Virus record (IMG/VR): IMGVR_UViG_2918987250_000001
Coordinates: 53,523 to 117,522 of that record
DNA: 64,000 nt
From: a virus
Taxonomy: Duplodnaviria > Caudoviricetes
Strand: one strand, 5' to 3'
Part shown: positions 1 through 64,000 of the stretch, piece by piece
Position numbering within the stretch: the stretch's first letter is position 1
Layout: each line of letters starts with the position of its first letter
Program-made: the position numbers and the translations under genes
Notes under the pieces: generated by a model
What the model saw: the letters and a program-made list of their open reading frames with translations, nothing else
What the model was told of the DNA's origin: nothing
Database searches by the model: none

Positions 1-1898
1 GCGCTGGCAAGCCCGATGTCACCCGACGAGCTGATCCCCGGCGCCGAGATGGCGCCCGTGAAGGCCTGGCCGGCGACGTTCGCCTTGGTGCCGGGGTTGA
101 AGTTGGCCGACGTGTGAATGGTCGCGCCCCCGATGGTCGGGGCGACGTTGAAGTCGTAGCGGTAGCCGTTCTCGGCTGCGATCGTGACGACGCCGGCCGT
201 GCCCCAGCCGATGTAGCCGTGACGCGTGCCGTCCGCGTGACGGAACTCGACATAGCCGGAGCGCTCCGCGTTGCCCTCGTTGAGACGCGACAAGCCGGTG
301 CCGGAGTTCTGCGCCGTGAAGCTGCCGATGGCCGAAACCGCGCCCGTGAAGGCCTGACCGGCGACGTTGGCCTTGGTGTTCGGGTCGAAGTTGCCCCGCG
401 TGAAGACCTCCTGGCCGCGTGCGAAAAACTTGCCCGAGACCGTGGAATATTCCCAGATCGAGCCGGCTAGGCTGTCATAGGTGCCGATGCTGCCCGCGTT
501 GGCATACTGGTAGACGTTGCGGTCGGCCAGGACATAACGCCAAGACTGCCTCTCGGCCACCGAGGCGTCCTGCACGAGAGTCGTGTTGGCGTTGTGCTTC
601 GCGCTCGGGTTGAAGTTCAGGCTCGTCCAGACGCGATACCAGGCACCCCAGACGGCACCCGACTGGTTGCGGACATAGATTTCCGGGGTGCCGGCGTTGA
701 GGCGCGTGGCGCGCTGCTGGACGTAACCGTTGTCGCTCTGGTGCCGCTGGACCTCGATGTAATACCAGCTCGCGTCCGGCGCGTTCACGAGCCCGTTGCC
801 GTCATAGAAGCCGGCCACCTTGACGGTGTCGAGGTCGGTGCCGACCGCGAGGTTCGTCGCGCGGGTGTAGGTGAGCCGGTCCGAGCGCACCATGCCCGTC
901 GCCGTCACGTCGCCCGAGACCGTGCCGCCCGCCTTGTCGAACTTGGTCGAGAGCGCCGCGTTCACGTCCGAGCGCAGGCCATCGAGCGCGCCCTGGAGCC
1001 CGGCCACGTCGCCGATGGCGATGCCGAGCGCCGCCTTCAGGCCGGCAGCCGTGATCGCGCCGGTGAGGCCCGCGACCGAGAGAACGGCGTCGGTCGGCGT
1101 CAGCAGCTCCTTCCAGTTGGCGAGCGTCGTCGCCGGCTCGCGCTGGAGGATGAAGCAGCGGTTGAGGTCCGAACGGATCGCGATGTCGCCGCGCTCGGCG
1201 TCGAGCGCCAGCATTGCGGCCTGGGTCGCGACCGGGAAGGTGTCGGTGATCGCCACAGCCGGGATCGTCGAGGCGTCGAGCTTGCCGTCGGCGCCGAGCA
1301 CCGGGAGCTGGCCTGCGGCGTTGCCGGCGTTGCGGGCCGCGGCCGTGCCGAGCTGCGCCTTCGTGGCGCGCGTGTCGATGTCGGCCTGGAGCGCGCTGCG
1401 GGCGCCGGAGAGGTCGCTCGCCAGCTTGTCGGTCGCGGTCTTCATGTCGGCGCGCACCTGCGCGTCGGCCGCGGCGAAGTCGGTGCGAACAGCGGTGTCC
1501 TTGGCCGCTTCCTCGGTCTTCGTGGCGCGGGTCGCCACATCGGCCGCGAGCGCGTCGATCTGGGTCTTCACCGAGCCATCGAGGCCGCCCAGCGCGTCAG
1601 CCAGCTCGGTCTTGGTCGCGCGCGTGTTCACGTCGTCCTGGAGCTCGGCCAGGCTCTCGGAGACGGAGCCGCCCATCGCGCCCAGCGCGTCCTGGAGCTC
1701 CTGGTGCGCCGTCGCGCCGATGGCATCGAGCGCCGCCTGGAGCTCGTTCACGTCCTCGATCTGGAGGACCGTGCGCAGCCACACGAGGATGTCGCCGACG
1801 CTGATGCGCACGTCGCCGTCGTTCTGGACCGCAGCCCAGAAGTCCTCCGACCCGAGCGCAACGACCGGGTTCTCTTCACTCGCCTTGCGATATGCCAC
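1..1898 (-). CDS. Tail fibre protein, 3' end truncated by window edge; pyocin-knob-like domain and internal repeat
   Basis: Manually translated from GTG at 1898 and open to the edge, so absent from the ORF track. Contains TDLDTVKVAGFYDGNGLVNAP...WGAW and two copies of NF(D/N)PxTKANVAGQAFTGA(V/I)SA. Confidence 0.8.
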   Translation of the reverse strand, partial: MAYRKASEENPVVALGSEDFWAAVQNDGDVRISVGDILVWLRTVLQIEDVNELQAALDAIGATAHQELQDALGAMGGSVSESLAELQDDVNTRATKTELADALGGLDGSVKTQIDALAADVATRATKTEEAAKDTAVRTDFAAADAQVRADMKTATDKLASDLSGARSALQADIDTRATKAQLGTAAARNAGNAAGQLPVLGADGKLDASTIPAVAITDTFPVATQAAMLALDAERGDIAIRSDLNRCFILQREPATTLANWKELLTPTDAVLSVAGLTGAITAAGLKAALGIAIGDVAGLQGALDGLRSDVNAALSTKFDKAGGTVSGDVTATGMVRSDRLTYTRATNLAVGTDLDTVKVAGFYDGNGLVNAPDASWYYIEVQRHQSDNGYVQQRATRLNAGTPEIYVRNQSGAVWGAWYRVWTSLNFNPSAKHNANTTLVQDASVAERQSWRYVLADRNVYQYANAGSIGTYDSLAGSIWEYSTVSGKFFARGQEVFTRGNFDPNTKANVAGQAFTGAVSAIGSFTAQNSGTGLSRLNEGNAERSGYVEFRHADGTRHGYIGWGTAGVVTIAAENGYRYDFNVAPTIGGATIHTSANFNPGTKANVAGQAFTGAISAPGISSSGDIGLAS

Positions 1899-1923
1899 CG
1901 CTCTTGTTCCTTTGTGTCGGGGT

Positions 1924-2796
1924 CTAGTTCACGTCGCGTTCGGTCTGCCGAACGTCGCCGCTCTGGGTCTCGCGGATGTCATCGGACTGGGTGCGCCGGT
2001 AGGTGATCGGCGGCTCCATGGTCGCGCTCACGATGGCGAGGCTCGAGGCCGTGCCGGTGAGCTGCTTGCGGATGCGCTCGTCGCCGGTCATGAGGCCCTG
2101 GCCGCTCGTCGCGGCGACCAGGAGCTTCGCGACGGTGAGTGCCCCGGCCGGTGCGCTCAGAGCGTGCGCAGAGCCCGTGAGCTGCTTTTCGGTGAGCAGG
2201 GTCGCGAGCGTGTGCGCGGACCCGTCTGAGAGCGCTCCCAGCAGCTTCTCGGTGCGCATCGTCGCGACAGCAGCAGCATGCCCGGCAGCGCGCGTCACGA
2301 ACAGCTTCTCGATCAGCGGGTTCGCCGCGACCGATGCGTAGCCATGCACGGTCGGAGCGCCGAGGATCTTCTCGACGGTGAGACGCACGTCGGCCGACGG
2401 GATACCGCGGGCGGTCGCCGTCAGCTCCTTGGCGATGTGAATGGTTGCGGCGCCCTCGGCCTGGCCTGCCGCCCAAGTGCGCAGGTTCTTGCGCACGAGG
2501 AGCTGGCTCGCGACCGTGGACTTGCCCGTCATCACGCCGTCGAAGACGCGCGGGCTCATCTCGGCGTAGACGTGCGCGGAGCCGCGCGCCGTCTCGCCCT
2601 TGAGGATCTTCTCGACCCGCAGGCGCAGGTCGAAGCGAGGGGCGCCACCGGCGCGGCCCTCGAGCATGTCGAAGCGCTTCTCGACGAGAAGGCGCCCCCT
2701 CGCCTCGCAGTAGCCCAGGGCGGCGCCGGACAGCGCAAAGCGACTGCCGTTGAACCGGCGCGCCGCAATTCCCTGGAAGCTGGAGGCGAGCATCAT
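1924..2796 (-). CDS. Virion/tail-fibre-associated protein with repeated (V/T)EKxL-G motifs
   Basis: 290-aa ORF in the late operon next to the fibre gene. Confidence 0.6.
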   Translation of the reverse strand: MMLASSFQGIAARRFNGSRFALSGAALGYCEARGRLLVEKRFDMLEGRAGGAPRFDLRLRVEKILKGETARGSAHVYAEMSPRVFDGVMTGKSTVASQLLVRKNLRTWAAGQAEGAATIHIAKELTATARGIPSADVRLTVEKILGAPTVHGYASVAANPLIEKLFVTRAAGHAAAVATMRTEKLLGALSDGSAHTLATLLTEKQLTGSAHALSAPAGALTVAKLLVAATSGQGLMTGDERIRKQLTGTASSLAIVSATMEPPITYRRTQSDDIRETQSGDVRQTERDVN

Positions 2797-2808
2797 CAGG
2801 CCGAAGGC

Positions 2809-3204
2809 TTAGTCTTCGGTGATCGAGAGGGAGCCGACCGGGAAGCTCACCGGGTTCGTGGTGTTGATGGTCTGCGTGCCACCCGTGAGCGGGCTCGTGT
2901 AGAGCAGGTTGCCGCCGTCCTGCTGCGAGAACAGGGCGAAGTGGGTGACGTTGGTGCCGCCCTTCGAGTTGCCGAAGTCCACGATCGCCGAGTTGGAGAT
3001 CGTCTTGTTGGCGATGGCGCCGAAGGTGGCCTGCACGCGGCCGGCGTCGCGGATCGACTTCGTGACCTCAGTGCCGCCCGAGGCGTCGTCCAGCGGGTCG
3101 CCGTTCCAGAGGGCGACAAAGACGCCGCCGGGCGCGGCCGGGAAGGCGACGCCCTTGACGTAGTTCAGCAGTGCATTTTCGAGAAAGGCGCTCTTGCCGG
3201 CCAT
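2809..3204 (-). CDS. Small conserved tail-fibre-associated virion protein
   Basis: MAGKSAFLENALLNY...ALWNGDP...GGTEVT...THFALFSQQDGGNLLY, a pattern common in siphophage tail modules. Confidence 0.7.
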   Translation of the reverse strand: MAGKSAFLENALLNYVKGVAFPAAPGGVFVALWNGDPLDDASGGTEVTKSIRDAGRVQATFGAIANKTISNSAIVDFGNSKGGTNVTHFALFSQQDGGNLLYTSPLTGGTQTINTTNPVSFPVGSLSITED

Positions 3205-3271
3205 CGAGTTCTCCATTGAGCCGGCGATGGCCGGCGATGCGCAGGGTTGGACTGCGCACCAGGATACTCGC

Positions 3272-3625
3272 TCAGGCGAGATAAGTCAGCACTGACTTAC
3301 CGAAGGGGCGATAAAGAAACCACCACGCGGCCAGGTAGACGAGCACCGAGGCAATCGTGGGCGTGATCCACTGCCAGCGGTTCGAGCCGGACCAGGCGAA
3401 GAAGAGCGCGGTGCCGAGCCAGGCCAGGAAGGGGTTCCAGCCCCGGCGCTTCAGGTCGTGCTCCCGCTGCCCGGCCTCCCGGCCGTAGAAGAAGGCGGAG
3501 ACGATGACGGCGCCGACCAGCGTGCCGTTGAGCTCGAACAGCGGGTAGAGACCGAGTCCGAGGAGCGCGGTGTAGAGGGCCGCGAGCAGAAAGTGGGTGA
3601 TGAGAGGGAACTTCAGAAGAAACAT
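3272..3625 (-). CDS. Multi-TM membrane protein, unknown function
   Basis: 117 aa with about four hydrophobic segments. Confidence 0.65.
   Translation of the reverse strand: MFLLKFPLITHFLLAALYTALLGLGLYPLFELNGTLVGAVIVSAFFYGREAGQREHDLKRRGWNPFLAWLGTALFFAWSGSNRWQWITPTIASVLVYLAAWWFLYRPFGKSVLTYLA
3282..3299. promoter_or_regulatory. 18-bp palindromic operator
   Basis: TAAGTCAGCACTGACTTA. Confidence 0.8.
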
Positions 3626-3653
3626 GGTTTAGCTCCGGGAGTGAAATCCAAGT

Positions 3654-3712
3654 CCATCGCGCTGTATATAGAATATATCTTATAGATATACTTACTACAT
3701 ACAGGCCGATGG
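3654..3712. repeat. AT-rich core (35 nt) flanked by 12-bp inverted repeat, copy 1
   Basis: CCATCGCGCTGT-[AT-rich]-ACAGGCCGATGG, preceded by CCAAGT; inverted relative to copies 2 and 3. Confidence 0.9.
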
Positions 3713-3730
3713 CGTTCTACGTCCGGCTCC

Positions 3731-4048
3731 TCACTGAGGCGTCCGGGCGAAATTTGCGCGCACATCTTCGATCCAGGACACGGCCCGGTCCCCGCACTGG
3801 GTCTTCGCCCGGTCCAGGATCTTGGCCTCCCCGATGATCCGCTTCACGTCGGCGCGGGTGAGCGCCCGGTCGGGGATCTCGGGGAAGGCCCGGTGCAGGC
3901 ATTCGGCGACGCCCTCGGGCGCGGCCGGCAGCGTGACGCGGAAGGTGGGGCCGAACGGATCGACCGCGGCCGGTCCGTTAGAGGTTACGCAGGCGGCGAG
4001 CGTCGTCGCCATCAAGGCACTCGCGAGCGCCATCCTTACCCTGTTCAT
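3731..4048 (-). CDS. o-spanin (Rz1-like lipoprotein)
   Basis: Signal peptide with lipobox LAAC, Pro-rich, overlaps the 3' end of the i-spanin. Confidence 0.8.
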   Translation of the reverse strand: MNRVRMALASALMATTLAACVTSNGPAAVDPFGPTFRVTLPAAPEGVAECLHRAFPEIPDRALTRADVKRIIGEAKILDRAKTQCGDRAVSWIEDVRANFARTPQ

Positions 4049-4418
4049 CGAGCATCCTCTTCAGCTTGGCGTTGTCGGCACGCTCACGCGCGAGGTCGCG
4101 GGTGAGGCGATCGGCCTGGGAGCGGTCGATCTTGTCGGAGCGGGCCTGGCGCTGATCCTCGGCGCTCTGAGCCCGGCTTGCGGCGAGCTCGGTGGCTTCG
4201 CGCGCACCCTGGATGTGCCCGGACCCAAAGGAAGCGCCGGCCACGATGAGCAAGGAGCCGAGCGCGATCAGACCGCGCCTGGCGAAGTTCGGGAGGAAGG
4301 CGAGGCCACCGAAGGCCAGCGCGATGAAGCCGAGCCCGGTGAGCACGGCGAGCATGGCCGGCGGCGAGAACGCCGCCCAGGCGTTGACCAGGCCGGGGAG
4401 ACCGAAGCGATCGAGCAT
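3978..4418 (-). CDS. i-spanin (Rz-like)
   Basis: N-terminal TM segments then coiled coil, directly after the endolysin. Confidence 0.75.
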   Translation of the reverse strand: MLDRFGLPGLVNAWAAFSPPAMLAVLTGLGFIALAFGGLAFLPNFARRGLIALGSLLIVAGASFGSGHIQGAREATELAASRAQSAEDQRQARSDKIDRSQADRLTRDLARERADNAKLKRMLDEQGKDGARECLDGDDARRLRNL

Positions 4419-4921
4419 CACTTCAGGCCCTCGAGGCACTTGGCCCGCTCACGCTCGCGACGCAGCGTCAGGCCGCGGACCGGCTGCATCTTGCCGTTCA
4501 CGCGGGCCTTGTTCCACATCAGGATCGCGTCGCAGGCGCCCTTGTAGTCGCCCGCGTTGTAGCGGCGCACGATGGTGGAGCCGCAGAACCCGCCCGAGCC
4601 GATGTTGTAGGCGGTGCCGGTGAAGGCCACGAGCGTCAGATCGCTCATGGGCTTCTTCACGCACTGCTCGACCTTGCCTGCGAACTCGTCGAGGCGCTTG
4701 AGAAGCAGCTCGTCGCACTGGGCCTTGGTGTAGGTCTGACCCATCTTGGCGTTCTGGGTCTCGCCGTAGCAGTAGGTCGGGACGCCGACGATGTCCTTGT
4801 AGGTCTTCAGGCGAAGGCCCTCGTCCTGCCCGACATCCTTGACGGCCATGGTGCCGGCGACGGTGGCCGCGAGAACGACCGCGCCGAAGAAGCCCCGCTT
4901 CTTGGTGACGAGGCGGCTCAC
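4418..4921 (-). CDS. GH24 lysozyme endolysin, probably SAR type
   Basis: E-x8-D-x5-T triad (DEGLRLKTYKDIVGVPT), AYNIG and GLTLRRERE; weakly hydrophobic N-terminal anchor. Confidence 0.92.
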   Translation of the reverse strand: MSRLVTKKRGFFGAVVLAATVAGTMAVKDVGQDEGLRLKTYKDIVGVPTYCYGETQNAKMGQTYTKAQCDELLLKRLDEFAGKVEQCVKKPMSDLTLVAFTGTAYNIGSGGFCGSTIVRRYNAGDYKGACDAILMWNKARVNGKMQPVRGLTLRRERERAKCLEGLK

Positions 4922-5163
4922 GACTGGGCCTCCTCATCCTTGGCCGGGATGCCGTCCAGCTCGTGCTGCTTCACGAGGCGAACCCACATCGACAGGGCCG
5001 TGAGCACGACGCCGATGACGGCGAAGTGGACGGGGTCGATCGGCGGCTTGCCGGCCAGCGTGTTGAAACCGACCTCGAGGCCGGCGAGCGCGACGCTCAG
5101 CGCATCGATGCGGATCGACCAAGCCCGCTTGAGGATCTTCTTCCAGTCGGGGTGCAGCTTCAT
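4918..5163 (-). CDS. Holin
   Basis: 81 aa, two TMs, WKKILKRAWSIR start, charged C-terminus, directly upstream of the endolysin. Confidence 0.75.
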   Translation of the reverse strand: MKLHPDWKKILKRAWSIRIDALSVALAGLEVGFNTLAGKPPIDPVHFAVIGVVLTALSMWVRLVKQHELDGIPAKDEEAQS

Positions 5164-5178
5164 CGTGTTCTCTCCTGA

Positions 5179-5196
5179 TGAGTCAGCGCTGACTTA
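5179..5196. promoter_or_regulatory. 18-bp palindromic operator
   Basis: TGAGTCAGCGCTGACTTA before the holin. Confidence 0.8.
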
Positions 5197-5544
5197 CTAC
5201 GGCACCCAGAACTTGAAGATGCCGATGGCCGTGGAGACCATTCCGAGGACGCCGCCGATCAGGGCGCCGAGGCCGGCGATGGCCGTCCAGCCGCCGCGGT
5301 AGCGGACGACCAGACCCTTAAGCTCGGCGATCTCGTTCTTGGCCGTGGTGAGTTCGGTCTTGGTCTTCTCGAGTTCGCCCTGCGTGCTGGCGAGCTTGAA
5401 GGAGGTCTCGACGAGCTGGAGCTTCACATCGACAAGCTCGCCGTTGACGGCCTTGATTTCATTGCGCGCCTCGGTGACGGAGGCGACGAGGATTTCCATC
5501 CGGGCGATCAGGCCGGCGAGATGGGCGTTGGGGTCGGCCGGCAT
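5197..5544 (-). CDS. Coiled-coil protein with C-terminal TM (lysis-cassette associated)
   Basis: ORF composition and position. Confidence 0.6.
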   Translation of the reverse strand: MPADPNAHLAGLIARMEILVASVTEARNEIKAVNGELVDVKLQLVETSFKLASTQGELEKTKTELTTAKNEIAELKGLVVRYRGGWTAIAGLGALIGGVLGMVSTAIGIFKFWVP

Positions 5545-5562
5545 GGTTGTCTCCCGAGGAGA

Positions 5563-5580
5563 TAAGTCAGTGATGACTTA
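5563..5580. promoter_or_regulatory. 18-bp palindromic operator
   Basis: TAAGTCAGTGATGACTTA. Confidence 0.8.
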
Positions 5581-5613
5581 TTATTGCACGGGAACCACGA
5601 GCGGCGAAACCCG

Positions 5614-5973
5614 TTACGCGGGCCACGGCACTCCGTGATGTTCGAGGATCTGCTTCATCTCGACATGGCTCTTGGCGCCGTCGATGGCGAGATTGACCCG
5701 CTGGCGCTCGAGTTCGATCGTCAGGGCGAGCGCGTCCGAGGCCTCGACGATGGTCCGCGCCAGCCAGTAGGGCGCCACACCCCGCAGATCGGCCTCGGCG
5801 ACGATGTAGGCCGACTCCTCCTCACGCAGCACCTTGTGCGCCTCGACCAGCTTCAGGGCGTCGGTGCGCGCGAGCGCGCTGTGCCGGGCCGCGTCCTGCT
5901 GGCCGGCGAAGTGCTCGATCGCGCTGGCGCGGGCGGCGAGCTTCAGGGCGTTGAGCGAGCGTCCGAAAATCAT
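5614..5973 (-). CDS. Putative tail-tip/fibre assembly protein
   Basis: Coupled ORF downstream of J. Confidence 0.55.
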   Translation of the reverse strand: MIFGRSLNALKLAARASAIEHFAGQQDAARHSALARTDALKLVEAHKVLREEESAYIVAEADLRGVAPYWLARTIVEASDALALTIELERQRVNLAIDGAKSHVEMKQILEHHGVPWPA

Positions 5974-6407
5974 GCCGTCACCGTGAGCGTGAGCGTTGCG
6001 GGCAGGTAGGGGAAGGGCTCGCAGGTGAGCGTGTAGTCGCCCGGCGAGGTGAACCCGACGACGAGATCCCCGCCCTCGTGCTCGTGGGAGCCGCTCTCAG
6101 GCCCCTCGTAGGTGATCGTGCAAGCCGGGAGCCCCGGAAGGGTCGCTTCGGTCTCCACGGGCACGCTGGCCGGCCCGAAGACCCCGTCGAACACAGGACG
6201 CTTCGTGACGATGGGCTCGCCCGAGCTCGTGTCCACGTAGTCGAGCATGCGGTCGGCGTCGGCGAAGAGGACGGACTGCCCCTTCGGGCAGTTCTCCTCG
6301 CTCGCCTTCCAGCCCTGAATGCCGGTGCCGTGGATCCGACCCTGCGCGTCGTAGAACGCGAAGGGCCGGAGTTCGAGGTAGCCGGGGTGGATGTCGTGCT
6401 TAGTCAT
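5970..6407 (-). CDS. Putative tail-tip accessory/chaperone protein
   Basis: FAFYDAQGRIHGTG motif, directly downstream of J. Confidence 0.6.
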   Translation of the reverse strand: MTKHDIHPGYLELRPFAFYDAQGRIHGTGIQGWKASEENCPKGQSVLFADADRMLDYVDTSSGEPIVTKRPVFDGVFGPASVPVETEATLPGLPACTITYEGPESGSHEHEGGDLVVGFTSPGDYTLTCEPFPYLPATLTLTVTA

Positions 6408-6422
6408 GTCAGCGCTGACTTA
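6405..6422. promoter_or_regulatory. 18-bp palindromic operator
   Basis: CATGTCAGCGCTGACTTA spanning the J stop and next start. Confidence 0.75.
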
Positions 6423-9400
6423 CTTCGTAAGCTCGATAATGGAAAGGTTCATCCCCTCGGCGTAACCGGTCGAGGATTCGATCGTGTAGGAGTGGTAGCC
6501 CGGCCCCGGCTGGTGGACCACCTCGATCGGCGTGGTGCCCCAGTAGTAGTTCAGGAACCGGTCCATCCAGAAGTTCTGGGCGACCGTGGCGATGATCCAA
6601 CGCCGGCTGCCGTCGTTGTCCGGGTTGAAGTAGATGTGCAGGTAGCCGGCGGACCGCGAGCCCCAGTTGGTGTTCGGGTTGTTCTGAGCGATGCCCCGGA
6701 TCTGGAGCTTGGCCTCGTGCGAGCGCACGCCAACGCCGAGCACCTGCGCGCCGCCCGCACCCCAAGAGCCGGCAAGGGCCTGCGAGACCGCGCCGTTCTT
6801 GATGTTCGCCATATCGACTTCGAGGTAGCCGATCTTGGCCGAGGTGATGGCGCCGTTCTCGATCTTGGCGTTGTTGATACTGGCGTCGTCGATCATCGCG
6901 CGGGTGACGCGCAGGTCGCGGATGTAGGCGGCCGCAATCGAGGCGCCGTGCTGATCGACCTGCATGACGTGGTTGCCGTCGGGCGCGCGGATGATGAGGC
7001 CGTGCCGGCCGTCGTCACCCTCGCCCCAGAAGCGGCCGATGTTGCCGATCGACACCATCTCCGTGCCGGACGGTGCGAAGACGCGCATCATCCGGGTCGG
7101 CACGTCGAGCGAGAACCGCGGCGAGCCGATGTAGATCGCGCTGGAAACCGTGATGGTGCCCGCACCGATCTTGTCGGCCGTGACCTGATGGGCGCCGATG
7201 TGCTCAGCCTTGATGGCGCCGGCGGCGATCTTGTCGGCCTGGATGGCGCCGGCCGAGATCTCGTTGGCCGTGATCGTGCCCGTCTGAATGCGCGTGCCAT
7301 CGATGATGGTCGAGCCCTTCAGGACGTTCAGCCCGAGGTAGCCGGAGTAGAACGCCATCGGCACAGCGTCCGGGTGCGCGTAGTCCCGGTTCCAGCCGCC
7401 GTTGCCGTCGTTCGACCAGTCGAGGTAGCCCCGACCCTTGAACCAGGTGACACCGAGCCAGCCGTTCCAGCCGACGGAGCCGGCGGCGATGGCCGTGTGC
7501 TGCTGGTTGCCGTTGTCATCGACCCAGGCGATGTGGCCCGAGGTCCAGGACAGCAGGCTGTCGGACTTGCGCGCCGTGAACTCGATGCCGAGGATCGTGA
7601 GCCCGCGGGCGCCGACCTTCAGCGAGTTGGCGGCGATCGAGTTGGCGGCGATGTAGCCGCCGTTCATCTGCGTGTTGTTGGGGCCGCCCAGCCAGGTCGT
7701 GAGCGAGTTTCCGCCCCCGATCTGGATGCGGTCGGCATAGATCGAGTTCGCGGCGATGTAGTCGCCCGTCAGGGTGTAGAAGGCGATCTGGTTGGCCGTG
7801 ATCGTGTGCGCGGCGATCTTGTCGGCCGTGATGGTGCCGGCGATGACCTTTTCGGCATGCAGCGAGTTGGTCGCGACGATGCCGCCGTCGATCACCGTCG
7901 AGGAGTTCGGGCTCCACGGCGAGAAAGCGCTCTGGTTGGCGTGCGCGTTGCCGAGGTAGAGGCCGGTCCAGAAGGTGTAGGGATCGACGCCACCATTCCA
8001 GGTGGTCCGGCAGATCGGCACCATCGTGACAGCGGTCGCCGGCGCGACGCCGAACACGGCCGAGCGCGGCCAGTTCGAGAGCACGCCGTTGGCGCCATTG
8101 GTCTCGAGCGTGTTGCCCCAGGCGATGCCGACTTCCTGGCCGGCCGCGTTGAGGAACTGGATCGCGACGGTCGCCTGGCAGCGGTGGACCGAGACGTAGG
8201 CCGAGAGCTCGTAGCGCCGGCCCGGCACGCACGGATAGTTGTTGACCCAGTCCGTCTGCGTGCGACGGCGCAGCACGTAGTCCGCGACCGAGCCGAAGCC
8301 CGGCGTGCCCGGACGGTGGACCATCGCCGAGCCCATGCCGGTCGGCGCCCAGTCACCGTTCCGGGAGACCGTCGGGGCGACACCGTCGCTCCACCAGTTC
8401 GCGACCCAGCCGCCGAGATTGTTCGTGAAGTCGGAGCCGAACAGCAGGTTGCCGTTACCGAGGCCCACGCCGATCTTGTCGGCCGTGATGGCGCCGGCCG
8501 CGATCTGCGCCGCCTGGATGGCGCCGGCCATGATCTGAGCGGACGTGATCGAATTGGCGACGATCCGGTCGGCCTGGATCGAGTTCGCGCGGATCTCGTT
8601 GCCGGTGAGCGTGCCGAAGGCGATGTTCTCGGCAGCGATCGTCCGGGCGGCGATCTGGCCCGCGGTGATCGAGTAGGCGACGATATGCCGGGCCTCGATC
8701 GCGCTCGCGCTGACATGGATGGCGCGGATCGCGTTCGCGCCGATCTGGTCGGCCGTGATCGAGTTGGCGATCAGACGGTCGGCGTGAACCGAGCCAGCCT
8801 GGATCTGGGCGGACGTGATCGTGCCGGCGACGATGTGCCAGGCCGCGATCTGGTTGGCGGCGATGTTGGTCGCCGTCAGCGAGTAGGCCGCGACCTCGTA
8901 GGCGGTGATCGCGCCAGCGGCGATGTTGCCGGCCTGGATCGAGCGGAACGCGAGGTTCTCACCCGTGATGGTGCGAGCGGCGATCTCGCCGGCCGTGATC
9001 GTCCCCGCGATCAGGTTCGACGCGGAGATCGTGCGGCCCGCGATGCGGTCGCCCGTGATCGCACCGGCCATGATCTCGCCGGCGGTGATGGTGCCGGCCA
9101 CGAGGTTGGCAGCCGTGATGGACCGGGCCGCGATGTTGGTGCCGGTGATGGTGTTGGCGGCGATGAGGTTGCCCGTCAGCGTGCCGACGGCGATCTGGTC
9201 GGCCGTGATGGCGCGCGCGGCGATCTGCTGAGCGGTGATCGAGTAGGCGATCAGGCGATCGGCATGGACCGAGCCGGCCTGGATCTGCGGCGACGCGATG
9301 GCGCCGTCGGTGATCTGGACGCGGGTGATCTTGCCGGCGAGCTTGCCGACGCCGACGGACGCGATCTGTCCATCGACCACCTGGCCGATGAGCTTCGAGG

Positions 9401-12400
9401 CCTCGATGCCGGCGAGCTGGGCGGCCGTGAGCTGGCCCGCGAGCTGCGCGGCGTTGATGCTCTCGATCTGCGCAGCCGTCAGCTTGCCGATCAGCTTCGT
9501 GGCTTCGATCGCCTCGAGCTGGGCGGCCGTCAGCCTGCCGATCAGCTTCGTTGCCTCGATGGCCTCGAGCTGGCTCGCCTTGAGCTGACCGATGAGCTGG
9601 TTGACGCCCAGGCTCTCGATCTGGTCGGCGACGACCTTGCCGATGAGCTTGTTGGTCGAGATCGCCTCGAGCTGCTCGTCGGAGAGCTGGCCGGCGACCT
9701 TCGCGGCGTCGATCGCCGCGATCATCTCGTCGGTGATGAGGCCCTTGATGTCATCGACCGACACCTCGGCGATGACGAGCTCCCACTTGCCGTTCGTCAG
9801 CCGGTAGAGCTTGCCGTCTTCCTCGTTGGCGATGATCGTCGGGCCGTCGTAGCCGGCGACCGGCGGCAGACCCTTGGACGTGCCGATGAGCGTCAGCCCG
9901 CGAGCAAAGCTCGTCTGGTCGAGAATGCCGGCCGCGATCTCCTGCTTGGTGATCTGCGGGGCGACGGCGCGGGCCGGGCCGACGAAGACCTTGCTCTCGG
10001 CATCCGACGTGTTGACCGTGCGGGCGAAGTAGAAGCGCTCGCCCGAGACCTGGAGCGTCGTGTCCCAGAAGGACTGCTGCCCCTTGCCGGCGCGGCCGAT
10101 CAGCCGGCGCTCGCCGGCCACGGTGTCGGCCGCCCACAGTTCGACGTAGGCGAGATCGACCTGCTTCGGGTCCACCCACGACAGGGAGACGGCGCCGAAG
10201 GTAGCCTCGGCCTCGAACTTCGTGACCGGGTCGGGCGGGACCTCGTTCTTGGCGAGGACGATCTCCTCGATCTCGGACCAGCCGCTCGGGTAGCCCGAGG
10301 TGTTGAGCGCGCGCACGCGCACCTGGAGGATCTCGCCGGCCGGCAGGCGCGAGCGCTCCCACTTGGCGTCCAGCACCGGGTCGCGCGCCCAGGAGAGGTC
10401 CTGCTTGCGCTTGAACTCGATCTCGTAGCTCGCGAAGTTCGGGCTCGGGTTCGCATCCCACTCGGCGATCACGCGGGCGCTCGTGAAGTCAGCGCTGACT
10501 TCACTAATCGTGCGCAGCTTGAGCCCGGTCGGGATCTCGGGCGCGACGTTGTCGATGACCTTGTTGGTGACGAGCACCCGCTGCTCGGGGCTGATATTCA
10601 GCCCTTCCTTGCCGAAGGCGTCGTAGGCGGCGAAGCGGACGTAGTAGTAGGTGTCCTTCAGCACCGGCAGGTTGATGAGCGTGTTCGGCCCGTCGTAGGT
10701 CGGCCGGGTCTTGAGCGGGTCGAAGCCCTGGTCGCGCTCCAGCCACACGAGGCCACCCATCCAGTCGAGATCGGCCGGGCGGTCGTAGGAGACGAACACG
10801 CTCTCGGTCGTCGGACGCACGTCCGGGATAATCATCTCCGGCGCCGGGTTCTCGCAGACGAGCGAGGCCGGCAGGCTCTCGCGCGAGATCGCGTCGCGGG
10901 CGCGGACCTGGACCCAGAACTTGCGGCGCGGGCCGCCGTCGGCGACGTTGCGGTCGAAGCCGTAGGTGAAGGTCGCGCTCGTCGAGAGGTGGTCCGACAG
11001 GAGCTCGCGGCTCTCCAGGTCGAAGACGCGGACCACGTAGTCGATCTCGTAGGGGATCGTGCCCTCGGGCCAGGCGACATCCCAGTCGAGGACGCAGTCG
11101 CGCGAGGAGAACCGACCGCCCTCGCCGCCGCGGACGCGCAGGTTGGTGATGGACGGGCCGGCCAGGCCCTCCCAGCCCTTGATCGTGAAGGCCTTCTCGG
11201 TGGCCTCGGAGCGCAGATTGCCCGCGCCGACGGCCGTGACGTAGACGGTGTAGTCGCCCGAGCGCAGGTCGATCAGCGTCATCGACGGCGCGGTCGTGGT
11301 GCCGAGATCCTGCTCGCCGTCCGGGCCGGCGAGGAAGACGCTGTAGGCGCTCGAGAGCCAGTCGTTGGCCGGCGACCAGGAGATCGTGGTCTCCGTGACC
11401 GGCACGCCGTTGCGGAACGTCTGGTGCTCGCGCACGTCGATGTTCGTGACCGGGCGGATGGTCGTCTTCGGGCGCGTGTAGCGGATCGGGTCGAGGACGA
11501 TGCCTTCCTCGACGCGGGCATACTTCTGGGGATCGTGGAACAGCGCCGCGATCTTGAAGGTGTTCTTCTTGGGCTCGGTGACGAGCAGCACGCGATACTG
11601 GCGCGGGGCGACATCGGTGCCGGTGATCGCCCACATGGCGCCGGGCACGATCGGGCCGGACAGGTCGCTCTCGAGGATGGCGACGAGGTTGTTCTCGGCC
11701 CAGCCGACGATGGCGCGGGTCTCGAGCTCGCCCGAGGCCAGCACGACGGACAGCCGGTAGCTGGAGCCGGCCAGCGGCACGAACGCCTTGTCGAGCGTGA
11801 TGCGGCGCCCGTCGCGGTCGGCCACACGGCCACCGATGCGGGTCTGAGCCTTGCGCGGATCGGCAACCGCGATGATGTCGCCGGGCTTGATCGGGTCCTT
11901 GGCGAGCGCGTCGAGACCCATCTCGAACTCGACCGTCTCGGTCGCCGTGTGCTCGGTGTCGAGCGTCCAGCGGCCGATGCGGTGCGCCATGCCGCGGCTC
12001 GTGCAGCCGTGCGCCTGGATGTCGGTCGAGCGCCAGCCGAAGCGGTCGAGCGCCTCGTCGTGCTGCACGACTTCGATCGCCGGGCGGTAGTAGTCCTCGG
12101 GATCGTTCCACGAGACCATCGCGACCGAGTTGCGGGTCTTCTTGGCCGTGCGGGAATACTTGAAGGCGCCGCCGAGCACGTTGGCCGGGGCGAGGATCTT
12201 CGTGTAGTCGGCCGGCATGTCGGCGACAGCGAAGACCTGCCCGACCGACCAGAAGGCCATGCCGCGGAAGCTCGTCGTGATCTGCTGGAGCACCTTGAAG
12301 GCGTCGTCACGCGAGTTGATGACGCCGTTGTAGGTGTAGCGGGGTTCCTTGCCGCCCTTGCCGTCGTCCACGAGCTCATCGCACCAGCGCGCGATGGCGT

Positions 12401-13427
12401 AGAGGCCGAACTTGTCCACCTTCGAGGCGTCGATGAACTCGCCCAGACCGTAGCGGTTGTTCGTGAGCAGGTCGTAGAAGATCCACGCCGGGTTGTTGGT
12501 CCAGGCGCGCTTGAAGCCGCCCTGCCAGAAGCCGTCGTAGGTGCGGGTCTCCGGGTTGTAGTTGTCCGGGACCTGGATGATGAGGCCCTTGACGTGGAAG
12601 AACCGGCTCGGGATCGACGTGCCGAAGTTCTGCGCGTCCACGACGAGCTTCACGAGCGCCGTGTTCGGGTAGGTGAACTTGCCCTCGACGATCTGGGTGT
12701 AGCTCTCCCAGACCAGCGAGTTCTGGTGCCACTCGACGTTGGCGTCGGGGTTGATCTTGCGGACGCGGATCGACCACGGGAAGCCGTAATCCGGCAGCTC
12801 GATCACCGACGCCTTCTGGTAGGGCGAGGTGGTCTTCTGCTGCTGAAACAGCTCGCGCTTGACCGCTTCCCACTGGCCGCCGTTGGGCCGGCGCTCGATC
12901 ACGTAGTCGAGGTCGGTCGGCAGGAGCGAGCCGTTGTTCTGGTCCTGGATCACCAGGCTCGGGATCGAGGCGATGATGCGGACAGCCGTGGTGTTGCGGT
13001 CGGCGATGACGCGCACGGGCGGCTGCTGGGCCGACTTCACCTCGACGTTGACGGCGAAGGTGGTCTCCGCGGTCGCCGTGCCGGTGAGCATCTCCTGATC
13101 GGGCAGGCCGGTGCGCTGCTCCCAGTCCACGCCCTTGAAGTTGTAGCTGTCGTCCGAGGCGTTCTGGAGCGGCGTCTGGTCGAAGTAGATCGACTTGGCC
13201 CCGTTCACGAGGCCGACGATCTCGCCCTCGCCCAGGACCTCGATGATCTTGGCCTTGGCGTTGGAGCGCAGGGTGTTGTTGGCATCGGACTTCTGCGAGC
13301 CCTTGCCGCCCTTGCCGCCGCCACCCATGAGGCCGCCGGAGCCGACGATCTCGTTGAAATCGGTCGGGACGTTCGAAAAGTCAGTGCTGACTGACTCGTG
13401 AGGACGTGCGTCTTCCATCTCGCTCAT
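6420..13427 (-). CDS. Tail tip / host-specificity protein J (2335 aa) with FN3 domains and decapeptide repeat stalk
   Basis: Lambda J motifs GEGEIVGLVNG, AWTNNPAWIFYDLLTNNRYGLG, EPRYTYNG, GCTSRGMAHRIGRW. True start could be 13328. Confidence 0.93.
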   Translation of the reverse strand: MSEMEDARPHESVSTDFSNVPTDFNEIVGSGGLMGGGGKGGKGSQKSDANNTLRSNAKAKIIEVLGEGEIVGLVNGAKSIYFDQTPLQNASDDSYNFKGVDWEQRTGLPDQEMLTGTATAETTFAVNVEVKSAQQPPVRVIADRNTTAVRIIASIPSLVIQDQNNGSLLPTDLDYVIERRPNGGQWEAVKRELFQQQKTTSPYQKASVIELPDYGFPWSIRVRKINPDANVEWHQNSLVWESYTQIVEGKFTYPNTALVKLVVDAQNFGTSIPSRFFHVKGLIIQVPDNYNPETRTYDGFWQGGFKRAWTNNPAWIFYDLLTNNRYGLGEFIDASKVDKFGLYAIARWCDELVDDGKGGKEPRYTYNGVINSRDDAFKVLQQITTSFRGMAFWSVGQVFAVADMPADYTKILAPANVLGGAFKYSRTAKKTRNSVAMVSWNDPEDYYRPAIEVVQHDEALDRFGWRSTDIQAHGCTSRGMAHRIGRWTLDTEHTATETVEFEMGLDALAKDPIKPGDIIAVADPRKAQTRIGGRVADRDGRRITLDKAFVPLAGSSYRLSVVLASGELETRAIVGWAENNLVAILESDLSGPIVPGAMWAITGTDVAPRQYRVLLVTEPKKNTFKIAALFHDPQKYARVEEGIVLDPIRYTRPKTTIRPVTNIDVREHQTFRNGVPVTETTISWSPANDWLSSAYSVFLAGPDGEQDLGTTTAPSMTLIDLRSGDYTVYVTAVGAGNLRSEATEKAFTIKGWEGLAGPSITNLRVRGGEGGRFSSRDCVLDWDVAWPEGTIPYEIDYVVRVFDLESRELLSDHLSTSATFTYGFDRNVADGGPRRKFWVQVRARDAISRESLPASLVCENPAPEMIIPDVRPTTESVFVSYDRPADLDWMGGLVWLERDQGFDPLKTRPTYDGPNTLINLPVLKDTYYYVRFAAYDAFGKEGLNISPEQRVLVTNKVIDNVAPEIPTGLKLRTISEVSADFTSARVIAEWDANPSPNFASYEIEFKRKQDLSWARDPVLDAKWERSRLPAGEILQVRVRALNTSGYPSGWSEIEEIVLAKNEVPPDPVTKFEAEATFGAVSLSWVDPKQVDLAYVELWAADTVAGERRLIGRAGKGQQSFWDTTLQVSGERFYFARTVNTSDAESKVFVGPARAVAPQITKQEIAAGILDQTSFARGLTLIGTSKGLPPVAGYDGPTIIANEEDGKLYRLTNGKWELVIAEVSVDDIKGLITDEMIAAIDAAKVAGQLSDEQLEAISTNKLIGKVVADQIESLGVNQLIGQLKASQLEAIEATKLIGRLTAAQLEAIEATKLIGKLTAAQIESINAAQLAGQLTAAQLAGIEASKLIGQVVDGQIASVGVGKLAGKITRVQITDGAIASPQIQAGSVHADRLIAYSITAQQIAARAITADQIAVGTLTGNLIAANTITGTNIAARSITAANLVAGTITAGEIMAGAITGDRIAGRTISASNLIAGTITAGEIAARTITGENLAFRSIQAGNIAAGAITAYEVAAYSLTATNIAANQIAAWHIVAGTITSAQIQAGSVHADRLIANSITADQIGANAIRAIHVSASAIEARHIVAYSITAGQIAARTIAAENIAFGTLTGNEIRANSIQADRIVANSITSAQIMAGAIQAAQIAAGAITADKIGVGLGNGNLLFGSDFTNNLGGWVANWWSDGVAPTVSRNGDWAPTGMGSAMVHRPGTPGFGSVADYVLRRRTQTDWVNNYPCVPGRRYELSAYVSVHRCQATVAIQFLNAAGQEVGIAWGNTLETNGANGVLSNWPRSAVFGVAPATAVTMVPICRTTWNGGVDPYTFWTGLYLGNAHANQSAFSPWSPNSSTVIDGGIVATNSLHAEKVIAGTITADKIAAHTITANQIAFYTLTGDYIAANSIYADRIQIGGGNSLTTWLGGPNNTQMNGGYIAANSIAANSLKVGARGLTILGIEFTARKSDSLLSWTSGHIAWVDDNGNQQHTAIAAGSVGWNGWLGVTWFKGRGYLDWSNDGNGGWNRDYAHPDAVPMAFYSGYLGLNVLKGSTIIDGTRIQTGTITANEISAGAIQADKIAAGAIKAEHIGAHQVTADKIGAGTITVSSAIYIGSPRFSLDVPTRMMRVFAPSGTEMVSIGNIGRFWGEGDDGRHGLIIRAPDGNHVMQVDQHGASIAAAYIRDLRVTRAMIDDASINNAKIENGAITSAKIGYLEVDMANIKNGAVSQALAGSWGAGGAQVLGVGVRSHEAKLQIRGIAQNNPNTNWGSRSAGYLHIYFNPDNDGSRRWIIATVAQNFWMDRFLNYYWGTTPIEVVHQPGPGYHSYTIESSTGYAEGMNLSIIELTK
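8460..9720 (-). repeat. Coding tandem repeats (I-T-A-x-x-I-A-A-x-x and ASKLIGQLTAAQLE units) within J
   Basis: Visible in the translation; degenerate 30-nt and 48-nt periodicity. Confidence 0.85.
10483..10504. promoter_or_regulatory. Intragenic operator copy (perfect 22-bp palindrome) in J
   Basis: GTGAAGTCAGCGCTGACTTCAC. Confidence 0.75.
13377..13394. promoter_or_regulatory. 18-bp palindromic operator
   Basis: AAAGTCAGTGCTGACTGA. Confidence 0.7.
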
Positions 13428-13431
13428 CGGC

Positions 13432-14073
13432 CTACTGCTGCGTCCAAGTCGTCACGTCACCCATCGGAATGTCTTCGGCGTCGATGCTGGTCGAGCCGGG
13501 GATCGAGCCCGTCATCACTTCCCCGTAGATCAGCGCGACCGGGTTGCCCTGCGCCTGCGCGTTGCCGGGGCCGTTGAGCGAGAAGGAATCCTCCTTCTTG
13601 ACCTCGTCCTTGGCCTCGTCCTTCTTCGCCATCATCTGCGCGGCGCCGGAGACGGCCATGCCGAGACCGAGCATCGCCACCGTGCCCCACATGCCGCCGC
13701 CGGCCAGGCCCGCGAGCGGGGCGGCGAGCGTGCCGCCCGAGGCGAAGATCGCGATGCCGACGAGGGCGACGCCGAGGATCATCTTGAGCATGCCGCCGCC
13801 CTTGCCGCCGCTCTTCTTCGAGCCGGCCACGACCGGCACGAGGTGCAGGTCGGCATTGCCGAGGCGGAACTCGTTGATGTCGCCCTCACCCAGCCGCAGG
13901 CCGGACTTGCGCTTGCCGCGGATGACCTCGTAGGCGCCCTTCTTCAGCTCCTCGAGGAAGCCGGGCACCTGGAGCGCGATCCCGCGGATGCACTCACCTA
14001 CGGTCGCGGCGTCGAGCTTGAACTCGGGGCCGAACATGCGCTTGAGGCGGCCGTAGAGGATGACCCTACGCAT
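13432..14073 (-). CDS. Tail assembly protein I
   Basis: MRRVILYGRLKRMFG...VPVVAG...QGNPVALIYGEVMTGS. Confidence 0.9.
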   Translation of the reverse strand: MRRVILYGRLKRMFGPEFKLDAATVGECIRGIALQVPGFLEELKKGAYEVIRGKRKSGLRLGEGDINEFRLGNADLHLVPVVAGSKKSGGKGGGMLKMILGVALVGIAIFASGGTLAAPLAGLAGGGMWGTVAMLGLGMAVSGAAQMMAKKDEAKDEVKKEDSFSLNGPGNAQAQGNPVALIYGEVMTGSIPGSTSIDAEDIPMGDVTTWTQQ

Positions 14074-14881
14074 GGGAGCGTTCCTGTTCTTCGAGGTAGC
14101 GGTCGAGGCTCTCGTGGCGCAGCCACTTCTCGACGGCGCGCAGCCAGACGCCGATCGGCTCGCGGCGCGAGACACGGGTCGGCAGGTGATGCAGGATGAG
14201 GTTCGAGCCGACGTAGATGCCGCCGTGGTTGAGCGTTGCGAACTTGTGCCCGAGCTTCATCAGGAAGCAGTCGCCGGGCAGGACCTCGCTCTGCTTGATC
14301 TCGCGGAAGCCGACGTTGCGGAAATCGTCGTAGAGGGAGCGGTGCGTCGCCTCGACGCTCGCATCCCACCAGCCGTCCGCGCGGGCCTGCGGGCGCAGCT
14401 CCACGGGCTCGAGCATCCACTCGCTCGTGACGCCCTGGCGCGCGAGCTCGTCCTTGCCGGCGGCGAAGGTGTGGCGCACGAGCTCGTAGCAGTCGGTGAC
14501 GCCGTGCCGGAACGGGCGCTCAAGGATCGGCCCCTGATCGACGGTGTCGCCCCAGATGATCGGGTCGGCGCATTCCTCGCCGTTGGTCGGGATGATGACC
14601 CACGGCAGATCCATGGAGATCTGGCCGATCATGTCGCTCTCGGACGGGAACAGCGGCCCGTCCGGGTGCGAGTGGATGACGGCCTGGATCTCGCGGCCCT
14701 CTTCGCGCAGCTTCTTCTGGATGAAGGCGGCGATGACGAAGTCGCGCTCGGGGTCGGTCGCATAGTTGATGCAGGGCAGGTAGGCGCCATCCACGAGCAG
14801 ACCGCAGGCCTCCTTGGGGTAGTCGCGTAGAGCATGCGCCTGGGCGGCTTCGCGCGCCGCCAACGGGAGAACGAAGCTCAC
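14066..14881 (-). CDS. Tail assembly protein K (JAB/MPN + NlpC/P60)
   Basis: YPKEACG, IHSHP...PSESD, RPFRHGVTDCYELVR, NHGGIY...ILHH; GTG start overlaps the L stop. Confidence 0.92.
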   Translation of the reverse strand: MSFVLPLAAREAAQAHALRDYPKEACGLLVDGAYLPCINYATDPERDFVIAAFIQKKLREEGREIQAVIHSHPDGPLFPSESDMIGQISMDLPWVIIPTNGEECADPIIWGDTVDQGPILERPFRHGVTDCYELVRHTFAAGKDELARQGVTSEWMLEPVELRPQARADGWWDASVEATHRSLYDDFRNVGFREIKQSEVLPGDCFLMKLGHKFATLNHGGIYVGSNLILHHLPTRVSRREPIGVWLRAVEKWLRHESLDRYLEEQERSHA

Positions 14882-15591
14882 GACTGCCGCACCCGCGCCA
14901 TGCCGGGGAAAGACCAGGTCGGCAGGCTGTTGCCCTTGCCGAAGCGCTTCTCGCAGTCCGACAGGCGCCGGCCGCAGGCGTCCTTGGACGGGTCGTTGGT
15001 CGGCTCGCCCATGCGGGTGAAGCAGGCGCCGCCCGTGTAGGGGCAGCTCGCCTTGGAATAGTCGAACGCGCCGCCCTTGAAGGCGCGGTAGCGGGCAAGG
15101 CAGGTGTCGCGGAGCATCTGCCGGCCCGGCAGCTTGCGGCCCTGCTGGTCGAAGGCGGCCGAGAGCTCGAACTCGATGTAGACCGGGTTCTCGTCCGAGA
15201 GCTGCTCGATCTCGAAGGTGTCCGGGCCGTAGAAGGCCTGCGGGTCGGCCTCCTCGGCGCCGTCGAGATACTGGGCGTAGGTGCGCACGCGCTGGACCGG
15301 GCAGCCGATCAGCCCGTCGCCGAACGTGTTGACGAGGCCCTGGATGACCTCGTTGGTGTTGGAGAAGCGGATCTTGGGCTGGGGCAGCGCGCCCTGGGCG
15401 CTGGTCTCGTAGTTGTCGAAGTCGAAATCGACGGCCGTGTATTCCACGCCGCCGAACTTGACGTTGCCGTCGGCGTGCGCCGCCTGGGCGAAGTAGTAGA
15501 CCCGGCCACCGATCGCAGTCGCGTCCATGCGGAACAGGAACACCTGGTTCCCGAACGAGCCGCTCTGAACATTTGCGTGGATCGACGACAT
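14878..15591 (-). CDS. Minor tail protein L
   Basis: RVRTYAQYLD, FELSAAFD, C-terminal Cys cluster DACGRRLSDCEKRFG. Confidence 0.92.
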   Translation of the reverse strand: MSSIHANVQSGSFGNQVFLFRMDATAIGGRVYYFAQAAHADGNVKFGGVEYTAVDFDFDNYETSAQGALPQPKIRFSNTNEVIQGLVNTFGDGLIGCPVQRVRTYAQYLDGAEEADPQAFYGPDTFEIEQLSDENPVYIEFELSAAFDQQGRKLPGRQMLRDTCLARYRAFKGGAFDYSKASCPYTGGACFTRMGEPTNDPSKDACGRRLSDCEKRFGKGNSLPTWSFPGMARVRQS

Positions 15592-15615
15592 GGATGCCCT
15601 CAAAGGAAGGCATCC

Positions 15616-15644
15616 ATAATAAGTCAGCGCTGACTTACCTACAA
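15616..15644 (-). promoter_or_regulatory. Sigma70-like promoter with operator in spacer (upstream of L)
   Basis: TTGTAG-17(gtaagtcagcgctgact)-TATTAT. Confidence 0.75.
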
Positions 15645-15645
15645 G

Positions 15646-15987
15646 CTAGACCAAAAGGAACGACTGGCGCAGCGTGCATTCGAAGGTGTTCGGGGTCTTC
15701 TCGCTCCGCTGCCAGTCCTTGCAGGTCGCCTTGATCCGCTGGCCGTTGGCGCGGGTGAAGTAGAACGGCTGCGTTCCGCCGTGCTCTTCCATGAACCGCT
15801 CCAGCGCGTCGGCCTGCTCGACGGTGAGGACCTCCCACGACAGGGAGACCACCTTGCGAATGTGGTTCATCCCGTCATGGCCGGCCTGGGTGTAGCCCTC
15901 GCCGAACTCCGACTCGAGGAGCTTCAGCTCGGGCTTGTTGGTGGCCTCGGACGGCCGGGGCTGGGGATCGAAGGTCTTGAGTGCCAT
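15646..15987 (-). CDS. Minor tail protein M
   Basis: FGEGYTQ...DGMN...FMEEHGGTQPF. Confidence 0.88.
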   Translation of the reverse strand: MALKTFDPQPRPSEATNKPELKLLESEFGEGYTQAGHDGMNHIRKVVSLSWEVLTVEQADALERFMEEHGGTQPFYFTRANGQRIKATCKDWQRSEKTPNTFECTLRQSFLLV

Positions 15988-16008
15988 GTCGTGTCAGTCC
16001 TAACTTGC

Positions 16009-19000
16009 TTACTGGTTGAGCATGTTGCCGGGGCGCATCTGCGAGCGAAGCTCGTTCGCGACGATGCCCCGGATCATCCCTTCAGCGGCCTTGGCCGTCT
16101 GCTGGGCGAGATCCGCGTTCTGTTCGGGCGTTCCCCCGCTCGCGTTGACGGTGATCGCAGGGGCGATCGTGACGATGTTGGGCGCGGACGCTCCACCCAT
16201 CGCCGCCATCTGCGCCTTGGTGAACACCCCCTCCCCGCGCTGGGCGATGATCGGCACCTCGTCGTGACCGATGACGCCGCCCGTGTGGAAGCGGGGCGCG
16301 CCGGAGAAGACCGACGGCGAGACGTTGCGGGTCATCGAGAAGCCGTCGCCCACCACGCCACCGGTGTGCATCGCGCCGAACAGCATGCTCAAACCGCCAG
16401 CGCCCTTGCTGGCGCCTCCGGTAGCCGCCGCCGTGCCAGCCTTGAGAAGCCCACCCATGCCGCCGCCGGCGCCGCCCTTCGCGCCGCCGAACATCTGGCT
16501 CATCATATACTTAAGGCCCATCTTGGTGATGTCCTTCGCGATGCTCTGGAAGAGCGAAGCGAAGTCGGCCTTACCCGTGGTGATGAAGTCGGCGAGGCCG
16601 TCGGCGGCGCTGTCCATCCAGCCCGTCATGGCCTTTTCCATGTTGTTGCCGAGGTCGGCCCACTCCTTCATCTGCCGCTGGACCGGCGAGGCGTTGGCGA
16701 GCTTGGCGCGCTCGGCCGCGATGCGCCGGGAGGCGTTCACCTCAGCCTGCGCGCGCGCCTCGGTCCCCTCCTCCGTCATGGAGACGAGACCGTTCTGGCG
16801 CCGGACCTCGGCCTCGTAGGCAGCCTGGCGCGCCTGGTCGGCCGTCATGTTCTCGCGCTCGACCGCCTCGGTCTTCTTGCGCTCGGCCTGGAGCATCTCC
16901 GAGACCTCGACATCGCGCAGCTTGCGCATGCTGTCGGCCTGGCTCTGCGCGAGCGCGGAGACCTTGTCCTCGGTGAAGTCCTTGTGGCCGTCGGCCTGGA
17001 GACGCTTGGCCGCCTCGAGCACGCGCTCGTTCTCGGCCATCTTCCGGTAGTAGCTGTCCGACAGGGAGACATCGGTGCCGTTGGCCGCGTTGCGCTTCAG
17101 CGCAGCCGCCCGCTCGGCGAGCTCGATGCTCTCACGCTCGCGCGCCTCTTCGTTGGACGCGATCCGGGACCGGTCCTTCTGGTTCTTGGCGCGCTTGGCC
17201 TCGGCCTCGTCGAGGAGCTCGGCCGCCTGCAATGCCTTCTTGTAGCGCTCGCTCTCCGGGCTCTTGTCCGCGCCGTAGTCGCCGCGCTCGATCTGCTTGC
17301 GCAGCGCCGAGACACGCTTGCCGTAGCCGTCGGCGACGGACTCGGCCTCCTTCATGTTCTCGGTGAGCGTCTTCACCGCGTCCACGAGGCCGTTGTCGAA
17401 CTCCGCCTGGTTGCGGCTCTGGATGAGCTTGCGCGCCTCGTCGAGCTTGCGCGCCTCGATCGGCGCGATGTTCTCCGGGATCGCCTGGACCGGGTCGTTG
17501 GCGTTGCGCGGCCGGTAGCTGCTGTCGCGCTGGACCGTGTTGCGGTCGCCCTGCGTGTCCCACTGGCCGTTCCAGATGTTGCGCGACTTCTGGGCGCCCT
17601 TGCCCGACTGGAGCGCCTCCCAGGTGCCCTGGAGCGCCTGGACGATCTTTTCGGAGAAGCCGTTGGCGACGAGCTCAGCCTCGAGGTCGCCACCGCCCGT
17701 GTTGCGGCGGTAGTCCTGCTTGGCGAGCTTCCACGCGGCCATGTCCTGGTTCTCGGGCGTGAAGGGCTGGCCTTCCATCCCGAGGGACTTCCAGGTGTCG
17801 TAGACGATCTGGTAGCGGCCGGCGGCCGAGGAGCGCTTACCGTCCTTGGTGCGCTCGTAGATGCGCGGGTGCTGGTCGTAGCTGTCGAAGGTGGCGCCGC
17901 CCGACGGCGTGTAGCGGACGTTGTAGCGCCCACCCGACTCCGGCCCGGAGATCGCGTTCAAGAAGACGCGCGCGGCTGCCGACAGGTTCTTGGAGACGGC
18001 ATCCATCGTGCCGGCGCCACCGACGCCGGTCGAGCCCGCGCCGGTGACGGCGCCTGCGATGTTCGGGAAGCTGACGCTGCCCGCGCCCGCGCCGATCCCC
18101 TTGAAGGCATTGGCGACGCCCTCGGCCTTCTCCTTGAGGGTGTCGAGCGTCTGGGCGGCCGTGGTGCCGAAGGAGGTGCGGATCGAGTTGCCGGCCGCGA
18201 CCGCAGCCTCGCCGACGGCGTTGACCGTCGTGCGCATGGCGATCATGGCGCGCTCCATCGGGGTCGCACCGTTGCCGACGCCCGCGTAGCCGCCCGAGTT
18301 GAGCTTGATGATGAGCTTGTCGTAGGCCGTGGCGTTGCGGTTCTGGGCCTCGAAGAGGTCCTGCTCGGCCTTCAGGCGAAGCGAGGACACGTCCTTGTCG
18401 AACGCCTGCTTGCCGGCCAGCAGCTCGTCCAGCTTCGACTTCTCGGCCTGGGCCTGGATGAGCTGCGCGATGAGCTCCTGGACCTTGCCGTTATCGACCG
18501 GGCCGAACTTGCCGTCCGCGAGCTTCGTCTGGAGCTCGTAGACCTCGGCCGACATGCCAGCCAGCGCCGCGCGCGAGCCGGCGATCCCCGCCTTGAGGTT
18601 GTCGAGCGCCTTGCCGCCCTTCTCGAGGAGCTTCTGCTCATCGACGAGCTTGGACGTGATCGGCACGCCGCGGGCGCGCGCCTCTTCGGCCTCGCGCTGA
18701 GCGCGCAGGGTCTCGAGCTGGCGCTTGGCGCCGTCCACCACGGCCTGCTGCTGCTGGAGCTCGATGCCGGTCTTGCCGACAGCCGCCTTCTGGGCCTCTT
18801 CCAGGCCGCGCTGGTAGATCGTGATCTGGTCGTCGAGGACGGCGAGCGCGCGCGCCTTGGTCTGGTTCTTGTAGTCCTCCTCGAGCTTCGACGTAGAGCG
18901 CTTGGCCGCGGTCTCGCGGGCGAGCGCGTCACGCTGCGTCTCCTCGGCCTTGGTCGCCTCGAGGTCGCGCATACGGCGCACCTGGGTCGCCTGGTTGGCG

Positions 19001-20649
19001 AGCGCGTCGAGGCGGGTCCGGGCCAGCCGCTCGCCGGCGGCGACCTCGGCGTTGAACGAAGCGTCGCGGAGGAGCTGCTCGGCCTTGGCGAGCTCCTTCT
19101 CCTTGGCGCTGATCTCGCCGCCATAGACCACGTCGCCCGTGCGCCGGGCGTTTCCGGCCGGGGCCGCGGTTCCATTGAGGCGGTCGCGGCGCGCCTTCAG
19201 GCGATCGAGCTCGGCGCCGGCCTCGGCGACCGACTTGCGGAAGATGTCGAGGCTCTGCTTCGAGGCAGCGCCGCCGAACTTCTCCACGTCGTCGCGCGCC
19301 TCGCGCGCCTTCTGGCCGAACACGTCGAAGTAGTAGGCCGCGGCCATGATGCCGGCGCCGGCAATCGCCAGGATCGGGGCGAGCTCGGCGACCATGACCA
19401 CGAGGCCGCGCACACCGATGCCGGCGCCGCGGGCGATGGCCGAGAAGCCTTCCATGTGGGTGCCGGCGCCCGCGAACGCCGTCTGGGCGAGGGCGAACTC
19501 GGCCCGCATCGCGCCCAGCTCACGCCGGAACACGCCGGCCTGGGTTGCGGCCACGTTGAGCGAGGAGGCCATGGCGTTGAGCGCCTGGAAGGTCTTGGTC
19601 GCACCGAAGGCATAGACCAGCACCGTGCCGGCCTCGAGGATCTCGCCCCGGAACTCGACCACCTTGCGGATGGCACCGTCGATGAAGCCCACGAGCGAGG
19701 CCAGGCCCGAGCCGACCTGCTGCGACAGGCCGCCGGCCAGGAGGTTGCCCTGCTTGTCGTAGAGGCCCTTGATCTGCGGGCTCTCCATGAGAGCGATCAG
19801 GTCGCGCGCGCCCTTCTTGGCAGCGTCGAAGAAACCGGCCTCGCCGGTGTTCTCGGCCAAATTCTGCATGCCCGTGGCGAGACGCGCCATCAGGCCGTTC
19901 CAGGTGTCCATCTGGGCCTGGGCCGCGCCGCCGAAGGTGCGCTCGAACTCGGCGTTGAGGCCTTCCAGGGCGCGCTTGGACTCGACGGTGCCGGTGGAGA
20001 TCGCCTTGACGAGCTGGCCGTAGGTGACGCCCATCGAGCGGGCGAGAAGCTCGGTCGCGCGCGGCACGGCCTCGCCGAGCTGCTGGCGCAGCTCTTCCAT
20101 CTGGATCACGCCCTTGCCGGCCATCTGCGTGATGGCGAGCGAGGCGCGCTTCATCACCTCCTCGGAGCCACCGAAGGAGGCCACGGCGTCCACCAGGCCC
20201 TTCATGCCGCCCTTGAGCGGGTCGATGCCGGCCGCCTTCATCTGGGTGAAGACGCCGGTGATGGCCTGGAGCGAATAGGGGGTGGTGCGGGCGAACTCGC
20301 GCAGGTCGCGGAGCTGCTGGTTGGCGTCCTTGAGCGGGTCGGCCGCGGTGGACATGCCGCGCAGCAGCGTGCGCAGGCGCTCGAACTCGGCGTTGACCTT
20401 GATGATCTCGGAGGCCCAGCCGGTCGTGGCCGAGCGCACGAAGTTGATCGCGGACGAAGCCTGGCCGAGCACGACGGTCACGTCGCGCAGGGTGCCGAGG
20501 AAGCTGCCGCTCGCGCCCTGGAGCGCGTTGATCGACGTGACGCCCTGGCCGACCTGACGTTCGAACGTCTGGATCGACTGGCCGGCACGCAGCATCCGGG
20601 TCGTAAAGGAGCCGTCATCGAGCTCCAGCTCAACCCGGATCGCGGTCAT
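16009..20649 (-). CDS. Tape measure protein with internal lambda-lysozyme-like domain
   Basis: GKGVIQMEELRQQLGE; FLNAISGPES...SSAAGRYQ...FTPENQD; C-terminal FHTGG...EVPIIAQRGEGV. Confidence 0.93.
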   Translation of the reverse strand: MTAIRVELELDDGSFTTRMLRAGQSIQTFERQVGQGVTSINALQGASGSFLGTLRDVTVVLGQASSAINFVRSATTGWASEIIKVNAEFERLRTLLRGMSTAADPLKDANQQLRDLREFARTTPYSLQAITGVFTQMKAAGIDPLKGGMKGLVDAVASFGGSEEVMKRASLAITQMAGKGVIQMEELRQQLGEAVPRATELLARSMGVTYGQLVKAISTGTVESKRALEGLNAEFERTFGGAAQAQMDTWNGLMARLATGMQNLAENTGEAGFFDAAKKGARDLIALMESPQIKGLYDKQGNLLAGGLSQQVGSGLASLVGFIDGAIRKVVEFRGEILEAGTVLVYAFGATKTFQALNAMASSLNVAATQAGVFRRELGAMRAEFALAQTAFAGAGTHMEGFSAIARGAGIGVRGLVVMVAELAPILAIAGAGIMAAAYYFDVFGQKAREARDDVEKFGGAASKQSLDIFRKSVAEAGAELDRLKARRDRLNGTAAPAGNARRTGDVVYGGEISAKEKELAKAEQLLRDASFNAEVAAGERLARTRLDALANQATQVRRMRDLEATKAEETQRDALARETAAKRSTSKLEEDYKNQTKARALAVLDDQITIYQRGLEEAQKAAVGKTGIELQQQQAVVDGAKRQLETLRAQREAEEARARGVPITSKLVDEQKLLEKGGKALDNLKAGIAGSRAALAGMSAEVYELQTKLADGKFGPVDNGKVQELIAQLIQAQAEKSKLDELLAGKQAFDKDVSSLRLKAEQDLFEAQNRNATAYDKLIIKLNSGGYAGVGNGATPMERAMIAMRTTVNAVGEAAVAAGNSIRTSFGTTAAQTLDTLKEKAEGVANAFKGIGAGAGSVSFPNIAGAVTGAGSTGVGGAGTMDAVSKNLSAAARVFLNAISGPESGGRYNVRYTPSGGATFDSYDQHPRIYERTKDGKRSSAAGRYQIVYDTWKSLGMEGQPFTPENQDMAAWKLAKQDYRRNTGGGDLEAELVANGFSEKIVQALQGTWEALQSGKGAQKSRNIWNGQWDTQGDRNTVQRDSSYRPRNANDPVQAIPENIAPIEARKLDEARKLIQSRNQAEFDNGLVDAVKTLTENMKEAESVADGYGKRVSALRKQIERGDYGADKSPESERYKKALQAAELLDEAEAKRAKNQKDRSRIASNEEARERESIELAERAAALKRNAANGTDVSLSDSYYRKMAENERVLEAAKRLQADGHKDFTEDKVSALAQSQADSMRKLRDVEVSEMLQAERKKTEAVERENMTADQARQAAYEAEVRRQNGLVSMTEEGTEARAQAEVNASRRIAAERAKLANASPVQRQMKEWADLGNNMEKAMTGWMDSAADGLADFITTGKADFASLFQSIAKDITKMGLKYMMSQMFGGAKGGAGGGMGGLLKAGTAAATGGASKGAGGLSMLFGAMHTGGVVGDGFSMTRNVSPSVFSGAPRFHTGGVIGHDEVPIIAQRGEGVFTKAQMAAMGGASAPNIVTIAPAITVNASGGTPEQNADLAQQTAKAAEGMIRGIVANELRSQMRPGNMLNQ

Positions 20650-20999
20650 GTTCGTGCCCTTCCCATCGCCTTGAGTTCAGCGAGGCCGGCGCGATCGAGC
20701 TGCTCTTCCTGTGCGATCTCGGCGATGGCGTCGGGCGACTGCCGGACGATGGTTCCCACCTGCCTCTGCAACCGTTCGATGAGCGCCCCGTAGGCCTCAC
20801 CGCTCGATGCAGCCGACATCACCTGGAGGAGCCGAAGGTCGAGTTCGGCCTGAAGGCGGTCGATGTTCTTGGAGAAGAGCCAGAAGGTCTTGAGCGGCAT
20901 GCTCATGACCTCCCGGAAGCTCATCCCGTAGTGCTTGGAGACGCGCGAGACGAGAAAGCCGAAATCGACCGCCTCTACGCCTGCGCCGCGGGCTTTCCC
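20646..20999 (-). CDS. Tail assembly chaperone T segment, expressed as GT by -1 frameshift
   Basis: The -1 frame is open from the slippery site: KARGAGVEAVDFGFLVSRVSKHYGMSF... Confidence 0.8.
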   Translation of the reverse strand, partial: GKARGAGVEAVDFGFLVSRVSKHYGMSFREVMSMPLKTFWLFSKNIDRLQAELDLRLLQVMSAASSGEAYGALIERLQRQVGTIVRQSPDAIAEIAQEEQLDRAGLAELKAMGRART

Positions 21000-21334
21000 T
21001 CGGCGACCGCCTGGGCCTCGGCCTCGCCCTGCACCTGGTTGGTGCCGTCGTGACCCTGGGCCACGCCCACGAGCTTGTTCAGGTTGACCAGCGGCACCTT
21101 GCCGAGGAGCTCGATGTCCATGGTCGGGAAGGCCCGGACGATGATCTCCTTCAGGCCCTTCACCTCGGCCTCGAGATCGCCACCCTTGCCGAGCGCGGCG
21201 AGCAGCTTGGTGTTCTTGACGAAGTCGTCCACCGACACGGGCACGAGCTTGTGCTCCTTGCCGCCGAGCAGGACGGTCACGTCGGGGAAGTTATCGACCG
21301 CGTCGAGGTCGATCAGGTTGGTCTGCGAGGCCAT
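20975..21334 (-). CDS. Tail assembly chaperone G
   Basis: Lies between the major tail and tape measure genes and carries the slippery site. Confidence 0.85.
   Translation of the reverse strand: MASQTNLIDLDAVDNFPDVTVLLGGKEHKLVPVSVDDFVKNTKLLAALGKGGDLEAEVKGLKEIIVRAFPTMDIELLGKVPLVNLNKLVGVAQGHDGTNQVQGEAEAQAVAEGKPAAQA
20993..20999 (-). other. -1 programmed frameshift heptamer GGGAAAG
   Basis: G-GGA-AAG near the end of chaperone G; same heptamer as the lambda G/T slippery site. Confidence 0.85.
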
Positions 21335-21385
21335 GGTGTCCTGGGTGTTTCCGAGGGGTTGCGACTTGCCCCAGGCGATCCGGGG

Positions 21386-21403
21386 CAAGTCAGTGGTGAC
21401 TTA
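21386..21403. promoter_or_regulatory. 18-bp palindromic operator between two hairpins
   Basis: CAAGTCAGTGGTGACTTA. Confidence 0.75.
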
Positions 21404-21425
21404 TCTTGCCCCGCAGGGCAAGAGG

Positions 21426-21956
21426 TTAGGCAGCGGAGACGGTCTCGTCGCCGGCGATGAACAGCGTGCCGTCCGTCGCGTTCGGGTAGCCCTTGAACGT
21501 GCAGTTGAAGATCCGCTCGTTCTCGAGCTGGTAGGCGAACTGGAGGCCGCCCGCGGTCGCTGCCAGCGGAATGGTGAAGTCGTCCGACAGGTCGTCGAGC
21601 GCATTCGCCTTCGGATGGAAGCGCAGCTCCTTGGCGATCTTCAGGAGCGAGGTGCCGACGGCGTTCGGGACCACGACCTTCTTGCGGTTCGGGTCGGCCT
21701 TGTCCGCCACCAGCTTCGCGCCCGGCATGATCTTGACCATGTTGTCGAGCGTGGTCTCGGCGAGCGGCACCTTCGCCGTCACCGTGCGGCCCATGATGAC
21801 CTCGTCGATCGGCGACTTGCCGAACTGGTCCACCTGGACCTCGTGGGTTTCGGTCGCGACTTCCACCTCGACGCCACCCTTGGTGTAGCCGAGATCGGTG
21901 TCGCCGAAGAAGACAAGGCAGACGCCCAGCTTCACGTTCTTGGTGTCAGAGGCCAT
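21426..21956 (-). CDS. Major tail (tube) protein
   Basis: NVKLGVC...DLGYTKGGVEVEV...VPLAETT. Confidence 0.88.
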   Translation of the reverse strand: MASDTKNVKLGVCLVFFGDTDLGYTKGGVEVEVATETHEVQVDQFGKSPIDEVIMGRTVTAKVPLAETTLDNMVKIMPGAKLVADKADPNRKKVVVPNAVGTSLLKIAKELRFHPKANALDDLSDDFTIPLAATAGGLQFAYQLENERIFNCTFKGYPNATDGTLFIAGDETVSAA

Positions 21957-22017
21957 CGTAAACTCTCCTGCGCTGAGCCCGTCAGTCGGTTTTGGATCCA
22001 AACCTGCTCACGCAAAG

Positions 22018-22035
22018 TGAGTCAGTGCTGACTTA
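22018..22035. promoter_or_regulatory. 18-bp palindromic operator
   Basis: TGAGTCAGTGCTGACTTA. Confidence 0.8.
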
Positions 22036-22037
22036 TT

Positions 22038-22436
22038 CTAGCGGAGCACGTAGGAGGCGTCCATATTGATCGACCACTCCTTCCCGTTTCCTTCGGAGCG
22101 CGGATAGATGATCGGCAGGGTCTTGGGCCGCATGTGGTTGATGAAGAGCACCTCGCGGCCTTCCTTATCGACCAGACCGTGCCGGTAGAGCGTGAGCGCA
22201 TCCATCACCCGCTTTGCCAGCCGGTCGCCATCCTCGGCCTTCTGGGCGCGCACGATCGCCTGGACCTTGCCGCGGAAGTAGCCCGGCAGCTCGTGGTCGA
22301 TGTCGATGCCCTGGAGCGGCAGCTTCAGGAGCACGCCGGTGCGGCAGTCGGCCGGCATCTGGTCCTCGAAGATGTCGATGCCGGGCGTGCCGATGCCGCG
22401 CAGCTCGAGGAAGTCGGCGAGGAGATCGAGGCGCAT
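22038..22436 (-). CDS. Tail terminator / minor capsid-like protein
   Basis: Position and IDHELPGY...QAIVR motif. Confidence 0.7.
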   Translation of the reverse strand: MRLDLLADFLELRGIGTPGIDIFEDQMPADCRTGVLLKLPLQGIDIDHELPGYFRGKVQAIVRAQKAEDGDRLAKRVMDALTLYRHGLVDKEGREVLFINHMRPKTLPIIYPRSEGNGKEWSINMDASYVLR

Positions 22437-22894
22437 CAGATGCTCTTTCCGTTGATGCCGCGCAGGACGGCCTGGATCAGGGAGGGGCGAAGCTTGCCCT
22501 CGACGGCCTCGACGGCGCGCTCGAGGAACTTCTCGCCGATGAAGCGGCCGGGGTTGGCGTCGCGCTTGGCGATCGTGCCCTTGCCGGGGTTCATCGAGCC
22601 GTAGTTCTCGTGGATCTGCATGGCGTATTCGTCCACGTTCACGCCGTTGACGATGCCGCCGACCTCGATGTCGATCTTGAGCCGCTTGCGGAAGGTGCTC
22701 TGGTAGGAGATGCGCTTGCGGATCGCCTGCTCGAGGTTGTGCTTGTCCACGGGCGCGTTGAGCACCGCCTCCTCGATGATCTTGTCGGCGTTGCGGTGCA
22801 TCACCTTGCGGGCGTTGTCGGGCACCTTCTCACCGATGTTGAGGAGCTCGGCGAGCAGGCTCTTGGTGCCTGCCACCTGCATCTTCATCCTCAC
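22436..22894 (-). CDS. HK97 gp10-like tail completion protein
   Basis: APVDKHNLEQAI...YAMQIHE...KFLERA; GTG start overlaps the upstream stop. Confidence 0.8.
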   Translation of the reverse strand: MRMKMQVAGTKSLLAELLNIGEKVPDNARKVMHRNADKIIEEAVLNAPVDKHNLEQAIRKRISYQSTFRKRLKIDIEVGGIVNGVNVDEYAMQIHENYGSMNPGKGTIAKRDANPGRFIGEKFLERAVEAVEGKLRPSLIQAVLRGINGKSI

Positions 22895-23268
22895 AGCTCG
22901 TTCCCCCGGTCGTCGGCGTCCCAGAACACGAGGGCGACCTCGTAGTGGTCGAGCTTGCCGAAGGTGTCGAAGCGCGGCGTGACAGCCTCGATACGCAGCA
23001 CGGTCTCGGCCACGACGAAGCGATCTCCCCTCCCCGGCTTGGCCGCGACCTGGAACAGGATCTTGGCGGCGGCGACCTCCTCCTCCGCGTTGCCGCGGCT
23101 GGCCGAGGAATCCGTGCGCACGCTCGTCTTCTCGATCTTGGGCGTCAGGCTCAGCACATCGACCCGGCAGCGGATCGCGCTCTCGGAGTAGCGCGGCTCG
23201 CCCCGGCGCGTGGAGCCGATCAGACGGGTGAGGAAGCCGGTGTTGTTGCCGACCAGGGAGAAGCTCAT
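22891..23268 (-). CDS. Head closure / head-tail joining protein
   Basis: Position, size and PRFDTFGKLDHYEV. Confidence 0.65.
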   Translation of the reverse strand: MSFSLVGNNTGFLTRLIGSTRRGEPRYSESAIRCRVDVLSLTPKIEKTSVRTDSSASRGNAEEEVAAAKILFQVAAKPGRGDRFVVAETVLRIEAVTPRFDTFGKLDHYEVALVFWDADDRGNEL

Positions 23269-23274
23269 GGGGCT

Positions 23275-24048
23275 CTAGCTCCGGTGCTGCTCGGGCACGC
23301 GCAGGACGGCCTCGGCGTTGGGGTGGAAGATGTCGTTGCGAATCTCGCCGTAGGCCGGCAGCGCCGTGTTCGAGCCGAGCGCGACGAGCTGGCCGTGGAC
23401 GCCGGCCTTGGCGTGAGCGTGCTCGATCTGCGCGGTGCCGATGCCGTGGGCGGCCAGCACCGTGAGCGTGACCTCGTTGAAGACCGACAGGAGCGCCTGG
23501 CGCCAGGTCGAGCGCACGAACAGGCGCGAGGGCCACTTGCCGTTGCGCCGGTCCCGGAAATGGAAAGCCGGGGCCTCGCGCGAGGAGAACTGGTGCTCCA
23601 GCAGCGCCCGGCGCAGCGAGGTGCCGGCCGCCTGGGCGTTGAGGCGCGCGTGCAGGAAGGTCTGCCGAATGGCCTGCTGAAGCTGCGCGATGTCGCGCTC
23701 GATCTGAATGGTGATCTCGCGCAGGAGATAGCTCGCCGTCGCGCTCAGCGTCTCGCTGGCAGCGTCCTCGAGTTCGAGCGTGTCGTCGCTCCCCAGGTCG
23801 TCGTTTGCCGCTGAGAGAGCGTCTGACGCGATCTCCCCGAACGCTGCCTTCACGGCCTCGGTCTCCTTCTCGAGGAAGAGCCGCGACAGGTCGTAGGCGC
23901 GCGTCGCCGCGCGGGCGATGACGGAGGCGTTGCCGGCGTCGCGGGCGCCGATCGCTTCGGCGTAGATGATGGACAGGCCGTCCACGAAGGTCTGGTAGCG
24001 GGCACCCGCGGCGTCGGCCGCGGGCGTCATCTTCTGGGTCGTAATCAC
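23275..24048 (-). CDS. Head morphogenesis (minor head-like) protein
   Basis: FRDRRNGKW...FHPN motifs and position. Confidence 0.55.
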   Translation of the reverse strand: MITTQKMTPAADAAGARYQTFVDGLSIIYAEAIGARDAGNASVIARAATRAYDLSRLFLEKETEAVKAAFGEIASDALSAANDDLGSDDTLELEDAASETLSATASYLLREITIQIERDIAQLQQAIRQTFLHARLNAQAAGTSLRRALLEHQFSSREAPAFHFRDRRNGKWPSRLFVRSTWRQALLSVFNEVTLTVLAAHGIGTAQIEHAHAKAGVHGQLVALGSNTALPAYGEIRNDIFHPNAEAVLRVPEQHRS

Positions 24049-24857
24049 GAGCGGCTGATCCGGGCGCGGATCTCGATGAAGCCGGACAGGTGCTCCAGCG
24101 TCTCGCGCGAGACGCCGAGATCCAGCGGCTTGCCCGAGCGGAACATCGCCGAGCTCTCACCCGTGGTCTTCGACAGGAGCCCGGAGGCGCGGTGATCCTC
24201 GGCCGTGCCGACGGTGAGGATGGCGTTGGCCTCCTGCACCTGCGCGCGGGCGAGCGCCTTGCGGAACTGCGGGTTGAAGCGCTCGAAGTCGTCGGGCGTC
24301 ATCGCCTGCCACTCGCGCGGCGCGACGTGCTCGATCGGCCCGGAGATGGCGTTGAAGTTGACCTCGTCGCCGTCGTCGTAGCCGGCCGGGTAGACCCGGT
24401 AGCCGAAGCGCGTGAGCCGGTTGTAGGCCTCGATCAGCGCCGGCTCGCGCTGGCTCTGCTCGGCCATGACCCATGCGTCGAGCCGCGGCAGGTCCTCGGC
24501 GACCACGAGCAGACGCTCGTAGGTGGCGAAGGAGTTGACGAGGTGGCGCAGCCGCAGCGCGGCCCGGATCATGTAGCTGTGGCGCAGGTCGAACGCGCCG
24601 TCGGCCGTGGTGAGCTCGACCTCGAGGGTGCGCACGCCGACGGCCTCGCCGGGCGCGAGCACGTTGGCTGCGGCCGGCACGACGTAGACGAGCTCCTCGT
24701 CCTCGAGCGAGGCCGTGGGGATCTCAGGCCCATGCAGAATGCGGCCGTCCTCATCGAGGACGGTCACGATGATCCCGGTCGGCGTCACCGCGACGCCCGA
24801 GGCGTTCTGGAACGGGACCGTGAGAGTGGTGGCGATGCCGGCCGGGAGGTTCTTCAT
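24045..24857 (-). CDS. Head-tail adaptor protein
   Basis: NSFATY...ALIEAY...ALARAQVQEA...GLLSKTTGESS. Confidence 0.65.
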   Translation of the reverse strand: MKNLPAGIATTLTVPFQNASGVAVTPTGIIVTVLDEDGRILHGPEIPTASLEDEELVYVVPAAANVLAPGEAVGVRTLEVELTTADGAFDLRHSYMIRAALRLRHLVNSFATYERLLVVAEDLPRLDAWVMAEQSQREPALIEAYNRLTRFGYRVYPAGYDDGDEVNFNAISGPIEHVAPREWQAMTPDDFERFNPQFRKALARAQVQEANAILTVGTAEDHRASGLLSKTTGESSAMFRSGKPLDLGVSRETLEHLSGFIEIRARISRS

Positions 24858-24863
24858 CGGAGC

Positions 24864-25613
24864 TTACGCCTCGCTGTCCGCGCCGGGGCCGGCGTCGGAG
24901 TTCTGCGGGTCGCGGTCGGCCGGCGGCGTGGCGTTGGCCTTCTCCGCCTCGACAGCCAGGCGCGCCTTCTCGGCTTCCGCCTCAGCCTCAGCCTGCTTGG
25001 CGGCGTTCTCGGCCTCGAGCGCCTCGCGAGCGGCCTTCTGCTCGTCGGTCTCGGCCGGCTCGCTGCCGGTGCCGGTCTCGTCGGTCTCGACGACCTCGTC
25101 GGGCGCGTCCGTCTTGGTCGCGTCCTCGCGCACCAGGGCGCCGGAAGCCTCGAGCTGCGCCTTGCGCTTCAGCTCTTCCTTCAGGATGACCTGGATCGCC
25201 TTGTTGATCGACGTGGCCTTGAGGCCGAGCGGCTCCATCACGGCGCGCAGGCCGATGATGCCCCTGGCCTCGGCGATCTTCTCCAGGTCCTCCTTGGTGT
25301 GGAAGACGATCTCGGAGGTGTCGGCCTTCGCCGGGGCGGCCGGGGCCGGTGCGTCGGTGGCGCGGGCGAGCTCGACCAGCATGGGCGCGGCCATCGACAT
25401 GGTGCCGTTGGTGAGCATCTGGTGCTGGAGCGCCGGGTTCACGCCGGTCTCTTCGCCGATCTCATCGACCGTCACGAGCGAGAGCGAGGCGCCGATGATC
25501 GCGATGTGGCGCGCGTTGACGGACTCGACCGAGATCCCGCCCTCGAACAGGGTGGTCCCGATTTCGCCGGTGAAGCCGTCCCAGCCGGGCTGGGTGATCT
25601 TGATGCGCGGCAT
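24864..25613 (-). CDS. Head-module protein with acidic low-complexity C-terminus
   Basis: ORF in the late operon. Confidence 0.6.
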   Translation of the reverse strand: MPRIKITQPGWDGFTGEIGTTLFEGGISVESVNARHIAIIGASLSLVTVDEIGEETGVNPALQHQMLTNGTMSMAAPMLVELARATDAPAPAAPAKADTSEIVFHTKEDLEKIAEARGIIGLRAVMEPLGLKATSINKAIQVILKEELKRKAQLEASGALVREDATKTDAPDEVVETDETGTGSEPAETDEQKAAREALEAENAAKQAEAEAEAEKARLAVEAEKANATPPADRDPQNSDAGPGADSEA

Positions 25614-25617
25614 GGGC

Positions 25618-25878
25618 TTATTCGCCTCCAATCATCTGCTGGAGCTCGCCGGAATTGTCGGCCAGGGCGAGCTGGGTGAAGCCGCCGACCAGCCGGTCGC
25701 CGACGAAGATCTGCGGGACGGGGAACTTGTCGGCCCCGAGGCGCTCGACGAGCGCGGCGCGCGCGGCGCTGTCCTGGGTGAGGTCCGTGTAGGAGTGGTC
25801 GTAGGCGCGGGTCTCGCAGAGAGCCTTCGCGCGGGCGCACCAGACGCAGTCCGGCTGGCCGAAGATGCGGATCTGCAT
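25618..25878 (-). CDS. Glutaredoxin
   Basis: CVWC active site and VPQIFVGDRLVGGF. Confidence 0.9.
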   Translation of the reverse strand: MQIRIFGQPDCVWCARAKALCETRAYDHSYTDLTQDSAARAALVERLGADKFPVPQIFVGDRLVGGFTQLALADNSGELQQMIGGE

Positions 25879-25903
25879 CTGGGGTCCTTGGGTTCGAGGC
25901 ACA

Positions 25904-25933
25904 GAAAAGGGGCGAGGATTGCTCCCCGCCCCT
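25904..25933 (-). terminator. Rho-independent terminator after the major capsid gene
   Basis: AGGGGCGGGGAGCAATCCTCGCCCCTTTTC on the minus strand. Confidence 0.75.
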
Positions 25934-25935
25934 CA

Positions 25936-25964
25936 ATAGTAAGTCAGTGGTGACTTACCTTCAA
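25936..25964 (-). promoter_or_regulatory. Sigma70-like promoter with operator in spacer (upstream of glutaredoxin)
   Basis: TTGAAG-17(gtaagtcaccactgact)-TACTAT. Confidence 0.75.
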
Positions 25965-25966
25965 GC

Positions 25967-26869
25967 TTAGACGTTCGTGATGCCCTTCAGGCGAGCCACG
26001 GAGTGAGTGGCCTTGAGGGCGGTGCCGCAATACCACTTCAGACGCCAGCGCTGGGCGTCCTTGCCCTGGAGCTTGCCGATCTCCTCGACCCGCAGGCCGG
26101 CCGACGCGCCGCCGTAGAGACCGTGGATGCCGTCCACCTCGTTCAGACGCAGAGCGTAGATCGAGCAGGTCGTCTCGTTGGTGCCCTGGACCTCGTCGGC
26201 GGTCATGAAGTCGTTGATGATGATCGGCGTGCCATCGAACGCCGGCAGGGCCTTGCCGAAGTCCTTGACGATGATGGTGCCGGCGTCGTTGCCGCCCATG
26301 GCGCGCAGGAGCGCCTTGATCGAACGCCAGGTGCCACGACGCATCATGAGCACGTCACAGCCGTTCTTGACCACGTCACGCAGCTCGTCGAGCATGGTGA
26401 AGGAGACCGCGGCGCCGTCCTTGCCGGCGATGAGGGTCTGCTTGGCCGGGACCAGCTTCTTGACGCCGTCGAACTCCTTGCGGTTCACGCTGGAGTCGCC
26501 GTTGACCAGGGTGCGGCGGAACTGGCGACCGATACCCTTCGCCTTGGCGGCGAGCTGGATCGCGAGCTGGTCGTGGGTGTCGGACTGGGTCTCGACGAGG
26601 AAGTTGTCCAGATCGACGTGGCCCGCGAGAATGCGCAGCTTGGCCTGCACTTCCTCGAACGTGGCCGCGCCTTCCTTGATGTCCTCGTAGGGATCCAGGA
26701 AGTCGCCTTCGGAGAGCGTGCTCTCGCGAATGTAGTCGTAGGCCTTACCGTTGACCTGCATGAACGGGAACAGAGCAAAAAGCTCGTCCACGTCGATGAT
26801 CTCTTCGATGACGCCGCGCTCGAGCTGATTGACGCTCAGCTTCGCGGCCTCTTCCACAAGCAGGGGCAT
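25967..26869 (-). CDS. Major capsid protein
   Basis: 300 aa following the scaffold; strong codon bias; EFDGVKKL, RWRLKWYCGTAL...ARLKGITN. Confidence 0.88.
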   Translation of the reverse strand: MPLLVEEAAKLSVNQLERGVIEEIIDVDELFALFPFMQVNGKAYDYIRESTLSEGDFLDPYEDIKEGAATFEEVQAKLRILAGHVDLDNFLVETQSDTHDQLAIQLAAKAKGIGRQFRRTLVNGDSSVNRKEFDGVKKLVPAKQTLIAGKDGAAVSFTMLDELRDVVKNGCDVLMMRRGTWRSIKALLRAMGGNDAGTIIVKDFGKALPAFDGTPIIINDFMTADEVQGTNETTCSIYALRLNEVDGIHGLYGGASAGLRVEEIGKLQGKDAQRWRLKWYCGTALKATHSVARLKGITNV

Positions 26870-26901
26870 TTCTTTTCTCCTGAAGACTGCCCGTGCCGGG
26901 C

Positions 26902-26977
26902 CAAGTCAGTGGTGACTGACAATAGTATGACCCGGCACGGGCGGTGCTGCCAAGAGAAAACAGTCAGCACTGACTTA
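26902..26977. promoter_or_regulatory. Two operator copies upstream of the capsid gene
   Basis: CAAGTCAGTGGTGACTGA (26902-19) and ACAGTCAGCACTGACTTA (26960-77). Confidence 0.75.
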
Positions 26978-27000
26978 CTTTTTTGCCCCTGACAAGGGCG

Positions 27001-27978
27001 TTACGCGCGAGCGGCGTCCTTCGCGGCCTGGAGCGCGGCGCGAATACGGGCCGTTCCCTTCAGCTCGGACGGGTCGTTGCCGTTGGTCTTGCCGGCCTTG
27101 GTGTCGTCGGTGGTGTTCGACTTCACGCCCGGTGCCATCTTCGAGCGCAGGACGTGATCCTTCTCGGGATCGGCCTGCACCAGCTTCTCGACAGCCGCGT
27201 CGAAGCCCAGATGGTTGCCGGCGGCGTCCACCAGCGGCGTGCGGTTCTCGGCGCCGCGCGGCTTGTCGTAGGCGACGACCTTGGTGCCGACGGTGTCGAA
27301 GTGCGCGCCGTAGATGGTGCGGGCCTTGGACGGCGTGAGCACGGTGCTCTCGCGGATGAAGTTCGAGCCCGAGAACGCGGCGCCGACGGTCAGCTCCGAG
27401 ATCGTGGACTGGGCGGCCGAGAGCTCGGTGTCCTTGGCGGCGATCAGCTCGTCCTTGGCGGTGAGCGCCTGGGTGTGCTGCTCGGTCATGGACGCCTTCA
27501 CCCGGTCGAACTCACCGCGGGCCTCGGCCTGGCTCAGCTCGTCGGCAGCGCGGGCCTCCTCAGCGGCGCGACGCTCGGCCAGCATCTCCTGCACCTGCTC
27601 GGGCGTCACCTGGCCGAAGAGGTTCAGACGCTCCTGCGCGGTGCGCGCGGCCGCCTTGTGCTTCATCGTGTCCTTGAGCAGGCGCGCCACCTCGTCGGTG
27701 ATGGGATCGCCGATCTTCGGCTCGCCCGGCGTCGCGTCCGGCTGGGTGTTCGCGGGCGGGTTCGCCGGGTCGGCCGGCGGATTGGCAGGCGGGTTGGCCG
27801 GGGGATCAGCGGGCGGGTTCGCCGGAGCGCCGCCACCACCGCCCTCGCCCGGCGCGTCGAACACGGGACGCGGGCCGAAGGGCACGGAGAAGATGGAGTG
27901 CAGCGGGAAGCTGCGGGCCGGGGCTTCGTAGACGACGCCTTCGATGCCGGCGCGGGTGTTGGTCTTGGTCACTGTCAT
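27001..27978 (-). CDS. Capsid scaffold protein
   Basis: Pro-rich N-terminus and coiled coil, between portal and MCP. Confidence 0.75.
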   Translation of the reverse strand: MTVTKTNTRAGIEGVVYEAPARSFPLHSIFSVPFGPRPVFDAPGEGGGGGAPANPPADPPANPPANPPADPANPPANTQPDATPGEPKIGDPITDEVARLLKDTMKHKAAARTAQERLNLFGQVTPEQVQEMLAERRAAEEARAADELSQAEARGEFDRVKASMTEQHTQALTAKDELIAAKDTELSAAQSTISELTVGAAFSGSNFIRESTVLTPSKARTIYGAHFDTVGTKVVAYDKPRGAENRTPLVDAAGNHLGFDAAVEKLVQADPEKDHVLRSKMAPGVKSNTTDDTKAGKTNGNDPSELKGTARIRAALQAAKDAARA

Positions 27979-28031
27979 GCTCCTTGCGCCACAGTCTCTC
28001 GGGCGCGCGGGGTGGGTGCCGGGCCTGGGGA

Positions 28032-29639
28032 TCAGGCCGCGGTCTTCTTCTGGGTCTTGTCCGTCACCTGCCCCTGGCGCTTTTCCTTGGGCGCCTTGGT
28101 CTTCTCGGTGGACTTGGACTTCGAACCCGAAGCGGGGAAATTCGTGGGCGGCCCGGCGTCGGGAGGCGAGGTCGCCTCCATCATCTTCCGGGCCTGCTCG
28201 ATCGGATCGGCCGGCCAGTCCTCGAGCTCCTTCTCGAGCTTCTCGCGGACCGCGGCCTTGATGCCGGGGAACAGCTTGTCCATGACCTGACGCATCTGCT
28301 CGGAGCGGATGCCGCGCGGGGCGTCGATCAGGGCGAGACGCTCGGCGACGGTGAACTCGTCGAAGAGGGAGCGCACGTCGAAGGTCTCGGGGTAGGCGAC
28401 CAGGTCCTCCTTGGGCGCCTCGGCGCCGTTCCAGAGGGCGACGAGCTCGGCGATCTTGTTCTCGGTCTGCTGGAGCGACTGGGCCTTCGAGGTGAGCAGG
28501 CTGTTGAGCTTGTCGAAGTCGTAGGCCTTGGCGACGCCCGACGAGTTGTCGATGCCGACCGAGTTGTCCTGCTTGGTGCGCTCACCGGCGGCGCCGGCCG
28601 TGTGGTAGATCTCGGCGATCACCTTGTTGATGACCTCCATGATGAGCTGCGCCTGCTTGGGATCGGGCGACAGGTATTCCGGCGCGCCACCCTCGCTGTC
28701 GTAGAGGAAGGTGCGCTTGGTGCCGGCCTCGATCAGGGCGTCGTAGTCCTTCTCGCCCGGCAGCACGGACTGGGCCGGCATCGCGAGCTGGGAGAAGGTC
28801 TGATCCTGGATGATGGCGTCGAGGTTCGAGAGGTAGTTGGCCGTGGCCCGGTCCAGGTAGGCGATCTCGTCGATCAGGCCGGCGGCCGTGTAGAGGTTCT
28901 CGCCGAGCAGGTGGTCCGAGAAGAAGCACGGGACGCGGCCGATCGCGACCGGGCCGGTGCCCGTGATCTCGACACGCGCGGTCCCGCGCCGGTCCTCGCG
29001 CACCTCGAAGAGCATCCACTCCTCGCGCGTCCAGAGCCGGTAGCGCACCTTCACCTTGCCGGTGGCCGTGATCGGGTTCTTGTCGTCGCGGTAGGTCTCG
29101 GCGACGAGGATCCAGAGGAGCTCGCCGTCGTCGTCGTGGAAGCCCATGTCCAGGATGTTCTGGGGCTTGACGATGTAGGCGTAGACGCGCGCGCCCTGGG
29201 CCTTCTCGTCAGCGAGCGAGACGGCGGCGTCGGTCTTCGTGGAGTCCACGAACACGGCAACGCGCCCGAGCTGCGACGTGGCGCCGGAGACGAGGCGGAC
29301 GAACTGGTCGATGTTGAGGTTGGAGCGCGTGCAGCGCTTCCAGAAATCCTTGAGGAACTCGGGCGCATCCTCGGAGCGGATGATCTTGCCCTTGAACAGA
29401 TACTTCTGGACGAGCTCGACGATCTCGCGGGTGTGGTTGAAGCGGTAGGCCCGCGCCACGCGATCGTTGAACTCCTTCCGCCCCTCCTTGAGATACTTGA
29501 AGATGTTCGCCTTGAACCACGCGCGCGAGCCTTCATAGGTCGCTTCGAGGAAGTTCCAGTGCTTGATCTTCTCGTCGTATTCAGGGTGGCGGCGCTTCAG
29601 GAACTCCTGGAGCACCTTCTGACTGGCTCCAGAGAGCAT
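28032..29639 (-). CDS. Portal protein
   Basis: 535 aa after TerL; RHPEY...YRFNHTREIV, SGVAKAYDF. Confidence 0.88.
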   Translation of the reverse strand: MLSGASQKVLQEFLKRRHPEYDEKIKHWNFLEATYEGSRAWFKANIFKYLKEGRKEFNDRVARAYRFNHTREIVELVQKYLFKGKIIRSEDAPEFLKDFWKRCTRSNLNIDQFVRLVSGATSQLGRVAVFVDSTKTDAAVSLADEKAQGARVYAYIVKPQNILDMGFHDDDGELLWILVAETYRDDKNPITATGKVKVRYRLWTREEWMLFEVREDRRGTARVEITGTGPVAIGRVPCFFSDHLLGENLYTAAGLIDEIAYLDRATANYLSNLDAIIQDQTFSQLAMPAQSVLPGEKDYDALIEAGTKRTFLYDSEGGAPEYLSPDPKQAQLIMEVINKVIAEIYHTAGAAGERTKQDNSVGIDNSSGVAKAYDFDKLNSLLTSKAQSLQQTENKIAELVALWNGAEAPKEDLVAYPETFDVRSLFDEFTVAERLALIDAPRGIRSEQMRQVMDKLFPGIKAAVREKLEKELEDWPADPIEQARKMMEATSPPDAGPPTNFPASGSKSKSTEKTKAPKEKRQGQVTDKTQKKTAA

Positions 29640-29674
29640 CCTCGCGCCTCGTCCAAGTGTGGCTGTCTGGCTCC

Positions 29675-29703
29675 ATGATAAGTCAGTGGTGACTTACCTT
29701 CAA
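29675..29703 (-). promoter_or_regulatory. Sigma70-like promoter with operator in spacer (upstream of portal)
   Basis: TTGAAG-17(gtaagtcaccactgact)-TATCAT. Confidence 0.75.
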
Positions 29704-29704
29704 G

Positions 29705-30988
29705 CTAGACAGAAACACCCAGCACCTTGATCTTGCGGACGGGGAACTTGAAGTCGATGCAGTAGCCCAGCGCGTCGGCCGGGTGCTCGACGCCGGCAGA
29801 CTTGTCCACCTCGCGCGAGCCCGGCTTGTAGATCGTCTGCTCGAAGGCCGAGATCGTGTGCTTGCAGCCCCGGTCCACCCGCAGCTTGATCGTGCCGTCG
29901 GCCGCCTTGAGCATCCGGTTCACCGCGTTGACGCGATCCGACACGGGCGGGTGCTTGCGCTTATACTGGAGCTTGCGGAAGCCGCCCTGGCGCAGGATGT
30001 CGAGGTCGCTCTCGCCGCGGCCGTGCCCGCGCTGCGCGCCGGCCGGGTCGGGGAAGATGATGACCTGCTTCTGCTGCTTGAAGAAGCGCCGATCGAGCTC
30101 CGTGCAGACCTCGGCCGTCGAGGAGCCGAACAGGATCGCCTCGCCGACGATCCAGACCTCGCCGTTGTCCTGCGGCTGCATGATGACCGAGGACATCGGG
30201 TCGATGTTGAAGTCCTGGCCCACCCAGATCGGCAGGTGCGGGTTGAAGGCGTAGTCGCCGACATGCTGGTTGCGGTCGAAGGCGTAGTAGACCCGGCCCG
30301 ACATCGTCTCGAAGGACGCCTCGAACTCCTGACGGAAGCTCTTCTCGTCGAGGTTCTGGCGCGCGGCCGCGATCTCCTCGACCGGGATGAACGGCGAGGT
30401 GATGGTCGGGAACTGCCAGCTCTTGTGGTCGTTGCGGCGCAGCCGGCCCTTGCTGTCGCGGTAGGTCTCCCCGCGCTGGCCCTTCATGTAGACATCGTAG
30501 AGCCAGTTGTAGGCCTTCGGCGTCCCGATGATGATGGCCTTGCCGCGCGTCGAGGTGAGCGTCGGGTAGAGGACCTTGAACCAGGTGTCCGGCTCGATGT
30601 CCTGGGCCTCGTCGATGATGACCAGGTTGAGCGCGACGCCGCGCAGCGAGTCCGGCTTGTCCGCGCCCTTGAGCACGATGCGTGAGCCGTTCACGAGCCG
30701 GATGGTGAGCCGGGTCTCGTTGACCGAGCGGATCCACTTGGCCGGGATCGAGTCCTTGATCTCGTCCCACATGATGCCGCGGGCCATCCCGTAGGTCGGC
30801 GCCACATACCAGATGAGCTGCTTGGGCTTGGCGGCAGCGGCCTGGACCGCGAGGATGCGCGCGAGCTGCGTCTTGCCCCAACGACGGCCGGCAACGACCA
30901 CACGCACGCGGCGCGGGTCGTTGAAGACCTTCGACTGCCCCTTGTGGAGCGTGAACGTGTTGGGCGCGACGGTGAGCAGGCTACTCAT
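29705..30988 (-). CDS. terL: Terminase large subunit
   Basis: Walker A AGRRWGKT, Walker B IIDE, coupling motif GTP, nuclease GQDFN...HPADALGY. Confidence 0.96.
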   Translation of the reverse strand: MSSLLTVAPNTFTLHKGQSKVFNDPRRVRVVVAGRRWGKTQLARILAVQAAAAKPKQLIWYVAPTYGMARGIMWDEIKDSIPAKWIRSVNETRLTIRLVNGSRIVLKGADKPDSLRGVALNLVIIDEAQDIEPDTWFKVLYPTLTSTRGKAIIIGTPKAYNWLYDVYMKGQRGETYRDSKGRLRRNDHKSWQFPTITSPFIPVEEIAAARQNLDEKSFRQEFEASFETMSGRVYYAFDRNQHVGDYAFNPHLPIWVGQDFNIDPMSSVIMQPQDNGEVWIVGEAILFGSSTAEVCTELDRRFFKQQKQVIIFPDPAGAQRGHGRGESDLDILRQGGFRKLQYKRKHPPVSDRVNAVNRMLKAADGTIKLRVDRGCKHTISAFEQTIYKPGSREVDKSAGVEHPADALGYCIDFKFPVRKIKVLGVSV

Positions 30989-31676
30989 CGTCGTCGTCCT
31001 CGATCACCGCCTCGTCGTCATCCTCGCCGGCGAGCGCGGCGATGGCCGCGTCGTCGCTCTCGTCGAGGATCTCGGCGTCGTCCTGCTCCTGGGCGTCGCG
31101 GCGCGCCTTGACCTCGGCATCGGTGAGGTCGCGGATCGTGAGGGCCGGCAGCTCCTTGTCATCGACCTCGCCATGCGCATCGAGCAGGGTGAAGCGCTCG
31201 TCGCGGGCGGCGATGAGGATCTTCATCGTCCGCTCGAGGGTCTTGATGTTCTTCTCCTCGGTGGCGAACGGCCGGTCTTCCTTCTTGGCGTTGGCGATCA
31301 GCGCCATGGCCTGCCGGGCGATGGTCTCGGTCCAGAGCAGGTGCTCGCCCTTGGCCTTGTCGATCTTCTCCTTGCGCTCGCGCGTGAGCTCCTCGGCCGA
31401 GCGCTCGACGGCCTTCTTGGCCGCCTCGGTGGAGGCGGCCTTGACCTCGTGCGCCCGCGAGCCCCGGCGGATGCCGGCGCGCTTGATGCGCTTCATCAGC
31501 GTCTCGGGCTTGATCGAGAACCGGGAGCAGATCTCGGCAGCACTCGCGGTGCCGAGCTCCCAGATGTCCACGATCTGAGCCCACTCGGCCGGGGTGAGAC
31601 GACGCGCGGAACCGGCCGCATCCTCGTCACCGAGGGCAGCATCGTCTTCCGGGTCCTTCGTCACCTCAGTCAGCAC
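30981..31676 (-). CDS. Terminase small subunit
   Basis: N-terminal HTH directly upstream of TerL; GGAGGAG RBS with a GTG start inside a palindrome copy. Confidence 0.75.
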   Translation of the reverse strand: MLTEVTKDPEDDAALGDEDAAGSARRLTPAEWAQIVDIWELGTASAAEICSRFSIKPETLMKRIKRAGIRRGSRAHEVKAASTEAAKKAVERSAEELTRERKEKIDKAKGEHLLWTETIARQAMALIANAKKEDRPFATEEKNIKTLERTMKILIAARDERFTLLDAHGEVDDKELPALTIRDLTDAEVKARRDAQEQDDAEILDESDDAAIAALAGEDDDEAVIEDDDDE

Positions 31677-31683
31677 TGACTTA
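31666..31683. promoter_or_regulatory. Operator overlapping the terS start
   Basis: TCAGTCAGCACTGACTTA. Confidence 0.75.
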
Positions 31684-31713
31684 CTCCTCCGGGCATGGCT
31701 CGGGCATCCGGTG

Positions 31714-31779
31714 CCATCGCCCTGTTATATGTATTATATAGATACTACTCTAATAGTAATAGTATCTACAGCGCGATGG
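31714..31779. repeat. AT-rich core (42 nt) flanked by 12-bp inverted repeat, copy 2
   Basis: CCATCGCCCTGT-[AT-rich]-ACAGCGCGATGG-ACTTGG. Confidence 0.9.
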
Positions 31780-31795
31780 ACTTGGATCCGGCTCA

Positions 31796-32065
31796 TCACA
31801 CCGATGATCCGGGGCGGAACTCCCGGTAAGCCTTCAGCGTCGGAGCGATGTAGAGCTTCCGCTTCTCTCCATACTTCCGGGAGAGGAAGCCGTGCTGCTC
31901 CAGATACCGGATGGAGAACTGAAGGGCCTGGGGCGTCACCGCCGGCCCGTAGCTCAGCGACGCCTTGAGGTCGTGAAAGGCGATGTCGCTGCCGGCGTCG
32001 GCCGCGGCGAGCACCAGACCCATGATCTCGTGCTGCTTGTCGGTGCCGGCGAAGGTCTCAGGCAT
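31796..32065 (-). CDS. Small winged-helix DNA-binding protein
   Basis: TPQALQFSIRYLEQHGFLSRK...YIAPTLKA wHTH pattern. Confidence 0.65.
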   Translation of the reverse strand: MPETFAGTDKQHEIMGLVLAAADAGSDIAFHDLKASLSYGPAVTPQALQFSIRYLEQHGFLSRKYGEKRKLYIAPTLKAYREFRPGSSV

Positions 32066-33014
32066 CGAACGGCACCTTCAGCTTCTCGGTCGGCTTCTGC
32101 CAGTCGAAGGCGGACAGCGGCAGGCGCTCCGGCATCTCCCGGCCGTGGTCGGGGTTCATCCAGACGCCGTAGAGCGGCGAGGCGAGCGTCATCTGGGCGA
32201 TCGACTTCAACACCTCGCGCGGGGTCATGGCAGCGACACGCTCCCGGCCCTTGCCGCGGTTGTTGCCGGTCTTCTCGAGCGCCGAGTGCCGGTAGTAGAA
32301 GGCGCGGGCGTCGGCGACGATCACCTCGGCCTGCTCCGCGGGCAGGCGCGCCAGCTCCTCGACCATCCCCTCGAAGTCGCCGGGGCTGCTCTCGAAGTGG
32401 CTGCGGAAGAACTTGAGCCCCTTGTCGAACCGGTTGGCGTTCATCGGCTTGACGAACCGGAACCCTGCCTTCTGGCCGAAGTGGTTGAACTTCGACATCG
32501 ACGACTGGATCTCCATGATCCGGTTGCCCTCGAGGCGCGAGACCAGGTTCATCATCCGGTAGCCGGCGCCGATCCCGCGGAACATCGTGTCGATCACGAA
32601 GCGGGAGATGACGCGGAAGTTCTGGTTGATGAAGAGGTAGCGGTCGGTGTTGGTGATGACCGTGTCGCCACCGCCCGGCTTGATCTTCGGGAACGCGACG
32701 TGGCGCTCCTTCAGCAGGCCCTTCGGGTTGGCCGTGACCAGGACGCCGATCGTCTGGCCGTCGAGCGTGAGCTTCCAGAAGCGCGGCCCGATGGAGAGGT
32801 TCTCGGCCTTGTAGTGCAGGTCGTGCAGGAGGTCCCAGTCGGCCTTGGTGCCCCGCTCCACGAACATCTGGTCGATCAGCGAAAACCGGGGCGCAGGGCT
32901 CTCGATGCGCTCGATCAGCGTCTCTGGTGCTTCGAACGCGCGGACGCGCTCACCGGGCAACGTCGCGAAGCCCAGCGCATCTCCGGCGTCGAAGTTGATC
33001 GTGTCGAGCGACAT
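32058..33014 (-). CDS. GNAT-fold (Mom-like) acyltransferase, putative DNA-modifying
   Basis: LHDLHY, ISRFVIDTMFRGIGAG (acyl-CoA motif A), SSMSKFNHFGQKAGF; ATG at 33014. Confidence 0.75.
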   Translation of the reverse strand: MSLDTINFDAGDALGFATLPGERVRAFEAPETLIERIESPAPRFSLIDQMFVERGTKADWDLLHDLHYKAENLSIGPRFWKLTLDGQTIGVLVTANPKGLLKERHVAFPKIKPGGGDTVITNTDRYLFINQNFRVISRFVIDTMFRGIGAGYRMMNLVSRLEGNRIMEIQSSMSKFNHFGQKAGFRFVKPMNANRFDKGLKFFRSHFESSPGDFEGMVEELARLPAEQAEVIVADARAFYYRHSALEKTGNNRGKGRERVAAMTPREVLKSIAQMTLASPLYGVWMNPDHGREMPERLPLSAFDWQKPTEKLKVPFDA

Positions 33015-33100
33015 CAGTGCGTTCCCGACGCTGCAAGGCCGATGGTGATGAGGAGAGCGAGCCCGGCGAGCCAGGCCCAGTCGAGGGCGCGAAGGTGCAT
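33014..33100 (-). CDS. 28-aa single-TM peptide (not in ORF track)
   Basis: MHLRALDWAWLAGLALLITIGLAASGTH with TGATG coupling at both ends. Confidence 0.6.
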   Translation of the reverse strand: MHLRALDWAWLAGLALLITIGLAASGTH

Positions 33101-33465
33101 CAGGCGTTCGGGTCCGGCCGGGTCCAGCGGGTGACGACCGGGCAGGACACGCCCTCGCGGCCGCGCAGCACGTCCCGGAGCTCCGGCGGCAGGTCATCCG
33201 CGCGCAGGTCCTCGAGGATCACCGTGCCGATGAGGAGCCCGCGCAGCATCGCCACCGCCGACGGCTTCATGGCGAGCTGCTCGAGCGAGGTCTCGACGAA
33301 GTGGGTGCCGGGGAGCTGCGCGGAGTAGGCCAGCCCCTTGCGACGCACCACGACCACGGAAACGGGCACCGGCACGGAGATCTTCTCGACCGGGATGCTG
33401 CCGACCGGGATATACGCCGCGGTGACGCTGCCGAAGTTGAGCCCGGAAAGGACGGAGTCGCTCAC
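33100..33465 (-). CDS. Hypothetical protein
   Basis: GTG start overlaps the upstream stop. Confidence 0.55.
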   Translation of the reverse strand: MSDSVLSGLNFGSVTAAYIPVGSIPVEKISVPVPVSVVVVRRKGLAYSAQLPGTHFVETSLEQLAMKPSAVAMLRGLLIGTVILEDLRADDLPPELRDVLRGREGVSCPVVTRWTRPDPNA

Positions 33466-33839
33466 GACACGACCTCCCAGTCCTGGGCCAGCAGGTCGGA
33501 CTGCGAGCACAGCCACGGCACCCGGTTCTTGCAGGCCGTGAACATGAAGACGTAGGGCAGGCTCATCTTCGAGTGGGCGTCCGGCACCTGGAGCTCGAGA
33601 TACATCCCCTTGCCGTTCCAGCCGGCGCGGGCGACACGCAGGCCGGCCCGGAGCGCGGCGACAGCCTGCCCGATGTTGAGCGCGCCGTTCTTCTCGACCG
33701 CGGCGTCCTCGAAGGAGACCTTCGTCACCTTGCGCACGAGCCCGAGCTCCTCGACGGGCGGCCGAGCGTTGCGCGGGGCGAACGTGATGCTGCCGATCGT
33801 CAGATCGCCGCCGGCCTTGACCTTCATGTCCACGTTCAT
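33462..33839 (-). CDS. DUF2829 / Tad2-like anti-defence nucleotide-signal sponge
   Basis: IGQAVAALRAGLRVARAGWNGKGMYL...PWLCSQSDLLAQDW. Confidence 0.85.
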   Translation of the reverse strand: MNVDMKVKAGGDLTIGSITFAPRNARPPVEELGLVRKVTKVSFEDAAVEKNGALNIGQAVAALRAGLRVARAGWNGKGMYLELQVPDAHSKMSLPYVFMFTACKNRVPWLCSQSDLLAQDWEVVS

Positions 33840-34492
33840 GCTGCTGCCTTCTCGACTTCGACGCGCTCGCGGAAGCGCTTGGTGAGGGTGAGGGAGGGAC
33901 CGAGCTCTTCCTTGAGGTCGGTGTGGGTGGTCGCGACCATCAGGGTCTTGCCGGAGCGGCGCGCGATCTTCTGGACGTTGGAGGCGACGACCTTCGCGGT
34001 GACGCGGTCGAGGACGGCGCCGAACTCGTCGGCAATCCAGACATCGGCGCCGGATTCCAGCACCTTCGCGAGCTTGAGGCGGTAGCGCTGGCCGTCGGAG
34101 AGCTCGGACGGCTTGCGGATGTAGATCCAGGCGTCGGAGATGCCGGCGAGCGCGAGGAGGTAGGTCGCCTCCTGGGTGTTCTTGCCGACCTGCTCGATCA
34201 CCGGGCGCTCGTCGAGGCTGACGCCGTCGATGTCGGCGACGACCTTGCCCTCGGCGCGCATCATCGCCGTGAGCTCACGCAGCAGCAGCGACTTGCCCGA
34301 GCCCGACTGGCCCTGGATGTAGACGACATCGCCGGCCCGGATCTCGACCTGGAGCCCGTCGTAGATGACGAACTCCTTGTCGGAGAGGCCCAGGCCGAAG
34401 CTCTCGGCGATCTCGAGCACGCGCGGGGTGCGCTCCACCGACGAGGTGAAGCTCTTGGAGATCGTGTAGGTGTTCTGGGTGATGATGGTCAT
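33836..34492 (-). CDS. Stand-alone ABC-type ATPase
   Basis: GQSGSGKS, LSDGQRYR, WIADEF, ATTH; no permease gene nearby. Confidence 0.92.
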   Translation of the reverse strand: MTIITQNTYTISKSFTSSVERTPRVLEIAESFGLGLSDKEFVIYDGLQVEIRAGDVVYIQGQSGSGKSLLLRELTAMMRAEGKVVADIDGVSLDERPVIEQVGKNTQEATYLLALAGISDAWIYIRKPSELSDGQRYRLKLAKVLESGADVWIADEFGAVLDRVTAKVVASNVQKIARRSGKTLMVATTHTDLKEELGPSLTLTKRFRERVEVEKAAA

Positions 34493-34962
34493 TCGTCGTC
34501 CGGCTGCTCGGCGTCGAGGTCGATGAAGACCGGCTGGTCAGACGCCTCGAAGGCGGCCGCGGTCGGGCTGTCGATGCGCGAGAGCACCTCGACCTTGCCC
34601 TCGCAGAGGTCGGTGAGGCTCCGCTCCAGCACCTTCAGGGAGCCGAGCATCCGGGCGGCGCCGTCGGCGACCGAGAGCCCGATGGGGAGCGAGACGTGCG
34701 CCTCGAACACCTTGTCGGCCTCGTTCCAGACGATCGCCGCGATGCCGCGGCAGAGACCCTGCTCGAAATCCTCGGCCAGGCCGGTGGCGACCTTCAGCGC
34801 CTCCTCGTCCACGGCGTCGGGCGCGACCTCTTCGATCTCGTCCTCGGCCGGCGGCGGCTCGTAGGGCGCGCGCGTGAAGATGTGGAACACCTTCGGGGCG
34901 TCCGGGTCGGCCGGCACCTCGGTGAAATACTTCTTGCGGATCTCGTCCAGGGCGTCGCTCAT
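34489..34962 (-). CDS. Hypothetical acidic protein
   Basis: Coupled ORF. Confidence 0.6.
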   Translation of the reverse strand: MSDALDEIRKKYFTEVPADPDAPKVFHIFTRAPYEPPPAEDEIEEVAPDAVDEEALKVATGLAEDFEQGLCRGIAAIVWNEADKVFEAHVSLPIGLSVADGAARMLGSLKVLERSLTDLCEGKVEVLSRIDSPTAAAFEASDQPVFIDLDAEQPDDE

Positions 34963-34965
34963 GGG

Positions 34966-34983
34966 CGTGTCAGTCCTGACTTA
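34966..34983. promoter_or_regulatory. Degenerate operator
   Basis: CGTGTCAGTCCTGACTTA. Confidence 0.6.
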
Positions 34984-34985
34984 CC

Positions 34986-35663
34986 TCAGATGCCGAACTC
35001 GGTGAGGAACGCCATGAAGGCTTCCGCACCCTTCTTGCCGGTCTCCGTCTGGATACGGCTCATGAAGGCCTTCACGCGCCGGCTGTCGGCGACCGTGACC
35101 TTGGAGAAGCCGAAGGCCTCGGCGACGCGCTGGGGCGCCTCGTCCACGGCGATGGCCGCGGCCTCGTTCTCTTCCTTCTGCTCCTCGACCGCCTCGGCGA
35201 TGTCGTCCACGAAGGCGTCATCGAGCGTGGCCGCGAGGTCGTCGGTCATGAAGGAGAGCTCCTTCTCGTCGAACCCGAGCCAGTCCATCTCGAGCCCGGC
35301 GTCGGAGAGCGCCGTGAGGCCCTCGCGCACGAGGTCGGTGTCGTAGATCTGGTGCTGGACCCGGTTGTCCGAGAGGCGCAGCGCGTCGGCCTCGGCATCG
35401 GTGATGCCGTGCATGACGACGACCGGCACGGTCTTGCGCCCGAGCTCGATCGCAGCCAGGCGGCGCCCGTGGCCGGCGATGATCTCGCCATCCTCGCGCA
35501 CGACGATCGGCTGCGTCCAGCGGCCGGAGCCCTTGATCGCGGCAGCGAGCTTCTTCGTGCTGTCCTTGGAGTGCTTCTTCGCGTTCTTGGCGTAGGGCAC
35601 CAGGCGCTCAACCGGCCAGTGCTCGACGACCATCTCACCGGGCGGGGTCTTAGGCGTCGTCAC
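34986..35663 (-). CDS. ParB/Srx N-terminal domain protein
   Basis: LVPYAKNAKKH...QPIVV...IIAGHGRRLAA...LSDN. Confidence 0.9.
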   Translation of the reverse strand: MTTPKTPPGEMVVEHWPVERLVPYAKNAKKHSKDSTKKLAAAIKGSGRWTQPIVVREDGEIIAGHGRRLAAIELGRKTVPVVVMHGITDAEADALRLSDNRVQHQIYDTDLVREGLTALSDAGLEMDWLGFDEKELSFMTDDLAATLDDAFVDDIAEAVEEQKEENEAAAIAVDEAPQRVAEAFGFSKVTVADSRRVKAFMSRIQTETGKKGAEAFMAFLTEFGI

Positions 35664-35838
35664 GGGACCATTCCTTCAGCATGTCGTAGAGATCGGCATC
35701 GCTCGGTTCGGTCTCATCGACCGTGGGCTCGAAGTTCTCTCCGGCCCGGCACCCGAGGCATTCCCGCTTGATGCGGGTCGGGTCGAAGTGCTCGCACTGG
35801 GAGCACTCATCGAAGCGAGGCTCGATCCTGATCTTCAC
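35650..35838 (-). CDS. Small Cys-rich protein
   Basis: CxxC...CxxC, coupled ORF. Confidence 0.6.
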   Translation of the reverse strand: MKIRIEPRFDECSQCEHFDPTRIKRECLGCRAGENFEPTVDETEPSDADLYDMLKEWSRDDA

Positions 35839-36551
35839 AGGGGCGCTCCGAAGCCGTCGTCCTCGCTGGGCTCGTCGTCTTCGACGGCCGGCGCAGCAGT
35901 CGCGCCCGAGAGCAGGAGGAAGCAGAGAGCGTCGCCGGCATTCATGAGGGCGGTGGCGCCCTCGAAACCCTGGCGCTTGGCCGTCCGGGTGATGAGGTCC
36001 GTCAGGCGCTCCGCATCGGCGAGCGGCACCTGGAAGCGCATCATCGCGTGGGTCTTGGGAGCGGCCGCCGCGGGAGCGACTTCTTCCGGCTCGCTCGTTT
36101 CGGACTCGGTCTCGAGCAAATCGAGATCATCGAGCGCTATAGAAGACGACGAGAAGATCGACGTGATCTCCTCATCAGAGAAAGGCATCGTGTCCTGGAT
36201 TTCCTCCCCGTTCACCAGCGTCTTGAGAAGAGCAGCCAGCTCGCTCGCGTCGTCCTCGCCGTAGCGGGCGTTGTCGATGAGCCCGATCTTCTTGGCCTGA
36301 TCGTCTGCGATCGGCCCGACGTTGATGACGGGGATCTCCTTCAGTCCCAGATCCAGGCAGACCTTCCAGCGGTGCTCGCCCCCGATAATCTCGAGGTCGC
36401 CGCCGGCCTCCCGCACCACGACGGGCTTGAACAGTCCGTGCTGACGAACGGACGCGGTGAGACGCGCCTCGTTGTCGGGGCTCATGTGGTTGGTGTTCCA
36501 CGGATTCGGCCGCAGGGCCGTCGGCGGAAGGGTCAGGGCCTTGGGATACAT
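35835..36551 (-). CDS. ParB/Srx N-terminal domain protein
   Basis: LRPNPWNTN...KPVVVRE...IIGGEHRW; likely start MYPK at 36551. Confidence 0.9.
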   Translation of the reverse strand: MYPKALTLPPTALRPNPWNTNHMSPDNEARLTASVRQHGLFKPVVVREAGGDLEIIGGEHRWKVCLDLGLKEIPVINVGPIADDQAKKIGLIDNARYGEDDASELAALLKTLVNGEEIQDTMPFSDEEITSIFSSSSIALDDLDLLETESETSEPEEVAPAAAAPKTHAMMRFQVPLADAERLTDLITRTAKRQGFEGATALMNAGDALCFLLLSGATAAPAVEDDEPSEDDGFGAPL

Positions 36552-36563
36552 GGGAGGACGTGG

Positions 36564-36590
36564 TAAGTCAGCGCTGACTGACTTGTCAAT
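36564..36590 (-). promoter_or_regulatory. Operator and TTGACA promoter at the head of the late operon
   Basis: TTGACA-agtcagtcagcgctgact-TACCAC, divergent from the helicase. Confidence 0.7.
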
Positions 36591-36615
36591 GCCTATCGGA
36601 GCGAAATGAGCGCCT

Positions 36616-38307
36616 ATGACTGAACTGGTCCGCATGGGTGTGGGCGTCGTGAACGCCCGCATCGAGAGCCCCTCGAAGGCCGTGAAGGCTCTCGTCCACA
36701 AGACCCTCTCCTACGTCGTCGAGGGCGCCGAGTTCTCCGGGGCCGGCAACGGGCAGTGGGACGGGCGCTCCTCCTTCTTCTCCAACCTGAAGCACACCTT
36801 CCCGGCCGGCTTCGCGCACATGGTCCACGCCGAGCTCAAGCGGGCCGGCCACAAGGTCCACATCGTCAAGCACCCGCTGCCGGAGCCGCTCGGGCCTGAG
36901 AACCCGATCGTGGATGAGTTCGGCAACGACGACCCGCGCTACGACTACCAGATGCGGACGGTGAACCAGCTCATCCGTCACGGCCGCGGCATCGCCCAGG
37001 TCGCCACCGGCGGCGGCAAGTCGAAGATCGCCAAGCTCGCGGTCGCCCGCATCCGGCGCCCGACCCTGTTCCTGACGACCCGCGGCGTGCTCATGCACCA
37101 GATGGCCGACGGCTTCCGCGACGCCGGCTTCACCGTCGGGCTGATCGGCGACGGCGAGTGGTCCCCGGTGCGCGGCGTCAACTGCGCGATGGTGCAGACG
37201 CTCGTGGCCCGGCTCGAGGAGACCGATGTCGCCAAGGAGCTCTTGAAGGCTGTCGAGCGCCGGGCCGCGGCCGAGGAGCGGGCCAAGAATGCGCTCAAGG
37301 CGAAGATGAAGCGCGAGAAGGCCAAGAACGCCGAGATCTACCGGGCGCTCGACGCGCTGGGCGCCCAGCAGGAGGCGGCTCGGCCGTCCGACGAGCAGAT
37401 GGCGAAGGAGGCTCAGAGCCGCGCCGTGACCCAGATGGCGACCCGCGCCCGGACCATCAAGTTCCTCGAGCTGATCGAGCTGGTGATCGGCGAGGAGGCG
37501 CACGAGGTCGGCGGCACCAGCTACAACGAGATCATGCGCCACTGCACCAAGGCGCGCTACCGCCTGGCGCTCACCGCGACCCCGTTCATGCGCGCCGACG
37601 CGGCCGACAACATGCGCCTGATGGGTGCCTTCGGCCCGATCCTGATCCAGGTCACGGAGAAGGAGCTGATCGACAAGGGCATCCTGGCGAAGCCCTTCTT
37701 CCGCTTCGTCGAGACGCGGGACACCAAGAAGCTGTTCAAGACGACCGACTTCCAGCGCGCCTACAAGGCCGGCTACGTCGAGAACGAGGTCATGCACGCC
37801 GAGATCATCCGGGAGGCCAAGATCGCGGCCTCGCTCGGGCAGCCGGTGATGACGCTGATCCAGCGCACCGCGCACGGCGAGATCCTCGCGACGAAGATGG
37901 CCGCGGCCGGGCTGCGGGTCGAGTTCCTGAAGGGCGAGGACAACCAGAAGGCCCGCAAGCGCGCGCTCGCCCAGCTCAAGGCCGGCGCGATCGACGTGCT
38001 GATCGGGACGACCATCCTCGATGTCGGCGTGGACGTGCCGGCCGTCGGGATCGTGCAGCTCGCCGGCGGCGGCAAGGCCGAGGTCGCGCTGCGGCAGCGG
38101 ATCGGCCGCGGGCTTCGCGCCAAGAAGGGCGGCCCGAACATCTGCTTCGTGTCCGACTACTCGGCCCACCCCAACGCGCACCTCGCCGGCCACGCGCGGG
38201 AGCGCCGCTCGATCATCGAGAGCACGCCCGGTTTCGTCGAGGGAATCCTCAAGCCCGGCAGCCAGCACCCCTGGCACATGCTTTCGGCGTCAAAGCTCGC
38301 AGCCTGA
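36616..38307 (+). CDS. SF2 (UvsW/ResIII-like) helicase
   Basis: ATGGGKS, EEAH, LTATP, ILDVGVDVP, QRIGRGLR. Confidence 0.93.
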   Translation: MTELVRMGVGVVNARIESPSKAVKALVHKTLSYVVEGAEFSGAGNGQWDGRSSFFSNLKHTFPAGFAHMVHAELKRAGHKVHIVKHPLPEPLGPENPIVDEFGNDDPRYDYQMRTVNQLIRHGRGIAQVATGGGKSKIAKLAVARIRRPTLFLTTRGVLMHQMADGFRDAGFTVGLIGDGEWSPVRGVNCAMVQTLVARLEETDVAKELLKAVERRAAAEERAKNALKAKMKREKAKNAEIYRALDALGAQQEAARPSDEQMAKEAQSRAVTQMATRARTIKFLELIELVIGEEAHEVGGTSYNEIMRHCTKARYRLALTATPFMRADAADNMRLMGAFGPILIQVTEKELIDKGILAKPFFRFVETRDTKKLFKTTDFQRAYKAGYVENEVMHAEIIREAKIAASLGQPVMTLIQRTAHGEILATKMAAAGLRVEFLKGEDNQKARKRALAQLKAGAIDVLIGTTILDVGVDVPAVGIVQLAGGGKAEVALRQRIGRGLRAKKGGPNICFVSDYSAHPNAHLAGHARERRSIIESTPGFVEGILKPGSQHPWHMLSASKLAA

Positions 38308-38323
38308 TCCCTATAGAGAGCCC

Positions 38324-38530
38324 ATGAGCACGAAGTCCCGCCTTGTCGATCCCGTCCACCTCTTCGATGAGCGCGGGCACGCCCTCTCCTCCTACGACGT
38401 GCAGGAGGAGAGGATCCGCGTGCTCGAAGCCGAGAATACCCGGCTGAAGGGCGAGCTGGCGCGCATCAACGCGATCATCGCCAAGTCCCGCGCCGCCCGC
38501 ACCCGCGAAATCCCGCCCCGTCTGCACTGA
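38324..38530 (+). CDS. Hypothetical coiled-coil protein
   Basis: MSTKSRLVDP start following the helicase. Confidence 0.55.
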   Translation: MSTKSRLVDPVHLFDERGHALSSYDVQEERIRVLEAENTRLKGELARINAIIAKSRAARTREIPPRLH

Positions 38531-38581
38531 GCAGGCGGGTTTTCTTCACCGTTCACCAAGGGCGATGTGCGCCCAGAGAGA

Positions 38582-38599
38582 TAAGTCAGCACTGACATG
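38582..38599. promoter_or_regulatory. Operator overlapping the kinase ATG
   Basis: TAAGTCAGCACTGACATG. Confidence 0.75.
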
Positions 38600-39187
38600 A
38601 CCTTTGCACTCGACATCCCCCGCTACATCGCCCTGTGCGGCAATCCCGGCTCCGGCAAGAGCACCGTCCAGGAGATCCTGCGCGCGAATTACGGCGTCGA
38701 GCCCGTCGATGACGGCTTTGCCCTGCGCAAGATCGCGGTCGAGCAGTTCGGGCTCACCTGGGACCAGGTGATGACCCAGGAGGGCAAGCGCGAGACCGTC
38801 ACGGTCGCCGGCAAGGCCTGGATCGTGCGCGACCTGCTGGGCCAGCTCGGCAACCGCATCGAGGACCTGCTCGGCCCTCACGGCATCCCGTTCCTGTCCG
38901 AGCGCCAGGTGGCCGACAAGCCCGGCTGCTTCTCCTTCGGCAGCGTCCGGCGCGACCAGGGCCGGTTCTACCAGGACCGCGGCGGCGTCGTGATCGGCGT
39001 GCGCAGCCCGAAGGCCGGCCCGTCGGAGTTCGAGTTCGACCGCTTCGACGAGGCCTGCGTGGATCTCTGGATCGACAACGACGGCGAGGACCTGCGCCGG
39101 CTTGAATGGTCGGTCTGGACCGCGATCAAGGAGCTCGAGGCGCGGCGCCGGGTCTTCGTGACCCAGATCACGGAGCGCGCCGCCTGA
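38597..39187 (+). CDS. Deoxynucleoside monophosphate kinase-like P-loop protein
   Basis: IALCGNPGSGKST, RDLLGQLG, SVR...GGVVIGV. Confidence 0.75.
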   Translation: MTFALDIPRYIALCGNPGSGKSTVQEILRANYGVEPVDDGFALRKIAVEQFGLTWDQVMTQEGKRETVTVAGKAWIVRDLLGQLGNRIEDLLGPHGIPFLSERQVADKPGCFSFGSVRRDQGRFYQDRGGVVIGVRSPKAGPSEFEFDRFDEACVDLWIDNDGEDLRRLEWSVWTAIKELEARRRVFVTQITERAA

Positions 39188-40036
39188 TGGTCGCCTGGTT
39201 CGACTTCTGGCTCCGGGCGGCGACGACCGCCCACGGCCTCACCTGTGCCTACTGGCTCGCGATCTCGAGCGAGGCCACCGATCTCACCTTGGAGCAGACC
39301 CGTGTTCGGCCCGACCAGCATTAACGGCACCCACGCGCCTCTCAACCACCTCGAAGTGCGCTGCGATGCGACGGACCGGCTTCTGGGCTGGCTCACCGGC
39401 ATCGAGGCGGCGAAGGTGCCGGCGACCGAGCCGCTGGTGTTCGAGGGCGCCAGCGACGACGAGATGGTGATCGAGGACGAGCACGGCGTGAGCATGCTCG
39501 GGATCGCCACCGAGATCCGGGTGGATGAGTTCTCGGCGATCTTCCCGCGCCACAACGACTTCGCCGGGCTCGAGGCAATCCACCAGGCGGTGCCAAGCTA
39601 CGCCAAGCGCACGCACATCAAGGCTGATGACAGCCTGAAGTGCCTCTACACTTGGACCGCGGCCGTGGTGACGCCCGAGGAGCACGAGGAGCTATTCGAT
39701 TTCGACAACTTCCTCCCCTACGGCGAGGAGAACCGCGAGCTGATCGAGGACGAGCTCGACTTCCATGCCCGGAAGATCGGCGCCGGTGGCGACGCCATGA
39801 TCGACGACCTCATGTCCGAGCCGGGCCTGATGACGGGCAAGTTCATGACCGGGGTCGGCACCATCCGTCCGGCCGGCATCGTCAGGGCCGAGGACCTGAT
39901 CGCCAACACGATCTCGGCCAAGAGCCTGGCTGCGACGAGCACCTCCTTCTCGGCGGCGATGAAGGCCGCGGGCCGGGCGCTGGAGCGGGCGAAGGATGTC
40001 ACCTTCCCCACGCTGATGCCGAAGATCGGGCCGTAG
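39187..40036 (+). CDS. Hypothetical protein, apparently frameshifted near 39290
   Basis: The coupled ATG at 39187 stops at 39324, while the long frame 39245-40036 lacks a good start. Confidence 0.45.
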
Positions 40037-40080
40037 GTTCGGGGTCCGTTCCCCTAGCCGTTAATGGTCTAGTTACCTAT

Positions 40081-40136
40081 CCATGGCCGTTATCCGCTAA
40101 AGCGCCATGTCTCCATGGCGCCAAGGCACCAAGAGG
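40081..40136. repeat. 8-bp-period array (CCWWGGCG-like) upstream of parA; candidate centromere/operator
   Basis: ccatggcc gttatccg ctaaagcg ccatgtct ccatggcg ccaaggca ccaagagg. Confidence 0.7.
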
Positions 40137-40145
40137 ATGACGGCC

Positions 40146-40799
40146 ATGCAGACCCTCGCCGTGCTCTCCCAGAAGGGAGGCGTAGGCAAATCCACGATCG
40201 CTCGCCTCATGGCGACCGCCTATGCCGGCGCCCAGTGGCGCGTGAAGATCGCCGACTTCAACGTGAAGCAGCTCACCAGCGTGGACTGGTCCGCGAGCCG
40301 CATGGCCGCCGAGATCCAGCCCGAGGTGCCGGCCGAGGCCTTCTCCAGCGTCAAGCAGGCGCTCCGGCAGAACCTCCACTACGACCTCATGGTCTTCGAC
40401 GGGAAGCCCGACTCCGACGTGACCAGCCTGGAGATCGCCCGCGAGAGCGACGTGATCCTCCTGCCGGCCGGCGTGAGCGGTGACGACCTGCGCCCGCAGG
40501 TGAAGTTCGCCCACGAGCTCGTGTCCCGCGGCGTGGACCGGGCGCGCATCCACTTCGTCATCAACAAGACCCTCGAGAGCGCAGCCTCGATCTCCGACGC
40601 CCGCGGCTTCATCGAAGCGGCCGGCTACCGGGTGCTCGCGACGGATCTACCCTCCAAGACGGGCTACCAGCTCGCGCAGAACATGGGCCGCGCCATCTCC
40701 GAGAGCGCCTTTGCCACCCTGAACGAGCGGGCCGATGCTCTGGCCCAAGAGGTCGTGGATCTCATGACCACGCACGCCGGCACGAAGAGGGTCGCCTGA
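40146..40799 (+). CDS. parA: ParA (type Ib, ParF-like) partition ATPase
   Basis: QKGGVGKST deviant Walker A; short protein with no N-terminal HTH. Confidence 0.93.
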   Translation: MQTLAVLSQKGGVGKSTIARLMATAYAGAQWRVKIADFNVKQLTSVDWSASRMAAEIQPEVPAEAFSSVKQALRQNLHYDLMVFDGKPDSDVTSLEIARESDVILLPAGVSGDDLRPQVKFAHELVSRGVDRARIHFVINKTLESAASISDARGFIEAAGYRVLATDLPSKTGYQLAQNMGRAISESAFATLNERADALAQEVVDLMTTHAGTKRVA

Positions 40800-41056
40800 T
40801 GGTCACGGCTCCCCCTCCCCCGCGCACGCTCGCCAATGCGGGTCGTCTCAAGCCCGAGAGCGCCCCGGCGCCGGCGGAAGCGCCCAAGAACCTGTCCACG
40901 TCCAACCAGGGCAAGTGGGTGCCGCTCACCTTCAAGGTCACGGAGGACGAGCGCTACGCCTACCGGCTCGAGGCTGCGAAACGGCGCATGAACCTCAAGG
41001 AGCTATTCGAGGCCGCGCTCAAGACCTACCGCGAGCAATACCCGCTCCAGGAGTGA
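40799..41056 (+). CDS. Ribbon-helix-helix centromere-binding protein (ParG-like)
   Basis: Coupled to parA; disordered N-tail plus VPLTFKV...EAAKRRMNLKELFEAAL. Confidence 0.8.
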   Translation: MVTAPPPPRTLANAGRLKPESAPAPAEAPKNLSTSNQGKWVPLTFKVTEDERYAYRLEAAKRRMNLKELFEAALKTYREQYPLQE

Positions 41057-41060
41057 CGCC

Positions 41061-41285
41061 ATGCACATGACCCACGCCGACCTGTGCGCGATCTACGCGA
41101 GGATGACGCCCGCGGAGCGGGCGGAAGCCCAAGCGGAGGCGCGCTCCAAGGGTGTTGAGGTTCACGAGCTCCTGGCCCGAGCGGTCGAGAGCCTCATCCA
41201 AGGGTATGATCGCCAGACCGTCGCGGTGCTGAAATCCTGGCATACGAGCGCCGAGCGACCGAGCGCCGTGGTGTCGAGCGTCTGA
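41061..41285 (+). CDS. Hypothetical protein
   Basis: AGGAG RBS; follows the RHH gene. Confidence 0.55.
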   Translation: MHMTHADLCAIYARMTPAERAEAQAEARSKGVEVHELLARAVESLIQGYDRQTVAVLKSWHTSAERPSAVVSSV

Positions 41286-41455
41286 GCGACCGAGAGCCGA
41301 GCGACTGAGCGCCAAGGGTCCGATCACCGGGAGTTCCGGGGCCTATCCCAAGGGTCCGGGAATATGTGCTGCCGAGACCCGAGGCATAGCCCTCGAGCAG
41401 ACGCGATTTATCTAAGACTTCGTAACTTTACGCTAACTTTTCCGCAAAACACTAT

Positions 41456-41483
41456 GCGAGCGCGCTAATGTTAACGCGCTCGC
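41456..41483 (-). terminator. Hairpin after the first GG-free gene
   Basis: GCGAGCGCG-loop-CGCGCTCGC, built without GG/CC. Confidence 0.55.
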
Positions 41484-41491
41484 TTCTAATG

Positions 41492-42187
41492 TTATGCGAA
41501 GTCTTCAAACATTAGATCATTGCACACTGCGAGAAACTGCTTTAACAGTGCGAACTCTTCGAAGCGATAATAGACGATATGTGCATTTGCGGTGCGTTGC
41601 GCTTCGCTTACATCATGCGTCTTATTCGCTAGATGCTTGACGATAGCGACGTGATAATCTTGCGCATCTTTGGTGCAAGCGAGCACTTCGACATAAACGT
41701 CTTGCATGATAAGCGCAGTGTAGCGCTCTGACATAGCGTCAACGTTATCGAGTTGCGTCGCGTCAGTGCGCATGTCAGAGAAAGCGTTAAACGCTTCTTC
41801 GTTAAAGCTGCAATCTATGCGATATTGCGCTTCGACGTTGCTAAGCGCGCGCTCTAGCGTGTGATGCACCGACGAAAGCAACACATTGATGCTTGACGCT
41901 TCGCTGTCGTTTTCGACGTAGCACGTCTCACAGATAAACGCGATGTGTTCAGCGTCGCTGAAAGTCACCGCAAAATAGTTGCTGTCGTTTTCGTTAGAGA
42001 ACGTCGCGACAGAGCACAAGTCGTTATAGTCTTGAAGCGACAGCATCACAGGTGTTTTTGTGTCGTTGAGCTTGTTATGAATGAAGCGCGCGAAGTCTAG
42101 CGCGACAACATCACGTTGCGCTTTCAGCGGTGCATCAGCGATCTCGAAAGAGACAGCATTCATCTCATGAATATCAGCGAGCGTCAT
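41492..42187 (-). CDS. Acidic early protein lacking Gly and Trp
   Basis: 231 aa with its own promoter and leader. Confidence 0.8.
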   Translation of the reverse strand: MTLADIHEMNAVSFEIADAPLKAQRDVVALDFARFIHNKLNDTKTPVMLSLQDYNDLCSVATFSNENDSNYFAVTFSDAEHIAFICETCYVENDSEASSINVLLSSVHHTLERALSNVEAQYRIDCSFNEEAFNAFSDMRTDATQLDNVDAMSERYTALIMQDVYVEVLACTKDAQDYHVAIVKHLANKTHDVSEAQRTANAHIVYYRFEEFALLKQFLAVCNDLMFEDFA

Positions 42188-42208
42188 AGCGTGTGCTTTC
42201 TGTGGTGC

Positions 42209-42267
42209 GTTGTTGACTAGAGAGTTTTACTGTCGTGCTTGTGCGGTGTCAAGTCAGCGCTGACTTA
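42209..42267 (-). promoter_or_regulatory. Early promoter with abutting operator
   Basis: Operator 42250-67, then TTGACA-17-TAAAAC-6-GTCAACAAC. Confidence 0.75.
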
Positions 42268-42681
42268 TTTCTGCGCTTCAAGCACTTTCTTCGCGCGATC
42301 AATGCGCATCACATGCGTGTGACGCTCGCGCTTGAAGCGCTCGACGTTTGCAAGATGCGCTTTATGCGTCACGTCTAGTTCAGCGGAAATCTCAGCTAGA
42401 CGCTTTTGCGATGCGTCAAGCATCGCTTGCGCGCGCTCGACTGTAAGCGCATTCTTGCGCTTGATATTGTTCGCTTCGTTTTGTTCGCGTGTCTGGTAGC
42501 GCGCGAGCTGTATTTCAGCTTTGCGCAGCATATCGACAAGCTCTTTTTGCGGTAGCGTCATCAGCTCAGCGGTGCGAGCGTTCAGCGTCAACGCGCTTGT
42601 CGCGCTCGCATTCGCTTTGCGACATTGCTCGATCATCGCTTGTTTGCGATGCGCTTTCGATGCGTTGCAGCGCTCAGTCAT
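42265..42681 (-). CDS. Coiled-coil early protein lacking Gly and Trp
   Basis: 138 aa; 33-nt leader/start duplicated with the downstream gene. Confidence 0.75.
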   Translation of the reverse strand: MTERCNASKAHRKQAMIEQCRKANASATSALTLNARTAELMTLPQKELVDMLRKAEIQLARYQTREQNEANNIKRKNALTVERAQAMLDASQKRLAEISAELDVTHKAHLANVERFKRERHTHVMRIDRAKKVLEAQK

Positions 42682-42800
42682 AGCGTTCGCTTTCTGTGGT
42701 GCGTTATTGCGCTCAGAGCGTCACACAGCGCGATGCGTGCGCGTGTCGCTTCGTCGGTGCGCAGAGACGCGCGAAGCGTCTCTGCGGTCGAATGTGAGCG

Positions 42801-43421
42801 CTAGAGCGCGACGCTCAGAGCTTTCGCGAGACGCTTCGTCGTCGGTGCGTCTTTGTTGAGCGTGTAAGCAACTTCGTTCTTGTCGTCGCGCGTCTCTTTG
42901 AGCACGTCGAACATTTGCAGAGCGTTGATGCTAGAGCTTGATTGCGTGTCTGCGGTGCTCGCTGCGATCGAACGCGCATAGCGCACGATATGCGCAGACT
43001 TGTGCGCGTCGCACCGCAAATCAGAGCAGAGCGACGCTTGCGCGTCAGCGTGCGTCATCGACAGCTTTTCTTTGGTCAGCTTCAGCGCAGTGAGAAACAC
43101 ACAGCGCGTGTAATTGTTGAGCGTGTCAGCTTGCGCAGCGCTTCGCGCAATGTTTGCGACTTTCTGCGCAGCGTAGACGTTGAAGCGCTTGTTCTTACGC
43201 TCATGTCTGTTGATGAAGTCAGCGTTGACGTTTGCGGTGTGCATCACGCTAACGACAGCTTCGTGCGAGAAATCTTTCGCGAGATTGCTGAGCGTCTTTT
43301 GAATGTTGTCGTTGTCGGTGTTCTGCGCTTTCTCGTAAGCAGCGCGTGCGCTGATCGAAGTCTGAAGCGCGACGCTGTAGTTATTGAGCGCGTCGATCTG
43401 CTGCGCGTTGAGCTTCGTCAT
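42801..43421 (-). CDS. Early protein lacking Gly and Trp; paralog of 45667-46593
   Basis: Shares NIQKTL, ANV..FINR, R(F/Y)NVYA..KVA and TA.TQ.SS...AL with the paralog. Confidence 0.85.
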   Translation of the reverse strand: MTKLNAQQIDALNNYSVALQTSISARAAYEKAQNTDNDNIQKTLSNLAKDFSHEAVVSVMHTANVNADFINRHERKNKRFNVYAAQKVANIARSAAQADTLNNYTRCVFLTALKLTKEKLSMTHADAQASLCSDLRCDAHKSAHIVRYARSIAASTADTQSSSSINALQMFDVLKETRDDKNEVAYTLNKDAPTTKRLAKALSVAL

Positions 43422-44075
43422 AACTGTGTCTCTCTCTCGTTTGTGGTGTGTTTGTCGTGTCGTTGTTGACGAGAGTTAGAATAGCGATCTGCGAGAGAGG
43501 CACAAGCGTCAAATGATAGAAAAACCGAAAAAAGTCAGTTCGCGCTGATTTTTTCCGAAAAACGCATTTTCTCGCGTTTTCGGTCAAAAAGTCAGTTGAC
43601 GCTGATCTGCGTGCGTGTATACTCAAGACATCAGAGAGAGACAGAGAGCTAGACAGATGAAACGAAGTTGACCGCAGAGCACCGCAGAAGAAAATCAGAA
43701 AAAGCGACGCGCTCGACTAGACAACAAGCGAGCAAGCGTGTAGCTTGACCATAGAGCAGACGACTCGACAGCGACGCACGACCCCAGACTGGGGCCGGGT
43801 GCGGGCGCGGCTGGCTCGGCGCCGCCCGCCCATGGGGCAGCCATGGGAAGCCGTGGCTCAGGCCGTTCCGAATTTTCCCGACAGCCGTTCCTAATTTCCG
43901 CGCCCCAGATTTTCGCACCGGTCCCATGGCATCCCGAGGCGCTCCACGGCGACCGGACCCATGGCGCCCCACGCGACACCCATGGGAGAGCCGGAGATGG
44001 TCCATGGCGCCCCATGCAGCTCCACGGGTCTCCCATGGCGTCCCATACTCTCCCATGGGGGAATGCACGCACGCG

Positions 44076-44101
44076 AAAAGCGCGCTGGGGCTCAGCGCGC
44101 T
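44076..44101 (-). terminator. Rho-independent terminator
   Basis: AGCGCGCTGAGCCCCAGCGCGCTTTT on the minus strand. Confidence 0.7.
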
Positions 44102-44112
44102 CATCTGGGGCT

Positions 44113-44409
44113 CTACTCGGCGAGCAGGGCTTGCTGGCGCATCAGCTTCGCGTGACGCTGCTGCGAGCGGTTCATGCGGCGATCGAGGCGCGACTTGGCG
44201 TAGAGCATCTTCTGGCGATGCGCGCGCAGCGCTGCGGGGCAGGTCTCGTCGGTGGTGATGAGCGAGAGCTCGTGCTTGGCGCGACGCATGGCGACTTGCA
44301 GCTCGTTCGAGTGGGCTCGCTGGGCGCGCACGGTCTCGTCGTTGACGACTTCGAGGTAATCGGCGCACTGGGCGAAGCGAAGGGCGATCTGCTTGATGAA
44401 CTTCGTCAT
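44113..44409 (-). CDS. Basic early protein lacking Gly and Trp
   Basis: 98 aa with own promoter and terminator; no GG on the coding strand. Confidence 0.75.
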   Translation of the reverse strand: MTKFIKQIALRFAQCADYLEVVNDETVRAQRAHSNELQVAMRRAKHELSLITTDETCPAALRAHRQKMLYAKSRLDRRMNRSQQRHAKLMRQQALLAE

Positions 44410-44449
44410 GGTCGGCACTTGCTCTCTTGTCTAGCAGCGGTGTCGCTGC

Positions 44450-44492
44450 GTTGTTGACAAGTATGTTTTAGCAAGTGCGCAGAGTTTTGTGC
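44450..44492 (-). promoter_or_regulatory. Early promoter, GCACAA class
   Basis: GCACAA-16-TAAAAC-6-GTCAACAAC. Confidence 0.75.
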
Positions 44493-44695
44493 GCGGAGCG
44501 TTATGGCAATACTTGCACGGCACTGGGGCTGTATGGGCGTCCGGGAGCGGATGTGCGGCTGTGGGGTTGCTCGAGGCCGAGAGGCAGTGGACCGCGTCGA
44601 GGCCTAGCGGATCGAGGTCCTCCCATGGCCGGTAGGCCTACAGGCCTGGCCTAGAGGCCTGCATCCATGGCCTGCCATGGGGAGGCTTGGTCACG

Positions 44696-44724
44696 AGAAG
44701 AGAGCGCACGGGGCGCTCTCTCTT
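44696..44724 (-). terminator. Hairpin terminator
   Basis: AGAGAGCGC-loop-GCGCTCTCT directly after the stop at 44730. Confidence 0.6.
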
Positions 44725-44729
44725 GGGGC

Positions 44730-45344
44730 TTAGGCAGCAGCGGTGCGGTAGTCTTGCGGAATCGTCTCGTGGACGACGAGCGCGTTCGCGTCGCTCTCGG
44801 TCACGAGGATCTGCGACAGACCCCAGGTCGTGCTCTCGAGGGAGATGTAGGTGACGGGCTCGTTCACAGCGGGGTCGAAGTCGCTGTTGACGCGCACGGC
44901 GGTCGTCGGGTCTGCGAGGAACGCATTGGCGATGCGATCGACTTCACCGGAGAGCTGGGCGCGCAAGCTGGGCGCATACTGGGGATCGTTCTTGTAGATG
45001 GGGTCGCTCTCGGCGTGCATCTTCTCTTCGCAGTCGAAGACGATCGTCATGGACTCGCGGAGCTGCGCGACAGCTTCTTCGACGGTCTCGAACGCGAGGA
45101 TCGTCGTGTTGTCAGGACCGCAGTCGAGATAGGCGAACAGCGTCTTGGACGCGCTCGCAGCGATCAGCGCATGGGTGCGCTCGTTGGTCTCGTAGATGCA
45201 CTCGTCGTCGCTCAGGTCTTCGTGGGGCGACGTGTTGCAGGTCACGCTCGGGCACGCATTCTCGCGCTCTGTGAGCGTCACGCTGATGTCGAGGTAGGTG
45301 AAGGTCTCGGCGTTGGTGATGGTGGTGTTCTTGGTGATCGTCAT
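44730..45344 (-). CDS. Acidic early protein (only 3 Gly, all GGT)
   Basis: 204 aa with own promoter and terminator. Confidence 0.8.
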   Translation of the reverse strand: MTITKNTTITNAETFTYLDISVTLTERENACPSVTCNTSPHEDLSDDECIYETNERTHALIAASASKTLFAYLDCGPDNTTILAFETVEEAVAQLRESMTIVFDCEEKMHAESDPIYKNDPQYAPSLRAQLSGEVDRIANAFLADPTTAVRVNSDFDPAVNEPVTYISLESTTWGLSQILVTESDANALVVHETIPQDYRTAAA

Positions 45345-45366
45345 GTCGCTCTCTCTGGTGCAGCTC

Positions 45367-45409
45367 GTTGCTGACAATCTCGTTATAGCGATGCTCTCTT
45401 GCTTTGTGC
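45367..45409 (-). promoter_or_regulatory. Early promoter, GCACAA class
   Basis: GCACAA-16-TATAAC-6-GTCAGCAAC. Confidence 0.75.
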
Positions 45410-45630
45410 GCGGCGAGGTATGGGCGCTCTAGGATCGCTCAGGAGCGCTGGGACCGGTCTGGGAGCGGGGAACGCCGCCCCATGGGGCTCCTCGGGGCTC
45501 CACGGCCGCCCACGGCGATCCATGGACGCCTCCCATGGGGAGCCACGGGCGGCCCACGGGCTCCCATGGGTCTCGTGCGCTGGGGCGCCCCAGCCGTTCC
45601 TATTTTTCCCATGGGCGGATTCGATCACGA

Positions 45631-45656
45631 GAAAGGGGAGCCCCGTGAGGCTCCCC
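45631..45656 (-). terminator. Rho-independent terminator
   Basis: GGGGAGCCTCACGGGGCTCCCCTTTC on the minus strand. Confidence 0.75.
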
Positions 45657-45666
45657 AGACTGTCGA

Positions 45667-46593
45667 TCAGGCGGCGCGGGCGAAGAGCACTTCCTCGAGA
45701 CGCTGCACGATGGGGCTGTCCGTCAGCGTGAAGGTGGGGTTGCGGCTCGATCCCTCGCGCTTGACGATCCCGAGGGTCTCGAGGGCCTGCATGGTGGAGG
45801 ATGCCTGGGTCGGCGCGGTGCCGGCGCTCACGGTGTGCCGGACCAGGTGCTTGCGGATCGCGAGGTCGATGTGGTGCTTGTCGGAGGCGCACGCCTTGGC
45901 GACCTCACCGGTGAAGGGCAGCCCTGCCTTTCGCATCTGGAAGAGCGAGACCATGCAGGCCCGGTTGATCGCGTTGGAGACGACCCCGTCCGCCAGCGCC
46001 TTCACAGCGTCCGCGACCTTGTCGATGGCGTAGACGTTGTAGCGGCTGCCGTCGTGGAGCGTGCGGTTGATGAAGGACGGATCCACGTTCGCAGCGAGCA
46101 TCACGCGGCTCGTGTCCTTCCACATGAGCTGCTTGCGGACCTTGTTGAGGGTCTTCTGGATGTTGTGGCCCGCGCCCTTCTTCGCCAGCTCGAAGCTCTC
46201 ACGGGCGTTGATCGAGGCGGTGATGGAGAGCGTCATGCTCTGGACCGCAGCGTCATCGAAGGCACGCATCGCCTCGGCGAAGGTCTTGGGCTCTTCAGCG
46301 GTGTCGGGCTCGTCGCTCACGGCCGGCTCCTCGTGGACCTCCTCGGCCTGCTCTTGGAGGAGATCGGCCTCGGCCGAGAGGACCTGCGCCTCGGTGTCGT
46401 CGAGATCGCTCATGGAGAGCGAGGCGAGGGCGGCGTCCAGCTCGTCGGTGACGGCGAAGGTCTGGGCGAGAGAGGCGGCGCGGTCCTCGTAGCGCATGTG
46501 GTCGGTGAAGTCGGAGACGTGCTGGGCGAACGAACCCTCGAGCACGACAGCGGCGACCGGGGCGAGCTTCTTGGAAACAGACTTGCGAGCCAT
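45667..46593 (-). CDS. Early protein with acidic N-extension and C-terminal domain paralogous to 42801-43421 (possible wHTH)
   Basis: MARKSVSKK start; normal genome codon usage. Confidence 0.85.
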   Translation of the reverse strand: MARKSVSKKLAPVAAVVLEGSFAQHVSDFTDHMRYEDRAASLAQTFAVTDELDAALASLSMSDLDDTEAQVLSAEADLLQEQAEEVHEEPAVSDEPDTAEEPKTFAEAMRAFDDAAVQSMTLSITASINARESFELAKKGAGHNIQKTLNKVRKQLMWKDTSRVMLAANVDPSFINRTLHDGSRYNVYAIDKVADAVKALADGVVSNAINRACMVSLFQMRKAGLPFTGEVAKACASDKHHIDLAIRKHLVRHTVSAGTAPTQASSTMQALETLGIVKREGSSRNPTFTLTDSPIVQRLEEVLFARAA

Positions 46594-46797
46594 TTGTTTG
46601 TCGATCCTTATCTGATGAAGCACTGCGCTTCGTTTCGACAAGTATCGTTATGACGACTCCAATACCCGGTTGCACTTGGCACGTTATGGGGATTTGCGAT
46701 TACTTATGGGAGCCGGAGCCCTCGGCAGCCCATGGCGTTCCATGGGGAGGCGCGGATCGTGAGGGGCCGGGAATAGTCGTGCCCTAGCTCCAAAACG

Positions 46798-46856
46798 CCA
46801 TCGGCCTGTTCTTAGATATATACCTTTAGAGAAGTAGATACATAACAGGCCGATGG
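46798..46856. repeat. AT-rich core (35 nt) flanked by 12-bp inverted repeat, copy 3
   Basis: CCATCGGCCTGT-[AT-rich]-ACAGGCCGATGG-ACTTGG. Confidence 0.9.
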
Positions 46857-47619
46857 ACTTGGGAATCCAACCCCGGCTCGGGAATCCATGGGTCTCGGTG
46901 AGGGAGAGATGGGTCCGGCTCTGAGTGAGCGGCACCGGTCCATGGAGACCCGAGGGCTCCCATGGCTTGCGAGGCTCCGGCACCCGCGGCCGTTCCTAAA
47001 TTCGGGAAGGCTTGACCGGGACCGGACCGGGTCTCTGACATTCGAGGGGCGCCAATCCCTCGCACTCACCGGTCCGGTCGCAGCGTCAACAACGCCAGAG
47101 CACCACAGAGAGACAGGGTGCAGGAGCGCATCGGCGAACGCGCTCAACTGACGCTGTGATCTATGACGACCCCGCGCGAATTTTTCAAATGGCGTCGCAA
47201 GGCGTGAAAACGGGCTCGTGCGTGGAGATTGGGTGCGGCCGGCCTCTCGCGTGTTTCCCAGGCTCTCGATCTCTCTAGGCACTCTCTGCGCATTCTCTGT
47301 GAGGCACCTCTCTATGGGCTCACACAGGCACACGGGCTCTCTCTAGGGGCTGCCTCTCTCACACACCTGTCCCCGTATGCGCTCTATGCGTCGGAGCTGC
47401 TCTCTAGGGGTCGTGTGTGCTCTTCTCTCTCTGTGACGCGCTCTCTGGTGCGTGCTCTCGCTCTCTATGCGGGCGTGCTCTCTGGTGCGCGACGTTGCTC
47501 TGTGAGCGCTCTCTCTAGCGTCGTGCGTGTCGTTGCTCGTTCTCGTGCGTGCTGATGCTCAGCGGTCGATTTTGGTGAGGGTGGTCGGTTTGTCCAGAAA
47601 TGCGCAAAACGGGTTTCTG

Positions 47620-47737
47620 ACCGGACAAATGGGGGACATCCAGGGGACATCTGGGGGACGTTTTGGGGACAAGTGCCCGATGTTCGTATTGGACGCTCGG
47701 GGGACGTTTGAGGGACAGCTTGTCCCCTGGTTGTCCG
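47620..47737. repeat. GGGGAC-type repeats at 11-bp period (iteron-like)
   Basis: GGAC at 47623/34/45/56/67 and 47691/702/713; inverted GTCC at 47722/33. Confidence 0.75.
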
Positions 47738-47786
47738 GTGGCCTGCAGGTGGTGGACGGCCTCTCTTGGCCGGGACCTGCCTCGAC

Positions 47787-47999
47787 CTAGCTGGACTGTT
47801 GGCGTGCGAGCTCCACGGCTCTGGCGAGGATGCGCTCCTCGTTCTCTAGGCCGGCGATGATCTTGGGGATGGCGTAGGGGCTGCGTGCTCTCTGGCGCGG
47901 CTTCTCCAGAGAGAGAGTCGTGAGGGCGAGCCGCAGCGAGTGGTCGATCATGCCCGGTGAGCCCGTGGACATCATCTCTCGGAGGCGCTGAGGCGTCAT
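47787..47999 (-). CDS. Hypothetical protein
   Basis: ORF following 48003-48353. Confidence 0.45.
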   Translation of the reverse strand: MTPQRLREMMSTGSPGMIDHSLRLALTTLSLEKPRQRARSPYAIPKIIAGLENEERILARAVELARQQSS

Positions 48000-48002
48000 G
48001 GC

Positions 48003-48353
48003 TCACTCGGCCGGTAGGGCGATCCCCCAGTAGCAGACGGCGTAGCCGCTGGGGCGGAAGCATTCCATGGCTGTCACAGATCCCTGTGAACTGTCGCTTA
48101 CCGTGAGCCGCTCGCCGGCGTCCTCATAGCGACAGGATGAGCCGCGGCCGGGGATGTTCTCGCGTTCCCGCTCTCGGATGAAGGCGGTGAAGGCCACGGC
48201 GTCGCCATGGGCTGCCAGGCGTGCGAACTGATCCGCATCCGAGAGGCGCTGGCAGAGGAAGTGGGGCTGCGTGAGCAGGACGGTCTTGGCTTGGGCCTGG
48301 GCTGCGCAGGGAGCGGCCAGGAGCGCCAGGGCGAGGAGGAGACGGGTCTTCAT
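48003..48353 (-). CDS. Secreted/periplasmic protein
   Basis: Sec signal peptide MKTRLLLALALLAAPCAAQA; four further Cys in the mature part. Confidence 0.65.
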   Translation of the reverse strand: MKTRLLLALALLAAPCAAQAQAKTVLLTQPHFLCQRLSDADQFARLAAHGDAVAFTAFIRERERENIPGRGSSCRYEDAGERLTVSDSSQGSVTAMECFRPSGYAVCYWGIALPAE

Positions 48354-48386
48354 GCCCGTCTCATAGCTCGGGCGTGGTGGGACGTT

Positions 48387-48758
48387 CTAGGGGCTGTGAC
48401 GCTTCCACTCGAAGTAGGGCATCCCCTTGTCGTCCTTGTTGTGCTCGCCGAGGAAGACGGTGCCGATCGGCTCATCCACGATGATGTTGGCGAGCTGGCG
48501 CTGGACGGACAGCGGCATCGTCATGGATGGGTTGCCGAAGGCGATGTCTCCCCGCTCGGCCGGACGCCATTGGAGCTCGTAGCGTCGCTCGGGGCCGCGG
48601 CGCGGGTAGTGGACGATCACCAGGTCGATCTTGTCCTCGGCGACCTTCTCCGCGCGCAGCTCCACGTCCGGTGCTCTGGGGATGAACTCGACGCGGGGCG
48701 GGCGCTCGGCATCGCGCTGAGCCTCCATCGCCGCGCGGATGCGATCTATGACGCTCAC
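48387..48758 (-). CDS. Hypothetical protein
   Basis: Coupled ORF in early operon. Confidence 0.6.
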   Translation of the reverse strand: MSVIDRIRAAMEAQRDAERPPRVEFIPRAPDVELRAEKVAEDKIDLVIVHYPRRGPERRYELQWRPAERGDIAFGNPSMTMPLSVQRQLANIIVDEPIGTVFLGEHNKDDKGMPYFEWKRHSP

Positions 48759-49006
48759 CGGCCGCGACCCTTCGCCATGAAGATCTGGAGCTCGCCCCGC
48801 TTGAAGCCCTCACCGAAGACCGGGTCGATGCCGAGGCTGAACGGCCTGACGATCTCGGGCTTGCGCACGTCGGGCTGGATGGAGGTGAGCGTCACCGGCC
48901 CGTGCTCCTTCGCGATCTCCCGCAGCTCGTCGTAGATGGCGCGGATCTTCGGATCCTCGTCGCGGGAGAGGCCGATGTAGCGACCGGTGGCTTGGTTCTC
49001 GCTCAT
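48755..49006 (-). CDS. Hypothetical protein
   Basis: ATGA overlap; ends in GELQIFMAKGRGR, resembling a DnaB-type fragment. Confidence 0.55.
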   Translation of the reverse strand: MSENQATGRYIGLSRDEDPKIRAIYDELREIAKEHGPVTLTSIQPDVRKPEIVRPFSLGIDPVFGEGFKRGELQIFMAKGRGR

Positions 49007-49329
49007 GCTGCTTCCTTCTCCTCGAAATCCAGCGGGTCGAAAAGGTAGAGGCACTCGTTCGCATCCTCGAGGATGTCGTCGCCCACGTAGACCCAGCGCT
49101 CGATCGCGGCCGAGACGGTGAAGGGCAGCGCCTTGAGGGCGGTCACGAGGCCGGCGATCTCTGCCAGCGTCGGCGCCACGTCGCGCGAGAACTCCAGGTC
49201 GCGCTGCCCGAAGCCTGCGCCGGCCCCGCTGAACTCGAAGCCGAACTCATCGGCGATGGCATAGATCGGGTCGTCCTCACCCTCGCCGTAGAAGCGGTGG
49301 ACGTAGAGATCGTGGGTGACGGTTTGCAT
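49003..49329 (-). CDS. Hypothetical acidic protein
   Basis: First gene after an early promoter; SGAGAGFGQRDLEF. Confidence 0.65.
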   Translation of the reverse strand: MQTVTHDLYVHRFYGEGEDDPIYAIADEFGFEFSGAGAGFGQRDLEFSRDVAPTLAEIAGLVTALKALPFTVSAAIERWVYVGDDILEDANECLYLFDPLDFEEKEAA

Positions 49330-49349
49330 CGAGTCGCTCTCGCTATGTC

Positions 49350-49392
49350 GTTGCTGACACTGCATTTATAGCAATGCCAGCACGACTTGTGC
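49350..49392 (-). promoter_or_regulatory. Early promoter, GCACAA class
   Basis: GCACAA-16-TATAAA-6-GTCAGCAAC. Confidence 0.75.
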
Positions 49393-49409
49393 GCGGCGTG
49401 TCGTGGCGC

Positions 49410-49595
49410 TCAGATGTTCCTCTGCACGTCCACGAACTCTTCCATCGCCTGCCGGCCGCGGGCGATGATCTCCTCGGCTTTGACGCTGGCGTCGTGCTGG
49501 AGATCCTCCAGCACGCCCTCATCCTCGGTGTAGCTCGCCGTGTTCATCACGGCGATCAGCGCGTATTCCCGCACGAGCTCCGCGAGCTGTTCCAT
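49410..49595 (-). CDS. Hypothetical protein
   Basis: TGATG coupling. Confidence 0.55.
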   Translation of the reverse strand: MEQLAELVREYALIAVMNTASYTEDEGVLEDLQHDASVKAEEIIARGRQAMEEFVDVQRNI

Positions 49596-49969
49596 CAGAC
49601 GATCCCCGCGCGCTCGAGGACGGCTCTGCGGGCGCTCTCGCCGACCCGCTCGGCCTCCTGCCGGATCTCGCGCTCGCGGCGCTCCTTGGCCTTCTTCTCG
49701 TGGTAGTTCGGGTCCTTGGTCTCCGAGACGCCGATGTTGCGCCAGTAGACCCGCACCTCGCCAATGGCGCTGCCGTAGCTGTGGACCTGAAAGCCGACGG
49801 GCGCATGGATCGGCTTCCGCTCGCCCATGATGTCGATGAGCTTGTTGGCGTCCTCCCAGTCGAGCAACCGGATCTGGAACTCGCCGATGCCAGCCTCGGC
49901 GAGGGCGGCTTTGAGGGAGAGGGTCGCCTTGGCGACCTTCTCGACGGGTGTGAGCTTCTTGGCGGACAT
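49595..49969 (-). CDS. Hypothetical protein
   Basis: TGATG coupling. Confidence 0.6.
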   Translation of the reverse strand: MSAKKLTPVEKVAKATLSLKAALAEAGIGEFQIRLLDWEDANKLIDIMGERKPIHAPVGFQVHSYGSAIGEVRVYWRNIGVSETKDPNYHEKKAKERREREIRQEAERVGESARRAVLERAGIV

Positions 49970-50244
49970 CAGGCGTTTCCCTCGGCCGGCTGCATCAGGA
50001 TCTCGCGGGCTTGCTCGATCGCCGTCTCGACCTCGTGGATCTGGTCCTCGGGCACGGTGTCATCGAACAACACGGCGAGGTCGAGGAGCGTCTGGAGCGA
50101 GCGCAGGTCGATCTGCACGGTGCCGGGCATGAGGCGCACGTAGTCGCTGCCGTCGGCGCGCTCGATGGTCTGGGCGATCTGGCCGCCCGGAGCGTCGGTC
50201 TGCTCGATGATGCGCTCGCCGCGCTGCATACGGGTGATGGTCAT
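49969..50244 (-). CDS. Hypothetical protein
   Basis: GAGGA RBS; MTITRMQ start. Confidence 0.6.
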   Translation of the reverse strand: MTITRMQRGERIIEQTDAPGGQIAQTIERADGSDYVRLMPGTVQIDLRSLQTLLDLAVLFDDTVPEDQIHEVETAIEQAREILMQPAEGNA

Positions 50245-50252
50245 GGCGATCC

Positions 50253-50537
50253 TCAGTCGTTGATGGTGAGCATGGCGAACAGATCGGCCTCGGCTTCGGC
50301 GAGGCTGGGCGAGGTCTCGACGCCGCCCATGCCCCAGCACCACTCAAAGCGGCCGTCGATCTCGATGACGGTGACGGCGAAGGTCTCGGCGCCGGAGACG
50401 CGGGCGTAGAGGTGGGGCACGGCGCGCGGCGCGGCCTCGGAACCGACGAGGCCGGCGACGCTGCTACCCGTCAGCGTCTCGAAGTCAGCGGGGTTGAAGT
50501 GATTGCTCGTCGCGCGGAAGTCTTCGAGGGTCTGCAT
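50253..50537 (-). CDS. Hypothetical protein
   Basis: First gene after an early promoter; MQTLEDF start. Confidence 0.65.
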   Translation of the reverse strand: MQTLEDFRATSNHFNPADFETLTGSSVAGLVGSEAAPRAVPHLYARVSGAETFAVTVIEIDGRFEWCWGMGGVETSPSLAEAEADLFAMLTIND

Positions 50538-50557
50538 CTGTTGTCTCGCTGCATGTC

Positions 50558-50600
50558 GTTGCTGACACTGTATTGATAACAGTGCCAACAGCACTTGTGC
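50558..50600 (-). promoter_or_regulatory. Early promoter, GCACAA class
   Basis: GCACAA-16-TATCAA-6-GTCAGCAAC. Confidence 0.75.
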
Positions 50601-50608
50601 GAGGCGTG

Positions 50609-50824
50609 TTACGGGAGCTCGTGCTCCTCGACGTAGAAGTTCTCACCCTCGCTCGAGATGGTCTTGGCGAGGCTGAAGGGGTTCCAGTCCTCGCTCCACG
50701 GGCTGTCGTCCCAGAGCTTCAGTAGGGCGATGCAGGCGTCCCGCTCCGAGGTCGCCACGCGGGTCTCGACGATCGGCTCCGGCTCGTCGCCCTCGACGAC
50801 CTTCACGCATACCCAGATCTTCAT
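50609..50824 (-). CDS. Hypothetical protein
   Basis: ATGA coupling. Confidence 0.55.
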   Translation of the reverse strand: MKIWVCVKVVEGDEPEPIVETRVATSERDACIALLKLWDDSPWSEDWNPFSLAKTISSEGENFYVEEHELP

Positions 50825-51123
50825 GCTGCCTTCTCCTCGAGATTGTGTCTGAGGAGCTGGGCGATCGAGTGGACGCCGACGGACGCGGCCGCTTCCTCGT
50901 TGAGGATGACCGTGATGCAGGTGATGTTGTCCTCGTCGATCAGGTGCAGCGCGAACGGGTCGGTGCCGCTCGTGACCTGGAGGCCGCCCTTCACCTGCAT
51001 CACGGAGCCGGCGACGACGCTCGGGGCGAAGCGCTGGTGGATGACCAGGCTGGCGATCAGGTCGCTCCTGGACGGGTCGGCGGCGACGGCCAGCCGCATG
51101 AAGTCCTTGGTGATCTGCCTCAT
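50821..51123 (-). CDS. Hypothetical protein
   Basis: ATGA coupling. Confidence 0.6.
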   Translation of the reverse strand: MRQITKDFMRLAVAADPSRSDLIASLVIHQRFAPSVVAGSVMQVKGGLQVTSGTDPFALHLIDEDNITCITVILNEEAAASVGVHSIAQLLRHNLEEKAA

Positions 51124-51659
51124 CGACGGCGCCCTCCCCGCTCGCGCTGCTTCCAGTCCTGCCGCTGCACCCAGTGCTTCTTGGGCCTGACAGGTCCCAG
51201 GAGGCAGGCGTCCTTCATGGGCTCCTCGGCCTTGTTGAGCAGCCGATGCATCGCCCGGTAGTTTCGCTCGGGCATGAGCGTGGTCATCTCCTCCTGGAAC
51301 TCGTCCACGACCGCGAGCACCAGCTCCTTGCCGATCGCGGCGATCCGCTCGTCGTCCACGACGACCGTGCCCGACCGGATGGCCGGCATCATCTCCTCGA
51401 TCATCGACTGCACCATCAGGCTCTTGCCCTGCCGCTGCCCGAGGACGAACGCCGTCTCGCCGATCCCCACGCCGGTGGCGCCGGCGAGGATCAGGATGTC
51501 GCTGTAGTCGATGCCAACGCCGTTGCCGGTGGCGAGCACGGCCGCGGCCCGCTCGGCGATCTCACGGGCGGTGCCCTCGGCCGCGTTGATGACGATGAAG
51601 GGCTGGTGCGGGTTGCTCACCCGCTCCTCGACGCCCGCGTCGTAGTGCTCGGGGTCCAT
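51120..51659 (-). CDS. Hypothetical protein
   Basis: TGATG coupling; ATGNGVGIDYS resembles a ribonucleotide-reductase fragment. Confidence 0.55.
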   Translation of the reverse strand: MDPEHYDAGVEERVSNPHQPFIVINAAEGTAREIAERAAAVLATGNGVGIDYSDILILAGATGVGIGETAFVLGQRQGKSLMVQSMIEEMMPAIRSGTVVVDDERIAAIGKELVLAVVDEFQEEMTTLMPERNYRAMHRLLNKAEEPMKDACLLGPVRPKKHWVQRQDWKQRERGGRRR

Positions 51660-51982
51660 CACGACGGCTCTCCCGCGAGAACGATCTCGACCTCGTCGCG
51701 CAGCCGGTCGGGCACGACCTCGCACCGCGGCGCCTTGCCCTGCGACCTGTCATAGGAGTTGAACAGGTTGGCGCAGGTGTCGCAGTAGTGGTGGAAGAGG
51801 TTCTCGAAGCCGACGGCCTTCATGCGCCACTGCTTCCGACCGCGCAGCGGCGCCTGGCAGGCCGTGCGGTTGCAGTTGCCGTCCTTCTGGCCCTTGAGCA
51901 CGCGGCGCTCGACAGAGGCCACGGCTGCCGGCGGCAGCGGGTTGCGGAGCCGCTTGCGCAGCATGTCGGTGTAGCGGCCCAT
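51659..51982 (-). CDS. Cys-rich (Zn-finger-like) protein
   Basis: KGQKDGNCNRTACQ...HYCDTCA. Confidence 0.65.
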   Translation of the reverse strand: MGRYTDMLRKRLRNPLPPAAVASVERRVLKGQKDGNCNRTACQAPLRGRKQWRMKAVGFENLFHHYCDTCANLFNSYDRSQGKAPRCEVVPDRLRDEVEIVLAGEPS

Positions 51983-52233
51983 CAGAAACCTCTCTGGTCG
52001 TAGGGGATCACGGGGAAGACGGCCTGGTGCCAGTTGCCGTAGGGCTCCCAGGTCACGCCGGGGACGCGGAAGCTCCCCAGAAAGCGCTCGATGTCGGGCC
52101 GGCGCTCGGACGGCACGCGGATGCGGCCGTGGAAGGTCGGCTTCTCGCCTTCGAGATTGACCACGACATCGAAGGTGGCGATGTCGAGGTAGCGGCCCAT
52201 GTCAGCGACGAGGCTGCGTAGGTGGACGGCCAT
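51982..52233 (-). CDS. Hypothetical protein
   Basis: TGATG coupling; MAVHLRS start. Confidence 0.55.
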   Translation of the reverse strand: MAVHLRSLVADMGRYLDIATFDVVVNLEGEKPTFHGRIRVPSERRPDIERFLGSFRVPGVTWEPYGNWHQAVFPVIPYDQRGF

Positions 52234-52829
52234 CAGGCGGCCAGCGATGCGCGCAGCTCGGCGAGCCAGCGGTTGCGAGCCTCGGTGCGCTCGATCTCCT
52301 CGCACCGCGCCTTGGTGTGGTAGTCGAGGTTCCACTGGGCGCTCTCGATCTCGCCCTTGAGCCACTTCGACGGGCTCAGCTCCTTCACCTCGGTCTCGCG
52401 CGGCGTGCAGTCCCACTCGATGGAGCTGGTGAGCTGCTGGACCATGAAGTCCTTGAAGCCGACGTGTTCGGACGTGGGTGGCTGCCAGGCCTGCACCTTG
52501 TTCAGCATCGCCTCGTAGCGCTGGCGCTGCTCGGCCTTCTTCGCCTCGTAGCCGTCGTGGCTCTTCTTGGCCTCGACGCAATCCGCGTGGGTGGCCTGCT
52601 GGAGCTCGTCCAGGGTCATATTGGCGAGCTCGGTGAGACGAGCCTTCGCGTCCTCGATCTGCCGGTCGTGATAGTCGGTGCTCGGCTCGAAGCGCTCGGG
52701 GATCGGCGCGCTCGACGGCAGGTCGCGCATCATGATGAGAGCGCCCATCGCCCGCGCACAGCTCCAGGCGAAGTCGGTGAACTCGGTGATCTCCCCATCC
52801 TGGACGGGTGCGGTGTAGCCGGACGGCAT
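52233..52829 (-). CDS. Conserved phage coiled-coil protein
   Basis: MPSGYTA...FAWSCARAMGALIMMRD...WQPPTSEHVGFKDFMVQQL. Confidence 0.75.
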   Translation of the reverse strand: MPSGYTAPVQDGEITEFTDFAWSCARAMGALIMMRDLPSSAPIPERFEPSTDYHDRQIEDAKARLTELANMTLDELQQATHADCVEAKKSHDGYEAKKAEQRQRYEAMLNKVQAWQPPTSEHVGFKDFMVQQLTSSIEWDCTPRETEVKELSPSKWLKGEIESAQWNLDYHTKARCEEIERTEARNRWLAELRASLAA

Positions 52830-52832
52830 GTG

Positions 52833-53069
52833 TCAGTTCCTTTCGTGAGGCTGGAGTTCGTCGTAGAGGTCGCACCAGTCCTGCCCGCAGGGGCCGCGGC
52901 TCGCGCGGGTGTTCTGCATGGTCTCGTTCTGGTGGAGCGCGAGGTCGGCGGCGCTGCGGAAGCGGCGCGCGTGGCGCCGGTCCTTGTCGTGCCGAATGGA
53001 GGCGATGAGAGTGGCGACCAGGCCACCGGCCAGCAGGCCGGCGGCGAAGCCGAGGGCGTGCAGGTCCAT
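52833..53069 (-). CDS. Small membrane protein
   Basis: N-terminal TM; coupled. Confidence 0.55.
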   Translation of the reverse strand: MDLHALGFAAGLLAGGLVATLIASIRHDKDRRHARRFRSAADLALHQNETMQNTRASRGPCGQDWCDLYDELQPHERN

Positions 53070-53269
53070 CAGCGTTCGTCCGCCAGGAACTTGCGGGTCT
53101 CTTCCACGCCCCACTGCTCGACCAGGAAGGCGATCTGCCCCTCGAGGCCGGCGTTGTTGATGGTGCTGGCGTAGGAGGAGGCGGCGTCATGGACGGAATC
53201 GTCCAGGTCCTCGGGCTTCAGGTTGTGCCGGTGAGCGAGCGCCACGAGCTCCTTCATGCTCTCGGCCAT
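53069..53269 (-). CDS. Hypothetical protein
   Basis: GGAGG RBS; coupled. Confidence 0.6.
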   Translation of the reverse strand: MAESMKELVALAHRHNLKPEDLDDSVHDAASSYASTINNAGLEGQIAFLVEQWGVEETRKFLADER

Positions 53270-53670
53270 CAGTGGCCTCCCTTCAGCACTTCGTCGCGGA
53301 AGCTGTCCTGGGTGAGCGCATCCTCGGCGCGCAGCGCGTGGATCATGCCGTCGGCGATCCAGACCTTCGTCGGGCACAGCTCGGGATCGAGCTGCTCGCC
53401 GGCGACGGTGAAGCGGATCCAGGCGTTGTCGCGCGGCTCCCAGCCGGCCTCAGCCGCGGCGATCTCGTCGTGGTGATCGTCGATCTCCTCGACCGCCTCG
53501 TTGAGCAGGCGGACGGACGGCGCGAGCTGGCCGAACTTGTTCCAGTTCGAGAGCACCAGGCGCGCGGCCTCGTAGAGCTTGGTGTTGAGCAGCTCGAGCT
53601 CCTCGGCGCGCTTCTCGGCGCTCATGAGGAGGGTCGCCATCTTGTCGGTCGTGGTCTTTTCGGGTGTCAT
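53269..53670 (-). CDS. Hypothetical protein
   Basis: GGAG RBS directly after a palindrome copy. Confidence 0.6.
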   Translation of the reverse strand: MTPEKTTTDKMATLLMSAEKRAEELELLNTKLYEAARLVLSNWNKFGQLAPSVRLLNEAVEEIDDHHDEIAAAEAGWEPRDNAWIRFTVAGEQLDPELCPTKVWIADGMIHALRAEDALTQDSFRDEVLKGGH

Positions 53671-53682
53671 GCTCGTCTCCGG

Positions 53683-53700
53683 TGAGTCAGCACTGACTGA
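53683..53700. promoter_or_regulatory. 18-bp palindromic operator
   Basis: TGAGTCAGCACTGACTGA. Confidence 0.7.
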
Positions 53701-53716
53701 CAATTATGTTTATAAC

Positions 53717-53965
53717 TCAAGCACTTACGGGTAGCTCTTGGGGTCTCGTGGCAGCTTCGCGGAAGCGTTCGTAGTGGGGCTCGAGGTGCCCGCACACGCT
53801 CTTGTCGAGACTGGCGTCGGCGAGCGGCGCCCAACCGGGGCCGTAGCAGGCGATGCAGAGGAAGCGGTCGTAGTCCCCGCTCTCCCAGTCACCATCCGAG
53901 GGTTTGGCGTCGATCAGCTCGACGTGTTCGGCACACCCGCAGCCGGCGCAGGTGAGGAGCGCCAT
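53717..53965 (-). CDS. Small Cys-rich protein
   Basis: CxxC...CxxC. Confidence 0.5.
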   Translation of the reverse strand: MALLTCAGCGCAEHVELIDAKPSDGDWESGDYDRFLCIACYGPGWAPLADASLDKSVCGHLEPHYERFREAATRPQELPVSA

Positions 53966-53966
53966 C

Positions 53967-54680
53967 TCAGGCGCTCACCGTCATCGCGTGCTGAGCGTGG
54001 TCGGCTTCCTCGGCGTCCTCGTGCTCACCCTTGCACGCCAGGTCCGCGAGATACTGGGTCGCCAACTCCTGAAAGTGCTTCGGCAGCGGGGCGAAGAGCA
54101 GCCCGCGAAGCTGGTTGAGGACCTCCCAGACCTCGCCGGAGTCGGTGCGCTCGTCGCGGATGCACTTCACGGCGAAGTCGTCGATGATCTTGATGGCGTC
54201 GTCGCAGGCGTCGCGCGCCTTGAGCAGGTCGGGGACGACGACGCCGTCATGCCCGTGCTCTTCGCCGAAGGCGCACTCGTCGCCCTCGTGATTGATGACA
54301 TCGGTGACGTAGGGAAGCGCGTCGTCGCGGGAGCACATGCCCTGCTGCATGCCGATGGCGCCGTTGACGATCCGCTCCCGCATGATGCCGGCGGCGTCGT
54401 CGGGTGTGGCTGCCTCGATCAGCGCCTCGTAGCGGGAATAGACCGTGTCCTCGATCGCGACGACGCGGTGCGTGGTGACGACCTCGAACTTGTCCACGCC
54501 GAAGACGAGCATGAGGGAGCGACCGTTGTCCCATTTCACGCTGATCTGGTGCCGGCCGTGGAACGGGTCCTTGTTGATCCCGGTGACGGTGCCGAGGGTG
54601 CCGGCCTCGACCGGGCACGGGTCGTTCGGCATCTCGATCAGGCGGATACGCTGGCCCGGCTCGGGGAGATGGTGTGTCAT
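53967..54680 (-). CDS. DUF4314-domain protein
   Basis: PGQRIRLIEMPNDP...GTLGTV...VKWDNGRSL. Confidence 0.7.
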   Translation of the reverse strand: MTHHLPEPGQRIRLIEMPNDPCPVEAGTLGTVTGINKDPFHGRHQISVKWDNGRSLMLVFGVDKFEVVTTHRVVAIEDTVYSRYEALIEAATPDDAAGIMRERIVNGAIGMQQGMCSRDDALPYVTDVINHEGDECAFGEEHGHDGVVVPDLLKARDACDDAIKIIDDFAVKCIRDERTDSGEVWEVLNQLRGLLFAPLPKHFQELATQYLADLACKGEHEDAEEADHAQHAMTVSA

Positions 54681-54779
54681 CGCTGACTGACTTTCTGTGT
54701 GCGCGTTGTCGATAGACAGACAGTAGCGCAGAGCGACGCGCTTGTGCGTGGCGTCGCTTGGCAAGTCAGTGATGACTTA
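54673..54779 (-). promoter_or_regulatory. Early promoter bracketed by two operators
   Basis: Operator 54762-79; GCACAA-16-TACTGT-6-ATCGACAAC (54705-47); degenerate operator 54673-90 over the ATG. Confidence 0.7.
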
Positions 54780-54793
54780 TCATAGCCATTAAG

Positions 54794-54979
54794 TCAAGCG
54801 GCTTCGGGGAACAGGATCACCCGCCCATGGGGACCGGCCAGCCGGCGCGCGAGGCGCTCGGCTGCACGCTGGGTCTCTTTGCGGGCGACGACGGACGGAC
54901 TGGTAAAGGTCCGTCCGTCGGTGTGCTCCACCGTCACCGTCCAGCCCTTCGAGGTGTTCAGGACGGCGTAGGTGGTCAT
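54794..54979 (-). CDS. Hypothetical protein
   Basis: ATGA coupling. Confidence 0.5.
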   Translation of the reverse strand: MTTYAVLNTSKGWTVTVEHTDGRTFTSPSVVARKETQRAAERLARRLAGPHGRVILFPEAA

Positions 54980-55206
54980 GCTTCGCGCCTCGCGATCACG
55001 GCGGCCACGTTGTCGGGCTGAGCGGCGGTGAAAGCGGCCTTGACCGCCTTCATCATGTGGTGCTGCTCGGCCGGCGAGTATTCCTCCCATGCCCGGATGG
55101 GGCACGGGACATGCGGGCACCGCTTGATCCAGACCTTGCGCCACTCGGCGAGCCAGGCCTGAGTGGCGATCTCGAGCGCCTGGAGCGAGAGGTTGAGCTT
55201 GCTCAC
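54976..55206 (-). CDS. Hypothetical protein
   Basis: GTGA coupling. Confidence 0.55.
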   Translation of the reverse strand: MSKLNLSLQALEIATQAWLAEWRKVWIKRCPHVPCPIRAWEEYSPAEQHHMMKAVKAAFTAAQPDNVAAVIARREA

Positions 55207-55772
55207 GCAGCCCGCTCGAGATCCGAGGCGCGCCCGATGGTGCCGGGGCCGTAGTTGACGGCCGCCTTCAGCTTCGCTTCCGTGCGGATGAGGCTGTCGA
55301 GGTGGGCGTCGTCGGTCTTCGGGGACGCGAGGGTGAGCGGGACCGCCTGGTTGTTGAGCTTGTAGGTGAGCGCCGAGATCACGTCGTCGGCGCCGGCCAG
55401 CTCCTTCGAGTAGGCGTCGGCCACGCGGCTGTGCTCGGCGGCATCGACCTTGAGGGCGGCGATCTCCGTGGACAGGTCGTCGCGCTCCTCGCGCAGCTCC
55501 GCGACCATCTCCTCGAGGCTCTCGTTCTCGACCAGGAGCTCGCCGAAGCGTTCCAGCACCGAGCGGCTGGTGCGCATGGCGACGGACCGGATGCGGTCGT
55601 AGTTGGTGAGGATCTCGTGGGCGCGGTTGTCGATAGTCTCCTCGGCGCGCGCCTCGTATTCCTCGACCCGCTGCTTGGCCTGGATCATGAGGATCTTGGA
55701 CACGCCGGCCGCGGCGCCGACCATGCCGGTGCAGACGAGGCCGGTGACGAGGATGGTGCTGAAGGGTTCCAT
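55203..55772 (-). CDS. Membrane-anchored coiled-coil protein
   Basis: N-terminal TM followed by heptads. Confidence 0.7.
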   Translation of the reverse strand: MEPFSTILVTGLVCTGMVGAAAGVSKILMIQAKQRVEEYEARAEETIDNRAHEILTNYDRIRSVAMRTSRSVLERFGELLVENESLEEMVAELREERDDLSTEIAALKVDAAEHSRVADAYSKELAGADDVISALTYKLNNQAVPLTLASPKTDDAHLDSLIRTEAKLKAAVNYGPGTIGRASDLERAA

Positions 55773-55790
55773 GTGTCTCTCTGGTGCGAG

Positions 55791-55834
55791 TAAGTCAGTG
55801 CTGACTTCATATAGCGAAGACGCTTCGGGGTTTC
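55791..55834 (-). promoter_or_regulatory. Promoter with operator directly downstream of -10
   Basis: GAAACCCCGA-9-GC-TATATG-AAGTCAGCACTGACTTA. Confidence 0.7.
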
Positions 55835-56746
55835 TCAGAACAGCTTCGGGAGCACGCAGAAGAAGGCGAGCGCGCCGGCGATGCAGAGGCCGACGACCAC
55901 GTTCAGAGTCCCCTCCCCTCCCCTCTTGTGCGTGCTGCGCATGGCTGCGGGCACTTCGATCGGCTGCGGCTTGAAGCTCTGTCCCAGCGTCATGTGCTGG
56001 GTCTTCGTGGCCGCGATGGTGAGGAGCTCGGGCGTGGGTGAGAGCGCGACGCCGAAGCCCCAGAACTGGCCCGGCCGGAGCGTGCGGAGACCGGCCGCCT
56101 CGTCGCTGCCGTTCGAGAAGCCGAGGTTGTTGGCCGCGGCGCGCATGTCCGTCACCTGCCCCACCCGGCCGACGAGCCAGGTGTTCGCCTCGCCGCTGGC
56201 GTTCTTGTTCAGCTTGGCGAGACGCTGTGTGGCGAGGATGCCCGTGAAGCCGCGCTTGCGACCCTGGCTCATGAGCGTGGAGATCGGGCGCAGGGAGAGG
56301 GCGCCGCCGGCCTGGGGCGCGTAGCGGTGCGCCTCGTCGATGACGAGGAAGACGGGGCGCCAGAGCGCGCGCGGCAGCATCATCAGCCCGTCGATGAAGG
56401 CGGCGATGAACGCCTGCTGCGCCTCGAGGTGCTGGTGCTCGGCGAACTGGATGATGGTCGAGCTGCCCGACTCGACGATGGAGCGAGCGAGCGCGGCAGG
56501 GTGGCCGTGCGGCACGTCGGCATTGGGGCCGCCCGCGATGACGTAGGGCTGCGCCTGGCGCAGCGTGTGGAACTCCATCTCCGGGTCGATGACGATGTGG
56601 ATCGCCTCGCCCCAGCTCTCCTCCAGGAGCTTGCGGATCGTGTGGGTCTTGCCCGACCCCGTGTTGCCGATGATGCAGGCGTGGGTGCCGATCAGCGCTT
56701 TCGCGTTGAGCGACACCCCCTGCCCTGCCTCGTTGTGACCGATCAT
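55835..56746 (-). CDS. HerA/DUF87-like ATPase with C-terminal TM
   Basis: HACIIGNTGSGKT, IDPEMEF, VIDEAH, GRKRG...ATQR. Confidence 0.85.
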   Translation of the reverse strand: MIGHNEAGQGVSLNAKALIGTHACIIGNTGSGKTHTIRKLLEESWGEAIHIVIDPEMEFHTLRQAQPYVIAGGPNADVPHGHPAALARSIVESGSSTIIQFAEHQHLEAQQAFIAAFIDGLMMLPRALWRPVFLVIDEAHRYAPQAGGALSLRPISTLMSQGRKRGFTGILATQRLAKLNKNASGEANTWLVGRVGQVTDMRAAANNLGFSNGSDEAAGLRTLRPGQFWGFGVALSPTPELLTIAATKTQHMTLGQSFKPQPIEVPAAMRSTHKRGGEGTLNVVVGLCIAGALAFFCVLPKLF

Positions 56747-56799
56747 GTGCGCTCTCTCGTCTCTGATGACGAGAGAATGCGTGTTCCTAGAGCGCTAAG

Positions 56800-56994
56800 C
56801 TACTGGCACGTCTCGGCTTCTTCGACTGCCGTGTGCAGCTCGGACTTGGAGCGAGCGCGGGCGCGCTGGTGCTGGACCTTGGTGTCCCGTGCCTGCGCCC
56901 GCTTGCTGCGCCGGTTGTTGTAGGTCTCGGACGGGAAGGTGTCGTGGCCGGGGCAGCAACCGCTGTCCCCGCGCACGCGGCCGTAGGGCTTCAC
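56800..56994 (-). CDS. Small basic protein
   Basis: GTGA coupling; VKPYG...CCPGHD. Confidence 0.55.
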   Translation of the reverse strand: MKPYGRVRGDSGCCPGHDTFPSETYNNRRSKRAQARDTKVQHQRARARSKSELHTAVEEAETCQ

Positions 56995-57506
56995 GCCGCT
57001 CCCTCCTTCGGCTTCCGCACCGGCGGCTTGGGCTTCGGCATCCAATGCGTCACCTGCGGCTCGAGCCGCCCGTGAACCCGGAAGCACCGCTTCTCCGCAT
57101 CGTAGAAGCCCGAGCGGTCTCCCCAGGCGCCACCCTGCCGGCACTCGCTATCGAGGATGTCGCAGTGCCCGTTGATGAAGACATACACGTCCTCGCTGTC
57201 GCAGCCCTGCTCGCCCGGCAGCCGATCCTCGACCGAGATCCACGGGTCCGGCCGGGCGTCGAGCATGGCGCGGTAGATCACGACCGCAACCGTGCCCTTC
57301 GACGGCACATGGTTGACCTTGGGGATCTCGGTCGCGAGCCAATCGGGGATCGGGATGCCGCTCCGCTCCAGGTGCTCATGGAGACCCTTGCCCGTCCGGT
57401 CGCTCATGCGCATCCACATGACGATCTGACGGGCAAGGCCGCCCCACATCGCCTCAGTCGGCTCCTCGGGCACCGTGACCCAGCAGTCCCCCTTTCCCGC
57501 GCTCAC
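56991..57506 (-). CDS. DUF551-domain protein
   Basis: WISVEDRLP...VTHWMPKPKPP. Confidence 0.75.
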   Translation of the reverse strand: MSAGKGDCWVTVPEEPTEAMWGGLARQIVMWMRMSDRTGKGLHEHLERSGIPIPDWLATEIPKVNHVPSKGTVAVVIYRAMLDARPDPWISVEDRLPGEQGCDSEDVYVFINGHCDILDSECRQGGAWGDRSGFYDAEKRCFRVHGRLEPQVTHWMPKPKPPVRKPKEGAA

Positions 57507-57509
57507 GGC

Positions 57510-58775
57510 TCAGCCCTTCACGTTGATGAGGGTGCGGAGACGCTCGTGGACCGTGATGAGCGATCCCTCCTGCGCCGCGATGACCGAGTTCACGTCCTTG
57601 TAGGCCGCGGGGCTCTCGTCGAGGACCTCGGCGTCACGGCGGCACTCGATCCCCTCGACGGCCGCGGCGTGCGACTCGAGCGTGATGGTCTTGAACGCCT
57701 GGGTCCGGCTCATGGCCCGGCCGGCGCCGTGCGAGCAGCTCATGAAGCTGTCGCGGTTCCCCAGGCCCTTCACGATGAACGACCCGGTCCCCATCGAGCC
57801 GGGGATGATGCCGAACTCGTCGCGGCGCGCGCTCGTGGCGCCCTTGCGGGTGATCCAGAGATGCTTGCCGTCGTGCCGCTCCCGCTGCGTGAAGTTGTGG
57901 TGGCAGTCGATACGGAAGAGCACGTCGCCCTTCTCCATCTCTCCTTCGGGGCGCGGGTCGAAGCCGAGCGCCCGGATCGTGGCGTTCATCATCAGGTTGC
58001 GGTTGGCGCGGGCGAAATCCTGCGCCCAGTGCATCCCGTCGATGTAGCGCCGGAACTCGACCGTCCCCTCGACCAGGTAGGCGAGGTCGGGATCGGGGAG
58101 CTTGATGAACCACTTCTTCATCAGCTCCTTCGCCACCTTCATCCAGTGGCCGGCGATCTTGGCGCCGGGGCCGCGCGAGCCCGAGTGCAGCATCAGCCAC
58201 ACATACCCGTCCGAGCCCTCCTGGACCTCGATGAAGTGGTTGCCGGAGCCGAGCGTGCCGAGGTGCCGCACCGTGTTGTTGATGCGGAGCTCGTTCGTCT
58301 CGACGCAGAGCTGACCCCAGCGCACGCCGAGGCTGTCGAGGGAGCCGTTCGGATGCCAGACCTGGGCGACGGCGTCCGGGATGTCGTGCCAGGCGCCGCG
58401 GTCGTTCGGGCCACCGTTGTCGGTGCGGCCATGCGGCACCGCCTTCTCGATGCTCTGGCGCATGTAGGCACGCAGCTTCGGATCGGAGATCTCCGAGGCC
58501 AGGAGATTGAGCTTCACGGCCTGCATCCCGCAGCCGATGTCCACGCCGATCGCCGCCGGCACGATGGCGCCGTCGGTGGCGATCACCGAGCCGATCGTGG
58601 CGCCCTTGCCGTAATGCACGTCGGGCATCGCGGCGACGTGGCCGTGAATGAACGGGAGCTGGCCCACGTTCTTGAGCTGCTGGAGCGCGCTCTCCTCGAC
58701 GTGAACGCCCCGCGTCCAGGTCTTGAGCGGCCGGCCGCCCGGATTGTCGTGGTAGACGAATGATGCCTCGGACAA
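57510..58775 (-). CDS. rtcB: RtcB RNA ligase
   Basis: MPDVHYGKG, GVDIGCGM, GTLGSGNHFIE, HSGSRG, HHN, PGSMG, SHGAGR, ESPAAYKD; TTG start after AGGAGG. Confidence 0.96.
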   Translation of the reverse strand: MSEASFVYHDNPGGRPLKTWTRGVHVEESALQQLKNVGQLPFIHGHVAAMPDVHYGKGATIGSVIATDGAIVPAAIGVDIGCGMQAVKLNLLASEISDPKLRAYMRQSIEKAVPHGRTDNGGPNDRGAWHDIPDAVAQVWHPNGSLDSLGVRWGQLCVETNELRINNTVRHLGTLGSGNHFIEVQEGSDGYVWLMLHSGSRGPGAKIAGHWMKVAKELMKKWFIKLPDPDLAYLVEGTVEFRRYIDGMHWAQDFARANRNLMMNATIRALGFDPRPEGEMEKGDVLFRIDCHHNFTQRERHDGKHLWITRKGATSARRDEFGIIPGSMGTGSFIVKGLGNRDSFMSCSHGAGRAMSRTQAFKTITLESHAAAVEGIECRRDAEVLDESPAAYKDVNSVIAAQEGSLITVHERLRTLINVKG

Positions 58776-58776
58776 G

Positions 58777-58977
58777 TCAGTCCTCCTGTGTGACGAAGTT
58801 GATGGGAAAGGGGCAGTCCACGCCCTCCTTGAGGGCCTTCTGGACCGCGTCATCGAGGTTCTTGGCCGGCCCCTGCCACCGCGCGCCCTTGCGCGGCAGC
58901 TTGAACCGCACGTCCTTCTTCGCGCCCGTCAGATCGACGAGCCGGACGTGCATCGCGAGGCGCTCAGCCTTCGCCAT
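58777..58977 (-). CDS. Hypothetical protein
   Basis: ORF directly upstream of rtcB; start uncertain. Confidence 0.5.
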   Translation of the reverse strand: MAKAERLAMHVRLVDLTGAKKDVRFKLPRKGARWQGPAKNLDDAVQKALKEGVDCPFPINFVTQED

Positions 58978-59034
58978 CGAAGGGACGGCTCTCGCCGCTC
59001 TCGATGACGGTGCCGTCCTGGGTGACGATACGGC

Positions 59035-59469
59035 TCATGCGGCCAGCTCGTCGGTGACGATGCCCGAGGCGATCTTGGCCTTGAGCTTCTCGGCCAGCTC
59101 CTCGGGGTTCTTGGTCGCCAGCCGGTCGAGTTCGCGCCGCTCCAGATGATCGGCCGAGCGACCCTTCACCTCGCAGTAGGACAGCAGGCAGACCGAAACG
59201 CCGCCGGCCTCCTGGTCCGGGTCGCCCTTCGGGGCGGCGTAGGCGAGCTGCACGATGCGCAGCGCGTCCTCGAGCGGGAAGTCCTCGGCCTGCGCGAGCT
59301 CCGCGACCTCCTCGATCAGCCGCTCCACGCGATTGCGGAGTGTGAGGAACCGGGCGCCGAAGAGCCGGGCCACCTGGTAGTTGATCTCGCGCTGGCGACG
59401 ATTCCGTGAGTAGCGAACCGTGTCGCGCGTCACCGGCGTTTCAGGGGTGGGGACGCCAAAGTCCATCAC
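59035..59469 (-). CDS. MazG-like (NTP pyrophosphohydrolase fold) protein
   Basis: RLIEEVAEL...QEAGGV EExxE pattern. Confidence 0.55.
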   Translation of the reverse strand: MMDFGVPTPETPVTRDTVRYSRNRRQREINYQVARLFGARFLTLRNRVERLIEEVAELAQAEDFPLEDALRIVQLAYAAPKGDPDQEAGGVSVCLLSYCEVKGRSADHLERRELDRLATKNPEELAEKLKAKIASGIVTDELAA

Positions 59470-59481
59470 TCGTTCCTCGGG

Positions 59482-59499
59482 TAAGTCAGTGCTGACTGT
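59482..59499. promoter_or_regulatory. 18-bp palindromic operator
   Basis: TAAGTCAGTGCTGACTGT. Confidence 0.75.
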
Positions 59500-59541
59500 T
59501 GCGGGTAGGCAACACGAAGCCCACGCGGGGCCTCGCTTGCC

Positions 59542-59820
59542 TCAGTTCAGGGTGCCGAGGTCGATGCCGTCGCCGACGATGTTCGGATCGACCGACATCT
59601 GCTCGAGGATCGCCATCACCTCCGGGAACTTCAGCGCCACCGCGAGCGCCAGCAGCGTCTTGCCCTGGCGTTCCTGCTCCGGGGTGAGGTTGGCGCCGTC
59701 GATCTCGCCGGTCGAGAAAATCTTGAACGAGCCGTCGGGCTTGAGGATCACGCCGGCATCGCCGTGCTCGACGGGGGCGGAAACGAAATCTTCCTGCTTG
59801 AGGAGGGACTGTCGGGACAC
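59542..59820 (-). CDS. Hypothetical protein
   Basis: Only the 3' part of the ORF looks coding; GTG start at 59820. Confidence 0.55.
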   Translation of the reverse strand: MSRQSLLKQEDFVSAPVEHGDAGVILKPDGSFKIFSTGEIDGANLTPEQERQGKTLLALAVALKFPEVMAILEQMSVDPNIVGDGIDLGTLN

Positions 59821-60363
59821 TGAGCGCCTTTCTGTGGATGACCTGTGGAAAGCGTCGCTGTTCGCGTTCGCTGTGACAGCTCTATAGCGCGTGCGCGCTT
59901 GTTTTTGTTCGGGTCCTGTAGGAAGAAAATCGGAGAGAACAAACGGAGAACGGAGGCGTTGACCCTGCGACCGAGACGACATGGTTGCAAAACTCTTAAT
60001 GCCAATGCGCCAGGATCTCTTGACAAAGTGCCCATGGAGCACGGGGCAAGCTTGGCAAGACGCGACCCTACGGGTTTCCGTAGGTTGACGGCGCGGGAGG
60101 CCGTCACTCAGCAATGTGAACGGACGCCAACAGCCCGTTCATTTGTTATTTAAGTGACTGTAAATTATGGGGTTTTAGCCGTGATCGACGTGCTCAAATG
60201 GCTGCGACATTTTGGCATGATGCCGCCGATCCCGAAACCTCATAGCAAAGCCCCGCTGTCCGATAATCGGAAACTGAGCGGCGCTGAGAAGAGCCGCGGC
60301 GCCCTCGCCTACGGGGTCGCCACACCTGCGCAAAATTCGCTGGCCTGGGAGCCTGAAACCGAA

Positions 60364-60933
60364 ATGACCGAGGTCCCCGCTCACCGTTTCGACTCGATGG
60401 CCGCGGAACTGCACGCGCGGATCGAGACTGTCTTAGGAGAATTTGCCCAAGCGCACGACACCACCCTCGATCTCGCGAGCATGGCGCAGGGGCACTGTGA
60501 CATCGGCGAGCTGGTCCAGGACGCCATGACCTTCGGCATGAACATCTGGCCGGCTTACGAGGGCGAGGAGGTCGCGCCTGCGGACAACGTCGTGCGCTTC
60601 GAACCGAAGCCTCAGCCCGGTCCGGTCGCGCGAATCCTTAAGGCCACGGCCGCGACCGTCGGCGCCGTCGTTGGCACCACGCTGGTCGCCTCGGCAACCA
60701 CGGATGCGATCAACTTCCCCTTCCTCGGGGACGCGATCGAGCTGGTCGCGCGCCACAACCCGCCCAAGCTCGCGGAGCGGATCGTGGAGCACAAAGGCCG
60801 GCTGATGCGGATCTCCTACTCCCACAGCCCCGGCAAGCCGGGGCACCACGTCGTCGTCAAGGACATCGAGTTGATCGGGATGACCGACAAGCTCGACATG
60901 GCCGAGGTCAACGACGGGGTGGAGATCCACTAG
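60364..60933 (+). CDS. Hypothetical protein (rightward)
   Basis: Likely start MTEVPAH; genome-like codon usage. Confidence 0.55.
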   Translation: MTEVPAHRFDSMAAELHARIETVLGEFAQAHDTTLDLASMAQGHCDIGELVQDAMTFGMNIWPAYEGEEVAPADNVVRFEPKPQPGPVARILKATAATVGAVVGTTLVASATTDAINFPFLGDAIELVARHNPPKLAERIVEHKGRLMRISYSHSPGKPGHHVVVKDIELIGMTDKLDMAEVNDGVEIH

Positions 60934-60936
60934 GCG

Positions 60937-61263
60937 CTACCAGCTCCCCCAACGCCAGCGATCCACCTCGTCGGCCGAGAAGACCTCGGCCGGCTCCTCC
61001 AGCGGCTCCTGGGCCGGCGCGGGTGCGACCGCCCGGTTCGCGATCTCCACGAGCCGATCGAGATAGCCTGGCAGCGCCTTGCGGGCGCGCCGGTATTGCG
61101 GTGGCGTCATGTTGTCGTTGTAGAGGGGCAGCTTGCGGTGGATGTCCGCGAGAAACTCCCCGTCCGGCCCGTCGAAGCCGAAGGGCTCGAGCGCCTTGAT
61201 CGCTCGCTTCACCGCCCGGTCGCTGGTTTGGAGGAGCGCGAGGATCGTCTCGTGCGTGTGCAT
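60937..61263 (-). CDS. Hypothetical protein
   Basis: TGATG coupling; MHTHETI start. Confidence 0.6.
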   Translation of the reverse strand: MHTHETILALLQTSDRAVKRAIKALEPFGFDGPDGEFLADIHRKLPLYNDNMTPPQYRRARKALPGYLDRLVEIANRAVAPAPAQEPLEEPAEVFSADEVDRWRWGSW

Positions 61264-61547
61264 CAGCGCTTCTCCCACTGCCGCTTCATCTCCTCGACCT
61301 TCCGCGTGACGACCGCGGTCTCGAAGTTCGGGTGCTTGCGCCAGAACTCCAGCTTGCGCTCGCAGATCGTCAGCTCCTTGCGAGCCTGCGCGATCTCGGC
61401 GCGGTCCTTGGACGCGCGTGTGATGAAGTCGAGGACGAGATAGTTCTCGTAGTGGGTCAGGTAGCCTTTGTTCGCATTCCATTGAGAGTATGGAACGCTG
61501 ATGCTACCGCCTGAGCGCTCAGCATTGTCGCTGTAGAAGATCGCCAT
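61263..61547 (-). CDS. Conserved phage protein
   Basis: AGAGG RBS; ARKELTICERKLEFWRKHPNF. Confidence 0.7.
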   Translation of the reverse strand: MAIFYSDNAERSGGSISVPYSQWNANKGYLTHYENYLVLDFITRASKDRAEIAQARKELTICERKLEFWRKHPNFETAVVTRKVEEMKRQWEKR

Positions 61548-61630
61548 GTGCGCCTCTCTTCATGTCATCTATTGACTAGAGAGACTTTACTTGAGCCGAC
61601 TGCGCGTGTCGGGTGGCATGTTCTGGGGCG

Positions 61631-61694
61631 ACATGGCGCCTTAGCGGCTGTGCGCTTTGGCGCCATGTCTCCTTGGAGCCTTGGCTCCTTACGC
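61631..61694. repeat. 8-bp-period array, candidate centromere
   Basis: acatggcg ccttagcg gctgtgcg ctttggcg ccatgtct ccttggag ccttggct ccttacgc. Confidence 0.7.
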
Positions 61695-62084
61695 GGCGAC
61701 GGCCGGCGCCGGGGTCGGGATCATGCCGGGCGAGACGTAGGGCACGCTCACGTAGACGGCGGTGTAGATGGTGCGCGGGTCGAGCGCCTTCTCGTTGCCC
61801 TTCACCTTGGCCGGGTAGCGCTCCTCGAGGGCGTCCACGGTCGTGCGCACGTCGGGCGCGCGGCCGATGGCCGAGACGTGGGGCGCGCCCATGCCGAGGA
61901 ACTGACCCATCGGACCGATGGTGACGCTGGAGACGCTGCCCTCGACCGTGCCGTCCTTGGTGGTGATCTTCACCGTGTCGCCGACGCGGTTGGCGGAGTA
62001 GGCGTCGATGCCGAGGAACAGCTCGAAGAAGCCCATGCCGTTCTGCACGGCCGACGAGTTGGCGTTCGGGAGATTGATGTCCAT
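61689..62084 (-). CDS. Hypothetical protein
   Basis: 131 aa, genome-like codon usage. Confidence 0.65.
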   Translation of the reverse strand: MDINLPNANSSAVQNGMGFFELFLGIDAYSANRVGDTVKITTKDGTVEGSVSSVTIGPMGQFLGMGAPHVSAIGRAPDVRTTVDALEERYPAKVKGNEKALDPRTIYTAVYVSVPYVSPGMIPTPAPAVAA

Positions 62085-62098
62085 GTTCTCTTTCGCTT

Positions 62099-62533
62099 TC
62101 AGAGGGAAGCCGAGCGCATGACGCGCCGGCCGTAAGCGGAGCAGCGCGGACGTGCGCCGACTCCGGTCTCGTAGAGGGAGACGCCAGCGCAGCCGGCCCC
62201 TCCCCGATTGATGGCGGCGCGCAGGTAGCGCATCGAGGCCGCGATGTTCTGGCGGCAGTCGAAGACGTTGCGCACGCCGAGGGAGCGAGCGGTCGCCGGC
62301 ATGAGCTGGCCGGCGCCGGCGGCACCGGAGCGGTTGCGGGCGCGGCAGTTGTAGCCGCTCTCCGTCTTGATGACGGCGTGGGCGATGCGCTGCGGCACCC
62401 CTGCCTTCGCCGCCTCGTGGGAGACGATTGCCGGAACGTGGCCGGTCTGGTGGTGACGACCGCGTGCGGCTGCGTCGCTGGCTGCGGTCACGGTCGCGAG
62501 GGCGACCAGGGCCGCGAAAGTCAGGTGGCGCAT
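62099..62533 (-). CDS. Secreted soluble lytic transglycosylase (SLT)
   Basis: Signal peptide; AVIKTES, GAGQLMPATA, QNIAASMRYL. Confidence 0.9.
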   Translation of the reverse strand: MRHLTFAALVALATVTAASDAAARGRHHQTGHVPAIVSHEAAKAGVPQRIAHAVIKTESGYNCRARNRSGAAGAGQLMPATARSLGVRNVFDCRQNIAASMRYLRAAINRGGAGCAGVSLYETGVGARPRCSAYGRRVMRSASL

Positions 62534-62560
62534 CGCCTTCCCCTTGTTGTTGCTCGTCGC

Positions 62561-62607
62561 TGATAAGTCAGCGCTGACTTATCATAGCGCGAACAGCTCG
62601 GGGTTTC
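62561..62607 (-). promoter_or_regulatory. Promoter with perfect 24-bp operator downstream of -10 (SLT gene)
   Basis: GAAACCCCGA-9-GC-TATGAT-AAGTCAGCGCTGACTTATCA. Confidence 0.75.
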
Positions 62608-62809
62608 CAAAGATCGAGCGGGGTGTTTTCGCGAATGGCCCCTGGCGTGCGCAGATTTGACCGCTGAGCGCGTGCGCTGAGAACTGCGAGCGCTGCACGC
62701 TCTCACGCGCGCCGAGTCTGTGCGAGCGTCTGAGCGCGTTCCTGCATCACGGGTTACGAGTGACGCTCGCGCTCGCTACAGAGACGCGACGACGATCGCG
62801 GGCCGGACG

Positions 62810-63277
62810 ATGGGGAAGCCGAAGAAGGCAGAGCGCAACAAGGAGATCCTGGAGCTGCGCGACAGCGGGATCACCTTGAAGGAGATCGGGTTGCGCTACG
62901 GGCTCGGCAAGCAGCGGGTGCTGGACATCGTGCGCTCGACCCGTGCCGAGCTCTACCCCGAGCCCAGGCCCCTCACCTGGCACGCCGACCTACCCGAGAA
63001 GCTGGAACAAGCCGTGCGCGCCTGCCTGCCCCGCTTCCGGCTCGATGATTTCCCGGCCGCCGAGGTCGCGCGGCTCGTCGCGCAGCACGATGAGGATTGG
63101 TGGGTCCGGTCCTTCATCGCCCTCCCCGGCCGGCACGGGGTGGCACGGCTGCGGCAGTTGAAGCAGTGGACCGAGCTCTACGGGCACCCGATCAAGCCCT
63201 CGAAGAAGTCGCGGACCCGGCTCTGGCTCTATCCGCCGAACCCGACCAGACGACGAAAGCCGCCCATCGAAGGATGA
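62810..63277 (+). CDS. HTH protein (sigma region-4-like N-terminus)
   Basis: ERNKEILELRDSGITLKEIGLRYGLGKQRVLDIV. Confidence 0.7.
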   Translation: MGKPKKAERNKEILELRDSGITLKEIGLRYGLGKQRVLDIVRSTRAELYPEPRPLTWHADLPEKLEQAVRACLPRFRLDDFPAAEVARLVAQHDEDWWVRSFIALPGRHGVARLRQLKQWTELYGHPIKPSKKSRTRLWLYPPNPTRRRKPPIEG

Positions 63278-63280
63278 GCG

Positions 63281-63336
63281 GCTTGGTGACTTGCAGGAAT
63301 GGAGCGTTGGTGGCTTAGCGCCAAAGCGCCTTGGTG
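63281..63336. repeat. 8-bp-period array, candidate centromere
   Basis: gcttggtg acttgcag gaatggag cgttggtg gcttagcg ccaaagcg ccttggtg. Confidence 0.6.
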
Positions 63337-63536
63337 AGTCGCTGCCGGATCTCGTCGTTGCGCTGCTTGAGGGTGCCCCAGGTCGTGCTGGTCTTGGCCT
63401 CCTCCTCGACCTCGGCGACGATGCGCTCGATCGTGGTGTCATCGATCCCGACGGACCGGGCCTGGGTCACAATCCGCTCACGCTCGACGGCGTGCGGGGT
63501 GATGTCGGGCATGAAGGCGTGGCTGAACATGGACAT
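63315..63536 (-). CDS. Hypothetical protein
   Basis: AAGGAG RBS. Confidence 0.6.
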   Translation of the reverse strand: MSMFSHAFMPDITPHAVERERIVTQARSVGIDDTTIERIVAEVEEEAKTSTTWGTLKQRNDEIRQRLTKALWR

Positions 63537-63542
63537 GGGGCT

Positions 63543-63574
63543 CCTTAGCGCATTGGCGTCTTGGCGCTAAGCCG
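63543..63574. repeat. 8-bp-period array, candidate centromere
   Basis: ccttagcg cattggcg tcttggcg ctaagccg. Confidence 0.55.
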
Positions 63575-64000
63575 CCTCGGGGCGGAGCAGACTGTCGCAG
63601 ACCGCCCTCGCCTCCTCCACGATCTGCCGGCGCTGGACGTAATCCTCGCGGTGCATCTGGCGCGGCGAGAGCGTGACCAGGCTGTCGGCGATGGCCGACA
63701 CGTTGTCGAGCATCTCGAGGAGCTCGGCGCGGGTCGGGCTCTCTTCCACGGCCGGCTGCTCGTCCTGCCAGGTGCGCGGGCCGGAGATGTGGGTGAAGCG
63801 GTGCCAGGGCTCGCCGATCTCGAAGCTGTCGAGGAAGCCGGCCCAGTCGTTCGACTCGGTGAAGAGAAGCGCGCGGGTCCAATCGTCACCGCCGGCGACC
63901 GGGCGGTAGGTCACGAGCCACTGATCCGGGTGCTCGCTGTGCCGGGACACGGCGATCACGACGTAGAAGGCACCCTTCTTGTGCTGCCACAGCGAGCCGC
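63567..64000 (-). CDS. DUF1653-domain protein (5' end truncated)
   Basis: GSLWQHKKGAFYVVIAVSRHSE...LVTYRP...WTR. Confidence 0.7.
   Translation of the reverse strand, partial: GSLWQHKKGAFYVVIAVSRHSEHPDQWLVTYRPVAGGDDWTRALLFTESNDWAGFLDSFEIGEPWHRFTHISGPRTWQDEQPAVEESPTRAELLEMLDNVSAIADSLVTLSPRQMHREDYVQRRQIVEEARAVCDSLLRPEAA

Follow-up and report, generated by a model that had tools for sequence, protein, structure and literature searches.

What keeps GG and CC out of a short, gene-bearing stretch of a phage genome? The question is raised by an island in a 117-kb Methylobacterium phage-plasmid, the record of which is linear and has no end repeats. The window, i.e. the whole stretch of DNA analysed, comprises 64,000 nt of this element, and all positions given below are those of the window. 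In the complete record the island is located at 94.9-97.3 kb of 117.5 kb.

A sharply bounded island purged of GG and CC

The island extends from position 41394 to 43780 (2387 nt, 51.7% GC). Direct counting on the + strand gave 21 GG and 9 CC, whereas base composition predicts approximately 181 and 140, respectively (about 321 in total versus 30 observed). The dinucleotides CG and GC were enriched, with observed/expected ratios of 1.75 and 1.80. GGT accounts for 19 of the 21 GG and ACC for seven of the nine CC; GGG, CCC and GCC are absent from the + strand. One recurring residual word, CACC(G/A)(C/A)N(A/G)A (CACCGCA-like), takes up 16 of the 30 sites; its density in the island is about 17 times that elsewhere. 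The edges are sharp: the nearest outside CC lie at 41391 before and 43782 after the island, and the GC content falls from 66% to 52% upon entering it. Per 200 nt, one to five GG/CC were found inside the island compared with a replicon-wide background of 33.6 ± 7.4, and a scan of the whole 117,522-bp replicon did not reveal a second comparable stretch. This purge of both strands is referred to as tier 1.

A first-pass annotation of the locus had reported the same GG and CC counts, the prevalence of GGT and ACC, the missing GGG, CCC and GCC, abundant CG and GC, proteins lacking Gly and Trp with one or two Pro, and ribosome sites and a terminator without GG. All of this was recovered by recounting or by direct reading of the sequence, CG and GC being in fact enriched, and the 30 sites counted are far below the roughly 321 that base composition alone would give.

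The purge acts at the level of nucleic acid

Three ORFs on the minus strand of the island encode proteins of 206, 138 and 231 aa, all with no Gly, no Trp and one or two Pro. A codon redraw test was performed in which the proteins were held fixed and codons were sampled from the element's own usage (2000 redraws). The GG expected in the three genes amounted to 23.8, 22.7 and 26.7 versus 1, 0 and 2 observed, and the CC to 57.2, 36.3 and 52.8 versus 5, 4 and 4. None of the 2000 redraws approached the observed values. The non-coding parts of the island, including ribosome sites and terminator, are purged as well as the coding sequence. Since the fixed-protein redraws far exceed the observed numbers and non-coding parts are affected too, the purge takes place at the nucleic-acid level. 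Selection acts on nucleic acid and is strong enough to strip Gly, Pro and Trp from proteins, in agreement with the initial proposal that such selection purges amino acids. A translation-level cause (tRNA-Gly, -Pro or -Trp) was ruled out by the absence of GG from all three codon phases and from non-coding parts.

Strand order and a second tier of genes

The strictest ban is on GG in the sense strand, equivalent to CC in the template and GG in the RNA. Summed over 13 islands, the leftovers comprise 6 sense GG versus 20 sense CC. Two minus-strand genes, designated tier 2, show the ban on the sense strand only. The gene for a 101-aa protein (44113-44418) contains 0 GG (12.3 expected with the protein fixed) and 30 CC (31 expected). 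A near-ban was found in the gene for a very acidic protein of 215 aa (pI 4.2; 44730-45377) with 5 GG (28.7 expected) and 60 CC (73 expected); the lowest sense GG number in 2000 redraws of this gene was 17. The ban on sense GG in tier-2 genes applies whatever the codon phase, sense CC being normal, and similar one-strand purges are present in relatives L005 and L008. Within 43620-43780 of the island the + strand has 0 GG and 3 CC, and so the strand asymmetry flips there. Given the unequal leftovers and a second tier that bans sense GG only, a symmetric reader of double-stranded DNA fails to explain the pattern.

Genes and control elements of the island

The conserved gene at 42801-43421 (minus strand) encodes the 206-aa Gly/Trp-free protein, a paralog of the adjacent 324-aa protein (32% identity, E 6e-27). 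The gene for the latter (45667-46641, minus strand) is of normal composition and serves as internal control: its product has 10 Gly, 9 Pro and 1 Trp, and its 56 GG and 99 CC match the codon-usage expectation. Members of the family of the 206-aa protein fall into 41 clusters (90% identity), almost all of which lack Gly, Pro and Trp. In the protein 22 positions are invariant and another 25 nearly so, and the substitutes at former Gly positions are not skewed to Ser, Asp, Glu or Arg. In an AF2 model (pLDDT 92), residues ~90-205 align to BpsR, MarR-family proteins, RosR, MecI and H1 globular domains (72-84 residues, rmsd 1.9-3.6, Z 7.2-8.2, such Z being common for generic folds). Paralogy and model suggest that the protein is probably a DNA-binding regulator with a winged helix of the MarR/ArsR/H1 type, the match being only generic. 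No Pfam family, MarR and HTH_5 included, matched it at E ≤ 0.1, and its family profile gave no match to PDB sequences at E ≤ 1. In family searches of the region's proteins, a Foldseek comparison with the PDB returned nothing at E ≤ 0.001. When six proteins of the region were compared with Pfam, PHROGs and PADLOC, nothing scored above threshold, PHROGs returning only unnamed families (E ~0.003). Homology of the cassette proteins to known Aca or Acr families was found neither in these three collections nor among PDB sequences.

Two cargo genes complete the coding part. Cargo gene 1 (42265-42681, minus strand) encodes a basic, lineage-specific protein of 138 aa (pI 10.1; no Gly, no Trp, 1 Pro). 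It was found in none of the related loci, and its place is taken by different sequence in three close variants (X2, X5, X9); a match to KilAC/ANT was sub-threshold (E 0.04). Cargo gene 2 (41492-42187, minus strand) encodes a very acidic ORFan protein of 231 aa (pI 4.5, net charge −23). A word search of 5.8 billion proteins found no homolog of it and an atlas search no usable match; weak partial matches (31%) were seen in L001 and L024. Its single-sequence fold prediction (pLDDT 44) was unusable. Paralogy of the 231-aa with the 215-aa protein, and of the 138-aa with the 101-aa protein, was rejected on comparison.

A ribosome site without GG (GAGAGAGAG), the shared leader motif GTCAACAACG and the −10-like element GCTATTCTAAC lie in the cassette regulatory region (43422-43780, minus strand) and point to a putative promoter. 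Divergent promoter-like sites are found on the + strand at 43596-43623 and 43668-43695. The ribosome sites CAGAAAG and GAGAGAG of the island are free of GG. Leader and promoter motifs of the island are common to the rest of the genome, where the leaders following this promoter class are likewise GG/CC-free. The cassette ends in a GG/CC-free hairpin resembling an intrinsic terminator (41456-41483, minus strand), which has a stem of 12 pairs and then a T-rich tail and is situated 9 nt past the stop codon of the 231-aa gene. Rfam returned a single sub-threshold hit to a eukaryotic family that was taken as chance.

Repeats of the type (C/T)CCA(C/T)GG, spaced by ~10-11 bp, form four arrays in the window: (i) directly upstream of the island (43829-44059); (ii) upstream of the 101-aa gene (44622-44681); (iii) upstream of the 215-aa gene (45479-45615); (iv) upstream of the gene for the 324-aa paralog (46729-46965). 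Of the 29 CCCATGG matches in the window, 25 fall inside these arrays (6.8 expected by chance).

Conservation of the island and its loss in one clade

Relatives carry an island at the same locus, and in most of them every GG and CC is banned. In at least 15 relatives with a flanking GC content of 39-67%, 0-6 GG/CC were counted per 0.7-1.7 kb versus 85-233 expected, with 16 in L006. In L010 the island has 37% GC and its flanks 39%. In L012 and in a Shinella plasmid the island gene is inverted with respect to its neighbours with the purge intact. Leader, coding sequence and terminator form the core that is always purged in relatives. The purged stretch upstream ranges from none to ~600 nt, and several relatives have both strands purged over as much as 400-600 nt ahead of the gene. 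The cargo is unique to each lineage, small and often acidic, and the cargo that replaces it in close variants is poor in GG/CC as well. The island forms an autonomous unit with a conserved regulator gene followed by swappable small cargo. In every relative examined, L010 with its 39% GC among them, YCCAYGG arrays adjoin the island. A search of a phage collection gave no match to the sequence at the DNA or protein level.

All 16 leftovers in L006 are ACCGT (lineage word CACCGT), and leftover GG/CC in general are confined mainly to lineage-specific words. The excluded motif GG[A/C/G] proposed in the first-pass annotation had to be abandoned, since most relatives ban every GG/CC and the leftovers follow lineage words instead of a tolerance for GGT. 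Its view that the island is native to the element gained support from the adjacent 324-aa paralog, the leader and promoter motifs shared with the genome, and the same-locus islands in relatives. A foreign origin with odd composition is ruled out by the paralog in situ, by the leader motifs held in common with the genome and by the synteny of the islands in relatives.

In the family tree, the clade of short proteins is Gly/Pro/Trp-free in 75 of 98 cases, and its sister clade of long paralogs is normal in 81 of 87 (95% local support). Nested among the purged clades is a clade of M. oryzae-type plasmids whose island protein contains 2 Gly and 0-1 Pro, whose GG/CC numbers are normal and whose YCCAYGG arrays are still in place. 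Because of this nested position, the clade is interpreted as a recent relaxation that has kept the historical protein composition. Gly-free homologs without dinucleotide bias, initially regarded as evidence against selection, thus formally exist, but no refutation arises from a clade nested in purged clades.

No replacement banned word was found in the relaxed clade. When purged elements (G000, pAMS5a) were compared in gene content with the relaxed M. oryzae plasmid, many mosaic differences and no clear lost reader were detected. The relaxed plasmid had gained two methyltransferase-domain genes (one case only), which code for generic class-I SAM enzymes and not for recognisable DNA methyltransferases. 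As the purge was lost without a substitute word or an obvious gene loss, the simplest reading is that the reader of GG/CC would lie outside the element and be absent from the hosts of the relaxed clade.

A stealth cassette as the preferred explanation

The explanation that we favour, at somewhat less than even confidence, is that the island is a stealth cassette which escapes a hostile, GG/CC-dependent and most likely host-encoded reader met at entry or establishment. The stealth unit would consist of promoter and leader, the winged-helix regulator gene, swappable cargo genes and the terminator. Selection on nucleic acid has kept it GG/CC-free for a very long time, and a factor needing GG/CC would be unable to act on it. 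Its products might then be made while the remainder of the incoming element is still exposed. The cassette would thus act early, as the first-pass annotation supposed when it took the island for first-injected or first-expressed DNA. The reader would be a nucleic-acid-targeting system encoded by the host, the logic being that of the first-step-transfer DNA of T5.

This reading is favoured by the combination of a regulator with variable small cargo, which is the layout of anti-defence loci, and a Tad2-like anti-Thoeris gene is present elsewhere on the element. It also draws on the purge at the nucleic-acid level, its maintenance in at least 15 relatives, the autonomy of the unit, the loss in one nested clade and the precedents of T5-like phages and Autographiviridae described below. 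Several points speak against it. To our knowledge, a GG/CC step as such is not read by any defence. With only about 2% of the genome protected, a benefit would depend on a temporal or spatial shield for the remainder. The strand order is at odds with a symmetric reader of double-stranded DNA. No anti-defence homology of the cargo was recognisable in Pfam, PHROGs or PADLOC. Moreover, the ban is kept across hosts of very different base composition, so that a very widespread reader would be needed, which favours a phage-encoded or universal one.

In a more general form the proposal has about an even chance of being correct: a widespread reader of the GG/CC dinucleotide, oriented by transcription (sense GG, template CC or RNA GG) and acting either as an immune activity or as a phage DNA mark, would be answered by many unrelated phages with one small, step-free early or regulatory cassette.

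Alternative explanations

A DNA mark made by the element itself, from which the island is exempt, is doubtful but has several points in its favour. A late, packaging-linked set of ParB-, ABC- and GNAT-like proteins would mark the cytosine of CC on virion DNA, and a mark in the template would block host RNA polymerase; units to be read from still-marked incoming DNA would lack CC in the template (tier 2) or on both strands (island). Such a mark predicts that template CC is banned most strictly, as is the case, and fits the GG/CC-free leaders following the genome-wide promoter class. A reader encoded by the element would also explain conservation over hosts of 39-67% GC. Phage ParB-like proteins activate post-replicative DNA base modifiers of roughly dinucleotide specificity (PMC13229309), and a candidate module adjoins the terminase. 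Pfam assigns two ParB_N and one ABC_tran domain to it, the ABC ATPase being permease-less; its 379-aa protein falls near GNAT clusters by language-model features alone (score 0.92-0.95) and has no Pfam GNAT hit. The module is located beside the island in nearly all relatives, with the ATPase 66-83% identical. However, the relaxed L002, L011 and L018 keep it equally intact (ABC 81-83%, GNAT-like 64-67% identical) and have no substitute banned word, whereas L010 has an island and no module was seen within 10 kb. The purge does not co-vary with the candidate modifier module, and a search of the replicon revealed neither a TGT nor a methyltransferase of the C5 or N4/N6 type.

Evasion at the RNA level appears unlikely. 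GG-free transcripts would dodge an endoribonuclease or RNA-modifying toxin that needs GG, either a host abortive-infection effector or a host-shutoff enzyme of the element, and would stay translatable as other messages are destroyed; bidirectional transcription would account for the purge of both strands. T4 RegB, which cuts GGAG, and CmdT, which modifies GA in mRNA, are precedents. The restriction of the tier-2 ban to sense GG irrespective of codon phase, the stricter ban on sense GG inside islands, and the rewriting of ribosome sites to GG-free forms agree with such evasion. The asymmetry flip lies downstream of the + strand promoter-like sites (43596-43695), and read-through from a convergent parA operon could enter the island on its left side. 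On the other hand, the near-total ban on sense CC in the island needs the added assumption of an important antisense RNA over the entire unit, and in several relatives the sequence upstream, over up to 400-600 nt, is purged on both strands as well. We know of no GG-specific RNase or toxin, and none was identified in the analysis of the element.

A role in cis architecture is very unlikely. Here, a protein of the element, possibly one of the winged-helix paralogs, would bind the 10-bp-phased YCCAYGG arrays and spread along or wrap DNA via GG/CC steps; the unit of the regulator, lacking such steps, would be insulated from this silencing or wrapping. The helically phased, GG/CC-rich arrays directly upstream of each unit, their conservation beside islands and the predicted DNA-binding fold of the conserved island protein are consistent with this idea, but a sequence-specific binder does not require the removal of every GG/CC, synonymous sites included. 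It also leaves the one-strand tier and the order of sense and antisense unexplained, and the arrays persist in the relaxed clade.

A by-product of hypermutation, whereby a CC-specific, deaminase-like activity repeatedly attacks a locally single-stranded region with no benefit to the element, is highly improbable: the GC drop from 66% to 52% and the strand-specific tier, which resembles a single-strand mutational signature, are outweighed by intact ORFs, the invariant and nearly invariant positions that the protein has kept (22 and 25), sharp purge edges at the unit limits in either orientation, the similar GC content of island and flanks in L010 (37% and 39%), and replacements of former Gly that are unbiased to Ser, Asp, Glu or Arg.

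Two further causes were rejected, namely a generic restriction-site shield (of the 64 palindromic hexamers just 14 contain GG/CC, and there is an excess of GCGC and CGCG) and protection from UV or oxidation (TT is abundant).

Comparison with known systems

The GG/CC-free signature of the stealth cassette proposed here was not found described for phage islands in the literature searched. Among the closest likenesses is the first-step-transfer DNA of T5 and BF23, a small part of a ~120-kb siphovirus genome that has to be devoid of nuclease-defence sites while these are freely present in the remainder (PMC10644984; bioRxiv 10.1101/866236). In the island the corresponding feature is 30 GG/CC versus ~321 expected, as compared with 33.6 per 200 nt in the rest of the genome. 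The pre-early region of T5/BF23 also carries small, mostly unknown takeover or anti-immunity genes and borders a long non-coding repeat region (same references), and T5-like phages resist R-M, CRISPR and Ssp only if sites are missing from the first-entering region (PMC10644984). However, T5 avoids particular 4-8-bp sites and its proteins are not rewritten, whereas in the island the ban covers an entire dinucleotide and follows a strand order. In T5 the region forms a terminal repeat of 10 kb and is known to be the first to enter; the element studied here is a temperate phage-plasmid likened to T5 by word absence and not by entry order.

Similarly, Autographiviridae escape Type I R-M when the motif is missing from the leading region, and in the case of Murciavirus and Mme2I only motif absence from the first-injected, variable, anti-defence-rich region matters (PMC12455610). 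That example concerns one bipartite motif of one host system; here the ban is on a 2-nt step, over deep divergence and in many hosts. Genome-wide depletion of restriction sites and CRISPR PAMs likewise reflects selection against short words read by immunity (PMC4246573). The word depletion published for phages is weak, statistical and genome-wide, in contrast to the near-absolute, local purge (~2% of the genome) that has removed three amino acids.

In architecture the island resembles acr-aca loci, in which a conserved small DNA-binding regulator and variable small, often acidic cargo share one promoter (PMC9410906). The island has this layout, with a winged helix predicted by the model and cargo that changes from lineage to lineage and from one close variant to another. 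It differs in that its proteins have no sequence similarity to Aca or Acr and the regulator comes first in the operon; a dinucleotide ban has not been reported for acr loci. As to modifiers, the ParB-like partners of ~2-nt-specific 5mYOX T-dioxygenases (PMC13229309) recall the two ParB-like genes, ABC ATPase and GNAT-like protein by the terminase, but there is no dioxygenase here, and the candidate ABC/GNAT-like pair does not track the purge.

A reader specific for 2 nt and with a preference for one strand is predicted by the purge; it would be either a phage DNA mark or a system of defence. Built-in controls are provided by the neighbouring paralog of normal composition, the one-strand tier and the sister clade without the ban. 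The GG/CC-free signature is simple to compute and might help to detect cassettes of early or anti-defence function among uncultured phages. Known motif avoidance in phages is either a weak statistical effect or a lack of particular sites in first-entering DNA, whereas here a dinucleotide is banned in a defined transcription unit. A ban that erases three amino acids and is kept over deep divergence and in hosts of 39-67% GC is a very strong selective signal.

Results

Dinucleotide composition of the island

The island at window 41394-43780 comprises 2387 nt with 51.7% GC, in a surrounding window of 66% GC. Its 21 GG and 9 CC, reported by the first-pass annotation, were reproduced exactly; base composition predicts approximately 181 and 140, respectively. 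CG and GC were enriched 1.75- to 1.8-fold. The edges are sharp, with the nearest flanking CC at 41391 (before) and 43782 (after). GG/CC per 200-nt window amounted to 33.6 ± 7.4 across the record versus 1-5 in the island, and no second stretch of such poverty was present among the 200-nt windows of the 117,522-bp record. All three ORFs lie on the minus strand (206, 138 and 231 aa), and each encodes no Gly, no Trp and only one or two Pro.

Codons were redrawn 2000 times from the element's own usage with the three proteins held fixed. Expected and observed numbers were 23.8 and 1 GG, and 57.2 and 5 CC, for the 206-aa gene; 22.7 and 0 GG, and 36.3 and 4 CC, for the 138-aa gene; and 26.7 and 2 GG, and 52.8 and 4 CC, for the 231-aa gene. 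None of the 2000 redraws approached the observed counts, and the 324-aa control paralog matched its expectation. The purge exceeds an amino-acid-composition effect. GCC was used for none of the 85 Ala codons, and the non-coding parts, i.e. ribosome sites (CAGAAAG, GAGAGAG), spacers and terminator hairpin, were purged likewise. A translation-level cause was excluded because all codon phases and non-coding DNA are affected; the paralog, shared motifs and synteny likewise ruled out a foreign origin. These exclusions leave a factor that reads GG/CC on either DNA or RNA.

The earlier view that GGT is tolerated did not hold: 16 of the 30 leftovers fall, in either orientation, in the word CACC(G/A)(C/A)N(A/G)A. 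This word occurs at 6.7 per kb in the island versus 0.4 per kb elsewhere, and translation-initiation leaders hold three of the 16. In the related locus L006, all 16 leftovers contain ACCGT (13 of them CACCGT); most relatives tolerate no GG/CC word.

Cassette genes and architecture

A gene 2.2 kb away encodes a 324-aa protein whose last 190 residues are paralogous to the 206-aa protein (32% identity, E 6e-27). The composition of this longer paralog is normal (10 Gly, 9 Pro, 1 Trp; 56 GG, 99 CC). No curated family matched the 206-aa protein. Its structure model (pLDDT 92) is helical with a winged helix at the end, which aligns to MarR/ArsR/H1-type domains (Z 7-8, a generic match), and an invariant TQSSSS-N-AL stretch sits in the putative recognition helix. 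The model suggests a DNA-binding regulator. Downstream lie two lineage-specific cargo genes, one encoding a basic 138-aa protein and the other a very acidic 231-aa ORFan product (pI 4.5) for which no homologs were found. In close variants from public runs, both are replaced by other sequence, and the loose ends entering it are likewise nearly GG/CC-free. Relatives carry different small ORFs, often acidic, at this position.

A 33-nt leader (CAACAACGCACCACAGAAAGC, short spacer, ATG) is present twice, before the two cargo genes (42183-42215 and 42677-42709). AGAAAG could base-pair with UCUUUC in the 16S rRNA tail and so substitute for a GGAGG site.

The unit has its own leader and terminator-like hairpin, and is inverted relative to its neighbours with the purge kept in locus L012 and in a Shinella plasmid; the island is therefore an autonomous cassette.

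One-strand purge and repeat arrays

Directly upstream of the island, two minus-strand genes are free or nearly free of GG on the sense strand, with the ban extending over all codon phases. The 101-aa gene (44113-44418) contains 0 sense GG versus 12.3 expected, with normal CC (30 versus 31), and the 215-aa gene (44730-45377) contains 5 versus 28.7, again with normal CC (60 versus 73). The one-strand purge was also present in the related loci L005 and L008. Leftovers over 13 islands comprised 6 sense GG versus 20 sense CC, the same order as in the two upstream genes. At the island's right edge, strand asymmetry reverses downstream of plus-strand promoter-like sites.

A third one-strand purge was seen at 47379-47678, where sense (minus-strand) GG is absent and CC normal. 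This segment, in which a CACCAGAGAG-type leader motif occurs three times, holds no clear ORF and may therefore be a non-coding leader or RNA. Approximately 1.1 kb upstream of the 324-aa gene (46642-47790) lacks a convincing ORF, and a comparable ORF-poor gap of about 1.3 kb occurs in pAMS5a, L006, L007 and L008; the region might serve as an origin or an injection-stop-like site, or encode a regulatory RNA.

Each unit (324-aa gene, 215-aa gene, 101-aa gene and island) is preceded by a YCCAYGG array. The four arrays (43829-44059, 44622-44681, 45479-45615 and 46729-46965), with repeats some 10-11 bp apart, contain 25 of the 29 CCCATGG matches of the window versus 6.8 expected, and such arrays also flank the islands of relatives, including L010. 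An element-encoded protein probably binds these arrays, which would serve as an operator, centromere-like or injection-stop-like site.

The element

Among named relatives, the closest are two circular plasmids of approximately 117 kb: pAMS5a (Methylobacterium sp. AMS5) and one from M. oryzae. Their annotation shows a siphovirus-type phage-plasmid with RepC, ParA, terminase, HK97-type capsid, tape measure and tail genes, and also lists its own DnaE, DnaB-like helicase, ThyX and sigma-like factor. The latter is probably the reader of a minus-strand promoter class, AACCCG-N10-GCTATAAC, found replicon-wide (e.g. genome positions 2124, 9236, 12452, 27751, 39010, 45825 and 49253, and window 62542). 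After each copy, some 50-60 nt up to the ribosome site of the first gene are free of GG/CC.

A minus-strand operon at window 32058-36701 encodes two ParB_N proteins, a permease-less ABC ATPase (66-83% identity across relatives), a Tad2-like protein and a 379-aa protein labelled GNAT-like from language-model features only, and leads into the terminase genes. Within this late operon, the protein with the Tad2-like (anti-Thoeris sponge) domain (33462-33839, minus strand; Pfam E 4e-22) is absent from the M. oryzae plasmid.

Conservation and loss of the purge

The 206-aa family comprises 41 clusters at 90% identity, nearly all without Gly, Pro and Trp. Islands with sharp edges were found in pAMS5a (1 GG/CC in 1679 nt), L005 (1 in 1677), L006 (16 in 1620), L007 (0 in 931), L008 (0 in 847), L009 (1 in 790), L010 (2 in 1250, within flanks of only 39% GC) and L012 (0 in 922), and in L019, L021-L024 and L026 (1-6 in 690-1620 nt). 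The Shinella zoogloeoides plasmid NZ_CP132310.1 (L028:2559-3250) has no GG/CC over approximately 700 nt covering an inverted 193-aa gene, which tblastn did not assign to the family; L028:1-777 encodes a paralog of normal composition. L010:9904-11154 keeps island, normal paralog and CCCATGGG-type repeats amid different neighbouring genes (radical SAM, DUF1643, HAD_PNKP); the module therefore moves between very different phage backbones and hosts.

Clustered at 50% identity, the hits of a profile search formed 397 clusters. In the top 150 of these, at most two Gly, Pro and Trp in sum occurred in 48 of 82 short forms versus none of 68 long forms. A FastTree phylogeny separated two clades at 95% local support, one of short forms (75 free, 18 low, 5 normal) and one of long forms (81 of 87 normal). 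Members with a relaxed purge are nested within free ones, the M. oryzae-type group being sister to the window's own. M. oryzae-type DNA has regained GG/CC, to 20-25 per 200 nt, but the protein it encodes remains poor in Gly (2) and Pro (0-1); no other word was found banned in this group. Given the conserved islands and the nested relaxed clade, the ban is ancestral, actively maintained and losable.

The M. oryzae plasmid (NZ_CP090351.1) carries a TcmP/DUF5131 pair and a HEPN/Toprim-associated protein (L013:7593-10309 and L013:18160-19449). The pair falls in the PADLOC classes PDC-M30 and PDC-M41 of candidate defence systems; both pair and protein are missing from purged elements.

Discussion

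A literature search found no description of GG/CC-free phage islands. Four features together make the locus especially informative: a paralog of normal composition in situ, a tier of genes purged on one strand only, tolerated words that differ between lineages, and a sister clade in which the ban was lost. As mechanisms we rank, in descending order, a host reader, a self-made mark, RNA-level evasion, array insulation and hypermutation.

Our tentative preference is for a host immune reader of GG/CC met at entry, which the cassette would escape. Exemption from a DNA mark made by the element itself seems rather unlikely. ParB-activated modifiers with roughly dinucleotide specificity are known (PMC13229309), the well conserved ParB, ParB, ABC-ATPase, GNAT-like module lies beside terminase, and a template-blocking mark on C would yield the observed strand order; however, relaxed elements carry the module just as intact, none was found near the L010 island, and the replicon has neither a methyltransferase nor TGT. 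Evasion of a GG-specific nuclease or toxin at the RNA level, which we consider improbable, accounts for the one-strand tier but leaves the CC ban and the purged upstream DNA unexplained. Insulation of the unit from an array-binding protein is quite improbable, and targeted hypermutation hardly credible.

The host reader is consistent with the way the cassette is laid out, with its variable cargo and with the loss of the purge in one clade, but accounts for neither the strand order nor the broad conservation. A cassette without GG/CC would be spared like first-entering DNA. T5-like phages resist nuclease defences if sites are missing from their first-entering region (PMC10644984), and the leading region of Autographiviridae provides a second precedent (PMC12455610). 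Both serve as models for the logic of a host reader, the entry order of the island being presumed here.

Follow-up and report, generated by a model that had tools for sequence, protein, structure and literature searches.

Two related genes lie on the minus strand of the window, the 64,000-nucleotide stretch that was analyzed from a 117.5-kb phage-plasmid. The short gene (42801..43421) encodes 206 amino acids (pI 9.3) with no Gly, one Pro, and no Trp, and the long gene (45667..46593) encodes 308 amino acids with 10 Gly, 9 Pro, and one Trp. The ATG at 46593, taken as the start of the long gene, agrees with the N termini of its homologs, and the open frame reaches further, to a TTG at 46641. Because a terminator-like hairpin (45635..45656, minus strand) directly follows the 3' end of the long gene, this gene appears to be monocistronic. 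The short gene is the anchor gene of an island (41394..43780) comprising a promoter region, leaders, three genes, and a terminator, in which GG and CC are nearly absent. The plus strand of the island contains 21 GG and 9 CC, compared with roughly 150 to 190 of each expected, and a whole-genome scan found this island to be the sole one in the genome. The two other island genes (41492..42187, minus strand, 231 amino acids, acidic with pI 4.5; and 42265..42681, minus strand, 138 amino acids, basic with pI 10.1) also encode no Gly and belong to no known family; searches of Pfam, PHROGs, NCBIfam, and PDB sequences returned nothing for either. In one relative, other GG/CC-free sequence takes the place of the first of these cargo genes, and the short gene is the single constant gene of the transcription unit. 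A terminator-like hairpin of 12 pairs without GG or CC (41456..41483, minus strand) lies 9 bases past the last stop codon and closes the unit. Two adjoining minus-strand genes form a second tier, one of 101 amino acids without Gly (44113..44418; 0 GG but 30 CC in the sense strand) and one of 215 amino acids with pI 4.2 (44730..45377; 5 GG but 60 CC). In this tier, GG is banned from the sense strand alone, whichever strand carries the gene.

CC-N2-GG palindromes form helically phased arrays that bracket the long gene. One array (45480..45614; 10 sites, nine of them at 10- to 13-bp steps) separates the long gene from the next downstream gene, and another (46720..46989; 9 sites) lies upstream of the long gene. 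A further array of 12 sites, 8 of which are CCATGG, is located upstream of the island with a phasing of approximately 10.5 bp (43830..44058), and three CCATGG sites (44623..44680) occupy the spacer between the two sense-GG-free genes. The phasing of the arrays gave R values of 0.55 to 0.64 at periods of 10.3 to 11 bp, compared with a maximum of 0.48 in 1,000 random placements, and beyond each array come a promoter-like element and then a gene. The spacers around the two genes hold 21 of the 36 CCATGG sites in the genome, and the same concentration was found in all related loci. Outside the locus, CCATGG was observed 15 times, which is about half of the Markov expectation of 28.9. Two CCATGG sites are present at the start of parA (40081 and 40113), which is followed by a small ORF; given these sites, the arrays could belong to another protein.

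The preliminary description had aligned the two products by eye and proposed that a Gly-free copy lies inside the island and a normal copy outside it. In BLASTP, the short product and the C-terminal 200 amino acids of the long product shared 61 identities over 192 positions (32%), with 52% positives, 4 gaps, and an E value of 6e-27. This alignment included every motif pair quoted in that description (NIQKTL in both products, ANVNADFINR/ANVDPSFINR, RFNVYAAQKVA/RYNVYAIDKVA, and the TQSSSS/TQASST helix) and each of the proposed Gly replacements (long/short: HDGSR/RKNKR, KAGLP/KEKLS, TGEVA/THADA, SAGTA/AASTA, and TLGIV/MFDVL), and the Gly counts of 0 and 10 agreed with the proposed assignment of the two copies. 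By sequence comparison, the short product and the C-terminal 200 amino acids of the long product are true paralogs. Residues 1 to 104 of the long product are acidic (pI 4.2) and were modeled with low confidence, and residues 105 to 308 have the same predicted fold as the short copy and a pI of 9.7. The long copy, an ordinary gene that has a terminator of its own, carries an added acidic N-terminal extension that is absent from the short copy. Every relative examined, cultured Rhizobium phages among them, had the paralog pair and the phased CC-N2-GG arrays, and the two genes were 1 to 3.5 kb apart in every related locus with enough flank, on either strand.

AlphaFold predicted for both copies a C-terminal winged helix preceded by a helical N-terminal part; the pLDDT was 91.8 in the short model and exceeded 90 across residues 105 to 308 of the long model. 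The two models showed the same order of helices and strands; DSSP assigned H103-117, E121-122, H124-131, H154-170, E174-178, and E184-188 in the short model and equivalent elements from H208-222 to E286-290 in the long model. Thus, both models follow the winged-helix topology of H1, strand, H2, recognition helix H3, and hairpin wing. The structure searches by VIA-align matched the short copy to 6pco_A (Z 8.0, rmsd 3.5, 83 aligned residues) and the long copy to 2qvo_A (Z 9.1, rmsd 2.8, 84 aligned residues), Z-scores of 7 to 9 being a range in which a common arrangement can also score. The match lists consisted mostly of MarR, PadR, ArsR, Fur, histone H1, and ORC winged helices, and the earlier suggestion of a possible winged-helix family is consistent with these models at the level of the fold. 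At the sequence level, neither copy nor a 41-sequence profile matched Pfam, NCBIfam, or PDB sequences, and no match reached the cutoffs of the curated wHTH families (MarR, PadR, HTH_5/ArsR, HxlR, and others). PHROGs gave weak matches alone, all to families of unknown function, and all look-alikes in the Atlas were unnamed clusters. The predicted recognition helix opens with a nearly invariant T-x-x-T-Q-(S/A)-S-S motif, in which T156, T159, Q160, S162, and S163, at the start of helix 154-170, are invariant in both families. In a comparison that covered two lineages only, arrays with a CCATGG core occurred with the helix sequence P-TQA and arrays with a CCTAGG core with S-TQK.

The compositional difference between the copies extends to their families. 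Among the 41 clusters of the short family, Gly was absent from 29 (maximum, 3 residues), Trp from all 41, and Pro from 27, whereas the 120 proteins of the long family had a median of 13 Gly (range, 8 to 21). Five Gly columns that are 91 to 100% conserved in the long family (residues 182, 203, 224, 275, and 281 of the long product) are occupied in the short family by N (35/41), A, D/E, N/D, and R (41/41), respectively, and four Pro columns that are 79 to 92% conserved (172, 261, 286, and 294) by A, D/S, E/N, and A/K. As read from these alignments, Asn, Asp, Ala, Glu, and Arg occupy the short-copy positions at which the long family keeps Gly or Pro. In the DNA, GG across codon borders was found 0 to 2 times in the island genes, compared with 39 times in the long gene. 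Third-position choices showed the same bias, with 0 GCC against 27 and 0 TCC against 9, and the ban holds in all codon phases as well as in the promoter region, the leader, and the 12-pair terminator. Because a paralog with the same fold keeps its Gly, and because GG is also missing across codon borders and from noncoding parts, the Gly loss is attributed to a nucleic acid constraint, as the preliminary description had argued, and not to the fold. The lack of Gly, Pro, and Trp in the short copy is a by-product of the nucleic acid ban on GG and CC. It follows that a winged-helix protein can dispense with these three amino acids, with Asn, Asp, Ala, and Arg substituting at turn positions.

The same dependence on DNA context was seen in the relatives. 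In 10 of the 12 related loci, the short gene sits within an island of 0.7 to 1.7 kb. The cultured phages RHph_X66, RHph_N1_15, and B1VFA carry an island with a product of 189 to 199 amino acids; two of these three products were translated (189 and 190 amino acids), contained no Gly, Pro, or Trp, and matched the short-family HMM with E values of 6e-17 and 1e-11. The expectation that the Gly content of homologs would follow genomic position was upheld by three proteins that depart from the clade rule. P0248 is a member of the short clade located in GG-rich DNA and has 8 Gly, and P0229 and P0254 have the long-type helix motif but are located in islands and have 0 to 3 Gly. Thus, the Gly-free state tracks DNA context and not clade, and at least two changes of state were required on the tree. 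The expectation did not hold for the short copies of loci L001 and L006, which have 2 Gly although the surrounding DNA again contains GG. Because the silent positions of these two genes have re-equilibrated (15 to 16 cross-codon GG and 34 xCC codons), their Gly-poor state reads as a relic of a lifted ban. Assignment of L001 and L006 to the second tier was rejected because the 15 to 16 cross-codon GG show that the ban is lifted there. These data show that the ban has been held by selection for as long as the phage group has existed and that silent sites relax first once it is lifted. Each missing amino acid is specified by codons with GG or CC and carried by tRNAs with CC or GG in the anticodon; hence, Gly, Pro, and Trp might be avoided for the sake of the protein or to skip GGN, CCN, and UGG tRNAs, with the DNA pattern being secondary. 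This explanation is extremely improbable, because GG and CC are also missing across codon borders, at third positions, and in the leader, promoter, and terminator, and because silent sites relaxed first in L001 and L006; the missing cross-codon and noncoding dinucleotides rule out a cause at the codon or tRNA level.

Taken as a whole, the explanation that we consider probable is that both genes are ancient paralogs of an uncharacterized family of RHEph10-like siphophages and phage-plasmids of Alphaproteobacteria, encoding putative DNA-binding proteins that serve as alternative versions of a single array-binding regulator, each expressed under its own regime. Both copies would bind the CC-N2-GG arrays in front of early-region promoters, and the pair would keep a single DNA-binding activity available in both regimes. 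The short copy would be made from a unit that an agent reading GG/CC cannot touch, for example, in the first minutes after entry or while such an agent is active. At other times, ordinary DNA would be the source of the long copy, whose acidic tail may add a regulatory or partner-binding part. Two raw RNA runs with the same species label yielded no aligned reads, and two contig runs revealed related DNA only. As for the agent, a reader of double-stranded DNA fails to explain the second tier, because GG is banned there from the sense strand alone. The genome avoids many palindromes, including CCCGGG, GGGCCC, TCCGGA, and TGGCCA. This purge of CC/GG-containing palindromes, which resembles that of an unmodified phage, makes it less likely that the agent is a protective modification directed at CC in virion DNA. 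In the terminase-side cluster, a Pfam scan that covered all but one small ORF identified an ABC ATPase, a Tad2-like protein, and two ParB_N proteins but no modification enzyme. A more specific form of the explanation, which we regard as possible but doubtful, is that the island and the adjoining sense-GG-free genes form a transcription-competent safe zone, with the short copy as a stand-in regulator under a GG/CC-reading regime. The agent, of phage or host origin, would act on template-strand CC or on RNA GG of all other DNA in the infected cell, and candidates include a frequent-cutting nickase, an enzyme that makes lesions or marks, and a GG-specific RNase. Expression would then be possible only from units written without that dinucleotide step, and the short copy on the arrays would switch on the rest of the early region, or keep it off, until the long copy is made.

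Other functions of the pair were weighed against this regulator explanation. The arrays are confined to one 4-kb locus beside parA and are not scattered over many promoters, and their 10-bp phasing resembles that of centromere arrays. The fold matches also include the winged helices of TubR and ORC/Cdc6 (3m8e_A, Z 7.0), and the TubR of a Clostridium botulinum phage was matched at a probability of 0.89. These features would suit plasmid maintenance, in which the pair would be TubR- or initiator-like proteins binding a centromere or origin on the phased arrays, with the short copy as a variant for copy control or incompatibility. However, a promoter-like element and a gene come after each array, the relatives have RepC as the initiator and encode a ParA that is accompanied by a small ORF downstream, and the PGAP annotation of pAMS5a, a related plasmid with many hypothetical genes, lists no TubZ- or FtsZ-like product. 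The pair also differs from iteron initiators (RepA/pi) in having one predicted winged helix per protein instead of two and 6-bp palindromes at 10-bp steps. We therefore consider a maintenance function unlikely.

The sharp borders between the GG/CC-rich arrays and the GG/CC-free unit could instead reflect self-insulation, in which the family or another array-binding protein reads CC/GG half-sites, spreads, and silences its neighbors, so that the purged unit of the short gene alone escapes. Loss of GG from a single strand already eliminates all CC-Nx-GG palindromes, as would suit the second tier, and CCATGG is also depleted outside the locus. However, clearing the approximately 7 CC-N2-GG sites expected by chance in each kb would cost far less than clearing approximately 90 GG per kb, and the host chromosome would be coated too, which makes self-insulation quite unlikely. 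The short gene is constant in a unit that looks built to evade a sequence-reading agent, and its neighbors are variable, small, acidic or basic, and of no known family, as in anti-defense loci; thus, the short copy might be a first-expressed inhibitor or decoy against host defense and not a regulator, with the long copy doing an ordinary job. This function is very unlikely, because the motif of the predicted recognition helix does not vary in either family, which suits a nucleic acid ligand common to both, and the short protein is basic and has no named match in Pfam, PHROGs, or NCBIfam.

Whichever function applies, the pair is a natural control experiment, one fold being written both in ordinary code and without GG or CC. 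The relatives RHEph10, RHph_X66, and B1VFA are cultured on Rhizobium, which opens the GG/CC reader to direct test. Neither the island nor the paralog pair nor the arrays were found to be described in the literature searched, which covered pLM21S1, RHEph10, and B1VFA as well as depletion of GG dinucleotides and absence of glycine. If the agent is a dinucleotide-reading defense system or phage weapon, that literature has yet to describe one of its kind, and if the safe-zone reading is true, the naturally recoded pair would be the first handle on a new dinucleotide-reading layer of phage-host conflict.

Finally, we compared the locus with known systems. The middle-transcription activator MotA of phage T4 shares no sequence relation with the pair, and no AsiA-like partner was identified here; however, MotA has a winged-helix-like domain (1bja_B, Z 7.0) and redirects the host polymerase after entry, an action that resembles the licensing idea for the pair, whose role is putative. 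In the type III partition systems of phage-plasmids, TubR is likewise a winged-helix protein beside short phased repeat arrays, but the pair has no annotated TubZ partner, matches TubR at the fold level only (Z 7.0), and coexists with a ParA system instead. The best structural matches are the MarR, PadR, and ArsR-SmtB regulators (AF1382, 2qvo; RosR, 6ez1; BpsR, 6pco; Z 8.0 to 9.1), which resemble the pair in a basic C-terminal domain of approximately 100 residues and in the helix-strand-helix-helix-wing order, yet have no sequence match to it. Unlike these regulators, the pair has an extra 20-residue insert ahead of the predicted recognition helix and a helical N-terminal part of approximately 95 residues, and one copy is free of Gly and Trp and nearly free of Pro. 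The island itself, a small early-looking block without a short DNA word, resembles the leading or first-step-transfer DNA of T5 and T7 and cases of restriction site or PAM avoidance, and its near-absence of GG and CC over 2.4 kb agrees with the freedom of T5-type pre-early DNA from nuclease-read sites. For two relatives, B1VFA and V1VFA-S, direct terminal repeats of 3.6 to 3.9 kb, as in T5-type genomes, are reported with no coordinates (PMC12509600), and the records contain no repeat feature near the island. In contrast to these systems, the ban in the island covers a whole dinucleotide on both strands and is strict enough to eliminate three amino acids, and the second tier bans sense-strand GG alone.

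The C-terminal 192 residues of the 308-amino-acid product (long copy; 45667-46593, - strand) aligned with the 206-amino-acid product (short copy; 42801-43421, - strand) at 32% identity (E 6e-27), and all motif pairs and glycine substitutions quoted in the preliminary description were present in this alignment. The short product contained 0 Gly, 1 Pro, and 0 Trp residues, and the long product contained 10, 9, and 1, respectively. A joint-profile search of a library of 1.8 billion proteins matched 473 proteins. The short copy had 41 relatives at 40 to 78% identity, among which Gly was absent from 29 (maximum, 3), Trp from all 41, and Pro from 27; the long copy had >280 relatives, with a median Gly count of 13. 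In the joint alignment, the Gly columns of the long family (91 to 100% kept) were occupied in the short family by N (35/41), A, D/E, N/D, and R (41/41), and the Pro columns (79 to 92% kept) by A, D/S, E/N, and A/K. The two genes were 1 to 3.5 kb apart, on either strand, at every locus with enough flanking sequence. The sequence comparison shows that the pair arose by an ancient duplication.

The short-copy model had a pLDDT of 91.8, and the long-copy model exceeded 90 over residues 105 to 308, its acidic N-terminal 104 residues being ill defined; helices and strands of the two models matched one to one. In both copies, the C-terminal ~100 residues matched winged-helix structures (short copy, 6pco_A, Z 8.0, rmsd 3.5, 83 residues aligned; long copy, 2qvo_A, Z 9.1, rmsd 2.8, 84 residues aligned), and nearly all entries in the fold-match lists were MarR, PadR, ArsR, Fur, H1, ORC, kleisin, or TubR winged helices. 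Because these Z values are moderate, the models support well a winged-helix fold class but imply no family membership, and the earlier suggestion of a possible winged helix stands at the fold level. Foldseek against the PDB returned no match at E ≤0.001, and no relative of the N-terminal helical part was identified. T156, T159, Q160, S162, and S163, which form the opening of the predicted recognition helix, were invariant in both families. The short copy had a pI of 9.3; in the long copy, the winged-helix part was basic (pI 9.7) and the extension acidic (pI 4.2).

The short gene and two cargo genes lie in an island (41394-43780) in which the + strand holds 21 GG and 9 CC at ~50% G+C, with GC and CG still abundant; it is the sole such stretch in the whole 117,522-base genome. 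The short gene has a promoter-like leader, upstream of which the island starts; at its other end, the island stops past a 12-pair terminator hairpin, itself without GG or CC. A protein- or tRNA-level cause of this absence was rejected, because GG and CC were missing across codon borders (0 to 2 cross-codon GG in the three island genes versus 39 in the long gene), in codon choice (GCC/TCC, 0/0 versus 27/9), and in the noncoding leader and terminator, which obey the same rule as the genes. These counts bear out the earlier proposal that the glycine loss reflects a DNA constraint rather than a need of the fold. The short copy has been rewritten by a nucleic acid rule, and the fold tolerates this rewriting.

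The leaders of the GG-free genes (42188-42215, 42682-42709, 43422-43470, and 44419-44458) share a GTCAACAACG-like motif and carry AGAAAG or AGAGAG runs instead of a GGAG-type ribosome-binding site, where ordinary genes of relatives have AAGGAG. The strongest sigma-70-like match of the region (43596-43623, + strand; TTGACG, 16 nt, TATACT) lies in the island leader and is directed away from the island into an array, and it may indicate divergent or antisense transcription. In public run X7, compared with positions 41420-42555, a related element keeps the short paralog, and other sequence replaces the two cargo genes. The island cargo is swappable under the same rule, because the replacing sequence (30 bases read) also contains neither GG nor CC.

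The state of the protein was compared with its DNA context across relatives. The short gene lay in a 0.7- to 1.7-kb island at 10 of 12 related loci, and the island often contained no other gene. Synteny was the same in the Rhizobium-isolated phages RHph_X66, RHph_N1_15, and B1VFA, whose islands encode a product of 189 to 199 amino acids. The translated RHph_X66 and RHph_N1_15 products (189 and 190 amino acids) lacked Gly, Pro, and Trp and, though not detected by tblastn, matched the short-family HMM (E 6e-17 and 1e-11, respectively). The expectation that the Gly content of homologs depends on location held in part. Family member P0248 groups with the short clade, yet its gene is located in GG-rich DNA and the protein contains 8 Gly and 7 Pro residues. 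Conversely, P0229 and P0254 carry the helix motif of the long type, yet their genes are in islands and the proteins contain 0 and 3 Gly, respectively; all three follow context. In contrast, the short-paralog genes of two related loci (L001, 7944-8552; L006, 2033-2641) have regained 15 to 16 cross-codon GG and 30 to 34 xCC codons, and their proteins still have 2 Gly, 1 Pro, and 0 Trp despite these GG/CC-rich silent sites. This reads as a recent lifting of the ban, with the protein lagging behind the silent sites. A maximum-likelihood tree built from 99 domain sequences (all short-family sequences, 8 special cases, 45 random long-family sequences, and 6 taken from the window and from phage loci, with ~175 further long-family rows left out) required at least two changes of state; the two Rhizobium-phage island proteins were on very long branches, and their exact placement is unsure.

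CC-N2-GG palindromes form arrays in four spacers (43830-44058, 44623-44680, 45480-45614, and 46720-46989). CCATGG occurs 36 times in the genome; these spacers around the gene pair account for 21 occurrences, and another two lie where parA begins (40081 and 40113). The spacers contain 34 CC-N2-GG sites in total, with steps of 10, 20 to 21, and 30 to 31 bases, and their phasing (R 0.55 to 0.64, periods 10.3 to 11 bp) exceeded the maximum of 0.48 in 1,000 random placements. Arrays of this type were present in every related locus, immediately adjacent to the long gene and at the island edge, and each preceded a promoter-like element together with a conserved leader motif. Pair, island, and arrays constitute a conserved module. 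The literature search turned up no description of the protein family, of the island, or of the arrays. In the RHph_X66/B1VFA lineage, the array core is CCTAGG and the long-copy helix reads S-TQK in place of P-TQA, a hint, from two lineages only, that core and helix sequences may covary.

The ParA gene (40107-40799, + strand) is followed by ORFs of 85 and 74 amino acids (within 40081-41285), all converging on the island; the 85-amino-acid product appeared ribbon-helix-helix-like, judged by eye only. At 33465-33839 (- strand), a 125-amino-acid product that matches the Tad2-like (Thoeris anti-defense 2-like) domain of Pfam (E 4e-22) is encoded in a ParB_N/ABC-ATPase cluster upstream of the terminase genes.

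Upstream of the island genes, two second-tier genes (44113-44418 and 44730-45377, both - strand) had 0 and 5 sense-strand GG and 30 and 60 CC, respectively. Because genes of this type lie on the + strand in B1VFA and related locus L024 and on the - strand in the window and related locus L012, the rule tracks the sense strand rather than a fixed DNA strand, on the basis of five genes from four lineages. The long paralog, located between the constrained units, shows no GG/CC constraint at all. A third stretch (47379-47578), whose + strand is almost CC free, has no confidently called gene and may be an additional sense-GG-free unit or an RNA.

We infer that the short and long proteins are putative array-binding regulators. 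Each copy would serve a different expression regime, with the short copy expressed from a unit untouchable by a GG/CC-reading agent. The sense-strand rule of the second tier points to reading of the template strand or RNA, for which a double-stranded-DNA reader of the PAM or operator type does not account. A protective CC-directed mark as the agent was weakened by palindrome loss in the whole genome record, window included, since this resembles an unmodified phage under restriction pressure. GTAC was absent (118 expected), as were ~15 palindromic hexamers, including GTCGAC (85 expected), GACGTC (50), CAGCTG (43), CCCGGG (42), CACGTG (31), TGATCA (31), GGGCCC, TCCGGA, and TGGCCA. The related plasmid pAMS5a avoids another subset (GTAC, CACGTG, and CCCGGG, but not CAGCTG, GACGTC, or GGGCCC), and the avoidance looks like host-specific purging of restriction sites. 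New in the present analysis are the reversal and relic examples, extension of the pattern to cultured Rhizobium phages, a sense-strand rule independent of orientation, the array phasing statistics, and the palindrome-avoidance argument.

The source record (IMG/VR virus) comprises 117,522 bases, of which the window covers 53523-117522. Its closest named relatives are ~117-kb circular plasmids of Methylobacterium (pAMS5a, NZ_CP090351), Sinorhizobium (pLM21S1), and Shinella, which carry RepC, ParA, DnaE, terminase, capsid, and lambda-like tail genes; pLM21S1 has been described as a prophage of plasmid-like form with a relationship to Rhizobium phage RHEph10 (PMC5537653, PMC4447125). These relationships place the element among the siphovirus-type phage-plasmids of Alphaproteobacteria. 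In the relatives B1VFA and V1VFA-S, the direct terminal repeats measure 3.6 to 3.9 kb (PMC12509600), a length near the 4 kb that the island and second tier together occupy in the window.

Follow-up and report, generated by a model that had tools for sequence, protein, structure and literature searches.

Putatively early transcription units of an RHEph10-like phage-plasmid are purged of GG on the RNA-like strand

Within the window, a 64,000-nucleotide stretch (positions 53,523 to 117,522) of the Caudoviricetes record IMGVR_UViG_2918987250_000001, self-contained and putatively early units lying beside an island near-free of both GG and CC are purged of 5'-GG-3' on the RNA-like strand from promoter to terminator, with CC present at normal density (Table 1). 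The banned word in this phage is GGV, GGT being tolerated, and selection has gone as far as eliminating glycine, tryptophan, CGG codons, GG across codon junctions and the customary GGAG ribosome-binding site. As judged by sequence comparison, the purge is conserved in the RHEph10-like phage-plasmid family. Our preferred explanation, held tentatively, is an obstacle at 5'-BCC-3', borne by one DNA strand, which would block host RNA polymerase where the template carries it.

Table 1. Features of the GG-depleted region, in window coordinates.
Feature	Position	Strand	Remarks
Island (tier 1)	41394–43780		Near-free of GG and CC; ~50% GC
P0001	41492–42187	-	Product without Gly
P0002	42265–42681	-	Product without Gly
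P0003	42801–43421	-	Product without Gly
Sigma-70-like promoter	43596–43623	+	Rightward; TTGACG-16-TATACT, 10/12 consensus positions
Leader or non-coding transcript	43630–43790	+	A/G-rich, T-poor (9% T); GG-free on its own strand
Array A1	43791–44054		YCCCAYGG / CCATGG repeats; spacer between units; GG 31, CC 44
P0004 unit (tier 2a zone)	44055–44540	-	Sense GG absent; spans the whole unit
P0004 terminator hairpin	44074–44102	-	GG-free, then UUUUCG; RNA fold -27.4 kcal/mol, z = -3.0
P0004	44113–44409	-	98 aa; Gly 0, Trp 0
P0004 promoter and 5'UTR window	44440–44495	-	Without GG and CC; CGTTGTTGAC motif at 44449–44458
Array A2	44541–44679		CCATGG-type repeats; GG 20, CC 15
P0005 unit (tier 2b zone)	44680–45453	-	Sense GG depleted; spans the whole unit
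P0005 terminator-like hairpin	44698–44722	-	GG-free; RNA fold -18.1 kcal/mol, z = -3.1
P0005	44730–45344	-	204 aa, acidic; 3 Gly
P0005 promoter and 5'UTR window	45358–45412	-	Without GG and CC; GCTATAA-type -10 box; CGTTGCTGAC motif at 45366–45375
Array A3	45454–45660		CCATGG-type repeats; GG 35, CC 32
P0006	45667–46641	-	Normal composition; Gly-containing paralogue of P0003
Second leader	47374–47594	-	A/G-rich, T-poor (6% T); sense GG-free
Sigma-70-like promoter	47596–47569	-	Directly upstream of the second leader

The sense strand of the P0004 unit (44055–44540) carries no GG where base composition predicts 31.1, a count that 0 of 2,000 shuffles matched, together with 49 CC; the + strand lacks CC from 44053 to 44541. 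Within the gene, GG never straddles a codon junction (10.2 expected), and none of the 13 arginine codons is CGG or AGG (26% in the background). Its ribosome-binding site is GAGAG-like, without GG. In the P0005 unit (44680–45453) five sense GG remain against 51 expected, alongside 78 sense CC. All five fall at the three GGT glycine codons, one of which follows tryptophan (TGG), and on the + strand CC is accordingly found only at 44821–44823, 44947 and 45118. The use of GGT for 3 of 3 glycines compares with a background of 10% GGT and 72% GGC. The counts given for both units, and for 43620–43780, in a first-pass annotation made from the letters alone all held on recount. P0004 has no convincing Pfam match (one weak, sub-threshold) and no PHROG family, P0005 has no relatives in viral contigs and no usable protein atlas match, and a homologue of P0004 in the related locus L004 is partly depleted of GG (18 versus 35 expected).

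The first-pass annotation had suggested codon-shuffled controls, and in these the asymmetry is not reproduced: with synonymous shuffles, codon permutation and resampling from genome codon usage (500 each for P0004 and P0005), the observed sense GG was reached in 0 of 500 for each control in both genes, and sense CC was at expectation or slightly under. Since GG is missing from codon junctions and the shuffles are never as low, the constraint acts on nucleotides. Synonymous sites hold no GG against 11.4 expected, with CC at equilibrium; a lag in the relaxation of former island genes was rejected on this ground. No other gene of the 117.5-kb genome has fewer than 40 sense GG per kb (median 79). 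These results support nucleotide-level selection tied to the orientation of the gene or transcript. The opposing view, that no special selection is at work and that amino-acid composition, codon bias, GC skew, recent horizontal transfer or a slowly relaxing former island gene produced the pattern, can point to sense strands richer in C (0.37) than in G (0.25) and to the small size of the proteins. We find it hardly credible: neither the base-composition nor the synonymous or codon-resampling controls ever reached the observed GG, the GC3 of the GG-depleted genes (0.87–0.89) is like that of the remaining genome, and the trait recurs among relatives. Codon bias, amino-acid composition and GC skew are ruled out by the base shuffles, synonymous shuffles, codon permutation and codon resampling taken together. 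Avoidance of RNA secondary structure was also rejected: the predicted folding of tier-1 and tier-2 mRNAs is weaker than that of codon-resampled controls by no more than ~5 kcal/mol per 100 nt, and for P0002 and P0003 it is not weaker.

The island is the sole one of its kind in the genome. Its sense strand (41394–43600) holds 6 GG against 130 expected and 21 CC against 166 expected; all but two of the CC are ACC, and the GG are four GGT and two GGA. The dinucleotides GC and CG, and hence GCGC-type sites, are above expectation. Of the genome's 36 CCATGG sites, 21 lie within 43–47 kb. On the far side of the arrays, P0006 carries 56 sense GG, about 60–68 being expected, and is related to the glycine-free P0003 at 32% identity (E = 1e-24). 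Pfam, PHROGs and NCBIfam yield weak, sub-threshold matches at most for P0001 to P0006, with no accepted Pfam family and just two marginal PHROG matches among the putative early proteins; P0003 falls in large protein-atlas clusters of hypothetical proteins only, and P0001 has no relatives among phage records. The P0003/P0006 family is modelled by AlphaFold at pLDDT 95.7, and residues 86–205 of the model align to winged helices of the MarR/ArsR/histone-H1 type (Z 7–8.2, ~78 residues, rmsd 2–3 Å), which is a common background level; Foldseek gives E of at least 0.06, likewise a background-level score.

The asymmetric zones start about 60 bp upstream of the -10 box and end 10–15 nt beyond the terminator hairpins. 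Over the 55–62 bp upstream of the -10 boxes, the tier-2 units have no sense GG and 16 sense CC. This reach argues for a component acting at the level of DNA; a reading of the template alone leaves it unexplained. A DNA-level component is also indicated by windows at promoters and 5'UTRs from which GG and CC are both missing, which have no clear polarity and take in the untranscribed 10-nt spacers of CCCG-N10-GCTATAA promoters; there are about 40 of them genome-wide, versus 13–20 such runs in Markov-simulated sequence, counted genome-wide with the island included. We rejected a polarity general to all promoters: at CCCG-N10-GCTATAA, sense GG and sense CC first appear at equal distances downstream (8 versus 4, n = 12).

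That the constraint follows the direction of transcription, as the first-pass annotation had proposed, is borne out by the two GG-free leaders, which follow opposed sigma-70-like promoters (43.6 kb, +; 47.6 kb, -). The rightward leader (43630–43790) has no GG on the + strand against 12 expected and 6 CC; at 43620–43780, where the flip had been described, the + strand has no GG against 12 expected and three CC, all of them ACC. In the leftward leader (47594–47374) sense GG is 0 against 16 expected and sense CC is 14. The two show no mutual homology, and neither matched an Rfam family. The further claim that the constraint relaxes with distance from 41.4 kb did not survive: P0006 (45.7–46.6 kb) is normal, a sense-GG-free stretch returns at 47.4–47.6 kb, and the order is non-monotonic in relatives, normal genes of locus L013 sitting between a depleted gene and the island. 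The pattern along the genome is patchy, and a gradient from 41.4 kb is not supported.

An island is present in 15 of 16 related loci and lies in either orientation. In islands that lie inverted with respect to the P0006 homologue, the few dinucleotides that remain keep the polarity of the gene (14 sense GG versus 44 CC); islands in the same orientation, counted without locus L006, have 6 versus 17. The reading frames are intact and conserved, at 39–65% protein identity and 22–28% in the two most distant copies, and the trait is found in phages of very different samples and GC contents; no near-identical phage record was found. L001, L011, L013 and others have genes in which sense GG alone is depleted, and sense-GG-free runs precede the P0006 homologue in L001, L002, L003, L006, L007 and L017. 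Two genes have the reverse polarity, with sense CC depleted and GG normal: 12526–12828 of L013 (CC 2 versus 18 expected) and 5503–5748 of L014 (4 versus 20). Neither has homologues among the related loci compared, so that their reality is judged solely by a coding signature (GC3 0.82). They keep glycine and tryptophan and have 0–1 proline, whereas GG-depleted genes keep proline and have 0–3 glycines. By our tally, roughly 15 units or leaders lack sense GG versus 2 that lack sense CC. An obstacle at template BCC does not predict the latter, and the rule of sense GG only is not universal. The initial proposal had preferred a cause related to RNA polymerase or mRNA over restriction-site avoidance, and plain avoidance of restriction sites or PAMs indeed misfits a one-strand rule. 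In the relaxed island of L005, the P0003 orthologue has CC near expectation (58 versus 65) and GG half-depleted (17 versus 34). Tolerance of GGT/ACC was rejected as a family-wide rule, as the relatives' leftover dinucleotides have mixed contexts; it is confined to this phage.

The genome, which CheckV rates complete and which is recorded as a linear assembly without end repeats, was searched for families that could supply a DNA mark. TGT/DpdA (PF01702), QueC (PF06508), C5 (PF00145) and N4/N6 (PF01555) methyltransferases, GNAT Acetyltransf_1 (PF00583) and thymidylate-synthase-like proteins (PF00303) were all absent from it, whereas control genomes gave matches. Phage-encoded hypermodification of the kinds tested (7-deazaguanine/DpdA, methyltransferases, hydroxymethylases, Mom-like GNAT) was rejected on these grounds, and a 379-aa protein considered as a GNAT found no support in Pfam, NCBIfam or the PDB. 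No known DNA-modifying enzyme family was thus found in the genome, which speaks against a DNA mark, although it may encode an enzyme of a new family. It does encode a sigma factor and an ATP-dependent DNA ligase, which are compatible with an obstacle on DNA and are not evidence for it. A Klebsiella SSU5-like phage has the same ParB-ParB-ABC ATPase-acyltransferase module, yet only about two-fold depletion and no island, and this too counts against the model. No tRNA genes were seen in the window.

An obstacle borne by one DNA strand would account for the observations as follows. One factor, which we infer to act on DNA and to be carried by one strand, would forbid GG and CC in the island and at promoters. 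It might take the form of a chemical mark, of a nick or of a lesion, located at 5'-BCC-3' (GGV on the opposite strand). Placed on the template strand it would stop or corrupt host RNA polymerase; on the non-template strand it would be harmless. Units read from incoming DNA would then keep their template strand clean, giving the tier-2 pattern, and promoter DNA and stretches where both strands matter would be cleaned both ways, giving the promoter windows and the island. In favour of the model are the polarity flips at opposed promoters and in the relatives' inverted islands, and the match of the purged zones to whole units, terminators included. That the island tolerates the same double-stranded word both ways, as ACC and, for the GG inside genes, as GGT, further points to DNA. 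Oriented DNA-bound obstacles are known to follow this strand rule in CRISPR interference.

The main rival is a factor that reads GG in RNA: an endoribonuclease or RNA-binding factor, either of the host or made early by the phage for host shutoff, would act on GG (GGV) in single-stranded RNA. The first phage transcripts, being free of the word, would be the only ones to survive, and the absence of CC from the island would follow from transcription of both its strands. This would fit the way in which the purge tracks the RNA-like strand and stops just beyond terminators, and the purging of 5'UTRs, ribosome-binding sites (GAGAG, not GGAG) and non-coding leaders alike; the promoter-like + strand sites at 41542–41571 and 43596–43623 could give the antisense or divergent island transcripts needed. 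Yet promoter spacers and the DNA upstream of the -10 boxes, untranscribed if the promoters are predicted correctly, are purged, the island and promoter windows are cleared of CC as well, and some genes in relatives lack sense CC only. We know of no bacterial RNase specific for GG; the literature searched yielded none, and no candidate for a factor that binds or cleaves this dinucleotide in RNA was identified. We regard a factor reading RNA as possible but on the whole doubtful. It is unlikely that the harm comes from having both orientations of the word in one unit, such that purging either GG or CC suffices and each gene drops what its protein can spare, as could happen if a strand-specific nickase caused double-strand breaks through opposed nicks, or with two-half-site CC..GG elements like the flanking CCATGG repeats. 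Both polarities do exist (in one gene each of L013 and L014 it is sense CC alone that is depleted), the glycine/tryptophan and proline contents of CC-less and GG-less genes are complementary, and every unit is flanked by CCATGG-type arrays. However, the polarity is heavily skewed and flips with transcription direction, the total removal of GG far exceeds what avoiding CCNNGG sites (about 7.6 per kb) would need, and the arrays adjoining each unit are dense in both orientations.

Two further proposals keep the factor on DNA. An RNA-guided host complex that needs 5'-CC-3' beside its target, as type I-F does, might act as a polar transcription roadblock. In CRISPR interference both strands work at promoters and within genes only a template-strand PAM blocks, and this is the polarity of promoters purged both ways and units purged of sense GG only. 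Such a complex is nonetheless very improbable here: a cleaving CRISPR system would still meet thousands of PAMs in the other 113 kb, no tolerance of GGT/ACC is known for the I-F PAM, and the trait spans very different samples and GC contents. We think equally little of the last proposal, or slightly less: in early genes under heavy transcription, the displaced non-template strand would be open to a host enzyme that modifies G in GG of single-stranded DNA, such as a guanine ADP-ribosyltransferase of the DarT type, and would therefore avoid GG. Defence enzymes acting on short motifs in single-stranded DNA exist, and the strand without GG is indeed the non-template (sense) strand. But a lesion elsewhere in the genome would be equally harmful, unmelted DNA upstream of promoters has the same asymmetry, and the CC purge in the island is given no reason.

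By the strand rule, the factor behind the GG/CC-free islands has to tell template from non-template DNA, or read RNA. In our view the chances are about even that a not-yet-described factor recognises a short word, GG on the RNA-like strand and CC on the template, as the incoming phage DNA is transcribed, and that this phage-plasmid family recast its first genes to evade it, even to the point of encoding proteins without glycine. Such a factor could be a new strand-borne DNA mark impassable to host RNA polymerase, or else the first counterpart in bacteria of the antiviral factors with which animals sense dinucleotides. The ban covers two bases of one strand, inside defined units; it dictates amino-acid content and replaces the ribosome-binding site. 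A new DNA mark, or a nuclease or binding protein that reads GG, would add a layer to phage–host conflict and, if real, might be put to use much as ACA-less expression systems are. No account of the phenomenon turned up in full-text literature searches.

Phages that avoid motifs normally do so symmetrically, at sites of 4–8 bp. Avoidance of restriction sites (palindromes of 4–8 bp, both strands equal) was rejected, the word here being a dinucleotide on one strand (0 GG versus 49 CC), as was depletion of CRISPR PAMs (CC for I-F, NGG for Cas9), which affects both strands: the tier-2 units keep 49 and 78 sense CC, and GGT/ACC is tolerated in the island. The strand bias of type III systems, with one orientation over the whole molecule, does not fit a bias that is local and flips (43630–43790 versus 47594–47374) beside arrays that hold both orientations. 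EcoP15I sites in T7 likewise occur in one orientation only, but there the site is of 6 bp and the bias genome-wide; here the word has 2–3 bases and the bias is local to transcription units and flips with their direction. The pre-early (first-step-transfer) region of T5 resembles the present case in being a small block, presumed to be expressed first, of distinct sequence make-up; no homologues of T5 A1, A2 or dmp were seen, and we know of no dinucleotide-level or strand-specific purge in T5. Roadblocks by dCas9 or Cascade block initiation both ways and elongation one way, the same rule as symmetric promoter windows with one-strand gene bodies, the analogy being one of behaviour only. The APOBEC3G footprint in retroviruses (GG to AG) also lowers GG and raises AG on the sense strand only, as here; it is mutational damage that creates stop codons, whereas here the frames are intact and kept by selection. 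T4 RegB targets GG-containing ribosome-binding sites of early mRNAs, but it requires GGAG and degrades early messages instead of leaving them intact. With MazF, mRNAs without ACA escape a word-specific endoribonuclease, and early messages escaping an RNA-level factor would be a natural parallel, although ACA-less genes are engineered. In animal viruses, the dinucleotides read by ZAP (CpG) and RNase L (UpA) are lost from the RNA-like strand of genes, both at synonymous sites and outside them; the loss described here is similar and may have a cause of the same kind. In this bacteriophage, by contrast, the word is GG, the units are few and putatively early, glycine itself is removed, and untranscribed promoter DNA is included.

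The GG exclusion confined to the sense (RNA-like) strand, as proposed by the first-pass annotation, is confirmed by our counts. The sense (minus) strand of 44055-44540, the unit of gene P0004, contains no GG (31 expected) and 49 CC; that of 44680-45453, the P0005 unit, contains five GG (51 expected) and 78 CC, all five GG falling at the three GGT codons for glycine, of which one follows TGG. On the plus strand, 43620-43780 has no GG and three CC, all ACC. Both depleted zones lie to the right of the island at 41.4-43.8 kb (genes P0001-P0003), the single one in which both strands are nearly GG- and CC-free, and no further gene in the genome falls below 40 sense GG per kb. The 98-aa P0004 product lacks Gly and Trp, and the 204-aa P0005 product has three Gly.

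As judged by shuffling, the asymmetry is not refuted: the observed sense GG was reached by none of 2000 base-composition shuffles and by none of 500 synonymous shuffles, 500 codon permutations or 500 resamplings of genome codon usage, with sense CC equal to or only slightly lower than in the controls. P0004 has no G|G codon junctions (10.2 expected) and neither CGG nor AGG among its 13 Arg codons; all three P0005 Gly codons are GGT (genome Gly codons: GGC 72%, GGT 10%). Composition and codon bias are thereby ruled out as the cause, the codon-level controls rule out a relaxation lag, RNA folding rules out avoidance of RNA structure, and the per-strand GG and CC counts rule out symmetric restriction-site or PAM avoidance.

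Each depleted gene forms a self-contained unit of promoter window, ribosome-binding site, gene and terminator hairpin, in that order. The unit starts with a window that has neither GG nor CC and contains a GCTAWAA-type -10 box and CGTTGYTGAC; the ribosome-binding site is GAGAG-like without GG, and the hairpin stem is GG-free. The sense-GG-free zone begins 55-62 bp before the -10 box, the upstream stretch having no GG versus 16 CC, and ends 10-15 nt past the hairpin. CGTTGYTGAC, present in seven copies in the window (0.2 expected; see table), could be an operator, or a 5' leader element common to these units; it is also found at genes at 49.0-49.4 and 50.3-50.6 kb, neither GG-depleted.

Features of the early region and its surroundings
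Feature	Position	Strand	Remarks
Structural genes	1-36.7 kb	-	
Plus-strand genes	36.6 to 41.3 kb	+	
Early-type genes	41.5 to ~59 kb	-	
Sigma-70-like promoter	43596-43623	+	
Sigma-70-like promoter	47596-47569	-	
A/G-rich, T-poor leader	43630-43790	+	sense GG 0, sense CC 6
A/G-rich, T-poor leader	47594-47374	-	sense GG 0, sense CC 14
CGTTGYTGAC	42208, 43461, 44449, 45366, 47085(-), 49349, 50557		always between -10-like box and early-unit start codon
YCCCAYGG / CCATGG arrays	43791-44054, 44541-44679, 45454-45660, 46700-47030		spacing ~10-11 bp
GG/CC-free promoter/5'UTR windows (examples)	49322-49377, 53682-53729, 62543-62600		

The early units are separated by YCCCAYGG / CCATGG arrays, which are high in both GG and CC and probably serve as regulator binding sites; 21 of the genome's 36 CCATGG sites fall at 43-47 kb, and in the related locus L013 comparable arrays, at 10840-10990 and 12860-13030, flank the units. 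A GG-free variant of the repeat, CGCCCATAC, lies ~50 bp upstream of both depleted-unit promoters. A further repeat, (A/T)TGTCCCC, is present in ~6 copies at 47620-47740 (minus), immediately upstream of the sigma-70-like promoter on the minus strand; phage V1VFA-S has GACCTTTACA repeats instead at the equivalent position (L001 8540-8680). Two copies of AAAAAGTCAGTT(C/G)(G/A)CGCTGAT and inverted TTCCGAAAAA / TTTTCGG elements are found at 43500-43620. Almost every GG and CC left in this intergenic section of the island falls within them, a pattern suggesting that the leftovers are functional sites.

That the constraint tracks transcription direction is supported by two opposed sigma-70-like promoters, each leading into a leader without GG on its own strand. 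The proposed relaxation with distance from 41.4 kb is not borne out: the minus-strand leader lies beyond P0006, a gene of normal composition at 45667-46641, and the pattern is therefore patchy. At promoters and 5'UTRs genome-wide, ~40 windows of 42-100 bp contain neither GG nor CC (13-20 in Markov simulation), and many of them have GCTATAA and GAGAG-type ribosome-binding sites. As these windows include the variable 10-nt spacers of CCCG-N10-GCTATAA promoters, where GG versus CC shows no clear polarity (8 vs 4), the constraint at promoters appears to act at the DNA level; the one-strand rule is restricted to a few early units.

We compared three GenBank phages (L001-L003) and 14 IMG/VR loci, 13 of them distinct (16 loci in total). 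In 15 of 16, the P0006 homologue is followed downstream by a 0.6-1.7 kb island essentially devoid of GG and CC, which faces one way or the other relative to that homologue, and the leftover dinucleotides track the gene: sense GG 14 versus CC 44 in inverted islands, and 6 versus 17 in co-oriented ones, with L006, where the start call is probably wrong, left out. Depletion of sense GG only also affects genes in L001, L011 (GG 0, CC 25), L013, L015 and L004, the last being a P0004 homologue with 18 GG (35 expected). The exception, L005 (921-2641), which by P0006 (72% identity) is the nearest relative, has no island; in its P0003 orthologue CC is normal (58/65 expected) and GG half-depleted (17/34), so the constraint is naturally relaxed there. 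Taken together, leftover counts, GG-only genes and the L005 orthologue indicate that sense GG is the stricter and more persistent ban. A pure sense-GG rule does not account for two well-formed mirror-image genes with normal GG, L013 12526-12828 (sense CC 2/18 expected) and L014 5503-5748 (4/20), for which 0 to 3 of 500 shuffles were as low and no homologues were found among the loci compared.

The P0003 family, whose gene lies inside the island in nine relatives, is a paralogue of the P0006 C-terminal domain without Gly or Pro (P0003 itself, 42801-43421, has no Gly and a single Pro), conserved Gly being swapped mostly for Asn, Asp, Ser or Lys. Both subfamilies are kept across the phage family (alignment A2). 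In the confidently predicted P0003 model (pLDDT 95.7) the C-terminal half may be a winged-helix-like DNA-binding domain, a match (Z 7-8) that is suggestive only.

As to mechanism, we tentatively favour an obstacle that would sit on one DNA strand, at 5'-BCC-3', and stop host RNA polymerase from reading wherever that strand is the template. We prefer this possibility because promoters are purged in both orientations and gene bodies in one, because the asymmetry extends into untranscribed DNA, and because the word tolerated in the island is one double-stranded word (ACC/GGT) in either orientation. The main rival, a factor reading GG in RNA, strikes us as somewhat less likely, and we give less weight still to a co-orientation rule, PAM-type avoidance of a polar roadblock or attack on the exposed non-template strand. 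Regarding the DNA-borne obstacle, family searches of the record, rated complete by CheckV, found no known DNA-modification enzyme family.

The window covers bases 53523-117522 of this 117.5-kb, 66% GC record; the genome's products include a sigma factor of the sigma-70 family and an ATP-dependent DNA ligase. In its portal protein the phage shares 50-56% identity with Rhizobium phages RHEph10 (named in a phage-plasmid survey, PMC7969092), V1VFA-S, B1VFA and RHph_N1_10, and ~54% with Klebsiella SSU5-like phages. For a 379-aa protein of the phage, a GNAT identity had no sequence support. The SSU5-like Klebsiella phage ST13-OXA48phi12.3 (L019) carries a ParB-ParB-ABC ATPase-acyltransferase-terminase module identical in make-up to that of the present phage, and its GG/CC depletion is just ~two-fold, in an AT-rich stretch (33850-34990) downstream of helicase and regulator genes.
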